In this document: positions 1-64,000 of the stretch, piece by piece
Position numbering within the stretch: the stretch's first letter is position 1
Layout of the letters: every line of letters starts with the position of its first letter
Origin: Escherichia coli
GTDB taxonomy: Bacteria > Pseudomonadota > Gammaproteobacteria > Enterobacterales > Enterobacteriaceae
Reading direction: 5' to 3' (one strand)
DNA length: 64,000 bases
NCBI RefSeq assembly: GCF_013122565.1
Contig: NZ_CP053258.1
Position numbers and translations under genes: made by a program
Notes under the pieces: generated by a model
What the model saw: only the letters and a program-made list of their open reading frames with translations
What the model was told of the DNA's origin: nothing
The model's database searches: none

Positions 1-1
1 A

Positions 2-55
2 AGATAAGCTGATTCTGCTGGTGCTTGACGCCGCCCGCGTCAAACATCCTGCTTG
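2..55 (+). CDS. rsd: 3' end of rsd (regulator of sigma D), partial
   Basis: Frame translates ...DKLILLVLDAARVKHPA* ending at TGA 53-55; matches remembered Rsd C-terminus and its position upstream of thiC. Confidence 0.6.
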
Positions 56-95
56 AGTTCTGCGCTGTTAACGCGTAATTTACATTCAACGCCCC

Positions 96-205
96 GTTTG
101 TGGGGGCTAATTTCTTGTCGGAGTGCCTTAACTGGCTGAGACCGTTTATTCGGGATCCGCGGAACCTGATCAGGCTAATACCTGCGAAGGGAACAAGAGT
201 TAATC
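96..205 (+). promoter_or_regulatory. TPP (THI-box) riboswitch in thiC leader
   Basis: Conserved motifs ggagtgcc...ctgaga...acctgatc.ggctaatacc.gcgaagggaac seen directly, about 100-190 nt upstream of the thiC ATG. Confidence 0.85.
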
Positions 206-286
206 TGCTATCGCATCGCCTTTGCGGCGATCGTCTCTTGCTTCATCCGTCGTCTGACAAGCCACGTCCTTAACTTTTTGGAATGA

Positions 287-2184
<1,898 letters not shown>

Positions 2185-2185
<1 letters not shown>

Positions 2186-2820
2186 TGTATCAGCCTGATT
2201 TTCCTCCTGTACCTTTTCGTTTAGGACTGTACCCGGTGGTGGACAGCGTACAGTGGATCGAACGTCTGTTGGATGCAGGCGTACGTACTCTCCAGCTACG
2301 CATCAAAGATCGGCGCGATGAAGAGGTGGAAGCCGATGTCGTGGCGGCAATTGCGCTGGGCCGCCGCTATAACGCGCGATTGTTTATCAACGATTACTGG
2401 CGGCTGGCGATCAAGCATCAGGCGTATGGCGTCCATTTGGGGCAGGAAGATTTGCAAGCCACCGATCTCAATGCCATCCGCGCGGCAGGCCTGCGGCTGG
2501 GCGTTTCGACACATGACGATATGGAAATCGACGTCGCGCTGGCAGCACGCCCCTCTTATATCGCGCTGGGACATGTGTTCCCGACGCAAACCAAACAGAT
2601 GCCTTCTGCACCGCAGGGGCTGGAACAGCTGGCACGGCATGTTGAGCGACTGGCGGATTATCCCACCGTGGCGATTGGCGGTATCAGTCTGGCACGCGCG
2701 CCTGCGGTGATAGCAACGGGTGTCGGCAGTATCGCCGTCGTCAGCGCCATTACTCAAGCCGCAGACTGGCGTTTGGCAACGGCACAGTTGCTGGAAATTG
2801 CAGGAGTTGGCGATGAATGA
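2185..2820 (+). CDS. thiE: thiamine-phosphate synthase ThiE
   Basis: [23 protein letters not shown]...; ATG overlaps thiC stop (GTGATG); alternative GTG start at 2182. Confidence 0.93.
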
Positions 2821-3568
2821 CCGTGATTTTATGCGTTATAGCCGCCAAATCCTGCTCGACGATATCGCTCTTGACGGGCAGCAAAAACTGCTCGACAGCC
2901 AGGTGCTGATTATCGGTCTTGGCGGGCTGGGTACACCTGCTGCGCTGTACCTGGCGGGGGCTGGTGTCGGGACGCTGGTACTGGCAGATGACGACGATGT
3001 GCATTTAAGCAATCTGCAACGACAAATCCTCTTTACCACTGAAGATATCGATCGCCCGAAATCGCAAGTCAGCCAACAGCGACTGACACAGTTGAATCCC
3101 GATATTCAACTGACGGCACTACAACAACGGTTAACGGGTGAGGCGTTAAAAGATGCGGTTGCACAAGCCGATGTGGTGCTCGACTGTACCGACAATATGG
3201 CGACTCGCCAGGAGATTAATGCCGCCTGCGTGGCACTCAACACGCCGCTTATCACCGCCAGCGCGGTCGGATTTGGCGGTCAGTTGATGGTACTGACGCC
3301 ACCCTGGGAGCAGGGGTGTTACCGCTGCCTGTGGCCAGATAACCAGGAGCCAGAACGTAACTGCCGCACGGCGGGCGTGGTTGGCCCGGTGGTCGGGGTT
3401 ATGGGCACTTTACAGGCACTGGAAGCCATTAAGTTATTAAGCGGTATAGAGACGCCTGCGGGAGAATTCCGACTGTTCGACGGTAAGTCGAGCCAGTGGC
3501 GCAGCCTGGCGTTGCGCCGCGCTACAGGTTGCCCGGTATGCGGAGGAAGCAATGCAGATCCTGTTTAA
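2813..3568 (+). CDS. thiF: ThiS adenylyltransferase ThiF
   Basis: [15 protein letters not shown]... E1-like fold with GxGxxG; start chosen at internal ATG overlapping thiE stop (ORF track extends upstream in frame). Confidence 0.92.
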
Positions 3569-3752
3569 CGATCAACCGATGCAGTGCGCCGCCGGGCAAA
3601 CTGTTCACGAACTACTGGAGCAACTCGACCAACGACAAGCGGGCGCGGCTCTGGCGATTAATCAGCAAATCGTCCCGCGTGAGCAATGGGCGCAACATAT
3701 CGTGCAGGATGGCGACCAGATCCTGCTTTTTCAGGTTATTGCAGGGGGTTGA
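3552..3752 (+). CDS. thiS: sulfur carrier protein ThiS
   Basis: 66 aa ORF ending ...VIAGG (GG C-terminus). Confidence 0.95.
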
Positions 3753-3753
3753 G

Positions 3754-4524
3754 ATGTTACGTATTGCGGACATAACGTTTGATTCACATCTGTTTACCGG
3801 CACCGGGAAATTCGCCTCTTCACAACTGATGTTGGAGGCGATCCGCGCTTCCGGCAGCCAGCTGGTGACGCTGGCGATGAAACGTGTCGACTTGCGCCAG
3901 CACAACGACGCTATCCTCGAACCGCTTATCGCGGCGGGTGTGACCCTGCTGCCGAATACATCCGGGGCGAAAACAGCGGAAGAAGCCATTTTCGCCGCCC
4001 ATCTGGCTCGTGAAGCGTTAGGCACAAACTGGTTAAAATTAGAGATTCACCCTGACGCCCGCTGGCTGTTGCCCGATCCCATCGAAACTCTAAAAGCCGC
4101 CGAAATGCTGGTACAACAGGGATTTGTCGTGCTGCCTTACTGCGGGGCCGATCCGGTATTGTGTAAACGTCTGGAAGAAGTCGGCTGTGCAGCGGTGATG
4201 CCGCTCGGCGCGCCGATTGGCTCGAATCAGGGACTGGAAACCCGTGCCATGCTGGAGATTATTATCCAGCAGGCCACAGTTCCGGTGGTTGTCGATGCTG
4301 GCATCGGCGCTCCCAGCCATGCCGCGCAGGCGCTGGAAATGGGGGCCGACGCGGTGTTAGTGAATACGGCGATTGCCGTCGCGGACGATCCCGTCAACAT
4401 GGCGAAGGCATTTCGTCTGGCAGTAGAAGCAGGCCTGCTGGCACGTCAGTCCGGACCGGGCAGCCGCAGTCATTTTGCTCATGCCACCAGCCCGCTGACT
4501 GGATTTCTGGAGGCATCGGCATGA
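3754..4524 (+). CDS. thiG: thiazole synthase ThiG
   Basis: [20 protein letters not shown]...; start taken at ATG 3754 just after thiS stop, not at the upstream in-frame extension in the ORF track. Confidence 0.92.
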
Positions 4525-5654
4525 AAACCTTCAGCGATCGCTGGCGACAACTGGACTGGGACGACATCCGCCTGCGTATCAACGGCAAAATGGCTGCTGA
4601 CGTAGAACGGGCGCTAAATGCCTCGCAACTCACCCGCGACGATATGATGGCGCTGTTATCGCCAGCCGCCAGTGGCTATCTGGAACAACTGGCCCAACGG
4701 GCGCAGCGTCTGACACGTCAGCGATTTGGCAATGTTGTCAGTCTTTACGTCCCGCTTTATCTTTCCAATCTTTGCGCTAACGACTGCACGTACTGCGGAT
4801 TTTCCATGAGTAATCGCATCAAGCGCAAAACGCTGGATGAAGCGGATATTGCCAGGGAAAGCGCCGCTATACGGGAGATGGGCTTTGAACATCTGCTGTT
4901 AGTCACTGGTGAACATCAGGCGAAAGTGGGGATGGATTACTTTCGTCGTCATCTCCCTGCCCTTCGTGAACAGTTCTCTTCACTACAGATGGAAGTGCAA
5001 CCGCTGGCGGAGACGGAATACGCCGAGTTAAAGCAGCTTGGTCTGGATGGCGTGATGGTTTATCAGGAGACATATCACGAGGCGACTTATGCCCGCCATC
5101 ATCTGAAAGGCAAAAAACAGGACTTCTTCTGGCGGCTGGAAACGCCGGATCGGCTGGGGCGTGCGGGGATTGATAAGATAGGCCTCGGCGCGCTAATTGG
5201 CCTTTCCGACAACTGGCGCGTTGACTGCTATATGGTTGCCGAACATTTGCTATGGCTGCAACAGCATTACTGGCAAAGCCGTTACTCTGTCTCCTTTCCG
5301 CGCCTGCGCCCGTGTACTGGTGGCATTGAGCCTGCGTCGATTATGGATGAACGCCAGTTAGTGCAAACCATCTGCGCCTTCCGACTGCTTGCACCGGAGA
5401 TTGAACTGTCACTCTCCACGCGGGAATCACCGTGGTTTCGCGATCGCGTGATTCCACTGGCAATTAATAACGTCAGCGCTTTTTCGAAAACGCAGCCAGG
5501 TGGCTATGCCGACAATCACCCCGAGCTGGAACAGTTCTCACCGCACGACGATCGCAGACCGGAAGCGGTTGCTGCCGCGTTAACCGCTCAGGGTTTGCAG
5601 CCGGTATGGAAAGACTGGGACAGGTATCTGGGACGCGCCTCGCAAAGACTATGA
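4521..5654 (+). CDS. thiH: 2-iminoacetate synthase ThiH (radical SAM)
   Basis: 377 aa ORF with CANDCTYC radical-SAM motif; overlaps thiG stop. Confidence 0.95.
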
Positions 5655-6040
5655 GACGGAATGTAAGAACGTAAATTTATTCCGAGCCGCTACGGAAGAT
5701 GAAAAACGCAAGGTTGTTGAAAGCGTTGTGTTTTTTTATGGTAGTGCCGTCAGCAGGAATGTTGTCCAGGGCGAAAAGCTTCTTCCTCGTTTCGCCCTGC
5801 CTTTCTTAAAAATTCCGTAATGCAAAGTCTGAAGCCATCGCCTGTTGAGCAATGAAAGAGATCTGATTGTAATAGAGTAAATACTCAACTATGATAGAGA
5901 CGAAAATAAGAACACATGTTCTCATCTTCCAGGATGCAGCAGACTGAAGAAATTCAGACATCCCGCAACCTGCGATTATCGCAAGGTCAAGGCAAAGTCC
6001 GGTAATGGCGTTCTGAATACCAGAGATAATTCTCTGGCGA

Positions 6041-6070
6041 AACCCACCTTAAGGTGGGTTTTGTTATTTT
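6041..6070 (+). terminator. Rho-independent terminator-like hairpin (aacccacc-ttaa-ggtgggtt + T-tract) at the 3' end of htrC
   Basis: Perfect 8-bp stem and T-rich tail on + strand; overlaps htrC stop codon. Confidence 0.5.
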
Positions 6071-6603
6071 GAGGGCTGAGGAAGCTGCTTATTTCTCAAT
6101 AAGTTGTAGGCAATGGTGAAAAATTTCACTGATTTACCTTTCTGTTTTTCAGAAATGGGATAAGCGCTAGTTACATGCAAACGGAGTTTTTTCTTTTCCC
6201 TGAAAGCCCTGAACGCAACAAAGTAAAATGCCTTATCTCCTCCGTCTAAGTCCACCTCAATCACGGCATAGCTACCATACCCGGCATGAATAACGTTGCT
6301 TTCTGGCAGCGCCAAAATAGTTCTTTTTAAGTGTGTGCGCGCTAAGTTATAACGGTGCTGGCAGAAGGGACGAGATTCTTTAGGCGCGTGGTACATTAAC
6401 GATTGTTTTTCTTCGTTCGTCTGATGTTCATAATCTTTTGTGAAGCAGTGAAGAGAGTAGGTAACCCAAAAGCGATACTCTAAAGGCTCTTTGCCCTCAT
6501 GATGCTGAACGTAGACAGCCTGATGAGCATCAAGAAATGATAAATCACGAATATCACCATCCGGATGTCCAAAAGGTCGCCACTTTTCCACTTCCTGTTT
6601 CAT
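6064..6603 (-). CDS. htrC: heat-shock protein HtrC (YjaZ)
   Basis: 179 aa ORF in the conserved position between thiH and rpoC. Confidence 0.85.
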   Translation of the reverse strand: MKQEVEKWRPFGHPDGDIRDLSFLDAHQAVYVQHHEGKEPLEYRFWVTYSLHCFTKDYEHQTNEEKQSLMYHAPKESRPFCQHRYNLARTHLKRTILALPESNVIHAGYGSYAVIEVDLDGGDKAFYFVAFRAFREKKKLRLHVTSAYPISEKQKGKSVKFFTIAYNLLRNKQLPQPSK

Positions 6604-6767
6604 TCTCGTTCCTTAAGAAAGTTACACAGGAATAGTATCGAATCCTTGCCGAGTTTGACTCAATTAGTTCAGTTAGTTTCAGGATATTAGTCATCTCTAC
6701 ATTGATTATGAGTATTCAGAAATTCCTTAAATATTCTGACAAATGCTCTTTCCCTAAACTACCCCCA

Positions 6768-6795
6768 TAAAAAAACCCGCCGAAGCGGGTTTTTA
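6768..6795 (-). terminator. rpoBC operon terminator
   Basis: GC stem cccgc-cgaa-gcggg flanked by A-run and T-run, 20 nt downstream of rpoC stop. Confidence 0.8.
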
Positions 6796-6815
6796 CGTTA
6801 TTTGCGGATTAACGA

Positions 6816-9800
6816 TTACTCGTTATCAGAACCGCCCAGACCTGCGTTCAGCAGTTCTGCCAGGCTGGCAGATGCGTCTTCTGCAGTCACCTGCGGTGCA
6901 GCCGGAGCTTCACCCGCAGCACGGCGACGCATACGATCCTGGTGGTACGCGTAACCGGTACCTGCAGGGATCAGACGACCCACGATAACGTTCTCTTTCA
7001 GGCCGCGCAGTTCGTCGCGTTTGCCCGCAACGGCTGCTTCGGTCAGCACGCGAGTGGTCTCCTGGAACGATGCCGCGGAGATGAAGGACTCGGTTGCCAG
7101 AGACGCTTTGGTGATACCCAGCAGATCGCGGGAGTAAGTTGCACCCACTTTGCCGTTCGCTTCCAGTTCGCGGTTTGCGATCTTGACGCGAGAGTATTCA
7201 ACCTGTTCGCCTTCCAGGAAGTCGGAGCTGCCCGCGTTAACGATGGTAGCTTTACGCAGCATCTGACGAACGATAACTTCGATGTGTTTATCGTTAATCT
7301 TAACGCCCTGCAGACGGTATACGTCCTGTACTTCGTTAACGATGTAACGAGTAACAGCATGAACACCACGCAGACGCAGAATGTCGTGCGGCGCTTCCGG
7401 ACCGTCGGAAATTACGTCACCACGTTCTACACGTTCACCTTCGAACACGTTGAGCTGACGCCATTTCGGAATCATCTCTTCGTACGGATCGCTACCGTCT
7501 ACCGGGGTGATAACCAGACGACGTTTACCTTTGGTTTCTTTACCGAAGGAAACGATACCGCTGATTTCAGCCAGGATTGCCGGCTCTTTCGGACGACGTG
7601 CTTCGAACAGGTCCGCAACGCGCGGCAGACCACCGGTGATGTCCTTGGTACCGCCGGATTCCTGCGGAATACGCGCCAGGGTGTCACCAGAGCTGATCTG
7701 TACGCCATCTTCCAGCTGAACAATCGCTTTACCCGGCAGGAAGTACTGCGCAGGCATATCGGTACCTGGGATCAGAACGTCGTTACCCTGAGCATCAACG
7801 ATTTTCAGTGCCGGACGCAGATCTTTACCACCTGCGGTACGTTCTGCGGAATCCAGAACCACCAGCGAAGACAGACCGGTCAGTTCGTCGGTCTGACGCG
7901 TAATGGTCTGGCCGTCGATCATGTCAGTAAAGCGTACAAAACCGCTTACTTCGGTGATAACCGGCATGGTGTGCGGGTCCCAGTTTGCAACGGTTTCGCC
8001 GCCAGCAACCTGTTCGCCATCGCCTTTTGCCAGTACCGCACCGTAAGGTACTTTGTAGCTTTCTTTGGTACGACCGAATTCGTCGATCAGTTTCAGTTCG
8101 GTGTTACGGGAAGTGATAACCAGTTTACCGCTGGAGTTCACAACCGACTTCACGTTGCTGAGCTTGATGCTACCTTTGTTTTTCACCTGGATGCTGGATT
8201 CAGCAGCCGCACGTGATGCCGCACCACCGATGTGGAACGTACGCATGGTCAGCTGTGTACCCGGTTCACCGATGGACTGTGCCGCGATAACACCGATTGC
8301 TTCACCCTTGTTGATGATGTGGCCACGCGCCAGGTCACGACCGTAGCAGTGCGCACATACACCAAAGTCGGTGTCACAAGATACAACAGAACGTACTTTA
8401 ACCGCGTCGACAGAGTTCTCTTCCAGCAGGTCACACCACTGTTCGTGCAGCAGCGTGTTGCGCGGAACGAGGATATCAGCAGTACCCGGCTTCAGAACGT
8501 CTTCAGCAGTTACACGACCCAGTACGCGATCGCGCAACGGCTCTTTAACATCACCACCTTCGATAACCGGAGTCATCATGATACCTTCATGGGTACCACA
8601 ATCGTCTTCGGTAACCACCAGGTCCTGCGCCACGTCAACCAGACGACGAGTCAGGTAACCGGAGTTCGCAGTTTTCAGTGCGGTATCCGCCAGACCTTTA
8701 CGAGCACCGTGGGTGGAGATGAAGTACTGGAGTACGTTCAGACCTTCACGGAAGTTCGCGGTGATTGGCGTTTCGATGATGGAGCCATCCGGCTTCGCCA
8801 TCAGACCACGCATACCAGCAAGCTGACGAATCTGTGCCGCAGAACCACGCGCACCGGAGTCGGCCATCATGTAGATGCTGTTGAAGGAAACCTGCTTCTC
8901 TTCCTGACCGTCACGGTTAATCACGGTTTCAGTTTGCAGGTTATCCATCATCGCTTTGGATACACGATCGTTCGCCGCAGCCCAGATATCGATAACTTTG
9001 TTGTAGCGTTCGCCCGCAGTTACCAGACCAGACTGGAACTGCTCCTGAATTTCCGCAACTTCTGCTTCTGCCTCGGAGATGATTTCGTGTTTCTTCTCCG
9101 GGATGACCATGTCATCGATACCAACAGATGCACCAGAACGCGCTGCATATGCAAAGCCGGTGTACATGATCTGGTCCGCAAAAATAACGGTCGGTTTCAG
9201 ACCGAGAATGCGGTAGCAGGTGTTCAGCATTTTGGAGATTGCTTTTTTACCCAGCGCCTGGTTGACGATGGAGTAAGGCAGACCTTTCGGTACAATCATC
9301 CACAGAATGGCACGGCCAACAGTCGTGTCTTTCAGGCTGGTTTTCGCTACTAATTCACCGTTAGCATCTTTTTCATACTCGGTGATACGCACTTTAACGC
9401 GCGCATGCAGAGAAGCCAGACCAGAGCGATACAGACGTTCTGCTTCTTTCGGGCCAGTCAGCACCATGCCTTCGCCTTTGGCGTTAACACAGTCACGGGT
9501 CATGTAGTACAGACCCAGTACAACGTCCTGAGACGGAACGATGATTGGTTCGCCGTTCGCCGGGGACAGGATGTTGTTGGTAGACATCATCAGCGCACGC
9601 GCTTCCAGCTGGGCTTCCAGCGTCAGCGGTACGTGAACAGCCATCTGGTCACCATCGAAGTCGGCGTTATATGCCGCACAAACCAGCGGGTGCAGCTGGA
9701 TAGCTTTACCTTCGATCAGTACCGGTTCAAATGCCTGGATACCCAGACGGTGCAGAGTCGGTGCACGGTTCAGCAGTACCGGGTGTTCGCGGATAACTTC

Positions 9801-11039
9801 GTCCAGGATATCCCAAACGACAGCTTCTTCGCGCTCAACCATTTTCTTCGCAGCTTTAATGGTGGTAGCAAGACCACGCAGTTCCAGCTTGCCGTAGATG
9901 AACGGTTTGAACAGCTCCAGCGCCATTTTCTTCGGCAGACCGCACTGATGCAGACGCAGGTATGGACCCACGGTGATTACAGAACGACCGGAGTAGTCAA
10001 CACGCTTACCGAGCAGGTTCTGACGGAAACGACCCTGTTTACCTTTGATCATGTCGGCCAAAGATTTCAGAGGACGCTTGTTAGAACCGGTGATCGCACG
10101 ACCGCGACGACCGTTATCCAGCAGGGCGTCTACCGCTTCCTGCAGCATACGTTTTTCGTTACGTACGATGATATCCGGCGCAGCCAGATCCAGCAGACGT
10201 TTCAGACGGTTGTTACGGTTAATGACGCGACGATACAGATCGTTCAGGTCAGAAGTCGCGAAACGACCACCATCCAGCGGAACCAGCGGACGCAGATCTG
10301 GCGGCAGTACCGGCAGAACGGTCAGGATCATCCACTCTGGTTTGTTACCAGACTGAACGAACGCTTCCAGTAGTTTGATACGCTTGGTCAGCTTTTTACG
10401 CTTAGTTTCGGAGTTGGTTTCGTTCAGCTCTTCACGCAGCTGTTCGCACTCTTGCTCCAGATCCATGCTCTTCAGCAGAGCCTGGATTGCTTCCGCACCC
10501 ATCTTCGCGTCGAATTCGTCACCGAACTCTTCCAGCGCGTCCAGATACTGCTCTTCAGTCAGGATCTGCTGACGTTCCAGGTTGGTCATACCGCCTTCAA
10601 TAACCACATAGGATTCGAAGTACAGTACGCGTTCGATATCGCGCAGCGGCATATCAAGCAGCAGGCCGATACGGGACGGCAGCGATTTCAGGAACCAGAT
10701 GTGCGCAGTCGGGGAAGCCAGTTCGATGTGGCCCATACGCTCACGGCGTACTTTAGTCTGGGTCACTTCAACGCCGCACTTCTCACAGATAACGCCACGG
10801 TGTTTCAGGCGCTTGTACTTACCGCACAGGCACTCGTAATCTTTTACCGGCCCAAAGATACGGGCGCAGAAAAGGCCGTCACGTTCTGGTTTGAACGTAC
10901 GGTAGTTGATGGTTTCCGGCTTTTTAACTTCACCGAAAGACCATGAACGGATCATGTCTGGCGAAGCCAGAGCAATTTTGATCGCATCAAACTCTTCGGT
11001 TTTAGTCTGCGCTTTCAGAAACTTTAATAAATCTTTCAC
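6816..11039 (-). CDS. rpoC: RNA polymerase beta' subunit
   Basis: 1407 aa ORF; Zn-finger CxxC...CxxC N-terminus and NADFDGD active site. Confidence 0.99.
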
Positions 11040-11115
11040 GGATTTGCTCCCGTCGGAGTTAGCACAATCCGCTGCCGGGTTTTACCCCGACAGCAGTGAC
11101 CTGTTTGAGCGAGAA

Positions 11116-14100
11116 TTACTCGTCTTCCAGTTCGATGTTGATACCCAGCGAACGAATCTCTTTCAACAATACGTTGAAGGATTCTGGCATGCCCGGCTCC
11201 ATCTGATGGTTGCCGTCCACGATGTTCTTATACATCTTGGTACGACCGTTCACGTCATCAGACTTAACGGTGAGCATTTCCTGCAGGGTGTATGCTGCGC
11301 CGTATGCTTCCAGCGCCCACACTTCCATCTCCCCGAAACGCTGACCACCGAACTGTGCCTTACCACCCAGCGGCTGCTGAGTAACCAGGCTGTAAGAACC
11401 GGTGGAACGCGCGTGCATCTTGTCGTCGACCAGGTGGTTCAGTTTCAGCATGTACATGTAACCAACGGTTACCGGACGCTCGAACTGTTCACCAGTGCGG
11501 CCGTCGTACAGGCGGATCTGACCGGAAGTCGGCAGGTCGCCAAGTTTCAGCAGCTCTTTAATTTCTGCTTCTTTCGCACCGTCGAACACCGGCGTTGCGA
11601 TTGGCATACCTTTGCGCAGGTTTTCAGCCAGACGCATAACTTCTTCATCGCTGAAGGTACTCAGGTCAACTTTCTGACGAACGTCAGCGCCCAGATCGTA
11701 CGCACGCTGGATGAATTCGCGCAGTTTCGCGACTTCTTGCTGCTGTTTCAGCATGGCGTTGATCTTGTCGCCGATACCTTTCGCAGCCATACCCAGGTGG
11801 GTTTCGAGGATCTGACCGATGTTCATACGAGACGGTACGCCCAGCGGGTTCAGTACGATGTCTACCGGCGTACCGTTTTCATCGTAAGGCATATCTTCGA
11901 TCGGGTTGATCTTAGAAATTACACCCTTGTTACCGTGACGACCTGCCATCTTGTCACCAGGCTGGATACGGCGTTTAACCGCCAGATATACCTTAACAAT
12001 CTTCAGCACGCCCGGTGCCAGATCGTCGCCCTGGGTGATTTTGCGGCGTTTCGCTTCGAGTTTCTTCTCGAACTCGTGTTTCAGTTCGTCATACTGCTCA
12101 GCCAGCTGTTCCAGCTGATTTTGTTTCTCTTCGTCGGTCAGGCCCAGCTCCAGCCAGCGATCGCGCGGCAGTTTGTCGAGCTTCTCAGCTTCAACGCCAC
12201 CGGCTACCAGCACAGCACGGATACGGCTGAACAGACCCGCTTCGAGGATCTGCAGTTCTTCAGACAGGTCTTTCTTCGCCTGTTTGAGCTGCATTTCTTC
12301 GATTTCCAGCGCACGTTTGTCTTTTTCTACGCCATCGCGAGTAAAGACCTGAACGTCGATAACCGTACCGGATACACCGTTTGGTACGCGCAGAGAAGAG
12401 TCTTTAACGTCAGAGGCTTTCTCACCGAAGATCGCACGCAGCAGTTTTTCTTCTGGGGTCAGCTGAGTTTCACCTTTCGGCGTTACCTTACCAACCAGAA
12501 TGTCGCCACCGGTCACTTCCGCACCAATGTAAACGATACCGGATTCATCCAGTTTGGAGAGCGCAGCTTCACCCACGTTCGGGATGTCAGCGGTGATCTC
12601 TTCCGGCCCCAGCTTGGTGTCACGGGACACACACGCCAGTTCCTGAATGTGGATGGTGGTGAAACGGTCTTCCTGAACAACACGCTCGGATACGAGGATG
12701 GAGTCTTCGAAGTTGTAACCATTCCACGGCATGAACGCTACGCGCATGTTCTGACCAAGCGCCAGTTCACCGAGGTCGGTGGACGGACCGTCTGCCAGCA
12801 CGTCGCCACGTTCAACCGGTTCACCCAGAGACACACACGGCATCTGGTTGATACAGGTGTTCTGGTTAGAACGGGTGTATTTGGTCAGGTTGTAGATGTC
12901 GATACCTGCTTCACCCGGATACATCTCGTCTTCGTTAACTTTGATAACGATACGGGAAGCATCCACGTACTGAACGACACCACCACGTTTAGCTACCGCA
13001 GTTACACCGGAGTCAACGGCAACAGCACGTTCCATACCAGTACCAACCAGCGGCTTATCAGCGCGCAGAGTCGGAACGGCCTGACGTTGCATGTTCGCAC
13101 CCATCAATGCACGGTTGGCGTCATCGTGTTCCAGGAACGGGATCAGGGACGCACCGACGGATACCACCTGCTGGGTGGATACGTCCATGTAGTCAACCTG
13201 GTCGCGGCTGAACAAGCTGGATTCGCCTTTGCTACGGCAAGTTACCAGGTCTTCTACGAAGTGGCCTTCTTCATCCAGGTTGGAGTTCGCCTGGGCGATA
13301 ACGTAGTTGCCTTCTTCGATAGCAGACAGGTAGTGAATTTCGTCAGTTACAACACCGTCGGTCACTTTACGATACGGAGTCTCAAGGAAGCCGTATTCGT
13401 TAGTCTGTGCGTACACGGACAGGGAGTTGATCAGACCGATGTTCGGACCTTCAGGGGTTTCGATTGGACATACGCGACCGTAGTGAGTCGGGTGTACGTC
13501 TCGAACTTCGAAGCCTGCACGTTCACGGGTCAGACCGCCTGGGCCGAGTGCGGAGATACGACGTTTGTGCGTAATCTCAGACAGCGGGTTGTTCTGGTCC
13601 ATAAACTGAGACAGCTGGCTGGAACCGAAGAACTCTTTCACTGCTGCGGAAATCGGCTTGGCGTTGATCATATCCTGAGGCATCAGGGTATCCAGATCGC
13701 CCAGAGACAAACGCTCTTTCACCGCACGCTCTACACGTACCAGACCAACGCGGAACTGGTTTTCCGCCATTTCGCCAACGGAACGGATACGACGGTTGCC
13801 GAGGTGGTCGATATCATCGACTTCGCCTTTACCGTTACGGATATCGATGAGCTTTTTCATAACATCAATGATGTCGTCTTTGCTCAGGATACCGGAACCT
13901 TCGATTTCTTCGCGCAGCAGAGAACGGTTGAACTTCATACGACCAACCGCAGACAGGTCATAACGGTCTTCGGAGAAGAACAGGTTCTCGAACAGGCTTT
14001 CAGCTGCTTCACGAGTCGGCGGCTCGCCAGGGCGCATCATGCGGTAGATTTCTACCAGTGCGCTCAGACGGTCGTTAGTTGGGTCGACACGTAAGGTTTC

Positions 14101-15144
14101 AGAGATATACGGGCCGTGATCCAGGTCGTTGGTGAACAGCGTTTCGATACGCTTGTGACCAGACTGGCTCAGCTTAGCCAGCAGATCCAGGCTCAGCTCC
14201 ATGTTCGCTGCGCAGATCAGCTCGCCGGTAGACTCATCAATATAGTCTTTAGCAACCACTTTACCTGCGATGTACTCAACCGGGACTTCGATCAGTTTGA
14301 CGTCGTCTTTTTCCAGCTGGCGAATGTGGCGCGCAGTGATACGGCGGCCTTTTTCTACGTACACTTTACCGTTAGCTTCGATGTCAAAAGATGCGGTTTC
14401 ACCACGCAGGCGTTCCGGCACCAGTTCCATCTGCAGCTTGTTATCACGGATTTCAAAGATAACTTTTTCAAAGAACAGGTCGAGGATCTGCTCTGTGGTG
14501 TAGTTCAGGGCGCGCAGAATGATGGTCGCAGGCAGTTTACGGCGACGGTCGATACGTACGAACAGGTTGTCCTTCGGATCGAATTCGAAGTCCAGCCAGG
14601 AACCACGGTAAGGGATGATGCGCGCGTTATACAGCACTTTACCCGAAGAGTGGGTTTTACCTTTGTCGGAGTCAAAGAAGACGCCCGGACTACGGTGCAG
14701 CTGGGAAACGATAACACGCTCAGTACCGTTGATAACAAAGGTACCGTTGTCTGTCATGAGCGGAATTTCGCCCATGTAGACTTCTTGTTCTTTAATGTCT
14801 TTTACGGTGCCTTCCGGCGCTTCGCGCTCATAGATCACCAGACGCAGTTTAACGCGCAGCGGTGCGGAATAGGTCACGCCACGGATTTGACATTCCTGGA
14901 CGTCAAACACCGGTTCGCCAAGGCGGTAGCTGACGTATTGCAGCTCGGAATTACCGCTGTAGCTCTGAATCGGGAATACGGAACGGAAAGCAGCTTCCAG
15001 ACCATACTGCCCTTCAGGATCTTGCTCGATAAATTTCTGAAACGAGTCAAGCTGGATAGAAAGGAGATAAGGTACATCCAGAACTTGTGGACGTTTACCA
15101 AAATCCTTACGAATACGTTTTTTCTCGGTATAGGAGTAAACCAT
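11116..15144 (-). CDS. rpoB: RNA polymerase beta subunit
   Basis: 1342 aa from [17 protein letters not shown]; ORF track extends 11 codons upstream to an earlier ATG. Confidence 0.98.
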
Positions 15145-15393
15145 AGGGTTCCTCAGCTCGCTGACAAGTCGACCCATCTGTCCATTGAGCGGACAGTTTG
15201 TGCAACACTATTTTGTTGACCGGAAAATGGAACACTTTCCGCAATGCCTGTTGCTATCACGCTTAAACCATTTCATTGCGATTTACACAGAACGGGCGTC
15301 CTGTCGCAGTATATTAAGTCGTCGATAGAAACAAGCATTGAAAGGCACAGCAGTAGTCAAACAGTGTGAAACGCTACTGGCGCCTTACAGCGC

Positions 15394-15424
15394 AAAAAGG
15401 CTGGTGACCAAAAAGTCACCAGCC
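15394..15424 (-). terminator. rplL-rpoB intergenic attenuator (partial terminator)
   Basis: 10-bp inverted repeat ggctggtgac/gtcaccagcc followed by U-tract on the transcribed strand, between rplL and rpoB. Confidence 0.7.
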
Positions 15425-15463
15425 ATCAGCCTGATTTCTCAGGCTGCAACCGGAAGGGTTGGC

Positions 15464-15829
<366 letters not shown>

Positions 15830-15895
15830 TTAAATTGTTCCTGAATATCAGAATAAGTTTATACGTAAGCGAATGCGTTAAAAAGATAACTGCGA

Positions 15896-16393
15896 TTAAG
15901 CAGCTTCTTTCGCATCGCGTACAGCAGCCAGAGTACGAACCAGTTTGCCAGCCGAAGCTTCTTTCATGGTTGCCATCAGGCGTGCAATTGCTTCTTCGTA
16001 GGTCGGCAGAGTTGCCAGGCGGTCGATCTGAGACGCCGGGATCAGCTCACCTTCAAAGGCAGCGGCTTTGACCTCAAATTTTGCATTCGCTTTCGCGAAC
16101 TCTTTGAACAGACGAGCAGCAGCGCCCGGGTGTTCCATAGAGTATGCAATCAGGGTCGGACCAACAAACGCGTCTTTCAGGCACTCGAACGGAGTACCTT
16201 CAACAGCACGGCGCAGCAGGGTGTTACGAACAACACGCATGTATACGCCAGCTTCGCGACCTGCTTTACGCAGTTCAGTCATTTTATCTACAGTTACGCC
16301 ACGGGAATCCGCAACTACTGCAGACAGCGCGCCTTTGGCTACTTCGCTGACTTCAGCAACAATCGCTTGTTTGTCTTGAAGATTTAAAGCCAT
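15896..16393 (-). CDS. rplJ: 50S ribosomal protein L10
   Basis: 165 aa [18 protein letters not shown]... Confidence 0.99.
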
Positions 16394-16684
16394 TAGCTTT
16401 GCTCCTGGATGTTTGCCAGAGAAAATCTCTGGAACTCACTTCACTCCTCCAAACGGAGAGAGCGTCTTAATTACGGTGAGCAGAAACAAGCCAGAATATA
16501 AAAGAATAATCTTAGCGTTCTGTCACCGTCTACGCAGGGGATTAAGTTTCTTGCGAAACTCCTGCGGTCTTCGACGGAGGCCTGGATAGGCCAGGCTCCA
16601 ACGAACAAATCTTTTTAGCTGCTAACTTTCGTTAGCATACGTGGGGGTAAGATTGTAGACAAAATCACCGCCCACGTAAAGGCA

Positions 16685-17884
<1,200 letters not shown>

Positions 17885-17901
17885 TTACGGGCAAGGCCCA
17901 T

Positions 17902-17940
17902 AAAAACAAAAGGCGCGAAATTGTATTCCAATCTCGCGCC
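17902..17940 (-). terminator. nusG terminator / rplKA leader
   Basis: Stem ggcgcga...tcgcgcc followed by TTTTGTTTTT on the - strand, downstream of nusG stop. Confidence 0.7.
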
Positions 17941-17979
17941 TTGTGCAACGATTAAATCGCCGCTTTTTTGATCGCTGGG

Positions 17980-18525
17980 TTAGGCTTTTTCAACCTGGCT
18001 GAAGTCCAGCTCTACCGGGGTCGCACGACCGAAGATAGAAACAGACACTTTCAGACGAGATTTCTCGTAATCCACTTCTTCAACAACACCGTTGAAGTCA
18101 GCGAACGGACCATCATTAACACGGACCATTTCACCCGGTTCAAACAGCGTTTTCGGACGCGGCTTATCACCAACCTGCTGCAGGCGGTTCATAATCGCAT
18201 CGACTTCTTTATCGCTGATTGGCGCAGGACGATCGGAAGTACCGCCGATGAAGCCCATCACACGCGGTACGCTGCGCACCAGGTGCCAGCTCGCGTCGTT
18301 CATCACCATCTGAACGAGGACGTAGCCAGGGAAGAATTTACGTTCGCTTTTGCGACGCTGACCGCCACGGATTTCAACCACTTCTTCGGTTGGTACCATG
18401 ACTTCACCAAACAAATCTTCCATGTTGTGTAATTTGATATGCTCACGCAGCGACGTTGCTACGCGGCCTTCAAAACCGGAAAACGCCTGAACGACGTACC
18501 AGCGCTTTTTAGGAGCTTCAGACAT
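17980..18525 (-). CDS. nusG: transcription antitermination factor NusG
   Basis: 181 aa [25 protein letters not shown]... Confidence 0.98.
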
Positions 18526-18526
18526 C

Positions 18527-18910
18527 TCAGAACCTCAGGCCAGTGATAAAGGATACCAGGCGAACCAGAATACCATCCAGTCCCCACAGGATCAGTGACA
18601 TTACTGCGGTAACCGCAGCCACAATCAGCGTGGTGTGCAATGTTTCCTGGCGAGTCGGCCAAATGACCTTACGGACTTCGGTACGCGCTTCACGGGCAAA
18701 AGCAACGGTAGCTTTACCTTTTGTCGTTAACAGCGCGACACCACCCGCTGCAGCAATCAGAATTACTACGGCCAGCGCACGCAGCGGCAGCATAATGTCG
18801 CGATAAAGATAGTTGCCGACAATCGCCACCAGGAGCAATGCCACCACAACGACCCACTTCATCGCTTCCAGGCCGCGCCCGCTTCCTTGAGCTTCGGTAT
18901 TCGCACTCAT
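18527..18910 (-). CDS. secE: preprotein translocase subunit SecE
   Basis: 127 aa membrane ORF immediately upstream of nusG. Confidence 0.97.
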
Positions 18911-19082
18911 AAACCAACCTGTCAGAAGTTTTCTACAAACATTTTCACCCCGCGATCGCGAGGCAAACCAAATCGAAACGCGTATTAGCTTTTCGGATTA
19001 TACGCCCTCAACAGAGCCTGTCTCAGCAATGATTATGACAAAGAAAATCACTGATGAGCCAGGTTCTGGTACGAAAGCGTGC

Positions 19083-19110
19083 AAAAAGGGCATCAAATGA
19101 TGCCCTTTTA
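19083..19110 (-). terminator. tufB terminator
   Basis: Hairpin gggcatca-tttg-atgccc followed by U-run on - strand, 30 nt after tufB stop. Confidence 0.75.
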
Positions 19111-19139
19111 GTGCGCATTGCGTCAAATGTTATCGGCAA

Positions 19140-20360
<1,221 letters not shown>

Positions 20361-20438
20361 TCACCACATCAACCAGGCAACATGCCCGACTTGTTGAATG
20401 CAATAAACAGAAGGAAAAAACAGGGAGGAGAAAAGAAG

Positions 20439-20514
20439 TGGTGCTGATAGGCAGATTCGAACTGCCGACCTCACCCTTACCAAGGGTGCGCTCTACCAAC
20501 TGAGCTATATCAGC
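20439..20514 (-). tRNA. thrT: tRNA-Thr
   Basis: Reverse complement reads GCTGATATAGCTCAGTTGGTAGAGC...ATCAGCACCA (76 nt, CCA encoded). Confidence 0.95.
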
Positions 20515-20520
20515 ACATCT

Positions 20521-20595
<75 letters not shown>

Positions 20596-20711
20596 ATCCT
20601 GGAACTCGGCTACCTGATTTTCATTCTGCACTGAATATCGAGAGAAGCTCTCTTTATTCGAGCCGGTAAGCGAACTTATCGTCTCGGGCTACGCCATCGC
20701 GTGGCCGAAAT

Positions 20712-20796
<85 letters not shown>

Positions 20797-20804
20797 GGAC
20801 TTGA

Positions 20805-20880
<76 letters not shown>

Positions 20881-20894
20881 ATCAAGTAGCGCGC

Positions 20895-20945
20895 ATTCTA
20901 TGGAGACATGCGAGTTCATGCAACTAAAAAATTGCATAATTTGTT
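20895..20945 (-). promoter_or_regulatory. thrU-tyrU-glyT-thrT-tufB operon promoter
   Basis: On - strand TTGCAT, 17-nt spacer, TAGAAT, ending about 8 nt before the thrU 5' end; A/T-rich UP-like tract upstream. Confidence 0.7.
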
Positions 20946-21240
20946 TTGTTGGTCACATTTTATGCGACACGATGAAGAAACAGCCGAATGGAGGGCAGAT
21001 TAGCACACTTTTTCAACATGATGTGCTCAACAATGCGCTCCTGCTAAACCATAATTCTTTTTATCAGATGGAATATCTGTCACATTGCTTTTCAACGATA
21101 GCTTCCTGGGAGAGATTTTTTCTTATTATTCCTCCCCATCTGGTGTTACCCTCCTGCCCATTAACCCATTCAACAGAACTGTGACGCGCCATGGCAAATA
21201 TCGCTTTGCCGATAGAGCTATGACCGCCAGAAACATGCTT

Positions 21241-22191
21241 ATGAGTATAAAAGAGCAAACGTTAATGACGCCTTACCTACAGTTTGACCGCAACCAGTGG
21301 GCAGCTCTGCGTGATTCCGTACCTATGACGTTATCGGAAGATGAGATCGCCCGTCTCAAAGGTATTAATGAAGATCTCTCGTTAGAAGAAGTTGCCGAGA
21401 TCTATTTACCTTTGTCACGTTTGCTGAACTTCTATATAAGCTCAAATCTGCGCCGTCAGGCAGTTCTGGAGCAGTTTCTTGGTACCAATGGGCAACGCAT
21501 TCCTTACATTATCAGTATTGCTGGTAGTGTCGCGGTGGGGAAAAGTACAACCGCCCGTGTATTGCAGGCGCTATTAAGCCGTTGGCCGGAACATCGTCGT
21601 GTTGAACTGATCACTACAGATGGCTTCCTTCACCCTAATCAGGTTCTGAAAGAACGAGGTCTGATGAAGAAGAAAGGCTTCCCGGAATCGTATGATATGC
21701 ATCGCCTGGTCAAGTTTGTTTCCGATCTCAAGTCCGGCGTGCCAAACGTTACAGCCCCTGTTTACTCGCATCTTATTTATGATGTGATCCCGGATGGAGA
21801 TAAAACTGTTGTTCAGCCTGATATTTTAATTCTTGAAGGATTAAATGTCTTACAGAGCGGGATGGATTATCCACACGATCCACATCATGTATTTGTTTCT
21901 GATTTTGTCGATTTTTCGATATATGTTGATGCACCGGAAGACTTACTTCAGACGTGGTATATCAACCGTTTTCTGAAATTCCGCGAAGGGGCTTTTACAG
22001 ACCCGGATTCCTATTTTCATAACTACGCGAAATTAACTAAAGAAGAAGCTATTAAGACTGCCATGACATTGTGGAAAGAGATCAACTGGCTGAACTTAAA
22101 GCAAAATATTCTACCTACTCGCGAGCGCGCCAGTTTAATCCTGACGAAAAGTGCTAATCATGCGGTAGAAGAGGTCAGACTACGCAAATAA
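21241..22191 (+). CDS. coaA: pantothenate kinase
   Basis: 316 aa from [20 protein letters not shown]... with P-loop GSVAVGKST; ORF track extends 52 codons upstream. Confidence 0.95.
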
Positions 22192-22197
22192 TTTTCA

Positions 22198-22225
22198 GGG
22201 GAGCTAATGCTCCCCTTTCTTATTT
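22198..22225 (+). terminator. coaA terminator
   Basis: Hairpin aggggagc-taat-gctcccct followed by T-rich tract. Confidence 0.6.
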
Positions 22226-23185
22226 TTATGCACTACGCAGGGATATTTCACCGCCCATCCAGGGTTTTATTATTCCATCCTGCTCAAGCAATAAAGCGCC
22301 CTGTTTGTCTATTCCGCGTGAAATGCCAAATATTTCTTTATCACCAATGATAAGTTTCACTGGGCGATTAATAAAATTATCCAGCTTTTCCCAGCGCGAA
22401 AGATAAGGTGCCAATCCTTCTTGTTCGAAGAGTTCCAGCGCCGCGCGTAATTCACGTATTAGCATGGCCGCCAACGTATTACGATCGAGATTGATCCCCG
22501 CTTCCTGCAGCGTGATCCACCCCTGATTAACGACACTCTCTTCAACACGACGCATTGCCATGTTGATACCGGCTCCAATGACTATTTGCGCCGCATCGCC
22601 GGTTTTACCAGTCAGCTCCACAAGAATGCCTGCCAGCTTGCGATCCTGCAGATAGAGGTCATTAGGCCATTTAACACGAACTTTATCTGCACCCAGCTTG
22701 CGTAATACTTCCGCCATCACGATACCGATAACCAGACTTAAACCAATCGCCGCCGCCGGGCCTTGTTCCAGACGCCAGAACATCGACAAATATAAGTTTG
22801 CGCCAAAAGGCGAAAACCATTTCCGACCCCGGCGACCACGGCCAGCCTGCTGGTATTCTGCAACGCAGGCATCGCCCGATTTAAGCTCTCCGATACGATC
22901 AAGAAAGTACTGATTCGTGGAGTCAATCACTGGCAGCACGGCTACACTACCGCCATCCAGCTGACCCAATATCTGTTTAGCATTAAGTAACTGGATAGGC
23001 TCAGGCAGGCTGTATCCTTTACCCGGAACGGTAAAGACATCAACGCCCCAGTCACGCAGTGTCTGAATGTGTTTATTAATAGCCGCCCGACTCATTCCTA
23101 ACGTTTCACCCAACTGCTCACCTGAGTGAAATTCGCCATTCGCTAACAGCGCGATTAATTTCAGCGGAACGGTATTATCCTTCAT
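22226..23185 (-). CDS. birA: biotin-[acetyl-CoA-carboxylase] ligase / bio operon repressor BirA
   Basis: 319 aa [50 protein letters not shown]... (HTH plus ligase). Confidence 0.97.
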
Positions 23186-24210
23186 GAAATCGTCTCCACT
23201 GCGCTAACTTCACCTGATGCACCAATAAAGCGAACTTCAGGCTCAAGCCAGACATTAAATTTTTCACCCACTTTTTGTCTTACATGGTGCGCCAGTTGCA
23301 CCACATCTTCGCTTTTTGCATTGTCTTCATTAATGAGAACTAACGCCTGTTGACGGTGCACCGCTGCACCACCCATTTGCATCCCTTTTAGCTGGCACTG
23401 ATCGATAAGCCAACCTGCTGCCAGTTTTACTGAACCATCCACCTGGGGGTAATTTGGTGCTGTTGGAAATTGTGCCAGTAATGCTTTAGCCGTTTCGGCA
23501 GACACAACAGGGTTTTTGAAGAAACTACCGGCATTGCCATTCACTTTTGGGTCAGGAAGTTTGGTGGTGCGCATATGACACACCGCATCAAATACTTGCT
23601 GTGGCGTTATTGTTGCAGGATCCAGACGAGTTAAGTCACCATACGTTAGTACAGGTTGCCACTCTTTTGGCAGACGCAGACCTACGGCTACAATGGCGAA
23701 GCGATCCTGGTATTCATGTTTAAAAATACTGTCGCGATAGCCAAAACGGCACTCTTTGGCAGTTAAGCGCACTTGCTTGCCTGTCACCAGTTCAACACAA
23801 TCAACATAAGCGCAAACTCGCTGTAATTCTACGCCATAAGCACCAATATTCTGGATAGGTGATGAGCCGACACAACCAGGAATTAATGCCAGATTTTCCA
23901 GACCTGGCATACCTTCCTGCAAAGTGTATTTTACCAGGCGATGCCAGTTTTCCCCTGCCCCCACATGTAAATACCACGCATCAGGTTCATCATGAATTTC
24001 GATACCTTTGATCCGGTTGATGATCACCGTGCCGCGATAGTCTTCCAGAAAAAGTACATTACTTCCTTCACCCAGAATAAGAGCGGGTTGTCCTTTTGCG
24101 GTTGCATGCTGCCAGGCATTGAGTAGTTGTTGTTCGTCTTCGGCACATACAATGTGCTGAGCATTATGATCAATGCCAAATGTGTTCCAGGGTTTTAAGG
24201 AGTGGTTCAT
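23182..24210 (-). CDS. murB: UDP-N-acetylenolpyruvoylglucosamine reductase MurB
   Basis: 342 aa ORF; 4-bp overlap with birA start. Confidence 0.97.
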
Positions 24211-24302
24211 AGCTGCTTTCCTGATGCAAAAACGAGGCTAGTTTACCGTATCTGCGGGGGGATGGCTTGTAGATATGATGACAGGAAAAGTTTGTAGAAA
24301 CG

Positions 24303-24330
24303 CAAAAAGGCCCAGTCTTCCGACTGAGCC
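24303..24330 (-). terminator. rRNA operon terminator
   Basis: On - strand GGCUCAGUC-GGAA-GACUGGGCC hairpin followed by UUUUUGCG, 15 nt after the 5S 3' end. Confidence 0.75.
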
Positions 24331-24344
24331 TTCTGCTTAATTTG

Positions 24345-24464
24345 ATGCCTGGCAGTTCCCTACTCTCGCATGGGGAGACCCCACACTACCATCGGCGCTA
24401 CGGCGTTTCACTTCTGAGTTCGGCATGGGGTCAGGTGGGACCACCGCGCTACGGCCGCCAGGCA
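24345..24464 (-). rRNA. rrfB: 5S ribosomal RNA
   Basis: 120-nt reverse complement TGCCTGGCGGCCGTAGCGCGGTGGTCCCACCTGACCCCATGCCGAACTCAG...GGGAACTGCCAGGCAT. Confidence 0.97.
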
Positions 24465-24556
24465 AATTCTGTTTTATCAGACCGCTTCTGCGTTCTGATT
24501 TAATCTGTATCAGGCTGAAAATCTTCTCTCATCCGCCAAAACACCTTCGGCGTTGT

Positions 24557-27460
<2,904 letters not shown>

Positions 27461-27653
27461 TCACAACCCGAAGATGTTTCTTACGATTCATCATCGTGTC
27501 GCGAAAATTTGAGAGACTCACGAACAACTTTCGTTGTTCAGTGTTTCAATTTTCAGCTTGATCCAGATTTTTAAAGAGCAAATATCTCAAACATCACCCG
27601 AAGATGAGTTTTGAGATATTAAGGCAGGTGACTTTCACTCACAAACCAGCAAG

Positions 27654-27729
27654 TGGCGTCCCCTAGGGGATTCGAACCCCTGTTACCGCCGTGAAAGGGC
27701 GGTGTCCTGGGCCTCTAGACGAAGGGGAC
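27654..27729 (-). tRNA. gltT: tRNA-Glu in the 16S-23S spacer
   Basis: Reverse complement GTCCCCTTCGTCTAGAGGCCCAGGACACCGCCCTTTCACGGCGGTAACAGGGGTTCGAATCCCCTAGGGGACGCCA. Confidence 0.96.
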
Positions 27730-27814
27730 GTATCAGTCTGCTTCGCAAGACGCCTTGCTTTTCACTTTCTATCAGACAATCTGTGTGAGCACTGCAAAGT
27801 ACGCTTCTTTAAGG

Positions 27815-29356
<1,542 letters not shown>

Positions 29357-29485
29357 AAAAGTTTGATGCTCAAAGAATTAAACTTCGTAATGAATTACGT
29401 GTTCACTCTTGAGACTTGGTATTCATTTTTCGTCTTGCGACGTTAAGAATCCGTATCTTCGAGTGCCCACACAGATTGTCTGATA

Positions 29486-29500
29486 AATTGTTAAAGAGCA
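29486..29500 (-). promoter_or_regulatory. rrn leader boxA antitermination element
   Basis: Reverse complement TGCTCTTTAACAATTTA in the leader upstream of 16S. Confidence 0.7.
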
Positions 29501-29535
29501 GTGCCGCTTCGCTTTTTCTCAGCGGCGCGGGGTGT

Positions 29536-29700
29536 GCATAATACGCTTTCCCGCCACAGAGTCAAGCATTTATTTTTGCTTTCTCTGCCGAAGTTCTCAG
29601 GAGAACCCCGCTGACCCGGCGGCGTGTTTGCCGTTGTTCCGTGTCAGTGGTGGCGCATTATAGGGAGTTATTCCGGCCTGACAAGAGGAAATTTAAAATA
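29536..29700 (-). promoter_or_regulatory. rRNA operon tandem promoters P1 and P2 with UP element
   Basis: P2 -35 TTGACT / -10 TATTATG near 29536-29565; P1 -35 TTGTCA / -10 TATAAT near 29657-29684; A/T-rich UP region just upstream. Confidence 0.8.
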
Positions 29701-29729
29701 ATTTTCCGACCGCGCAACATTCAACCAAA

Positions 29730-30587
29730 TCAGCCTAAAACTGCCAGTTTTTCGAGCGTTCCGAAGCCATAACGTTGTAAAACGGGCATTAATTGTTCAG
29801 CTTCTGGCGTCATTGCCATACAAAAGGCAATATTCGCATCGGCAGATTTTGCATCCGGAGCTTCATGTTCTAACAGCCAGGCCGTTCTGCGAGCAATCGC
29901 TGCGCCAGAATCCACCAGCCGGGTTCCCTCTGGCAGCACCTGTAACAGTTCTTCTTGTAGTAGAGGGAAATGGGTGCAACCCAATACAACGGTATCTGGC
30001 GGCTCTTTCATTCTTAACCACGGGCGTAGGATACGTTTTAGTGCATCCAGAGAAACATCTTCGCCATGCAGCTTCGCTTCAGCCAACTCAACCATCTCTG
30101 CCGAGCCCAGCATTTCTATCTGGCATTCATTAGCGAAACGCGCGATCAGCTCATGAGTATAAGAACGTTTAACTGTTCCGCGGGTTGCCAGTAATCCGAC
30201 AATGCCATTTGCCGTCAGACGTGCAGCAGGTTTAATCGCCGGCACGACACCAACAACCGGGAAGTCGAACTTTTCGCGTAATGCAGGAAGTGAAACGGTA
30301 CTGGCAGTGTTGCAAGCGACCACTGCCAGCGCAAGGGGATAACGTTCTTGCACCGCGGTGACAATTGCCACCACTCGCTCAACAATAAACGCTTCGCTTT
30401 TTTCGCCATACGGGAAAGCGACGTTATCGAAAGCATAAATGTAATGGAGATCCGGTAAGAGATGCCGGATCTCGTCATAGACCGACAACCCACCGACGCC
30501 GGAGTCAAACACCAGCACGGTGGGACGTGGTTCAGAAGGTGTAGCTGCCAGACAAGGTGTATTCCCGTCCTGCAGTTTGGTAGCCAT
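29730..30587 (-). CDS. murI: glutamate racemase MurI
   Basis: 285 aa from [17 protein letters not shown]...; ORF track extends 4 codons upstream. Confidence 0.95.
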
Positions 30588-32376
30588 AGACTGTCTCATA
30601 ATCTTTGTCGAACAGGTTGGCTATTTTACCACGAACTGTCAGGTGAGAGGTGACCGGATACGCAACCGCAAGATCCCACAAGCTCACACCGCCCATTTTA
30701 ACGGTTTGATAAGGATAAGATGAGTAATCCTTATCATAGCGAGTGCCTAAATACTGATAAGTAATACCCCAGTCGAAGTCATACAACTGCCAGTCGAGCT
30801 GGTATTTCACCTGCTGTTTAGCACGGCGTAACAACGGCGTGTCGGTAATTGCATTGCGCGCATCGACATAATCATAACTCACAGTATGCGTCAGTGGTCC
30901 GGTATCAAAATTGGCGGTCGCCTCGACGCCCTTAATCCGCGCTTTCCCTTCGTTGTAATATTTCAGGGTGTGATCATCATAATCGATCAAGTCACTGACA
31001 TCGTTACGATATCCGGAAATACGCCAGTTCACCCCAGCGGTTAAGCCTTCAAACGCGCCTTCCCACTGTTTGCTTTTCTCCGGGTCCAGATTCGGATTTC
31101 CGTAGAAGCCATACAGTTGCCCCAGATTTGGTGCCTTATAAGATGTCCCGTAGGAAGCAATGAAGCGATAACCTTCGATGAATTCCCAACCGGCGCTGGT
31201 TTGCCAGGTTCCATGACGACCAAACTGTGAGTTATCGTCGCTGCGTGCTGCGCCTTCAAAGGTAAAATCGCCGACTTGTTGCAGCCCGGTCAGATAGATG
31301 CCGGTATTACGTTGATCATATCCATCCTCAACATAACCTGTACCCGGCGTCGTAGTCTGTTTCTGCCAGTCGACACCCGCACCAATACTACCGTGACCAA
31401 CGATGACATTGTTTGCCCACTGGACGGTGTATTGCTTCATCTCATCGAGCGTCGCCGACGAATCATAACGACCATAATGGGGATCGTAGTTGTAATCTTT
31501 GCTATGGCTATAGCTGGTAATGAATTGTGATTTAATCAGTTCGCCGTTATAGCGCAGCCCGGCGTCCCAACTTTGGCTATAGAGTTTACGGGTATCGAGC
31601 AACGGTGAACCGGGAGAATAATACGCGTCATAATTGGTACGGTTATCATAGCCATAGCCGCGCACAAAGCCGCTCCAGGCATCAGTAAAGTTATGCTCCA
31701 GCGCGCCATAAAGCGTTTTACTTAAAAAACCATCGTTATCTGTCTGCGCTTGCGTTCCGGTATTACCATAGGCAACAACATCATAACCATGAGTATGGGC
31801 ATAATCGCCCAACAACGTTACTCGTGTCTTATCCCCCAGTTGTTGCTGTGTAGAGACATCATAGTTCTGGTAACTATTGCTTCCCCACCCTGCTGAAATT
31901 TCCGTTCCGGGTTCATCGCGCGTCGTGATGATATTCACCACCCCGCCTATTGCATCGGAACCATAAACGGCGGAGCGCGGCCCACGGATATATTCAACAC
32001 GCTGGACAAGCGCAATAGGGAACTGGCTAAGGTCGGCAGAACCACTCACCCCCGCCAGATTCAGGCGTACGCCATCAATTAACACCAACACATGACTGGC
32101 ATTTGTACCGCGAATAAAAATAGATGAGAGCTGACCTGAACCGCCGTTTTGGGTGATATCGACGCCCGGAAGACGGCGCAGCACATCATTGACCGAGGTC
32201 GACTGCCAGCGGTCGATATCCTGACGCGTCACAACGGTGGTTGGTGCAAGCACAGTGCTGCGCGGCTGTTCAAAACGGTTAGCAGTAACGACGAGAGTAT
32301 CCGGGCTGGTATCCTGTGCCCAAGCGGAAAAGGCTGTGACAGAACACGCCGTCAGCAGCGAAGCTTTTTTAATCAT
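30532..32376 (-). CDS. btuB: TonB-dependent vitamin B12 outer-membrane receptor BtuB
   Basis: 614 aa from [20 protein letters not shown] (signal peptide), TonB box [10 protein letters not shown]-terminal ...SGSYTF; overlaps murI start by about 56 nt. Confidence 0.96.
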
Positions 32377-32620
32377 TGTAAAGCATCCACAATAGAAGAA
32401 GGATGCCGCAGGTTTCATCAATATTACGCGATGATGAGAACCAGATGCGACGTTGGCCGGCAGGTCTTCGGGCTTGGAGGGGTATCTAAGATACTAAGAG
32501 ATGATGACTTCCCACCGAATGGCAGTGTCCGCATAACGCAATCATCGCACCTTTCCTTACCGCTGCGCGTCAGCTCCAGATTCGCACTGGATTCCCTATT
32601 AACTCACAGGACCGGCAAGT
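32377..32620 (-). promoter_or_regulatory. cobalamin (B12) riboswitch in btuB leader
   Basis: About 240-nt leader containing B12-box (reverse complement AGCCCGAAGACCTGCCGGCC at 32455-32474) and GCCGGTCCTGTGAGTTAATAGGGAATCCAGTGCGAATCTGGAGCTGACGCGCAGCGGTAAGG. Confidence 0.85.
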
Positions 32621-32744
32621 GGATGCTACAGGTTGTAACAAGTTACTGTCCAGACATAGCTCACAAATAGGAATTCATCAAGATCTGGACATCTGATGAG
32701 CAATCCCTACAATCGCCGCGTACTTTAATTTTTCAGGATACATC

Positions 32745-33845
32745 ATGACCCCCGAACACCTTCCAACAGAACAGTATGAAGCGCAGTTAGCCGAAAAAGT
32801 GGTACGTTTGCAAAGTATGATGGCACCGTTTTCTGACCTGGTTCCGGAAGTGTTTCGCTCGCCGGTCAGTCATTACCGGATGCGTGCGGAGTTCCGCATC
32901 TGGCACGATGGCGATGACCTGTATCACATCATTTTCGATCAACAAACCAAAAGCCGTATCCGCGTGGATAGCTTCCCCGCCGCCAGTGAACTCATCAACC
33001 AGTTGATGACGGCGATGATTGCGGGTGTGCGTAATAATCCCGTTCTGCGCCACAAGTTGTTCCAGATTGATTACCTCACCACGCTGAGTAATCAGGCGGT
33101 GGTTTCCCTGCTGTACCATAAAAAGCTGGATGATGAGTGGCGTCAGGAAGCGGAAGCACTGCGCGATGCACTGCGCGCGCAGAATCTGAATGTGCATCTG
33201 ATTGGTCGGGCAACGAAAACCAAAATCGCGCTGGATCAAGATTACATCGACGAGCGTCTGCCGGTCGCAGGGAAAGAGATGATCTATCGTCAGGTAGAAA
33301 ACAGCTTTACCCAGCCGAACGCGGCGATGAATATTCAGATGCTGGAATGGGCGCTGGACGTAACCAAAGGCTCAAAAGGCGATTTACTGGAGCTGTACTG
33401 CGGCAACGGTAACTTTTCATTAGCGCTGGCGCGCAATTTTGATCGGGTATTAGCCACCGAAATCGCCAAACCGTCAGTCGCTGCCGCGCAATACAACATT
33501 GCCGCTAACCATATTGATAACGTACAAATTATTCGTATGGCGGCAGAAGAATTTACTCAGGCGATGAATGGCGTGCGCGAGTTTAACCGCCTGCAAGGGA
33601 TCGATTTAAAGAGTTATCAGTGCGAAACCATTTTTGTCGACCCACCGCGCAGCGGTCTGGACAGTGAAACCGAGAAAATGGTGCAGGCGTATCCACGTAT
33701 TCTGTATATCTCCTGCAATCCGGAAACGTTATGCAAGAATCTGGAAACATTAAGTCAGACGCACAAGGTCGAACGTCTGGCTCTGTTTGATCAGTTCCCC
33801 TACACGCACCATATGGAGTGCGGCGTATTACTGACCGCGAAGTAA
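32745..33845 (+). CDS. trmA: tRNA (uracil54-C5)-methyltransferase TrmA
   Basis: 366 aa [22 protein letters not shown]... Confidence 0.96.
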
Positions 33846-33884
33846 AACCCATGCCGGATGCATCAGCATCCGGCATGATTCCGA

Positions 33885-34244
33885 TTACTCAGCAACTTCC
33901 TGCTTACGGTTACGCATCTTCGCGCCAATCCAGAACACCATAATGACGGACAGTACTGCCGGGAAGAAGTTAGAGCCGATATCCGGATATTCCGCACGAA
34001 CTACCGTGCTGTACAGCAGTACGCCGAGAATAAAACAGGCAGCTGCCAGACCGGGCAAGCCTACCGGCATGGTGCGATTAAGATAACGTTGATGCAGGCA
34101 GTAAACCGTCAGCACCAGGGAAATAATCGGGAATACAGAAAATGGCACAATGGAGCTAAACAGCGCTGCGAAAGTACCATTAATCGATAAGCCAGCAACC
34201 AACGCCAGCAGCAGCGTACCTCTATCTTGATTTGCTTGTTTCAT
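33885..34244 (-). CDS. yijD: inner-membrane protein YijD (DUF1422)
   Basis: 119 aa hydrophobic ORF directly downstream of fabR. Confidence 0.9.
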
Positions 34245-34891
34245 TACTCGTCCTTCACATTTCCCGGAATAATTGCGGTTTTCTCTTGTTCACGGCGATA
34301 CCAGTAATAAGCCCCTTTCGAAATCATTCGCAGTTGCAGTACCAGTCGCTCTTCTAATTGCCGACGTTGTTCGACGCCGACGTCCAACGCCTCGGCACCC
34401 GCACTGAAGACAATTGTCACCATTGCTTCGGCTTGCGCTTCAGTAAACGCACGCGGCATATGGTTTTCGAGTTCCAGATAGTCCGCAAGTTCCGCAATGA
34501 AGTGCTGAATTTCACGCGCAACGGCAGCACGAAACGCAGCGGAGGTGCCGGAGCGTTCCCGCAATAATAACCGGAAGGCGTTAGGATTATTACCGATGAA
34601 CTCCATAAATGTGGAGACCGAGGTGCGGATCACACTCCCGCCTTTGGCGATACGCTGACGCGCCTGGCGCATGAGTTGGCGTAGCATTAAACCGCTCTCA
34701 TCAACCATGGTCAGACCCAGTTCGTCTACGTCGCGGAAATGCCGATAAAAAGAGGTGGGAGCAATGCCCGCTTCACGCGCCACTTCACGCAAACTCAAGC
34801 TGGCGAAGCTGCGTTCAGCACTTAATTGGCTAAATGCGGCTTCCACCAGCGAACGGCGGGTTTTTTCTTTTTGTTGCGCTCTTACGCCCAT
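34244..34891 (-). CDS. fabR: TetR-family repressor of unsaturated fatty-acid synthesis FabR
   Basis: TetR HTH ([20 protein letters not shown]); start taken at MGVRAQQ (215 aa); in-frame upstream starts at 34948 and 34987 are possible. Confidence 0.85.
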
Positions 34892-35216
34892 CACGATGTC
34901 TGAATCCTTGCCAAAAGTACTGCTGGCACTATACCAGAGAATGAACATACTGGATTGCTCCAGTGTTGTGAATGAACGGTAACGCAATAAAACATATTTA
35001 CTGCAATTCTTTGGCCGGTTCTTTTACGTACATGCCGCTTAAACGGAGAGTATCGTCGATAAAAATCCAATAAAACGTTCATGTCAAAAGTAAGAAACAG
35101 ACAAAGCAAAGGCCGCTCACGATATAGCCAGATAAATGACGGGGATCAATTGGCTTACCCGCGATAAAATGTTACCATTCTGTTGCTTTTATGTATAAGA
35201 ACAGGTAAGCCCTACC

Positions 35217-36617
35217 ATGCCACATTCCTACGATTACGATGCCATAGTAATAGGTTCCGGCCCCGGCGGCGAAGGCGCTGCAATGGGCCTGGTTAAGCAA
35301 GGTGCGCGCGTCGCAGTTATCGAGCGTTATCAAAATGTTGGCGGCGGTTGCACCCACTGGGGCACCATCCCGTCGAAAGCTCTCCGTCACGCCGTCAGCC
35401 GCATTATAGAATTCAATCAAAACCCACTATACAGCGACCATTCCCGACTGCTCCGCTCTTCTTTTGCCGATATCCTTAACCATGCCGATAACGTGATTAA
35501 TCAACAAACGCGCATGCGTCAGGGATTTTACGAACGTAATCACTGTGAAATATTGCAGGGGAACGCTCGCTTTGTTGACGAGCATACGTTGGCGCTGGAT
35601 TGCCCGGACGGCAGCGTTGAAACACTAACCGCTGAAAAATTTGTTATTGCCTGCGGCTCTCGTCCATATCATCCAACAGATGTTGATTTCACCCATCCAC
35701 GCATTTACGACAGCGACTCAATTCTCAGCATGCACCACGAACCGCGCCATGTACTTATCTATGGTGCTGGAGTGATCGGCTGTGAATATGCGTCGATCTT
35801 CCGCGGTATGGATGTAAAAGTGGATCTGATCAACACCCGCGATCGCCTGCTGGCATTTCTCGATCAAGAGATGTCAGATTCTCTCTCCTATCACTTCTGG
35901 AACAGTGGCGTAGTGATTCGTCACAACGAAGAGTACGAGAAGATCGAAGGCTGTGACGACGGTGTGATCATGCATCTGAAGTCGGGTAAAAAACTGAAAG
36001 CTGACTGCCTGCTCTATGCCAACGGTCGCACCGGTAATACTGATTCGCTGGCGTTACAGAACATTGGGCTGGAAACTGACAGTCGCGGACAGCTGAAGGT
36101 CAACAGCATGTATCAGACCGCACAGCCGCACGTTTACGCGGTGGGCGACGTGATTGGTTATCCGAGCCTGGCATCAGCGGCCTATGACCAGGGGCGCATT
36201 GCCGCGCAGGCGCTGGTGAAAGGTGAAGCCACCGCACATCTGATTGAAGATATCCCTACCGGCATTTACACCATCCCGGAAATCAGCTCTGTGGGCAAAA
36301 CCGAACAGCAGCTGACCGCGATGAAAGTGCCATATGAAGTGGGCCGCGCCCAGTTCAAACATCTGGCACGTGCACAAATCGTCGGCATGAACGTGGGCAC
36401 GCTGAAAATTTTGTTCCATCGGGAAACAAAAGAGATTCTGGGCATTCACTGCTTTGGCGAGCGCGCTGCCGAAATTATTCATATCGGTCAGGCGATTATG
36501 GAACAGAAAGGTGGCGGCAACACTATTGAGTACTTCGTCAACACCACCTTTAACTACCCGACGATGGCGGAAGCCTATCGGGTAGCTGCGTTAAACGGTT
36601 TAAACCGCCTGTTTTAA
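35217..36617 (+). CDS. sthA: soluble pyridine nucleotide transhydrogenase SthA (UdhA)
   Basis: 466 aa [28 protein letters not shown]... (FAD-binding GxGxxG). Confidence 0.96.
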
Positions 36618-37517
36618 CACTTTATCGAAATGGCCATCCATTCTTGCGCGGATGGCCTCTGCCAGCTGCTCATAGCGGCTGCGCAGCGGTGAGCCAGGAC
36701 GATAAACCAGGCCAATAGTGCGGCGTGGTTCCGGCTTAATGCACGGCAGATAAACAACCCCATCGCGTTTGCGTTCCGGCGGCACAGCCAGCGCTGGCAA
36801 TAAAGTGATCCCGCTACCTGCCGCCACCATGTTGCGCAGCGTCTCCAGGCTGGTCGCGCGGAAGTGTGTATCTTCATCCGCCCCGGCTTCAAAACAGAAA
36901 CCCATTGCCTGATCGCGCAAACAGTGACCATCTTCCAGCATCAGCAGTTTTTCCCCTGCCAGATCGGCCATCGGTACGCATTCGCGGTTCGCCCACGGGT
37001 GATCTTCATAGATAGCCAGCAACATTGGCTCATCAAACAACGGCACTTCAATGAATGCTTCGCTCTCTTTCACCAGCGCGAGGATCACGCAATCGAGTTT
37101 GCCGCTGTCCAGTTGCGCCAGTAACTGGTGGGTCTGTGCTTCATGCAGATACATTTCCAGCTTTGGAAAGGTCTGGTGCAGCATCGGGATAATATGCGGT
37201 AGCAGGTACGGTCCAACCGTGGGAATCAAACCAATATGCAGCGGTCCGGACATCGTCTCGCCCTGCTGGCTTGCCATCTCTTTAAGGACTTTCACCTCAC
37301 GCAGCACGGTACGCGCCTGATCCACCAGCAGCATTCCCGCCTGGGTGAACAACACTTTACGGCTGGTCCGCTCCAGCAACATCACGCCCAGCTCATCTTC
37401 CAGCTTACGAATTTGCCCGCTAAGCGTCGGCTGGCTAACGTGGCAGGAATCTGCTGCACGCCGAAAATGGCGGTGTTCAGCCAATGCCACCAGGTACTCA
37501 AGATCACGAATATTCAT
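36600..37517 (-). CDS. oxyR: LysR-family oxidative-stress regulator OxyR
   Basis: 305 aa from [40 protein letters not shown]; convergent with and overlapping the sthA 3' end. Confidence 0.97.
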
Positions 37518-37612
37518 TATCCATCCTCCATCGCCACGATAGTTCATGGCGATAGGTAGAATAGCAATGAACGATTATCCCTATCAAGCATTCTGACTGA
37601 TAATTGCTCACA
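37518..37612. promoter_or_regulatory. oxyR-oxyS divergent promoter region with OxyR operator
   Basis: 95-bp interval between the oxyR start codon and the oxyS 5' end; position-based call. Confidence 0.6.
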
Positions 37613-37721
37613 GAAACGGAGCGGCACCTCTTTTAACCCTTGAAGTCACTGCCCGTTTCGAGAGTTTCTCAACTCGAATAACTAAAGCCAACGTGAACTT
37701 TTGCGGATCTCCAGGATCCGC
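37613..37721 (+). ncRNA. oxyS: OxyS small regulatory RNA
   Basis: Sequence GAAACGGAGCGGCACCTCTTTTAACCCTTGAAGTCACTGCCCGTTTCGAGAGTTTCTCAACTCGAATAACTAAAGCCAACGTGAACTTTTGCGGATCTCCAGGATCCGC matches remembered oxyS. Confidence 0.93.
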
Positions 37722-37730
37722 TTTTTTTTT
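37702..37730 (+). terminator. oxyS intrinsic terminator
   Basis: Stem gcggatc-tccag-gatccgc followed by T10. Confidence 0.9.
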
Positions 37731-37770
37731 TATTCTACAGGCCCACAACAAGAGAGCCTGATAGTAACGG

Positions 37771-39054
37771 TTACTCAATGCGATCTTTGACAATAAAGAA
37801 GTAACACAACGCCCCGGTGAACGTCACACAGGCCGCGATAACCAACGCCAGATTAAACGAGTGTGTGGTATCCACTACCCAACCGGTTACGATCGGAGCA
37901 AAGGAAGCAAAAACAAAACTGCCAAAGTTTTGAATCCCGGCGATGGAAGCCACTTTTGTTTCTGACACCATCACCTGCACCAGTCCCCATGCAGACGTTC
38001 CCGCGAAATGCACGCAGAATAGCGCCATTGAGATAAACGCTACCGCCTGAGCTGGCGAGGAAGATTGCACGACCAGCAACGTGCCTAATGCCGACATCAT
38101 CAAACCGCAGACAATAGCCGTTTTACGCGTCTTCGCCAGGTCGTAGCCTTTTTTCGCCAGTCGATCGACAACAATACCGTTTACCCACATCCCGACTGCC
38201 GCCGCGAGGAAAGGAATCGCCGCCACCCAACCGGTTTTCGCCAGACTGAAACCTTGCTCGGCCTGCAAATAACCGGGTAACCACGCGATGTAGAGCCAAC
38301 CGGTATAATTGACGCCAGAGAAACCTAAAATCATCCCCCAGGTTGTCCGATGCTTAAACAGCGCCAGCCACTCGCTAAATTGCAGCTGTGGACGCGGTTT
38401 AACCGGCGCGGAGAGATACGTCCGTTCTTCGTCAGTCAGGACAAACTGCGCCCGGTTGCGATACCACGCGTACCAACAGATCCCAACCAGAATCCCCGCC
38501 ACGCCGATGATGACGAACATCGTCCGCCAGCCCCATGCCAGCTGCATCAATACAAGAGCAGGAGGCGCGATAGCCTGACCGATAACGGTAGATGAGTTAA
38601 AAATCCCCAGCGCCGTGCCGCGTTCTTTTTGTGCATACCAGTCGGTGATCGACTTTACTCCCGCAGGCATAAATGGCGCTTCGCCAATACCCAGACCGAT
38701 ACGCATTAAAATAAAGTGGCTAAAAGAATTAACCATTCCTGTTAATGCCTGCATTAATGACCAGAATATTAAGCCTGCGCCTAAAACTATTCGTGGGCCA
38801 AAGCGGTCTAGCAAAATACCGGAAGGAAGTTGTGAAAAACCATAAGACAGAGAAAATGCAGAAAGCAAAAAACCAAACTCTGTCGCTGATAATCCTAACT
38901 CGCCACGAATCGCTTCGCCTGCCACGCTCAATGACGAACGGTCGAGAAAATTAACGATCCCCGCCATAAATAATAAAACCAGGGTCACTGTCTGAATACG
39001 ACGAATCCGTTGCGGTTTATTACCCGCAACACTGGTTGACACATCAACGTCCAT
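37771..39054 (-). CDS. MFS transporter, anion:cation symporter (ACS) family, putative sugar-acid (hexonate/hexuronate) permease
   Basis: 427 aa ORF, about 12 predicted TM segments, ACS-like N-terminus (LVLLFMAGIVNFLDRSSLSVAG, LDRFGPR); AAGGAG RBS 7 nt upstream of ATG; not present at this locus in K-12. Confidence 0.85.
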   Translation of the reverse strand: MDVDVSTSVAGNKPQRIRRIQTVTLVLLFMAGIVNFLDRSSLSVAGEAIRGELGLSATEFGFLLSAFSLSYGFSQLPSGILLDRFGPRIVLGAGLIFWSLMQALTGMVNSFSHFILMRIGLGIGEAPFMPAGVKSITDWYAQKERGTALGIFNSSTVIGQAIAPPALVLMQLAWGWRTMFVIIGVAGILVGICWYAWYRNRAQFVLTDEERTYLSAPVKPRPQLQFSEWLALFKHRTTWGMILGFSGVNYTGWLYIAWLPGYLQAEQGFSLAKTGWVAAIPFLAAAVGMWVNGIVVDRLAKKGYDLAKTRKTAIVCGLMMSALGTLLVVQSSSPAQAVAFISMALFCVHFAGTSAWGLVQVMVSETKVASIAGIQNFGSFVFASFAPIVTGWVVDTTHSFNLALVIAACVTFTGALCYFFIVKDRIE

Positions 39055-39120
39055 TTTTAGCTCCTTGAGCGGAATTAATCGATTTGATGACTATTCAGAA
39101 AATAATTAAGCGAACCGTTA

Positions 39121-40335
39121 TTACCAGTTCCACAATGTGCCATCTTCCAGTCGTGCGACGGGGAGATACGCCGGGTCATACGGATATTTCGCCGCCAGTT
39201 TCTCATCGAAAGAAATACCCAGCCCCGGTTCATCGCCTGGGTGCATATAACCTTCATCGAAGCGCCAGCTGTGCGGGAAGACTTCAAGCATTTGTTCGGA
39301 ATAGCCCATGTACTCCTGAACGCCAAAGTTTGGCACCCAGAGGTCAAAATGCAGCGCCGCCGCATGACAAACAGGCGATAAATCTGAAGGGCCATGCGAA
39401 CCGGTACGTACCTGATAAAGCGATGCAAAATCGGCAATCCGTCGCATCCCGGTAATGCCGCCTGCATGGGTAATCGTCGTGCGAATATAGTCAATCAGCT
39501 GCTCTTCGATTAACTGCTTGCAGTCCCAGATACTGTTAAACACTTCACCGACCGCAATCGGCGTCACGGTGTGCTGGCGAATCAGACGGAAACATTCCTG
39601 GTTCTCGGCAGGCGTAGGATCTTCCATCCAGAACAGGCGGTAATCCTCAATGCTCTTCCCAAAGCGCGCCGCTTCGATGGGGGTCAGGCGATGGTGCATG
39701 TCATGCAACAGATGTTCGTTAAAACCGAACTTATTACGCACCGCTTCAAATAACTTCGGCGTAAAATCGAGATACTTTTCTGAAGACCACAACTGCTCTT
39801 CTGGCCACAGGCCTTTGGTTGCCGGTTCATACGCCAGTCCTTTGCCCTTCGCCAGGCCATAAGTGGTTTGCATACCCGGTACACCACACTGCACACGAAT
39901 CGCCTTAAAGCCCATGTGCTGGTGCTTTGCATAGTCTTCAAGGACTTCATCAATCGTACGCCCGGTGGTGTGGCAATAAACCATCACGCCTTCACGAGAA
40001 GCACCACCAAGCAGTTGATACAATGGCATATTTGCCGCTTTAGCTTTGATATCCCACAACGCCATATCAATGGCAGAAATGGCTGACATCGTGACGGGGC
40101 CACGTCGCCAGTAAGCACCTTTATAAAAGAATTGCCAGATATCTTCGATACGGCTGGCATCGCGGCCAATTAGTTGTGGACAAAGATGATCTTTCAGATA
40201 AGAAGCGACCGACAATTCGCGACCATTTAACGTGGCATCTCCTAATCCACAAAGTCCGCTTTCAGTGGTTATTTTAAGCGTAACGAAATTACGCCCTGGG
40301 CAAGTAACAAAAACATCCGCAGCAATAATTTTCAT
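39121..40335 (-). CDS. enolase-superfamily dehydratase, ManD/RspA-like (putative D-mannonate or related acid-sugar dehydratase)
   Basis: 405 aa from [25 protein letters not shown]... ending ...[22 protein letters not shown]; closely resembles remembered RspA; AGGAG RBS; ORF track extends 20 codons upstream. Confidence 0.85.
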
Positions 40336-40744
40336 TATTGCAATCTCCTGTGTTGTAAATAGACGTTTCAAACTTAATTTTACGCCTACTACCATACAAG
40401 AGAGAAAAAGCGATTATTCAACCGTGATCACATTAAAAACAAAAATTTCCATCGAGGAGAAAAAATACCCTCAAAAACCACCTGAATAATTAACCATTAT
40501 CGTTAAAACAACACGTTAAATAATCACATAACAAACTCCATTAATCATTAAAAATGGGCACAGCAATAGAAAATAATTATATTCAATTAATTAAAACATG
40601 CATTGGTTGATGTATTGAAAATATGATTTTTATGGGGGGGAGTGAAGGTAAAGAAGACACAATAATAAAAAGGAATATGACAAATAATGGTTCTGGTTGG
40701 ACGTTAAATTTAAGGTCACCAGAATGATGACAAATTTCTGCCTG

Positions 40745-40795
40745 ATGCGGCGTAAACGCCTTATCCGCCTACGAAGTGTCGCACTTTGTAGGCGT
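40745..40795. repeat. REP (repetitive extragenic palindrome) element downstream of argH
   Basis: gcctgatgcggcgtaaacgccttatccgcctac... typical REP consensus. Confidence 0.7.
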
Positions 40796-40800
40796 GGTAA

Positions 40801-40821
40801 ACTCCCCATTTTCAGGGGAGC
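40801..40821 (-). terminator. argH terminator-like hairpin
   Basis: ctcccc-attttca-ggggag inverted repeat immediately after argH stop; weak U-tract. Confidence 0.5.
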
Positions 40822-40833
40822 AATATAAACAAA

Positions 40834-42207
40834 TTACTCTAACCGAGCCTGCGCAAAAGCAATTGCCTGCGCCACCTGCTGCGGTGAGACGCCGCCTTTT
40901 GCCGCACGCTTGTCGAGGCACGATTGTAGCGACAGAATCGGATAGACATCTTCGCCAATCACCTGACTGAATTTCTGCAACTCACTGAGTGGCAGATCTT
41001 CCAGCGGTTTGCCCTGACGAATGGCTTCCACCACCGCTTCACCCACAATATGGTGCGCCTCGCGGAAAGGTACGCCTTTCGCCACCAGGTAATCCGCCAG
41101 TTCGGTGGCGTTGGCGTAACCCTGCTGAGCCGCTTCCTGGCAACGTGGACGTTTCACCTGAATGCCGTCCAGCACCAGCGCCGCCATATGCAGGCAGTCC
41201 AGCCAAGTATCGAGCGCGTCGAACAGACCTTCTTTGTCTTCCTGCATATCTTTGTTGTAAGCCAGCGGCAAACCTTTCAGCGTCATCATCATGCCAGTTA
41301 ACGCGCCCTGCACCCGACCACATTTACCGCGAATCAGCTCCAGCGCATCCGGGTTTTTCTTCTGCGGCATTAATGATGAACCGGAAGTCACGCGGTCAGA
41401 AAGCTCCACAAACCCCGCTTCGCCGGTGTTAAAGAAAATCAGATCTTCAGCAAAACGCGACAGATGCACCATGCCGATAGCGGCAGCAGAAAGCAGTTCC
41501 AGCACGTGGTCACGGTCAGAAACGCTGTCGAGACTGTTACGGGTCGCTGAAGCAAAACCCAGCCAGCCAGCTAACTGTTCACGGTCGATTTCATAAGCCG
41601 TTCCCGCCAGCGCGCCACAGCCTAACGGACTGACATCCAGACGCTTAAGCGCATCCTGCAAACGGCTTTCATCACGCGCCAGCATCTCAACATAGGCCAG
41701 GCACCAGTGCGCGAACGTCACCGGCTGGGCGCGTTGCAGGTGAGTGTAACCTGGCATGACCGCGTCCTGATTGTTTTGTGCGGTTTCCACCAGCGCCGAT
41801 TGCAGCTGCCGGTTAGCCGTCAGCAACTCGCCAACGGTATCTTTGCACCACAGTTTCAGGTCTGTCGCTACCTGATCATTACGACTACGCCCGGTATGCA
41901 GCTTTTTGCCTAACTGGCCCACTTTGTCGATCAGTTTGCCTTCCACCCAGCTATGAATATCTTCGGCGTCGCTTTCGAGGATTTGTTGTGGCCTGGCGCG
42001 AACATCTTCCAGCAGCACGTTCAGCGCCTCTTCCAGTTGCGCCTGCTCTTCTGCGGTTAACACGCCGACCGTTACCAGGGCTTTGGACCAGGCCACAGAG
42101 CCAACAATATCCTGCTCCGCCAGACGGTAATCAAAGCGCAGTGAGTCGTTGAATTGTTTGAACCGTTGATCTGCTGCCTGGGTAAAACGCCCGCCCCAAA
42201 GTGCCAT
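40834..42207 (-). CDS. argH: argininosuccinate lyase
   Basis: 457 aa [40 protein letters not shown]... Confidence 0.98.
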
Positions 42208-42267
42208 AACTCTGTTTCCTTATTTTGAAATTCAATGCCGGAAAGCTGCGCCTCCGGCTAACAAAAC

Positions 42268-43044
42268 TTAAGCTAAAATCCGCGTACCCATCGGCATACC
42301 GTTAAACAGTGCCGGAAGCTGTTCCGCATGACGCCAGGAGGCGATATCTACCGGACGGCCCAACGTGCGCGCAGCATCCAGCGCCGCGTTCACTTTCACT
42401 ATCATGCCGTCAGTAATAATACCCTGCTCAATCAGTTGTTCTGCTTTCGCGGCGGTCATTTCGGCAATACGTTGCCCTTTGCCGTCGAGAATGCCACTGA
42501 CGTCGGAGAGCAAAATCAGATCCGCGCCCAGCGTTGCCGCCAGCGCCGTTGCCGCCTGATCGGCATTGACATTCATCAGTTGCCCTTCGTCTGTTACGCC
42601 AATGGAGCTGACCACCGGCAGATAACCGTTCTCCAGCAAGGTGTTGATAAGCTTAGGCGAACCTGGCTGCGCCAGTCCAACATGGCCTAACTCTTCATCA
42701 AGCTGGGTCACTTTGACGCTGTCGCCGTCACCGAGAAACAAACCTACGGCCGCAATCTGATGTTTCTTCGCCCATGCCAGCAGGGTTTTATTTGCCGTTC
42801 CCGCCAGTGCTCCGGTGATAATGTCTATCTGATCCGCAGGCGTCACCCGCAGGCCGTTTTTCTTTTTCACTGGCAGATTCAGCCCTTTCATCAGCTCATC
42901 CACCACGCAACCGCCGCCGTGGACAATCACCAGCGGACGCTGATGTGACTCACGATAATTCACCAGTGCGCTAAACAGACGTTCCAGCGCCTCTTCACTA
43001 TCCAGCAGTACGCCACCCAGTTTGATAATTAATGGATTCATCAT
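42268..43044 (-). CDS. argB: acetylglutamate kinase
   Basis: 258 aa from [20 protein letters not shown]; ORF track extends 11 codons upstream. Confidence 0.96.
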
Positions 43045-43051
43045 TGCACCC

Positions 43052-44056
43052 TTAAATAAGAGACTGCGTTTCCGCATAGCCGAAACGAATATTGGCGCAC
43101 TGTACCGCTTGTGCCGCCGCGCCTTTCAGTAAGTTGTCTTCGGTCGCCACAATAATCAGATGCTCACCCTGAACGGCAAACCCGATATCGCAAAATGGCA
43201 GCCCAACGACATTTTTCAGCGCCGGAACGCCTTTGTCATACAGACGCACCAGCGGTTTATGGGCATACGCCTGCTGTAATGCCTGCGCCACTTGCGCCTG
43301 GCTCACGCCCGGTTTCAGGCGGCAGGTAATGGTTTCGAGAATGCCGCGCGGGAAATTGCCCAGATGCGGGGTGAAGATAACGTCAGCACCGAGGTGTGTG
43401 GCGATCTCTGGTTGATGGCGATGGGTAAAGACGCCATACGGTTGCAGGCTAACTTCACAAAAACTATTTGAAATCGCTGCCTTACGTCCTGCACCGCTCA
43501 CGCCGCTGGTGGCGTTGATCACTGGCCACTGATTGAGGTCAAGAAGATCGGCATCAATCAACGGTTTCAGCGCCAACTGTGCTGCCGTCGGATAACAGCC
43601 TGGTACCGCAATCAAATTCGCTTCTTTTAATTTATTACCGCACCACTCCGCCAGACCGTAGGCTGCCTGTTCCAGCAGTTCCGGGTATTGATGGGTAAAG
43701 CCGTAATATTTTTCATAGAAGGTGGCGTCGTTAACACGAAACGCGCCGGAAAGGTCGAACACCACGCAGCCCGCTTCAAGAAACTGCGGCGCTAAATCGT
43801 GGCTAACTTCATGGGCAGTGGCGAGAAACACCACGTCCACCCCTGGGCTAAACTCGCTGATATCCGACATCGGCTGCAACGGCAGATCAACGATGCCTTT
43901 TAGCTGCGGATGCAAATCGGAGATTAACTTTCCCGCATCATTGCTTTGCGCTGAAACAGTCAAAGCGGTTATGTTCATATGCGGATGGCGATTTACATAG
44001 GTCACTAGCTCTGCGCCAGCGTAGCCGCTGGCACCCACAATCAGCGTATTCAACAT
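43052..44056 (-). CDS. argC: N-acetyl-gamma-glutamyl-phosphate reductase
   Basis: 334 aa [30 protein letters not shown]... Confidence 0.97.
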
Positions 44057-44139
44057 CGGGGCTATTCACCTTCTTATGTCTGGTTGCCAGGTTAAACGTA
44101 AAACATTCACCTTACGGCTGGTGGGTTTTATTACGCTCA

Positions 44140-44190
44140 ACGTTAGTGTATTTTTATTCATAAATAATGCATGAATATTGATACTATCAT
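44140..44190. promoter_or_regulatory. ArgR operator (ARG boxes) in the divergent argE / argCBH control region
   Basis: A/T-rich tattcat / tgaatat half-site motifs between the divergent starts. Confidence 0.6.
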
Positions 44191-44209
44191 GACCAGAGGT
44201 GTGTCAACA

Positions 44210-45361
44210 ATGAAAAACAAATTACCGCCATTTATCGAGATTTACCGTGCTCTGATTGCCACACCTTCAATAAGCGCCACGGAAGAGGCACTCGATCAAA
44301 GCAATGCAGATTTAATCACTCTGCTGGCGGACTGGTTTAAAGATTTAGGCTTCAATGTGGAAGTGCAGCCTGTGCCAGGAACTCGCAACAAATTTAATAT
44401 GCTGGCCAGTTGCGGACAGGGGGCTGGCGGCTTGTTGCTGGCGGGGCATACCGATACGGTGCCATTTGATGACGGTCGCTGGACGCGCGATCCGTTTACA
44501 CTGACGGAGCATGACGGCAAGCTTTACGGCTTAGGCACCGCCGACATGAAAGGCTTTTTTGCGTTTATCCTCGATGCGCTACGCGATGTCGACGTTACGA
44601 AGCTTGCAAAACCGCTCTACATTCTGGCGACTGCCGATGAAGAAACCAGTATGGCCGGAGCGCGTTATTTTGCCGAAACTACCGCCCTGCGCCCGGATTG
44701 CGCCATCATTGGCGAACCGACGTCACTACAACCGGTACGCGCACATAAAGGTCATATCTCTAACGCCATCCGTATTCAGGGCCAGTCGGGGCACTCCAGC
44801 GATCCAGCACGCGGAGTTAACGCTATCGAACTAATGCACGACGCCATCGGGCATATTTTGCAATTGCGCGATAACCTGAAAGAACGTTATCACTACGAAG
44901 CGTTTACCGTGCCATACCCTACGCTCAACCTCGGGCATATTCACGGTGGCGACGCTTCTAACCGTATTTGCGCTTGCTGTGAGTTGCATATGGATATTCG
45001 TCCGCTGCCTGGCATGACACTCAATGAACTTAATGGTTTGCTCAACGATGCATTGGCTCCGGTGAGCGAACGCTGGCCGGGTCGTCTGACGGTCGACGAG
45101 CTGCATCCGCCGATCCCTGGCTATGAATGCCCACCGAATCATCAACTGGTTGAAGTGGTTGAGAAATTGCTCGGAGCAAAAACCGAAGTGGTGAATTACT
45201 GTACCGAAGCGCCGTTTATTCAAACGTTATGCCCGACGCTGGTTCTGGGGCCTGGCTCAATTAATCAGGCTCATCAGCCTGATGAATATCTGGAAACACG
45301 GTTTATCAAGCCCACCCGCGAACTGATAACCCAGGTAATTCACCATTTTTGCTGGCATTAA
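44210..45361 (+). CDS. argE: acetylornithine deacetylase
   Basis: 383 aa from [23 protein letters not shown]; divergent from argC. Confidence 0.96.
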
Positions 45362-45364
45362 AAC

Positions 45365-45465
45365 GTAGGCCGGATAAGGCGCTCGCGCCGCATCCGGCAC
45401 TGTTGCCAAACGCCAGCGCTGCAATAATGTCGGATGCGATGCTTGCGCATCTTATCCGACCTACG
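45365..45465. repeat. REP/BIME element pair between argE and ppc
   Basis: Inverted REP copies gtaggccggataaggcgctcgcgccgcatccggcac and gtcggatgcgatgcttgcgcatcttatccgacctac. Confidence 0.8.
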
Positions 45466-45712
45466 CCTTTGGTGTTAATTGAGGCGATTTTTTAACATTC
45501 CCATAAGTTACGCTTATTTAAAGCGTCGTGAATTTAATGGCGTAAATTCCTGCTATTTATTCGTTTGCTGAAGCGATTTCGCAGCATTTGACGTCACCGC
45601 TTTTACGTGGCTTTATAAAAGACAACGAAAAGCAAAGCCCGAGCATATTCGCGCCAATGCGACGTGAAGGATACAGGGCTATCAAACGATAAGATGGGGT
45701 GTCTGGGGTAAT

Positions 45713-48364
45713 ATGAACGAACAATATTCCGCATTGCGTAGTAATGTCAGTATGCTCGGCAAAGTGCTGGGAGAAACCATCAAGGATGCGTTGGGAGAAC
45801 ACATTCTTGAACGCGTAGAAACTATCCGTAAGTTGTCCAAATCTTCACGCGCTGGCAATGATGCTAACCGCCAGGAGTTGCTCACCACCTTACAAAATTT
45901 GTCGAACGACGAGCTGCTGCCCGTTGCGCGTGCGTTTAGTCAGTTCCTGAACCTGGCCAACACCGCCGAGCAATACCACAGCATTTCGCCGAAAGGCGAA
46001 GCTGCCAGCAACCCGGAAGTGATCGCCCGCACCCTGCGTAAACTGAAAAACCAGCCGGAACTGAGCGAAGACACCATCAAAAAAGCAGTGGAATCGCTGT
46101 CGCTGGAACTGGTCCTCACGGCTCACCCAACCGAAATTACCCGTCGTACACTGATCCACAAAATGGTGGAAGTGAACGCCTGCTTAAAACAGCTCGATAA
46201 CAAAGATATCGCTGACTACGAACACAACCAGCTGATGCGTCGCCTGCGCCAGTTGATCGCCCAGTCATGGCATACCGATGAAATCCGTAAGCTGCGTCCA
46301 AGCCCGGTAGATGAAGCCAAATGGGGCTTTGCCGTAGTAGAAAACAGCCTGTGGCAAGGCGTACCGAATTACCTGCGCGAACTGAACGAACAACTGGAAG
46401 AGAACCTCGGCTACAAACTGCCCGTCGAATTTGTTCCGGTGCGTTTTACCTCGTGGATGGGCGGTGACCGCGACGGCAACCCAAACGTCACTGCCGATAT
46501 CACCCGCCACGTCCTGCTACTCAGCCGCTGGAAAGCCACCGATCTGTTCCTGAAAGATATTCAGGTTCTGGTTTCTGAACTGTCGATGGTTGAAGCGACC
46601 CCTGAACTGCTGGCGCTGGTTGGCGAAGAAGGTGCCGCAGAACCGTATCGCTATCTGATGAAAAACCTGCGTTCTCGCCTGATGGCGACACAGGCATGGC
46701 TGGAAGCGCGCCTGAAAGGCGAAGAACTGCCAAAACCAGAAGGCCTGCTGACACAAAACGAAGAACTGTGGGAACCGCTCTACGCTTGCTACCAGTCACT
46801 TCAGGCGTGTGGCATGGGTATTATCGCCAATGGCGATCTGCTCGACACCCTGCGCCGCGTGAAATGTTTCGGCGTACCGCTGGTCCGTATTGATATCCGT
46901 CAGGAGAGCACACGTCATACCGAAGCGCTGGGCGAGCTGACCCGCTACCTCGGTATCGGCGACTACGAAAGCTGGTCAGAGGCCGACAAACAGGCGTTCC
47001 TGATCCGCGAACTGAACTCCAAACGTCCGCTTCTGCCGCGCAACTGGCAACCAAGCGCCGAAACGCGCGAAGTGCTCGATACCTGCCAGGTGATTGCCGA
47101 AGCGCCGCAAGGCTCCATTGCCGCCTACGTGATCTCGATGGCGAAAACGCCGTCCGACGTGCTGGCTGTCCACCTGCTGCTGAAAGAAGCGGGTATCGGG
47201 TTTGCAATGCCGGTTGCTCCGCTGTTTGAAACCCTCGATGACCTGAACAACGCCAACGATGTCATGACCCAGCTGCTCAATATCGACTGGTATCGCGGCC
47301 TGATTCAGGGCAAACAGATGGTGATGATTGGCTATTCCGACTCAGCAAAAGATGCGGGCGTGATGGCAGCGTCCTGGGCGCAATATCAGGCACAGGATGC
47401 ATTAATCAAAACCTGCGAAAAAGCGGGTATTGAGCTGACGTTGTTCCACGGTCGCGGCGGTTCCATTGGTCGTGGCGGCGCACCTGCTCATGCGGCGCTG
47501 CTGTCACAACCGCCAGGAAGCCTGAAAGGTGGCCTGCGCGTGACTGAACAGGGCGAGATGATCCGCTTTAAATATGGTCTGCCAGAAATCACCGTCAGCA
47601 GCCTGTCGCTGTACACCGGGGCGATTCTGGAAGCCAACCTGCTGCCACCACCTGAGCCGAAAGAGAGCTGGCGTCGCATTATGGATGAACTGTCAGTCAT
47701 CTCCTGCGATCTCTACCGTGGCTACGTACGTGAAAACAAAGATTTTGTGCCTTACTTCCGCTCCGCTACGCCGGAACAAGAACTGGGCAAACTGCCGTTG
47801 GGTTCACGTCCGGCGAAACGTCGCCCAACCGGCGGCGTCGAGTCACTACGCGCCATTCCGTGGATCTTCGCCTGGACGCAAAACCGCCTGATGCTCCCCG
47901 CCTGGCTGGGTGCAGGAACAGCGCTGCAAAAAGTGGTCGAAGACGGCAAACAGAGCGAGCTGGAGGCTATGTGCCGCGATTGGCCATTCTTCTCGACGCG
48001 TCTCGGCATGCTGGAGATGGTCTTCGCCAAAGCAGATCTGTGGCTAGCGGAATACTATGACCAACGCCTGGTAGACAAAGCACTGTGGCCGTTAGGTAAA
48101 GAGTTACGCAATCTGCAAGAAGAAGACATCAAAGTGGTGCTGGCGATTGCCAACGATTCCCATCTGATGGCCGATCTGCCGTGGATTGCAGAGTCTATTC
48201 AGCTACGGAATATTTACACCGACCCGCTGAACGTATTGCAGGCCGAGTTGCTGCACCGCTCCCGCCAGGCAGAAAAAGAAGGCCAGGAACCGGATCCTCG
48301 CGTCGAACAAGCGTTAATGGTCACTATTGCCGGGATTGCGGCAGGTATGCGTAATACCGGCTAA
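45713..48364 (+). CDS. ppc: phosphoenolpyruvate carboxylase
   Basis: 883 aa [39 protein letters not shown]... ending ...MRNTG. Confidence 0.99.
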
Positions 48365-48546
48365 TCTTCCTCTTCTGCAAACCCTCGTGCTTTTGCGCGA
48401 GGGTTTTCTGAAATACTTCTGTTCTAACACCCTCGTTTTCAATATATTTCTGTCTGCATTTTATTCAAATTCTGAATATACCTTCAGATATCCTTAAGGA
48501 ATTGTCGTTACATTCGGCGATATTTTTTTCAAGACAGGTTCTTACT

Positions 48547-50280
48547 ATGCATTCCACAGAAGTCCAGGCTAAACCCCTTTTTAGCTGGAAAGCCCTGGGT
48601 TGGGCACTGCTCTACTTTTGGTTTTTCTCTACTCTGCTACAGGCCATTATTTACATCAGTGGTTATAGTGGCACTAACGGCATTCGCGACTCGCTGTTAT
48701 TCAGTTCGCTGTGGTTGATCCCGGTATTTCTCTTTCCGAAGCGGATTAAAATCATTGCCGCAGTGATCGGCGTGGTGCTATGGGCGGCCTCTCTGGCGGC
48801 GCTGTGCTACTACGTCATCTACGGTCAGGAGTTCTCGCAGAGCGTTCTGTTTGTGATGTTTGAAACCAACACCAACGAAGCCAGCGAGTATTTAAGCCAG
48901 TATTTCAGCCTGAAAATTGTGCTTATCGCGCTGGCCTATACGGCGGTGGCTGTTCTGCTGTGGACACGCCTGCGCCCGGTCTATATTCCAAAGCCGTGGC
49001 GTTATGTTGTCTCTTTTGCCCTGCTTTATGGCTTGATTCTGCATCCGATCGCCATGAATACGTTTATCAAAAACAAGCCGTTTGAGAAAACGTTGGATAA
49101 CCTGGCCTCGCGTATGGAGCCTGCCGCACCGTGGCAATTCCTGACCGGCTATTATCAGTATCGTCAGCAACTAAACTCGCTAACAAAGCTACTGAATGAA
49201 AATAATGCCTTGCCGCCGCTGGCTAATTTCAAAGATGAATCGGGTAACGAACCGCGCACCTTAGTGCTGGTGATTGGCGAGTCAACCCAGCGTGGACGCA
49301 TGAGTCTGTACGGTTATCCGCGTGAAACCACGCCGGAGCTGGATGCGCTGCATAAAACCGATCCGAATCTAACCGTGTTTAATAACGTAGTTACGTCTCG
49401 TCCGTACACCATTGAAATCCTGCAACAGGCGCTGACCTTTGCCAATGAAAAGAACCCGGATCTGTATCTGACGCAGCCGTCGCTGATGAACATGATGAAA
49501 CAGGCGGGTTATAAAACCTTCTGGATCACCAACCAGCAGACGATGACCGCCCGCAATACCATGCTGACGGTATTTTCGCGCCAGACCGACAAGCAGTACT
49601 ACATGAACCAGCAACGTACGCAGAGTGCTCGTGAATACGACACTAACGTGCTGAAGCCGTTCCAGGAAGTGCTGAAGGACCCTGCGCCGAAGAAACTGAT
49701 CATTGTTCATCTGCTGGGTACGCATATCAAATACAAATACCGCTACCCGGAAAATCAGGGCAAGTTTGATGGCAATACCGATCATGTTCCGCCGGGATTA
49801 AACGCGGAAGAGCTGGAGTCATATAACGATTATGACAACGCTAACCTGTATAACGATCATGTGGTTGCCAGCCTGATTAAAGACTTTAAAGCAGCAGACC
49901 CGAACGGTTTCCTGGTTTACTTCTCTGACCACGGTGAAGAGGTTTACGACACGCCGCCTCATAAAACCCAGGGGCGTAATGAGGACAACCCGACGCGTCA
50001 TATGTACACCATTCCGTTCCTGCTGTGGACGTCGGAAAAATGGCAAGCGACTCATCCGCGTGATTTCTCGCAGGATGTTGATCGTAAATACAGCCTGGCG
50101 GAACTGATCCACACCTGGTCAGATTTGGCGGGCTTATCTTACGACGGTTACGATCCAACCCGTTCAGTGGTGAATCCGCAGTTCAAAGAAACTACCCGCT
50201 GGATTGGTAACCCGTATAAGAAAAACGCACTGATCGATTACGACACGCTGCCGTATGGCGATCAGGTGGGTAATCAGTAA
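48547..50280 (+). CDS. eptC: phosphoethanolamine transferase EptC (YijP)
   Basis: 577 aa from MHSTEVQAKPLFSWKALGW; N-terminal TM segments plus sulfatase-like domain. Confidence 0.93.
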   Translation: MHSTEVQAKPLFSWKALGWALLYFWFFSTLLQAIIYISGYSGTNGIRDSLLFSSLWLIPVFLFPKRIKIIAAVIGVVLWAASLAALCYYVIYGQEFSQSVLFVMFETNTNEASEYLSQYFSLKIVLIALAYTAVAVLLWTRLRPVYIPKPWRYVVSFALLYGLILHPIAMNTFIKNKPFEKTLDNLASRMEPAAPWQFLTGYYQYRQQLNSLTKLLNENNALPPLANFKDESGNEPRTLVLVIGESTQRGRMSLYGYPRETTPELDALHKTDPNLTVFNNVVTSRPYTIEILQQALTFANEKNPDLYLTQPSLMNMMKQAGYKTFWITNQQTMTARNTMLTVFSRQTDKQYYMNQQRTQSAREYDTNVLKPFQEVLKDPAPKKLIIVHLLGTHIKYKYRYPENQGKFDGNTDHVPPGLNAEELESYNDYDNANLYNDHVVASLIKDFKAADPNGFLVYFSDHGEEVYDTPPHKTQGRNEDNPTRHMYTIPFLLWTSEKWQATHPRDFSQDVDRKYSLAELIHTWSDLAGLSYDGYDPTRSVVNPQFKETTRWIGNPYKKNALIDYDTLPYGDQVGNQ

Positions 50281-50353
50281 ATGACCTATGTATCGCGTCT
50301 GGCGCTATTTGCCGGATGCGATACTGGCACAATGTTTACATCTCACTTCCATC

Positions 50354-50381
50354 AGGCCACACTTTTCAGGTGGCCTTTTTT
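50354..50381 (+). terminator. eptC terminator
   Basis: aggccac-loop-gtggcct stem followed by T6. Confidence 0.7.
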
Positions 50382-50428
50382 CATAATGCCAGTTACTGTT
50401 TTCCCGTCTACATACCTAAGGGAATAAC

Positions 50429-51280
50429 ATGTATCACGACGTCAGCTATCTGCTCTCCCGCCTGATCAACGGCCCGCTGTCCCTGCGCCAGATTTACTTT
50501 GCAAGCAGTAACGGCCCGGTGCCCGATCTTGCGTATCAGGTCGATTTTCCACGACTGGAAATTGTGCTGGAAGGTGAGTTTGTTGATACCGGCGCTGGAG
50601 CAACGTTAGTTCCCGGCGATGTGCTGTACGTTCCCGCTGGTGGCTGGAATTTTCCACAATGGAAAACACCCGCGACCACCTTTAGCGTGCTGTTTGGCAA
50701 ACAGCAACTCGGCTTCAGCGTCGTGCAATGGGATGGCAAACAATATCAAAATCTGGCGAAGCAACACGTCGCCCGACGCGGCCCACGCATAGGTTCTTTT
50801 CTGCTACAAACGCTCAATGAAATGCAAATGCAGTCGCAGGAGCAGCAAACGGCAAGGCTTATCGTCGCCAGCCTGCTTAGCCACTGCCGCGATTTGCTTG
50901 GCAGCCAAATCCAGACCGCCTCACGCAGCCAGGCACTGTTCGAAGCTATTCGTGATTATATCGACGAACGCTACGCCTCCGCGCTTACCCGCGAATCTGT
51001 CGCACAGGCATTCTATATTTCACCAAACTATCTCTCGCACCTGTTTCAAAAAACGGGGGCCATTGGTTTTAACGAATACCTGAATCACACGCGACTGGAG
51101 CACGCCAAGACGTTATTGAAAGGCTATGACCTGAAGGTAAAAGAAGTGGCGCACGCCTGCGGCTTTGTCGACAGCAACTACTTCTGCCGTCTGTTTCGTA
51201 AAAACACCGAACGCTCGCCGTCGGAATATCGCCGGCAGTACCACAGCCAACTGACAGAAAAACCGACTACTCCAGAATAA
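50429..51280 (+). CDS. yijO: AraC-family transcriptional regulator YijO
   Basis: 283 aa ORF with C-terminal AraC HTH. Confidence 0.9.
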   Translation: MYHDVSYLLSRLINGPLSLRQIYFASSNGPVPDLAYQVDFPRLEIVLEGEFVDTGAGATLVPGDVLYVPAGGWNFPQWKTPATTFSVLFGKQQLGFSVVQWDGKQYQNLAKQHVARRGPRIGSFLLQTLNEMQMQSQEQQTARLIVASLLSHCRDLLGSQIQTASRSQALFEAIRDYIDERYASALTRESVAQAFYISPNYLSHLFQKTGAIGFNEYLNHTRLEHAKTLLKGYDLKVKEVAHACGFVDSNYFCRLFRKNTERSPSEYRRQYHSQLTEKPTTPE

Positions 51281-51608
51281 GATGGGTTTGCTGCGGCGCA
51301 GAAAGCACTTTGCGCACCGCGCTCATTACCCGCTGCGGCTCACGCAGGAATGCGTAGATGCTGCATTGCACATAGCGGCAATGTTCAAATCGCTCGGCAC
51401 CGGCAAGCTCGATATCCGTAATTAACAGCGCAACATCCGCCCGGCGGATATCCTCGTCCGCTAAACGATTCTCCGTTCCCAGCGCGCCCTGAGTTTCAAT
51501 GCTGATGACCCACTTCTCTAACTGGCACAACTTTTCCAGCCGTTCCGCCGCCATATAAGTATGCGCCACGCCGCTTACGCAGGCGGTTACTGCCACCAGG
51601 TATGCCAT
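51267..51608 (-). CDS. frwD: PTS fructose-like IIB component FrwD
   Basis: 113 aa from MAYLVAVTACVSGVAHTYMAAERLEK (IIB Cys motif). Confidence 0.9.
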   Translation of the reverse strand: MAYLVAVTACVSGVAHTYMAAERLEKLCQLEKWVISIETQGALGTENRLADEDIRRADVALLITDIELAGAERFEHCRYVQCSIYAFLREPQRVMSAVRKVLSAPQQTHLILE

Positions 51609-51609
51609 T

Positions 51610-52488
51610 TTAACCTCCCACGGTAACCTGAAATCCGGCCCGTTCTGCCATTTCGCGCATCGTTGCCACATCAGCTGACGACGGCGCAGGCACCTCTTTC
51701 ATCGACCATGTTTTCCCCAGCAGGCGGTATTTCGGTTCGCCGTACTGATGAAACGGTAACAGATGGATCTGCCTGATATTCAGCGGGATCAGCACGTCCA
51801 GCGCCTGCTGCATATTCTCCCGGCTGAGCGTGAAACCAGGGATCAGCGGTAAACGCGGGATCACGTTGACACCCTCACTCACCAGCAAACGCAGATTCTC
51901 CACCACGCGTGGCAGGTTCATCTTCACCACATCCCGCGCCTGAGTCGCATCCATGATTTTTAAATCGAACAACACTTCATCGCACAATTTCGCCAGTGGT
52001 AACAGCTTGCTTGCTGGCGCGTCTCCGGCAGTTTCAATGGCGCATGACACCCCCCACAGCCGCAGTCGCTGTAAAAAACGGGTAGCAAACTCCGCCTGCA
52101 TTAACACTTCGCCGCCAGAAAGCGTGACGCCGCCGCCGGACGTGCGAAAGAAAATGTCATCTTTCATCACTTCCCGTTCCAGCGCGTCAAGGCTGATATC
52201 GCGACCAATCCGTTCAAACGCCCCGGAGGGGCATTCATCCGCATCACGCAAACATTTCGCACAGTGCAGACATTTCGCCTCTCTGCGTACCGTCTGGATT
52301 TTGCCGGAGATCGACTCCGGATTAGCACACCACGGGCAAAGATGCGGACAGCCTTTAAAAAAGACCACCGTACGAATGCCCTCACCGTCATTCAGTGAAT
52401 AACGCTGAATGTTGAAAATGCGCGCCACATCATTGCGGCGCGTTTCCACAACGTTACAGCTGATGCGCTGTCCGGCGGATGATGTCAT
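51610..52488 (-). CDS. pflC: glycyl-radical enzyme activating protein PflC
   Basis: 292 aa from MTSSAGQRIS... with radical-SAM CPHLCPWC and ferredoxin-like Cys clusters. Confidence 0.93.
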   Translation of the reverse strand: MTSSAGQRISCNVVETRRNDVARIFNIQRYSLNDGEGIRTVVFFKGCPHLCPWCANPESISGKIQTVRREAKCLHCAKCLRDADECPSGAFERIGRDISLDALEREVMKDDIFFRTSGGGVTLSGGEVLMQAEFATRFLQRLRLWGVSCAIETAGDAPASKLLPLAKLCDEVLFDLKIMDATQARDVVKMNLPRVVENLRLLVSEGVNVIPRLPLIPGFTLSRENMQQALDVLIPLNIRQIHLLPFHQYGEPKYRLLGKTWSMKEVPAPSSADVATMREMAERAGFQVTVGG

Positions 52489-54751
52489 CCTGGATCTCCT
52501 TCGACAGTTCGACAAAGAAGGCGCTGTATCCGGCAACGCGCACCACCAGCCCGGCATAATCTTGTGGGCGCTGTTGCGCTTCCCGCAACGTGTCGGCGTT
52601 CACCACGTTAAACTGAATATGTTGTAACTTAAGCTGGGTAAACGCCCGTAAGAAGTCGGCCAGTTTGCGTAATCCCGCTTCACCTTCCAGGGTCGCCGGA
52701 GTGAATTTCACGTTCAGCAACGTACCGTTAGACAGCAGTGTGTTATCGAGCTTACTGACTGACTTCAGTACCGCCGTTGGCCCTTGTGCGTCCTGGCCCA
52801 GCATGGGTGACAAGCCGCCGTCTGCCAGTTGTTCCCCGGCAAAACGACCGTCTGGCGTCGCACCAACCACCGATCCCAACGGGACGTGAGCAGAAACGGT
52901 ATACGATCCCGGCGTGAAGTAGCCGCCGCGCGGGTTCTGGTATTTTTCCACTTCTTTGCAGTAGTGGCGTAACAGTTCGGCGCTGATGTTATCCACCTCG
53001 TCGATATCGTTACCGTATTTCTCAAAGCGGTTAATTAAGCGAGCGCGGACTTTTTCGCCTTCTGGCGTTGCGAAGTTGGCTTTTAATACCGACAGCAATT
53101 CGTCAAAACTTAAACGCTGTTGATCAAAAACCATCCCTTTCAACGCATGGAGAGAATCGCTCAGGTTGGCGATACCGATCCCCTGTACGCCGGAGAAGTT
53201 ATAACGCGCGCCGCCATCGGTAATATCGCGGCCTTTTTCCAGACAATCGCTGATAAACGATGAGAGCAGCGGTACAGGTGCCCAGTCGCGATGGCCGATA
53301 TCACAAATATTGCTGCCCTCAACCATCAGGGTGATGTAGTGGCTGATCTTGGCGCGGATCTGCTCCAGTAAACCTTCATAAGTCAGCGCAGCATTGCCTT
53401 CATTTTCATGCAGGCAGATTTCCATCACTTTCAGCAGATTAAACATCGCGATGTCATGCAAGCCGTAGGTTCTGCCGGGAATAGATAATTCCACACAGCC
53501 CACTACGGAATAGTCGCGCGCATCTTCCAGCGAAACGCCACGGTTGAGGAACGCTGGCACCACCACTTCATCGTTAAAGATTTGCGGAATACCGGTGCCG
53601 AGGCGAATGGTTTCGGCGGTTTTCATCAGGAACGGCGTGTCGATCAAGGCGTTAGTGCGCACGCCGAGGTTCGGTTGCGGTAATTGCACGCTTTGATAAG
53701 CATCGAGGCAAAGGAATGAAAGCACGTTCACCGCGCTACGTCCGTTCTCGGTTAACCCGCCGAGCAGTGCGGTATAGCCGGTCGGGAAACCTGCGAAATA
53801 ACGCGCGCTGCTGGTGGAGCGCAACAGCACGATGTCGTTGCATTTCACCCATAAAGATTCGAGCAGTTCTTTCAGGAACGCCGGATCTTCGCCCTGGGTT
53901 AAAGATGCCTGATAGAACGGCAACATATACTGGTCGAAGCGCCCTAAAGACAGCGAACTGGCGTTGGATTCGTATTGCAGAATGATGTTCATGTACCAGA
54001 ATAACTGGCACGCCTGCCAGAACGTCTGCGGCTTATGTTGCGCGTTATGGCGGGAGATCTCCGCAATAGTCAGCAGCTCTTAGCGACGCTGGGCATCTGT
54101 GCAGTTTGCCGCCATCGTTTCCGCCAGTTCGGCGTAACGCAAAATGTGTTTCTGCGAGGCTTCCAGCAGTAACAGCGCTGCCTGATAAAAGTAATTCTCC
54201 GGCTGTTGCTGACAATGTTGCTGCATCTGCGCCACCAGCTCCCCCAGCCCGTGATTCAGCAGGCGCGGGTAATCAATAATAATGTGCCCCTGGCCTTTAT
54301 CCGTCTGGTTGATGCTGAAAATCTGCGTGCTGGTCGCGGCTTTTACTTCATCCGTCATCTGCCCGTTGATGAAATCTTTCATCGAACGTTTTTCCCAGTA
54401 CGGGAACAACTCTTCGCGGTAGATACGTTTATCTTCTTCGCTGATAGCAAAGCGGTCCTGCGGACGCGTCGGGAACTGGTCCAACTCTTTCAGCAGCCAG
54501 TAAGGATCCATTTCCGGCGACATAATCCCGGCGCGTGGTTTCACCGTGCGGTTACCGGCAATCAGTTCTTCATCACGAATCGAAATTTCAACATGTTCAA
54601 GGATATACGCTGTTGCTTTCGCCCGGCGCAATATCACCGGTTCGCCTTCGGTTTGCCGATGGCTGGCGGTATAAAGCAGCGCACGCTCCAGCGAGATTTC
54701 ACGGGTATTGGCAAACAGTGCAGTTTTGAGGCGAGAGATACGATTCGTCAT
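52454..54751 (-). pseudogene. pflD: pflD (glycyl-radical formate-acetyltransferase 2), interrupted by an in-frame TAA at codon 224
   Basis: Two collinear same-frame ORFs (54080-54751 and 52454-53992) separated only by a TAA at 54080-54082; full frame otherwise intact at 765 codons. Confidence 0.8.
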
Positions 54752-54801
54752 GAGGAACTCCTGTGGGAAAGCGAACCCGCCCTTGCGAGCGGGAGAAGAA
54801 C

Positions 54802-55122
54802 TTAAGCGGTTTGCGCCAGGTGAGCTTCAATTTTGCTCATAATGGCGTCAGCGCGTTTTACCGCGTCGCTGATGTTGACGCGCACAATGGTCTTGCCAGC
54901 AAAACGCTCTTCAAACTTGATGCCGATATCTTTGGTCAGAATCACCATATCGGCGCTCGCCACATCTTCCGCAGTCAGTTCGTTTTCCAGACCAATCGAG
55001 CCCTGGGTTTCTACTTTCACTTCCCAGCCTTTCGCTTTCGCGGCACTTTCCAGCGCCTCTGCCGCCATATAAGTATGGGCAACACCAGATGGACATGCGG
55101 TTACTGCAATAATTTTCGTCAT
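54802..55122 (-). CDS. frwB: PTS fructose-like IIB component FrwB
   Basis: 106 aa ORF MTKIIAVTACPSGVAHTYMAAEALE... Confidence 0.93.
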   Translation of the reverse strand: MTKIIAVTACPSGVAHTYMAAEALESAAKAKGWEVKVETQGSIGLENELTAEDVASADMVILTKDIGIKFEERFAGKTIVRVNISDAVKRADAIMSKIEAHLAQTA

Positions 55123-55136
55123 GGCTCGTTCCTCAA

Positions 55137-56216
55137 TTAATTAATTTCAAAATCCAAATCCAGGTCGTCTTCTTTTTCATCAGTAGAAGATCCATTTTTA
55201 CGCGCCAGACTTTTCAGCACGTTCACGCAGACTGCCGTCACAACCGCCCCGACAGCCACTGCTGCGATATAACCCAACTTACCTTCAACCACCGGCAGCA
55301 CAATCAGACCACCCCAGCCGGCATAGCACTGCGCACCGACCAGCGCCGCAGTTACTGCACCACAAACTGAACCGACCATGATGGAAGGAATAACACGCAG
55401 CGGATCGGCAGCGGCGAAAGGAATCGCCCCTTCAGTAACGCCAACGCACCCCATCACCAGCGCCGCTTTACCAGTTTCGCGCTCTTCTGCGGAGAAATTT
55501 TTACGACCAATCAGCGTCGCCAGCCCCATCCCCAGCGGCGGGATACAAATACCCACGGCAGCAATGGCCACCACGGTATAAACACCCTGAGCAACGCAAA
55601 TCAGCATGAAGGCATAGGCCACTTTGTTAACCGGACCGCCCATATCGAACGCCAGCATCAGACCCATGATCACCGCCAGCATAACAATGCTGCCCTGCTG
55701 CATCCCCTGAAGCCACTGAGTCAGGCTGTTGGTCAACGCCCCTACAGGCTCGCCCAAGCCCCACATCATGATGCCTGCGGTAATCAGTGTGCCGACGATA
55801 GGAATGATGAAGATAGGCATCACCGAGCGCAGAACTTTATGCACCGGAATTTTCTTCAGGTAATGCACCACGATGCCGCCGATAATCCCGGCGATCAGTG
55901 CACCAAAGAAGCCCGCACCAAAGCTGTTACCAACCCAGGCACCGATAGCGCACGGAGCCAGCGCAGAACGCTCTGCAATGGAGTAACCAATGTAAGCGGC
56001 GAGGAAAGGCACCATCAGCGTCAAACCCGCAACGCCGATATCAAACAGTTTTTTCAAATTCGGATCGGCTACGGCATTCGGCACTGCGCCTTTGCCATAC
56101 AACATGACGGAAACCGCCAGCAAAATACCGCCCGATACCACGAAGGGAATCATGTGTGAAACGCCCGTCATTAAGTGCTGACGGGTATTTTTCAGGATCT
56201 GCACCAACTCATTCAT
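55137..56216 (-). CDS. frwC: PTS fructose-like IIC component FrwC
   Basis: 359 aa polytopic membrane ORF from MNELVQILKNTRQHLMTGVSHMIPFVV; upstream in-frame ATG at 56237. Confidence 0.9.
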   Translation of the reverse strand: MNELVQILKNTRQHLMTGVSHMIPFVVSGGILLAVSVMLYGKGAVPNAVADPNLKKLFDIGVAGLTLMVPFLAAYIGYSIAERSALAPCAIGAWVGNSFGAGFFGALIAGIIGGIVVHYLKKIPVHKVLRSVMPIFIIPIVGTLITAGIMMWGLGEPVGALTNSLTQWLQGMQQGSIVMLAVIMGLMLAFDMGGPVNKVAYAFMLICVAQGVYTVVAIAAVGICIPPLGMGLATLIGRKNFSAEERETGKAALVMGCVGVTEGAIPFAAADPLRVIPSIMVGSVCGAVTAALVGAQCYAGWGGLIVLPVVEGKLGYIAAVAVGAVVTAVCVNVLKSLARKNGSSTDEKEDDLDLDFEIN

Positions 56217-56524
56217 AAGCTGCTCCCGGGCTTGCAAAAGCCCATGTCCATATTTTTGATGGAGGAAACAATAGGCAATCGCAGGCGGAGCAAACAGTGG
56301 ATAAAAAGGCCATTTACTGGACTTTTGTAATATCAGTACAAAAATGCGATCCGCCTCATAACTTGCGATAAACCTGAAGCATGCCGCAAAACGGCGTCTT
56401 GTGAGACGCGTCGCAAATTGACGGTTACATTACATTTGTCCAGCTTTTGGCAGATTTGTCACATGGCAGGCCGTTGCCGTGCGCTCTTATCCTGTAAACA
56501 GAAAACCGTACCGGGAGAGAGGCA

Positions 56525-59026
56525 ATGGCCCTGATTGTGGAATTTATTTGTGAGCTACCTAACGGCGTACATGCGCGTCCGGCAAGCCACGTTGAAACGC
56601 TGTGTAATACTTTTTCATCTCAAATTGAGTGGCATAACCTGCGTACTGACCGTAAAGGCAACGCCAAAAGCGCCCTGGCGCTGATTGGCACCGATACACT
56701 GGTGGGCGATAACTGCCAGTTACTAATTTCCGGGGCCGACGAACAGGAAGCGCACCAGCGTTTAAGCCAATGGCTGCGCGATGAATTTCCCCACTGCGAC
56801 GCACCGCTGGCGGAAGTAAAATCTGACGAACTGGAACCACTGCCGGTTTCACTGACCAATCTGAATCCGCAAATTATCCGCGCCCGCACCGTGTGCAGCG
56901 GTAGCGCTGGCGGCATTCTGACGCCGATCTCTTCTTTAGATCTCAATGCGCTGGGTAATCTTCCTGCTGCCAAAGGCGTTGACGCCGAGCAATCCGCGCT
57001 GGAAAACGGTCTGACACTGGTGATGAAAAACATTGAGTTTCGTCTGCTCGATAGCGACGGTGCCACCAGCGCGATTCTGGAGGCTCACCGATCCCTGGCT
57101 GGCGATACTTCCCTGCGCGAACATTTACTGGCAGGCGTCAGCGCCGGATTAAGCTGCGCCGAAGCGATTGTCGCCAGCGCGAATCACTTTTGCGAAGAGT
57201 TTTCCCGTTCCAGCAGCAGCTACCTGCAAGAACGTGCCCTGGACGTACGCGACGTCTGCTTCCAGTTACTCCAGCAAATCTACGGTGAGCAACGCTTCCC
57301 GGCACCGGGCAAACTGACGCAGCCCGCCATTTGTATGGCTGATGAACTGACCCCCAGCCAGTTCCTCGAACTGGATAAAAATCACCTCAAAGGTCTGTTG
57401 CTGAAAAGTGGCGGCACCACATCGCATACGGTGATTCTTGCCCGTTCGTTCAACATTCCAACGCTGGTTGGTGTGGATATTGATGCCCTTACTCCGTGGC
57501 AGCATCAGACGATTTATATCGACGGCAACGCTGGGGCGATTGTGGTTGAGCCAGGGGAAGCCGTAGCCCGTTATTATCAGCAAGAAGCCCGCGTACAGGA
57601 CGCCCTGCGTGAGCAACAGCGTGTCTGGCTGACCCAACAAGCCCGTACCGCTGACGGTATCCGCATTGAAATTGCCGCTAACATCGCTCACTCCGTGGAA
57701 GCGCAGGCCGCATTCGGCAATGGTGCGGAAGGCGTTGGTTTGTTCCGCACTGAAATGCTCTATATGGATCGCACCAGTGCACCGGGCGAAAGCGAGCTGT
57801 ACAACATTTTTTGTCAGGCGCTGGAGTCTGCCAACGGACGCAGCATTATTGTGCGCACTATGGACATTGGCGGCGACAAACCCGTTGATTATCTAAACAT
57901 TCCCGCAGAGGCAAACCCGTTCCTCGGTTATCGCGCCGTGCGTATTTATGAAGAATACGCCTCGCTGTTCACCACACAACTACGGTCGATCCTGCGCGCC
58001 TCCGCTCACGGCAGCCTGAAAATCATGATCCCGATGATCTCTTCAATGGAAGAGATCTTATGGGTGAAAGAAAAACTGGCGGAAGCCAAACAGCAACTGC
58101 GTAACGAACACATTCCGTTTGATGAGAAGATCCAGCTCGGCATTATGCTGGAAGTGCCGTCGGTGATGTTCATCATCGATCAATGCTGCGAAGAGATTGA
58201 TTTCTTTAGTATTGGTAGTAATGACCTGACGCAATATCTGCTGGCGGTGGATCGCGATAACGCTAAGGTTACTCGTCACTATAACAGCCTGAATCCGGCA
58301 TTCCTGCGGGCGCTCGATTACGCCGTGCAGGCGGTGCATCGCCAGGGCAAATGGATTGGTCTGTGCGGTGAACTGGGAGCGAAAGGTTCCGTGCTGCCAT
58401 TGCTGGTCGGTTTAGGGCTGGATGAGCTGAGCATGAGCGCACCATCAATTCCGGCGGCGAAAGCGCGGATGGCGCAACTTGATAGCCGTGAGTGCCGCCA
58501 GTTGCTCAACCAGGCAATGGCCTGCCGTACTTCGCTGGAAGTGGAACACCTGCTGGCGCAATTCCGCATGACCCAACAGGACGCACCACTGGTCACCGCC
58601 GAGTGCATCACGCTGGAAAGCGACTGGCGCAGCAAAGAAGAAGTGCTCAAAGGCATGACCGATAACCTGCTGCTGGCAGGGCGCTGCCGCTATCCGCGTA
58701 AACTGGAAGCCGACTTGTGGGCGCGCGAGGCCGTTTTCTCTACCGGTCTGGGCTTTAGTTTTGCCATTCCACACAGCAAATCAGAACACATTGAGCAATC
58801 CACCATCAGTGTAACGCGTCTGCAAGCGCCGGTGCGCTGGGGCGATGATGAAGCACAATTCATCATTATATTAACCCTGAACAAACACGCTGCGGGCGAT
58901 CAGCATATGCGCATTTTCTCGCGCCTCGCTCGCCGCATCATGCACGAAGAATTCCGTAACGCGCTGGTTAACGCCGCCTCTGCCGACGCTATCGCCAGCC
59001 TGCTGCAACATGAACTGGAACTGTAA
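56525..59026 (+). CDS. ptsA: multiphosphoryl transfer protein PtsA (EI-HPr-IIA fusion)
   Basis: 833 aa ORF with HPr-like N-terminus, EI PEP-utilising domain (SHTVILARS) and IIA C-terminus. Confidence 0.95.
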
Positions 59027-59037
59027 AAGGAAACATC

Positions 59038-59700
59038 ATGGAACTGTATCTGGACACCGCTAACGTCGCAGAAGTCGAACGTCTGGCACGCATATTCCCG
59101 ATTGCCGGGGTGACAACTAACCCGAGCATTATCGCTGCCAGCAAGGAGTCCATCTGGGAAGTGCTGCCGCGTCTGCAAAAAGCTATTGGTGATGAGGGCA
59201 TTCTGTTTGCTCAGACCATGAGCCGCGACGCGCAGGGGATGGTGGAAGAAGCGAAGCGCCTGCGCGACGCCATTCCGGGCATTGTGGTGAAAATCCCGGT
59301 GACTTCCGAAGGTCTGGCAGCAATTAAAATACTGAAAAAAGAGGGTATTACTACACTTGGCACCGCTGTATATAGCGCCGCACAAGGGTTATTAGCCGCA
59401 CTGGCAGGGGCAAAATACGTTGCTCCGTATGTTAACCGCGTAGATGCCCAGGGCGGAGACGGCATTCGTACGGTTCAGGAGCTGCAAGCGTTGTTAGAAA
59501 TGCATGCGCCAGAAAGCATGGTGCTGGCAGCCAGCTTTAAAACGCCGCGTCAGGCACTGGACTGTTTACTGGCAGGATGTGAATCCATCACCCTGCCCTT
59601 AGATGTAGCGCAACAAATGCTCAACACCCCTGCGGTAGAGTCAGCTATAGAGAAGTTCGAACACGACTGGAATGCCGCATTTGGCACTACTCATCTCTAA
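59038..59700 (+). CDS. fsaB: fructose-6-phosphate aldolase 2
   Basis: 220 aa [34 protein letters not shown]... Confidence 0.96.
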
Positions 59701-59710
59701 AGGAGCAATT

Positions 59711-60814
59711 ATGGACCGCATTATTCAATCACCGGGTAAATACATCCAGGGCGCTGATGTGATTAATCGTCTGGGCGAATACCTGAAGCCGCTGGCAGAA
59801 CGCTGGTTAGTGGTGGGTGACAAATTTGTTTTAGGTTTTGCTCAATCCACTGTCGAGAAAAGCTTTAAAGATGCTGGACTGGTAGTAGAAATTGCGCCGT
59901 TTGGCGGTGAATGTTCGCAAAATGAGATCGACCGTCTGCGTGGCATCGCGGAGACTGCGCAGTGTGGCGCAATTCTCGGTATCGGTGGCGGAAAAACCCT
60001 CGATACTGCCAAAGCACTGGCACATTTCATGGGTGTTCCGGTAGCGATCGCACCGACTATCGCCTCTACCGATGCACCGTGCAGCGCATTGTCTGTTATC
60101 TACACCGATGATGGTGAGTTTGACCGCTATCTACTGTTGCCAAATAACCCGAATATGGTCATTGTCGACACCAAAATCGTCGCTGGCGCTCCTGCACGTC
60201 TGTTAGCGGCGGGTATCGGCGATGCGCTGGCAACCTGGTTTGAAGCACGCGCCTGTTCCCGTAGCGGCGCTACCACTATGGCGGGCGGCAAGTGCACCCA
60301 GGCGGCGCTGGCACTGGCAGAACTGTGCTACAACACTCTGCTGGAAGAAGGCGAAAAAGCGATGCTTGCCGCCGAACAGCATGTAGTAACCCCTGCGCTG
60401 GAACGCGTGATTGAAGCGAACACCTATTTAAGCGGTGTTGGTTTTGAAAGCGGCGGACTGGCGGCGGCTCACGCGGTGCATAACGGCCTGACCGCTATCC
60501 CGGACGCGCATCACTATTATCACGGTGAAAAAGTGGCATTCGGTACGCTGACGCAGCTGGTACTGGAAAACGCGCCGGTTGAGGAAATCGAAACCGTAGC
60601 TGCACTTAGCCATGCGGTAGGTTTGCCAATAACTCTCGCTCAACTGGATATTAAAGAAGATGTCCCGGCGAAAATGCGAATTGTGGCAGAAGCGGCATGT
60701 GCAGAAGGTGAAACCATCCACAACATGCCTGGCGGCGCGACGCCAGATCAGGTTTACGCCGCTCTGCTGGTAGCCGACCAGTACGGTCAGCGTTTCCTGC
60801 AAGAGTGGGAATAA
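59711..60814 (+). CDS. gldA: glycerol dehydrogenase
   Basis: 367 aa from [24 protein letters not shown]; AGGAG RBS. Confidence 0.96.
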
Positions 60815-60822
60815 CCTACTCC

Positions 60823-60847
60823 AAACTCCCGGCTTGTCCGGGAGTTT
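60823..60847 (+). terminator. gldA terminator-like hairpin
   Basis: aaactcccgg-cttgt-ccgggagttt perfect inverted repeat after gldA stop; weak T tail. Confidence 0.55.
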
Positions 60848-60859
60848 GAACGCAAAATT

Positions 60860-60958
60860 GCCTGATGCGCTACGCTTATCAGGCCTACGCAATCTCTGCA
60901 ATATATTGAATTTGCGTGCTTTTTAGGCCAGATAAGGCGTTCACGCCGCATCCGGCAC
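60860..60958. repeat. REP/BIME elements between gldA and yijF
   Basis: gcctgatgcgctacgcttatcaggcctac and ggccagataaggcgttcacgccgcatccggcac REP consensus copies. Confidence 0.8.
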
Positions 60959-61087
60959 TCTGTGCCAGTAATCTGAAACTCCCACGTTGTTCAGGAGTTT
61001 TTTATCCGCTTCTGGACATTTTCTCTACAGAACAATCGTTATCCCGGAAGGTCGAATCTGTGACTCTTATTTTCACGGACGAAACAG

Positions 61088-61705
61088 ATGAAAGCTTCAC
61101 TGGTGCTGGTCAGCCTGCTAACGGCATTTACCAGCCACTCCTTAAAATCTCCCGCCGTTCCACCAACCGTGGTACAAATCCAGGCCAATACCAACCTTGC
61201 CATCGCAGACGGTGCCAGACAGCAAATTGGCAGCACGCTATTTTACGATCCGGCGTATATGCAGCTTACCTATCCTGGCGGTGATGTTCCGCAAGAACGC
61301 GGCGTATGTTCCGATGTGGTGATCCGCGCATTGCGCAGCCAGAAGGTCGATTTGCAGAAACTGGTGCACGAAGATATGGCGAAGAATTTTGCCGAGTACC
61401 CGCAAAAATGGCAGTTAAAGCGCCCGGACAGCAACATCGATCACCGTCGGGTGCCTAATCTGGAAACCTGGTTTACCCGCCACGATAAAACACGCCCCAT
61501 CAGCAAGAACCCCAGTGACTATCAAGCGGGCGATATTGTCTCCTGGCGATTAGATAACGGGCTGGCACATATTGGGGTGGTTTCAGATGGCTTCGCCCGC
61601 GACGGTACGCCGCTGGTGATACATAACATTGGCGCAGGTGCGCAGGAAGAAGATGTGCTGTTTAGCTGGCGGATGGTAGGGCATTATCGTTATTTTGTTA
61701 AATAA
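61088..61705 (+). CDS. yijF: DUF1287-family exported protein YijF
   Basis: 205 aa ORF with N-terminal signal peptide MKASLVLVSLLTAFTSHS. Confidence 0.9.
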   Translation: MKASLVLVSLLTAFTSHSLKSPAVPPTVVQIQANTNLAIADGARQQIGSTLFYDPAYMQLTYPGGDVPQERGVCSDVVIRALRSQKVDLQKLVHEDMAKNFAEYPQKWQLKRPDSNIDHRRVPNLETWFTRHDKTRPISKNPSDYQAGDIVSWRLDNGLAHIGVVSDGFARDGTPLVIHNIGAGAQEEDVLFSWRMVGHYRYFVK

Positions 61706-61731
61706 GCGATCGCCCCACATGAAGAAAAAAT

Positions 61732-62637
61732 TCAGATCCTTTTTACACTGACGGCTTCTTTTTTCTTACGGCTCACCAGCGCCAGTGCCAGCACAATCAG
61801 CACAATACCGCTACCTTCAACGGCCCCCGGATTCTCGCCGAGCAGCCACCAGGAAAAGAGTACGCCGCAAACGGGAACGGCCAGTGTGCTTAAGCTGGCA
61901 ATACTGGCAGGCAAGTTCTTCAATACAAACAACCATAAGCTCCACGCCAACGCCGTCGCCAGAATCGCACTGTAGGCCAGCGCCCAGAACACAGTGGGCT
62001 GCCAGTCAATTTCACGTTGCGGCACCAGTAAAGCGACCACACTCATCACCAGCGCCGCATAGAGCATCTGCCAGGATGTTAACGACAATAAATCCACGCG
62101 CGGATGACGGGCATACAGACGTTTAGCAACAATCGCGCTCGCCCCCCAACTAACACCAGAGAGGATTGCCAGCATGGCACTTTTCATCGAAGAGAAATCG
62201 AGTTGCCACGGTTGCAACACCAAAAATAAGCCGAAAGCGGCAATCAGAATCGCGAAATATTGCCCACGTCGCAGGCGTTCACCGAGAAACAACGCGGCGA
62301 AAATCACCACCCAGAACGGCATGGTATAGCTCAGGATCGCCACCTTTCCCGCTCCGCCGCTGACCAGCGCCCACTGCGCCAGGCCAACCATCCCACAGGT
62401 TTGTAACAGCGCAATGGCTAAGGTGTATTTAAACGGCGTCGGGCGCATTCCGCGACCACGTAATAAAAGGACGATGAATAAAACGAGAGCGCCGAAAATG
62501 CAGCGTAAGGCGGTAAAGTCGAAGGCACCGATGTAGCTGGTGACTTGCTTCATGAAAATCCAGCTATAACTCCAGATAAGTGTGAGCACAACCAGGCCAC
62601 TGATTGCCAGTGGGTTGCTCTTTCCTGCGGCAGACAT
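61732..62637 (-). CDS. yijE: EamA/DMT-family transporter YijE
   Basis: 301 aa from [22 protein letters not shown]; two EamA repeats; ORF track extends 11 codons upstream. Confidence 0.9.
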
Positions 62638-62730
62638 GAGAGATCCAGTGTGTAGTTTTCCTGTGGACACTATACGCCGGTAAAGAAACTTCAGCGACTG
62701 CCTGAAAGACAGTCGCTGAAGAAGGTCAGA

Positions 62731-64000
62731 TTACAGCAGGTCGAAACGGTCGAGGTTCATCACTTTCACCCATGCCGCCACGAAGTCTTTAACAAACTTC
62801 TCGTGGGCATCGCTGCTGGCGTAAACTTCAGCCACCGCACGCAGGACAGAGTTAGAACCAAATACCAGATCCGCACGGCTGGCAGTGTATTTCACTTCGC
62901 CGGTTTCGCGGTCACGGCCTTCGAACAGCTCTTTCGATTCGTCGGTCGCTTTCCACTCGTAACGCATATCCAGCAAGTTCACGAAGAAGTCATTGCTCAA
63001 TACGCCAACGCGGTCAGTGAAGACGCCGTTTTTGCTGCCATCGAAGTTGGCACCCAGTACACGCATCCCGCCCACCAGCGCGGTCATTTCCGGCGCGGTC
63101 AGCGTCAGTTGCTGGGCTTTATCAATCAGCAGTGACTCGGTGGTGGAAACGTCCAGACGAGCGCGGTAGTTACGGAAACCGTCAGCAATTGGCTCCAGCA
63201 GTTCGAACATCTCAATGTCAGTCTGATCCTGACGCGCATCAACGCGACCCGGCGCAAACGGTACATGAATGCTCAAACCAGCGGCGCTTGCGGCTTTCTC
63301 AACGCCAACCACACCTGCCAGCACGATGATATCCGCCAGCGAGGCTTTACCAGACTCTTTCTGAATTTTCTCCAGAACTGGCAGCGCACGAACGGCTGCT
63401 GCGTTCACATCCCAGTCGCGCTGCGGCATTAATGCCAGACGCGCACCGTTGGCACCACCGCGTTTGTCGCCACCACGGAAGGTAGAAGCAGAAGCCCAGG
63501 CCACCGATACCAGCTCACTAACAGACAGACCAGAATCCGCAATCGCGAATTTCAGATCGATAATGTCCTGCTCGGTCGGGTTGTAGATCGGCTGCGGCAG
63601 CGGATCTTGCCAGATCAGATCTTCTTTCGGCACTTCCGGCCCGATGTAGCGAGATTTCGGCCCCATATCCCTGTGCGTCAGTTTGAACCAGGCACGGGCA
63701 AAGGCTTCGTTGAACGCCTGCGGATCGTTGAGGAAACGACGAGAGATCTTCTCGAACTCAGGATCAAAACGCAGCGTCAGGTCGGTCACCAGCATCGTCG
63801 GTTTACGTTTCTTCGACGGATCAAACGGATCCGGAATAATTTCCGGTGCGTCTACCGCTTCGAACTGGATTGCGCCAGCCGGGCTGCGGGTCTGTACCCA
63901 CTCATACTTGAACAGGTTCTCGAAGAAATAGTTGCTCCACTGGGTCGGCGTCTGGGTCCAGACTACTTCCAGACCAGAGGTAATGGCATCTGCGCCAACG
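62731..64000 (-). CDS. katG: catalase-peroxidase KatG, C-terminal portion (gene continues past the window end)
   Basis: C-terminal sequence ...[21 protein letters not shown]; reading frame open to position 64000. Confidence 0.93.

What the first reader, a model, noticed from the sequence alone, without database searches (positions are those of the whole stretch)
52454..54751. pflD (glycyl-radical enzyme) carries an in-frame TAA nonsense codon at codon 224
The ORF track shows two same-frame ORFs, 54080-54751 and 52454-53992. Reading across the gap on the minus strand gives ...CTDAQRR-TAA-ELLTIAEISRHNAQHKPQTFWQACQLFWYMNIILQYE..., so the entire 765-codon frame is intact except for one stop codon. 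From memory the K-12 residue here is Glu (GAA), which would make this a single G-to-T change. Either this strain has recently inactivated pflD, which sits in the cryptic frw/pfl cluster, or it is a sequencing error. The downstream portion, including the glycyl-radical domain, could only be made from an internal start.
Basis: partly seen in the sequence, partly recalled or inferred. Interest (0 to 1): 0.5.

Follow-up and report, generated by a model that had tools for sequence, protein, structure and literature searches.

The report
Strain-private nonsense mutation in pflD
One G-to-T change turns codon 224 of the E. coli glycyl-radical enzyme gene pflD into a stop; it looks real, recent and confined to this one strain, so it is an ordinary young pseudogene.

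Summary
pflD (window 54751..52454, minus strand) is a full 765-codon frame broken only by TAA at 54082..54080. K-12 has GAA (Glu224) there, so the change is a single G>T.

None of 5,426 complete E. coli genomes carries the T, whereas 3,720 match the same 55-mer with G. GTDB species representatives and JGI metagenome contigs gave no hit. The only other carrier is a Logan contig built from run SRR11451224. It is 100% identical to the window over 8.3 kb, so it is the same strain or clone. This argues against an assembly or polishing error.

The rest of pflD still looks like a gene under selection: dN/dS is about 0.05 on both sides of the stop, with no other stop or frameshift. All neighbouring pathway genes are intact. 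The inactivation is therefore recent.

The catalytic Cys419 and the radical Gly741 lie downstream of the stop. Met254 has no Shine-Dalgarno sequence, and conserved codons 224-253 fall in neither ORF. A null allele is the expected result.

PflD is now assigned as a 1,5-anhydromannitol-6-phosphate lyase, so the predicted phenotype can be tested. Interest is low.

The parts
52454..54751 (-). pflD, complete 765-codon frame plus natural stop, interrupted once (pseudogene by nonsense mutation)
   Evidence: Translation. Gapless 98.1% alignment to K-12 b3951. The NCBIfam equivalog NF007437 is matched by the two pieces at profile positions 1-223 and 254-765.
54080..54082 (-). Premature stop TAA at codon 224 (GAA>TAA, E224*). 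The mutated base is window 54082.
   Evidence: Sequence. K-12, SI-NP020 and NT1F34 have GAA. The T is found in 0 of 5,426 complete genomes and the G in 3,720.
54083..54751 (-). N-terminal fragment, codons 1-223. This is the only part with a native ribosome-binding site.
   Evidence: ORF list. Anti-SD duplex energy at the native start is -6.9 kcal/mol. Only the PFL-like Pfam domain is recorded on this fragment.
53993..54079 (-). Codons 225-253 (ELLTIAEISRHNAQHKPQTFWQACQLFWY), which fall in neither ORF. The segment is conserved across glycyl-radical enzymes.
   Evidence: PDB alignments to a PflD homologue, CutC, a diol dehydratase and A. fulgidus PFL2 show conserved R-R-E-L-L-x-I-A and P-x-(T/S)-F-x-(E/Q)-A-x-Q motifs.
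52454..53992 (-). C-terminal ORF from Met254 (512 aa plus stop). It contains the catalytic Cys419 (codon at 53497..53495) and the radical Gly741 (codon at 52531..52529). No Shine-Dalgarno sequence precedes it.
   Evidence: Motif positions GCVE 418 and RVAGY 738, and an anti-SD duplex of -0.9 kcal/mol before Met254. PFL-like and Gly_radical Pfam hits.
51610..52488 (-). pflC, the activating radical-SAM enzyme. It is intact, overlaps the pflD 3' end by 35 nt and has its own strong SD sequence (AAGGAG).
   Evidence: Gapless, stop-free alignment to K-12. Duplex energy -8.8 kcal/mol.
51267..51608 (-). frwD (PTS EIIB), intact, downstream in the same operon
54802..56216 (-). frwC (56216..55137) and frwB (55122..54802), PTS EIIC and EIIB, intact, upstream in the same operon
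56525..60814 (+). ptsA, fsaB and gldA, the divergently transcribed pathway genes, all intact
   Evidence: Their role in the pathway rests on my recollection of Ma et al. 2024; the review read here does not name these enzymes.

Best explanation
This is a genuine, recent loss-of-function allele of pflD that is private to this strain. A single G:C>T:A transversion changed Glu224 (GAA) to an ochre stop (TAA). Translation from the native start ends after 223 residues. That product lacks most of the barrel, the catalytic Cys419 and the radical Gly741. Met254, the next in-frame start, has no Shine-Dalgarno sequence. A product starting there would also lack conserved residues 224-253. The strain therefore most likely makes no active PflD. 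By inference it has lost PflD-dependent anaerobic use of 1,5-anhydromannitol, while the rest of the frw/pfl/fsaB/gldA cluster remains intact. Shown here: the mutation, its uniqueness, its presence in a second read-based assembly, and the lack of any further decay. Inferred: the null phenotype, possible Rho-dependent polarity on pflC and frwD, and neutral drift or relaxed selection as the cause.
For: One internal TAA in an otherwise gapless 765-codon frame. K-12 has GAA at codon 224. A 55-mer centred on the T matches 0 of 5,426 complete E. coli genomes, a second-haplotype T query also matches 0, and the G control matches 3,720 genomes. There are no hits in GTDB species representatives or JGI metagenome contigs. 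Logan contig SRR11451224_82 encodes the same 223-aa and 512-aa ORFs and is 100% identical to the window over 49454-57751. dN/dS is about 0.05 against K-12 and against the closest intact allele (NT1F34), on both sides of the stop, the same as between two intact alleles. Of the 43 K-12 coding sequences compared across the window, all are gapless, and 41 have no internal stop. The exceptions are pflD and the penultimate codon of birA. So the assembly is not error-ridden and the genome is not decaying. Cys419 and Gly741 lie downstream, and Met254 has no SD sequence. Residues 224-253 are conserved in solved glycyl-radical enzymes. Other E. coli lineages carry independent lesions a few codons away: Q221* in GCA_014331115.1, a 1-bp deletion in SRR15372984 and a 26-bp deletion in ERZ1478581. 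pflD null alleles therefore recur and are tolerated.
Against: I could not see raw reads or coverage. If the window's genome was assembled from SRR11451224, the two assemblies share the same reads. They then exclude assembler or polishing error, but not a mutation that arose in the sequenced culture. No close relative of this lineage was found: the nearest complete genome is 98.8% identical in pflD and 97.9% over 24 kb. The age of the mutation therefore rests only on the lack of decay. The loss of activity is inferred, not measured.
Confidence: 0.85

Rival explanations
1. Sequencing, assembly or polishing error: the true base is G and pflD is intact.
For: The change is a single base seen in one lineage only. 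I could not inspect reads.
Against: A separate read-based assembly (Logan, SRR11451224) has the same T inside an unbroken 15.5-kb contig that is 100% identical to the window over 8.3 kb. The window shows no indels in any of the 43 coding sequences compared with K-12, so it is not a noisy assembly. The site is neither a homopolymer nor a Dam/Dcm motif. The claim that consensus substitution errors are rare in such contexts is my own knowledge.
Confidence: 0.06
2. The stop is read through or suppressed, for example by an ochre-suppressor tRNA or programmed recoding, so full-length PflD is still made.
For: A second private GAA>TAA change is present in the essential gene birA. That could hint at tolerance of TAA codons.
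Against: The birA stop is at codon 320 of 321 and removes only two residues, so it needs no suppression. All five tRNA genes in the window have wild-type anticodons, including tRNA-Glu(UUC) and tyrU(GUA), the genes that could give Glu- or Tyr-inserting ochre suppressors. The stop is not conserved in any relative, which a programmed recoding site would require. TAA followed by G is an efficient terminator in E. coli (my own knowledge).
Confidence: 0.02
3. A split enzyme: the 223-aa N-terminal fragment and a 512-aa fragment re-initiated at Met254 assemble into an active glycyl-radical enzyme.
For: Both ORFs are intact, and the second contains the Cys and Gly catalytic motifs.
Against: There is no Shine-Dalgarno sequence before Met254 (-0.9 kcal/mol, against -6.9 and -8.8 for real starts nearby). 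The 29 codons between the stop and Met254 would be missing, together with residue 224 itself, and this segment is conserved across the family. No relative has this arrangement. The other carriers of the same 512-aa ORF have unrelated lesions, which is the pattern of random damage and not of a designed split.
Confidence: 0.02
4. The loss is adaptive rather than neutral: inactivating pflD was selected in this strain's niche.
For: Independent lesions (Q221*, a 1-bp deletion, a 26-bp deletion) occur in other lineages within about 25 codons of this one.
Against: That clustering is an ascertainment effect. I searched for the exact 512-aa ORF, which appears only when the lesion lies shortly upstream of Met254. 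pflD is retained at 80% coverage or more in 5,396 of 5,426 complete genomes and evolves under strong purifying selection, with dN/dS about 0.05. I found no literature reporting pflD pseudogenes in E. coli.
Confidence: 0.05

Closest known systems
E. coli K-12 PflD (b3951, NP_418386.1; PDB 8yjo 'Probable dehydratase PflD')
   Same: It is the same gene in the same place, frwC-frwB-pflD-pflC-frwD, with ptsA-fsaB-gldA transcribed divergently. The alignment is gapless at 98.1% nucleotide identity. The catalytic motifs GCVE (Cys419) and RVAGY (Gly741) are encoded.
   Different: Codon 224 is TAA instead of GAA. There are six further amino-acid differences (N141S, H187Y, T282A, A290P, F384L, E543D).
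Other naturally occurring pflD null alleles: Q221* in GCA_014331115.1, a 1-bp deletion at nt 698 in Logan SRR15372984, and a 26-bp deletion of nt 629-654 in ENA ERZ1478581
   Same: All are point or small lesions just upstream of Met254 in otherwise intact pflD genes. All leave the identical 512-aa downstream ORF.
   Different: They are different mutations on different pflD alleles. All three have GAA at codon 224, and their loci are 97.8-98.1% identical to the window. They are independent events.
YbiW, the paralogous E. coli glycyl-radical enzyme (PDB 8id7, 8yjn)
   Same: It belongs to the same PFL2/glycerol-dehydratase-type family and performs the analogous ring-opening reaction on 1,5-anhydroglucitol-6-phosphate.
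   Different: It is a different locus, outside the window, with a different substrate epimer. Its state in this strain is unknown, so I cannot say whether it compensates.

Membership tests
PflD orthologue (NCBIfam NF007437 equivalog; PFL2/glycerol-dehydratase glycyl-radical enzyme subfamily TIGR01774) | Sequence matches the equivalog model end to end | tested here: met
   The 223-aa piece aligns to profile positions 1-223 and the 512-aa piece to 254-765 of 765. The C-terminal piece alone scores 1166 bits, above the 1109 cut-off.
PflD orthologue (NCBIfam NF007437 equivalog; PFL2/glycerol-dehydratase glycyl-radical enzyme subfamily TIGR01774) | Conserved genomic context (frwCB-pflDC-frwD next to ptsA-fsaB-gldA) | tested here: met
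   The gene order is collinear with K-12 and all neighbours are intact.
PflD orthologue (NCBIfam NF007437 equivalog; PFL2/glycerol-dehydratase glycyl-radical enzyme subfamily TIGR01774) | Catalytic Cys loop (GCVE) and glycyl-radical motif (RVxG) encoded | tested here: met
   GCVE is at residue 418 and RVAGY at residue 738 of the conceptual translation. A Gly_radical Pfam hit is recorded on the 512-aa ORF.
PflD orthologue (NCBIfam NF007437 equivalog; PFL2/glycerol-dehydratase glycyl-radical enzyme subfamily TIGR01774) | Uninterrupted reading frame able to give the full-length enzyme | tested here: not met
   TAA at codon 224. This is a member by descent, but a pseudogene.
PflD orthologue (NCBIfam NF007437 equivalog; PFL2/glycerol-dehydratase glycyl-radical enzyme subfamily TIGR01774) | 1,5-anhydromannitol-6-phosphate lyase activity | not testable with these tools
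   The activity is reported for K-12 PflD by Ma et al. 2024, cited through PMC12441222. It was not measured for this allele.
Pseudogene by nonsense mutation | In-frame stop where orthologues have a sense codon | tested here: met
   GAA is present in K-12, SI-NP020, NT1F34, L002, L005, L006, L008, L010 and L016. The G-version 55-mer matches 3,720 genomes and the T-version matches none.
Pseudogene by nonsense mutation | The stop is real and not an assembly artefact | tested here: inconclusive
   The same T is present in the independently built Logan contig of SRR11451224. Reads could not be inspected, and the two assemblies may share the same reads.
Pseudogene by nonsense mutation | No rescue by an internal start or by suppression | tested here: inconclusive
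   There is no SD sequence before Met254, and the five tRNA genes in the window are wild type. The tRNA genes elsewhere in the genome were not seen.
Programmed stop-codon recoding or readthrough | Stop codon conserved at the same site in related sequences | tested here: not met
   No other genome, GTDB representative or metagenome contig has the TAA.

The most novel reading that the evidence does not exclude
The two private GAA>TAA changes in this window (pflD E224* and birA E320*) might not be coincidence. The strain could carry a Glu-inserting ochre suppressor elsewhere in its genome, so that PflD would still be made at a reduced level. Alternatively, pflD loss could be positively selected in this rare, deep-branching E. 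coli lineage.
Probability: 0.03. Interest if true: 0.45.

Novelty: new member of a known kind. Interest (0 to 1): 0.1.

Why it matters
It matters little beyond annotation. pflD in this genome should be marked as a pseudogene (E224*), not as two genes.

There is one small practical point. PflD now has an assigned function, 1,5-anhydromannitol-6-phosphate cleavage in the 'anhydroglycolysis' route. This strain is therefore a natural pflD null with every other pathway gene intact. It could serve as a ready-made control for testing that pathway's contribution to anaerobic growth.

It also illustrates that pflD is strongly conserved across E. coli (5,396 of 5,426 complete genomes carry it at 80% coverage or more) yet is occasionally lost by independent small lesions.

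Tried and rejected
1. My first 55-mer placed the T at position 27, so a 28-base word could avoid it and hits with a mismatch were returned. I redid it with the T at position 28, added a G control and added a second haplotype.

2. I looked for close relatives through exact-protein look-ups. The exact FrwC occurs only in the same Logan run. The exact PflC also occurs in GCA_052983875.1, but that locus is only 98.7% identical and is not a close relative; its pflD is intact. The nine loci sharing the exact 512-aa ORF are different alleles, either with other lesions or with N-gaps in metagenome scaffolds.

3. Scans for the TAA 35-42-mer in GTDB species representatives and in JGI metagenome contigs found nothing. 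The source genome is therefore not in those sets.

4. Mutator hypothesis (mutY/mutM-type G:C>T:A excess). The 45 private substitutions in 7.5 kb are mostly transitions, and only 8 are G:C>T:A. I rejected it.

5. Suppressor tRNA in the window. All five anticodons are wild type.

6. Literature. A search for pflD pseudogenes in E. coli and a search for the run accession found nothing relevant. The primary paper, JACS 2024 146:26187, is not held, so I cite it through the review PMC12441222.

7. I could not establish the organism or lineage beyond 'E. coli-like, at least 1.2% from every complete genome in pflD'. It is not a Shigella-style decayed genome, because there are no gaps or disruptions in any of the 43 coding sequences compared.

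Full report
**Observation.** The ORF list shows two minus-strand ORFs in the same frame: 54080-54751 (223 aa) and 52454-53992 (512 aa, starting MNIILQYE). Translating 54751..52454 in one frame gives 765 codons plus the natural stop, with exactly one internal stop...CTDAQRR*ELLTIAEISRHNAQHKPQTFWQACQLFWYMNIILQYE.... The stop is TAA at window 54082..54080, in the context CGT CGC TAA GAG CTG.

**What the gene is.** The region is collinear with E. coli K-12 MG1655 4.136-4.160 Mb. The order is katG, yijE, yijF, gldA, fsaB, ptsA, then frwC-frwB-pflD-pflC-frwD, then yijO, eptC, ppc and argECBH. The window's pflD aligns to b3951 without gaps over 2298 nt at 98.1% identity. K-12 codon 224 is GAA, so the lesion is a single G>T transversion, E224*. 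The NCBIfam equivalog for this protein (NF007437, 765 positions) is matched at positions 1-223 by the first ORF and at 254-765 by the second. The two ORFs are therefore two pieces of one PflD and not two genes.

**Is it real?** The exact 223-aa product is on record in only one other place, contig 82 (15.5 kb) of the Logan assembly of run SRR11451224. The parts of that contig that I fetched are 100% identical to the window over 49454-57751, including the T. This is either the same strain's reads assembled by another pipeline or a clonal relative. In either case an assembler or polishing artefact is unlikely.

The window is also a clean assembly. I compared 43 K-12 coding sequences across it. 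All align without a single gap, and only two carry an internal stop: pflD, and birA at its penultimate codon. I could not inspect reads. A mutation that arose in the sequenced culture cannot be excluded.

**Is it shared?** It is not.
- A 55-mer with the T at its exact centre, so that every 28-base megablast seed must contain the T, matches none of the 5,426 complete E. coli genomes.
- The same 55-mer with G matches 3,720 genomes, 992 of them perfectly.
- A T-version built on the other common local haplotype also matches none.
- The TAA-containing 35-42-mer is absent from the GTDB species-representative genomes and from the JGI metagenome contigs.

The lineage itself is poorly sampled. The nearest complete genome is 98.8% identical in pflD and 97.9% over 24 kb. 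Against ten references there are 45 private substitutions in 7.5 kb. The exact FrwC protein occurs only in the same Logan run. The one other genome with an identical PflC protein (GCA_052983875.1) is only 98.7% identical at the DNA level and has an intact 765-aa pflD with GAA.

**Age.** Apart from the stop, the gene looks selected.
- Against K-12 there are 36 synonymous and 6 other non-synonymous codon differences, with dN/dS of 0.034 upstream of the stop and 0.059 downstream.
- The intact SI-NP020 allele compared with K-12 gives 0.053.
- Against the closest intact allele found (NT1F34) there are 22 synonymous and 5 other non-synonymous differences, with dN/dS of about 0.05 on both sides.
- There are no frameshifts and no second stop.
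- Only one substitution private to this lineage lies downstream of the stop, and it is synonymous.

The inactivation is therefore young compared with the divergence of this lineage. The private-substitution spectrum is ordinary: 26 transitions and 8 G:C>T:A among 45. No mutator needs to be invoked.

**Consequence (inferred).** The catalytic cysteine (GCVE, Cys419) and the radical glycine (RVAGY, Gly741) are both downstream of the stop. The first in-frame start after the stop is Met254. The 17 nt upstream of it pair with the anti-Shine-Dalgarno sequence at only -0.9 kcal/mol. The corresponding values are -6.9 for the native pflD start and -8.8 for pflC.

Residues 224-253 would be absent from both products. 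Alignments to solved glycyl-radical enzymes show that this segment is conserved. The enzymes compared are a PflD homologue (8id0), choline TMA-lyase, a diol dehydratase and A. fulgidus PFL2. The conserved motifs are R-R-E-L-L-x-I-A ... P-x-(T/S)-F-x-(E/Q)-A-x-Q, and Glu224 itself is among the conserved residues. A null allele is by far the most likely outcome.

pflC keeps its own strong ribosome-binding site inside the 3' end of pflD. The roughly 2 kb (2,008 nt) of pflD message left untranslated downstream of the stop could still cause Rho-dependent polarity on pflC and frwD. That is an inference from general E. coli biology and was not tested.

**Rescue mechanisms considered.**
- The five tRNA genes in the window have wild-type anticodons. 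They include tRNA-Glu(UUC) in the rrn operon and tyrU, the genes that could mutate to Glu- or Tyr-inserting ochre suppressors.
- Programmed recoding would require the stop to be conserved, and it is not.
- A split enzyme is unlikely because of the missing start signal and the missing conserved segment.

**Comparison with what is known.** That is no longer accurate. [quoted passage not shown] According to it, YbiW and PflD of E. coli cleave 1,5-anhydroglucitol-6-phosphate and 1,5-anhydromannitol-6-phosphate respectively to 1-deoxyfructose-6-phosphate. The substrates enter by PTS uptake and phosphorylation, and the pathway supports anaerobic growth. The PDB holds the E. coli PflD structure (8yjo) and YbiW structures (8id7, 8yjn). 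I could not read the primary paper.

All other genes of the cluster in this window are intact: ptsA, frwC, frwB, pflC, frwD, fsaB and gldA. The predicted phenotype is thus specific and testable.

**How ordinary is it?** pflD is present at 80% coverage or more in 5,396 of 5,426 complete genomes. Null alleles do recur, however. The search for the identical 512-aa downstream ORF turned up three unrelated lesions in other alleles:
- CAG>TAG at codon 221 (GCA_014331115.1)
- a 1-bp deletion at nt 698 (Logan SRR15372984)
- a 26-bp deletion of nt 629-654 (ENA ERZ1478581)

Their clustering near codon 224 is an ascertainment effect of that search and not a hotspot. A single strain-private nonsense codon in a conditionally dispensable catabolic gene is the normal background of bacterial genomes (my own knowledge). 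I found no literature on pflD pseudogenes.

**Verdict.** The finding is a previously unrecorded null allele of a known gene. It is real but ordinary, and it is of interest mainly for correct annotation and as a natural pflD knockout.

Noticed in passing
window 22226-22228 (birA, minus strand 23185..22220): birA carries the same kind of change, GAA>TAA, at codon 320 of 321, so BirA is two residues shorter than in K-12 (it loses E320 and K321). The T-centred 55-mer matches no complete E. coli genome, although its 27-nt upstream flank is identical to K-12. The same 319-aa product is encoded in Logan SRR11451224 contig 301. It looks benign, but it is a second private ochre codon in the window.
   Followed up: yes
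whole window; measured on 40000-64000 and 49454-56992: The source lineage is unusually distant from sequenced E. coli. The best identity to any of 5,426 complete genomes is 97.9% over 24 kb and 98.8% for pflD. There are 45 substitutions in 7.5 kb that none of ten reference alleles share. Ribosomal-protein and rpoBC genes are 99.4-100% identical to K-12. I did not determine the lineage (a cryptic clade or a rare phylogroup).
   Followed up: partly
window 56620-56968 (5' part of ptsA, plus strand): Eleven lineage-private substitutions lie within about 350 bp, all at third codon positions. This looks like a divergent tract, possibly recombined, that is still under purifying selection.
   Followed up: partly
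window 50327-50382 (eptC-yijO intergenic region): There is a cluster of seven private substitutions in 55 bp of the intergenic spacer. The spacer is 148 bp here and in strain SI-NP020, against 214 bp in K-12.
   Followed up: no
window 37518-40833 (between oxyR and argH): A 3.3-kb segment is absent from K-12 at this position. It is the manD (D-mannonate dehydratase) and MFS-transporter island, present at this site in about 1,860 complete E. coli genomes. It is an ordinary accessory island.
   Followed up: yes
L002, L005, L006 (pflD region, locus coordinates about 2240-3000): Independent pflD-inactivating lesions occur in other E. coli alleles: a 1-bp deletion at nt 698 (Logan SRR15372984), a 26-bp deletion of nt 629-654 (ENA ERZ1478581) and Q221* (GCA_014331115.1). 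All have GAA at codon 224.
   Followed up: yes
window 51610-52557 (pflC ORF): The mechanical ORF for pflC extends to 52557 (315 aa), but the K-12-equivalent start is at 52488 (292 aa), preceded by AAGGAG. The longer ORF is probably only an upstream in-frame ATG inside pflD.
   Followed up: partly
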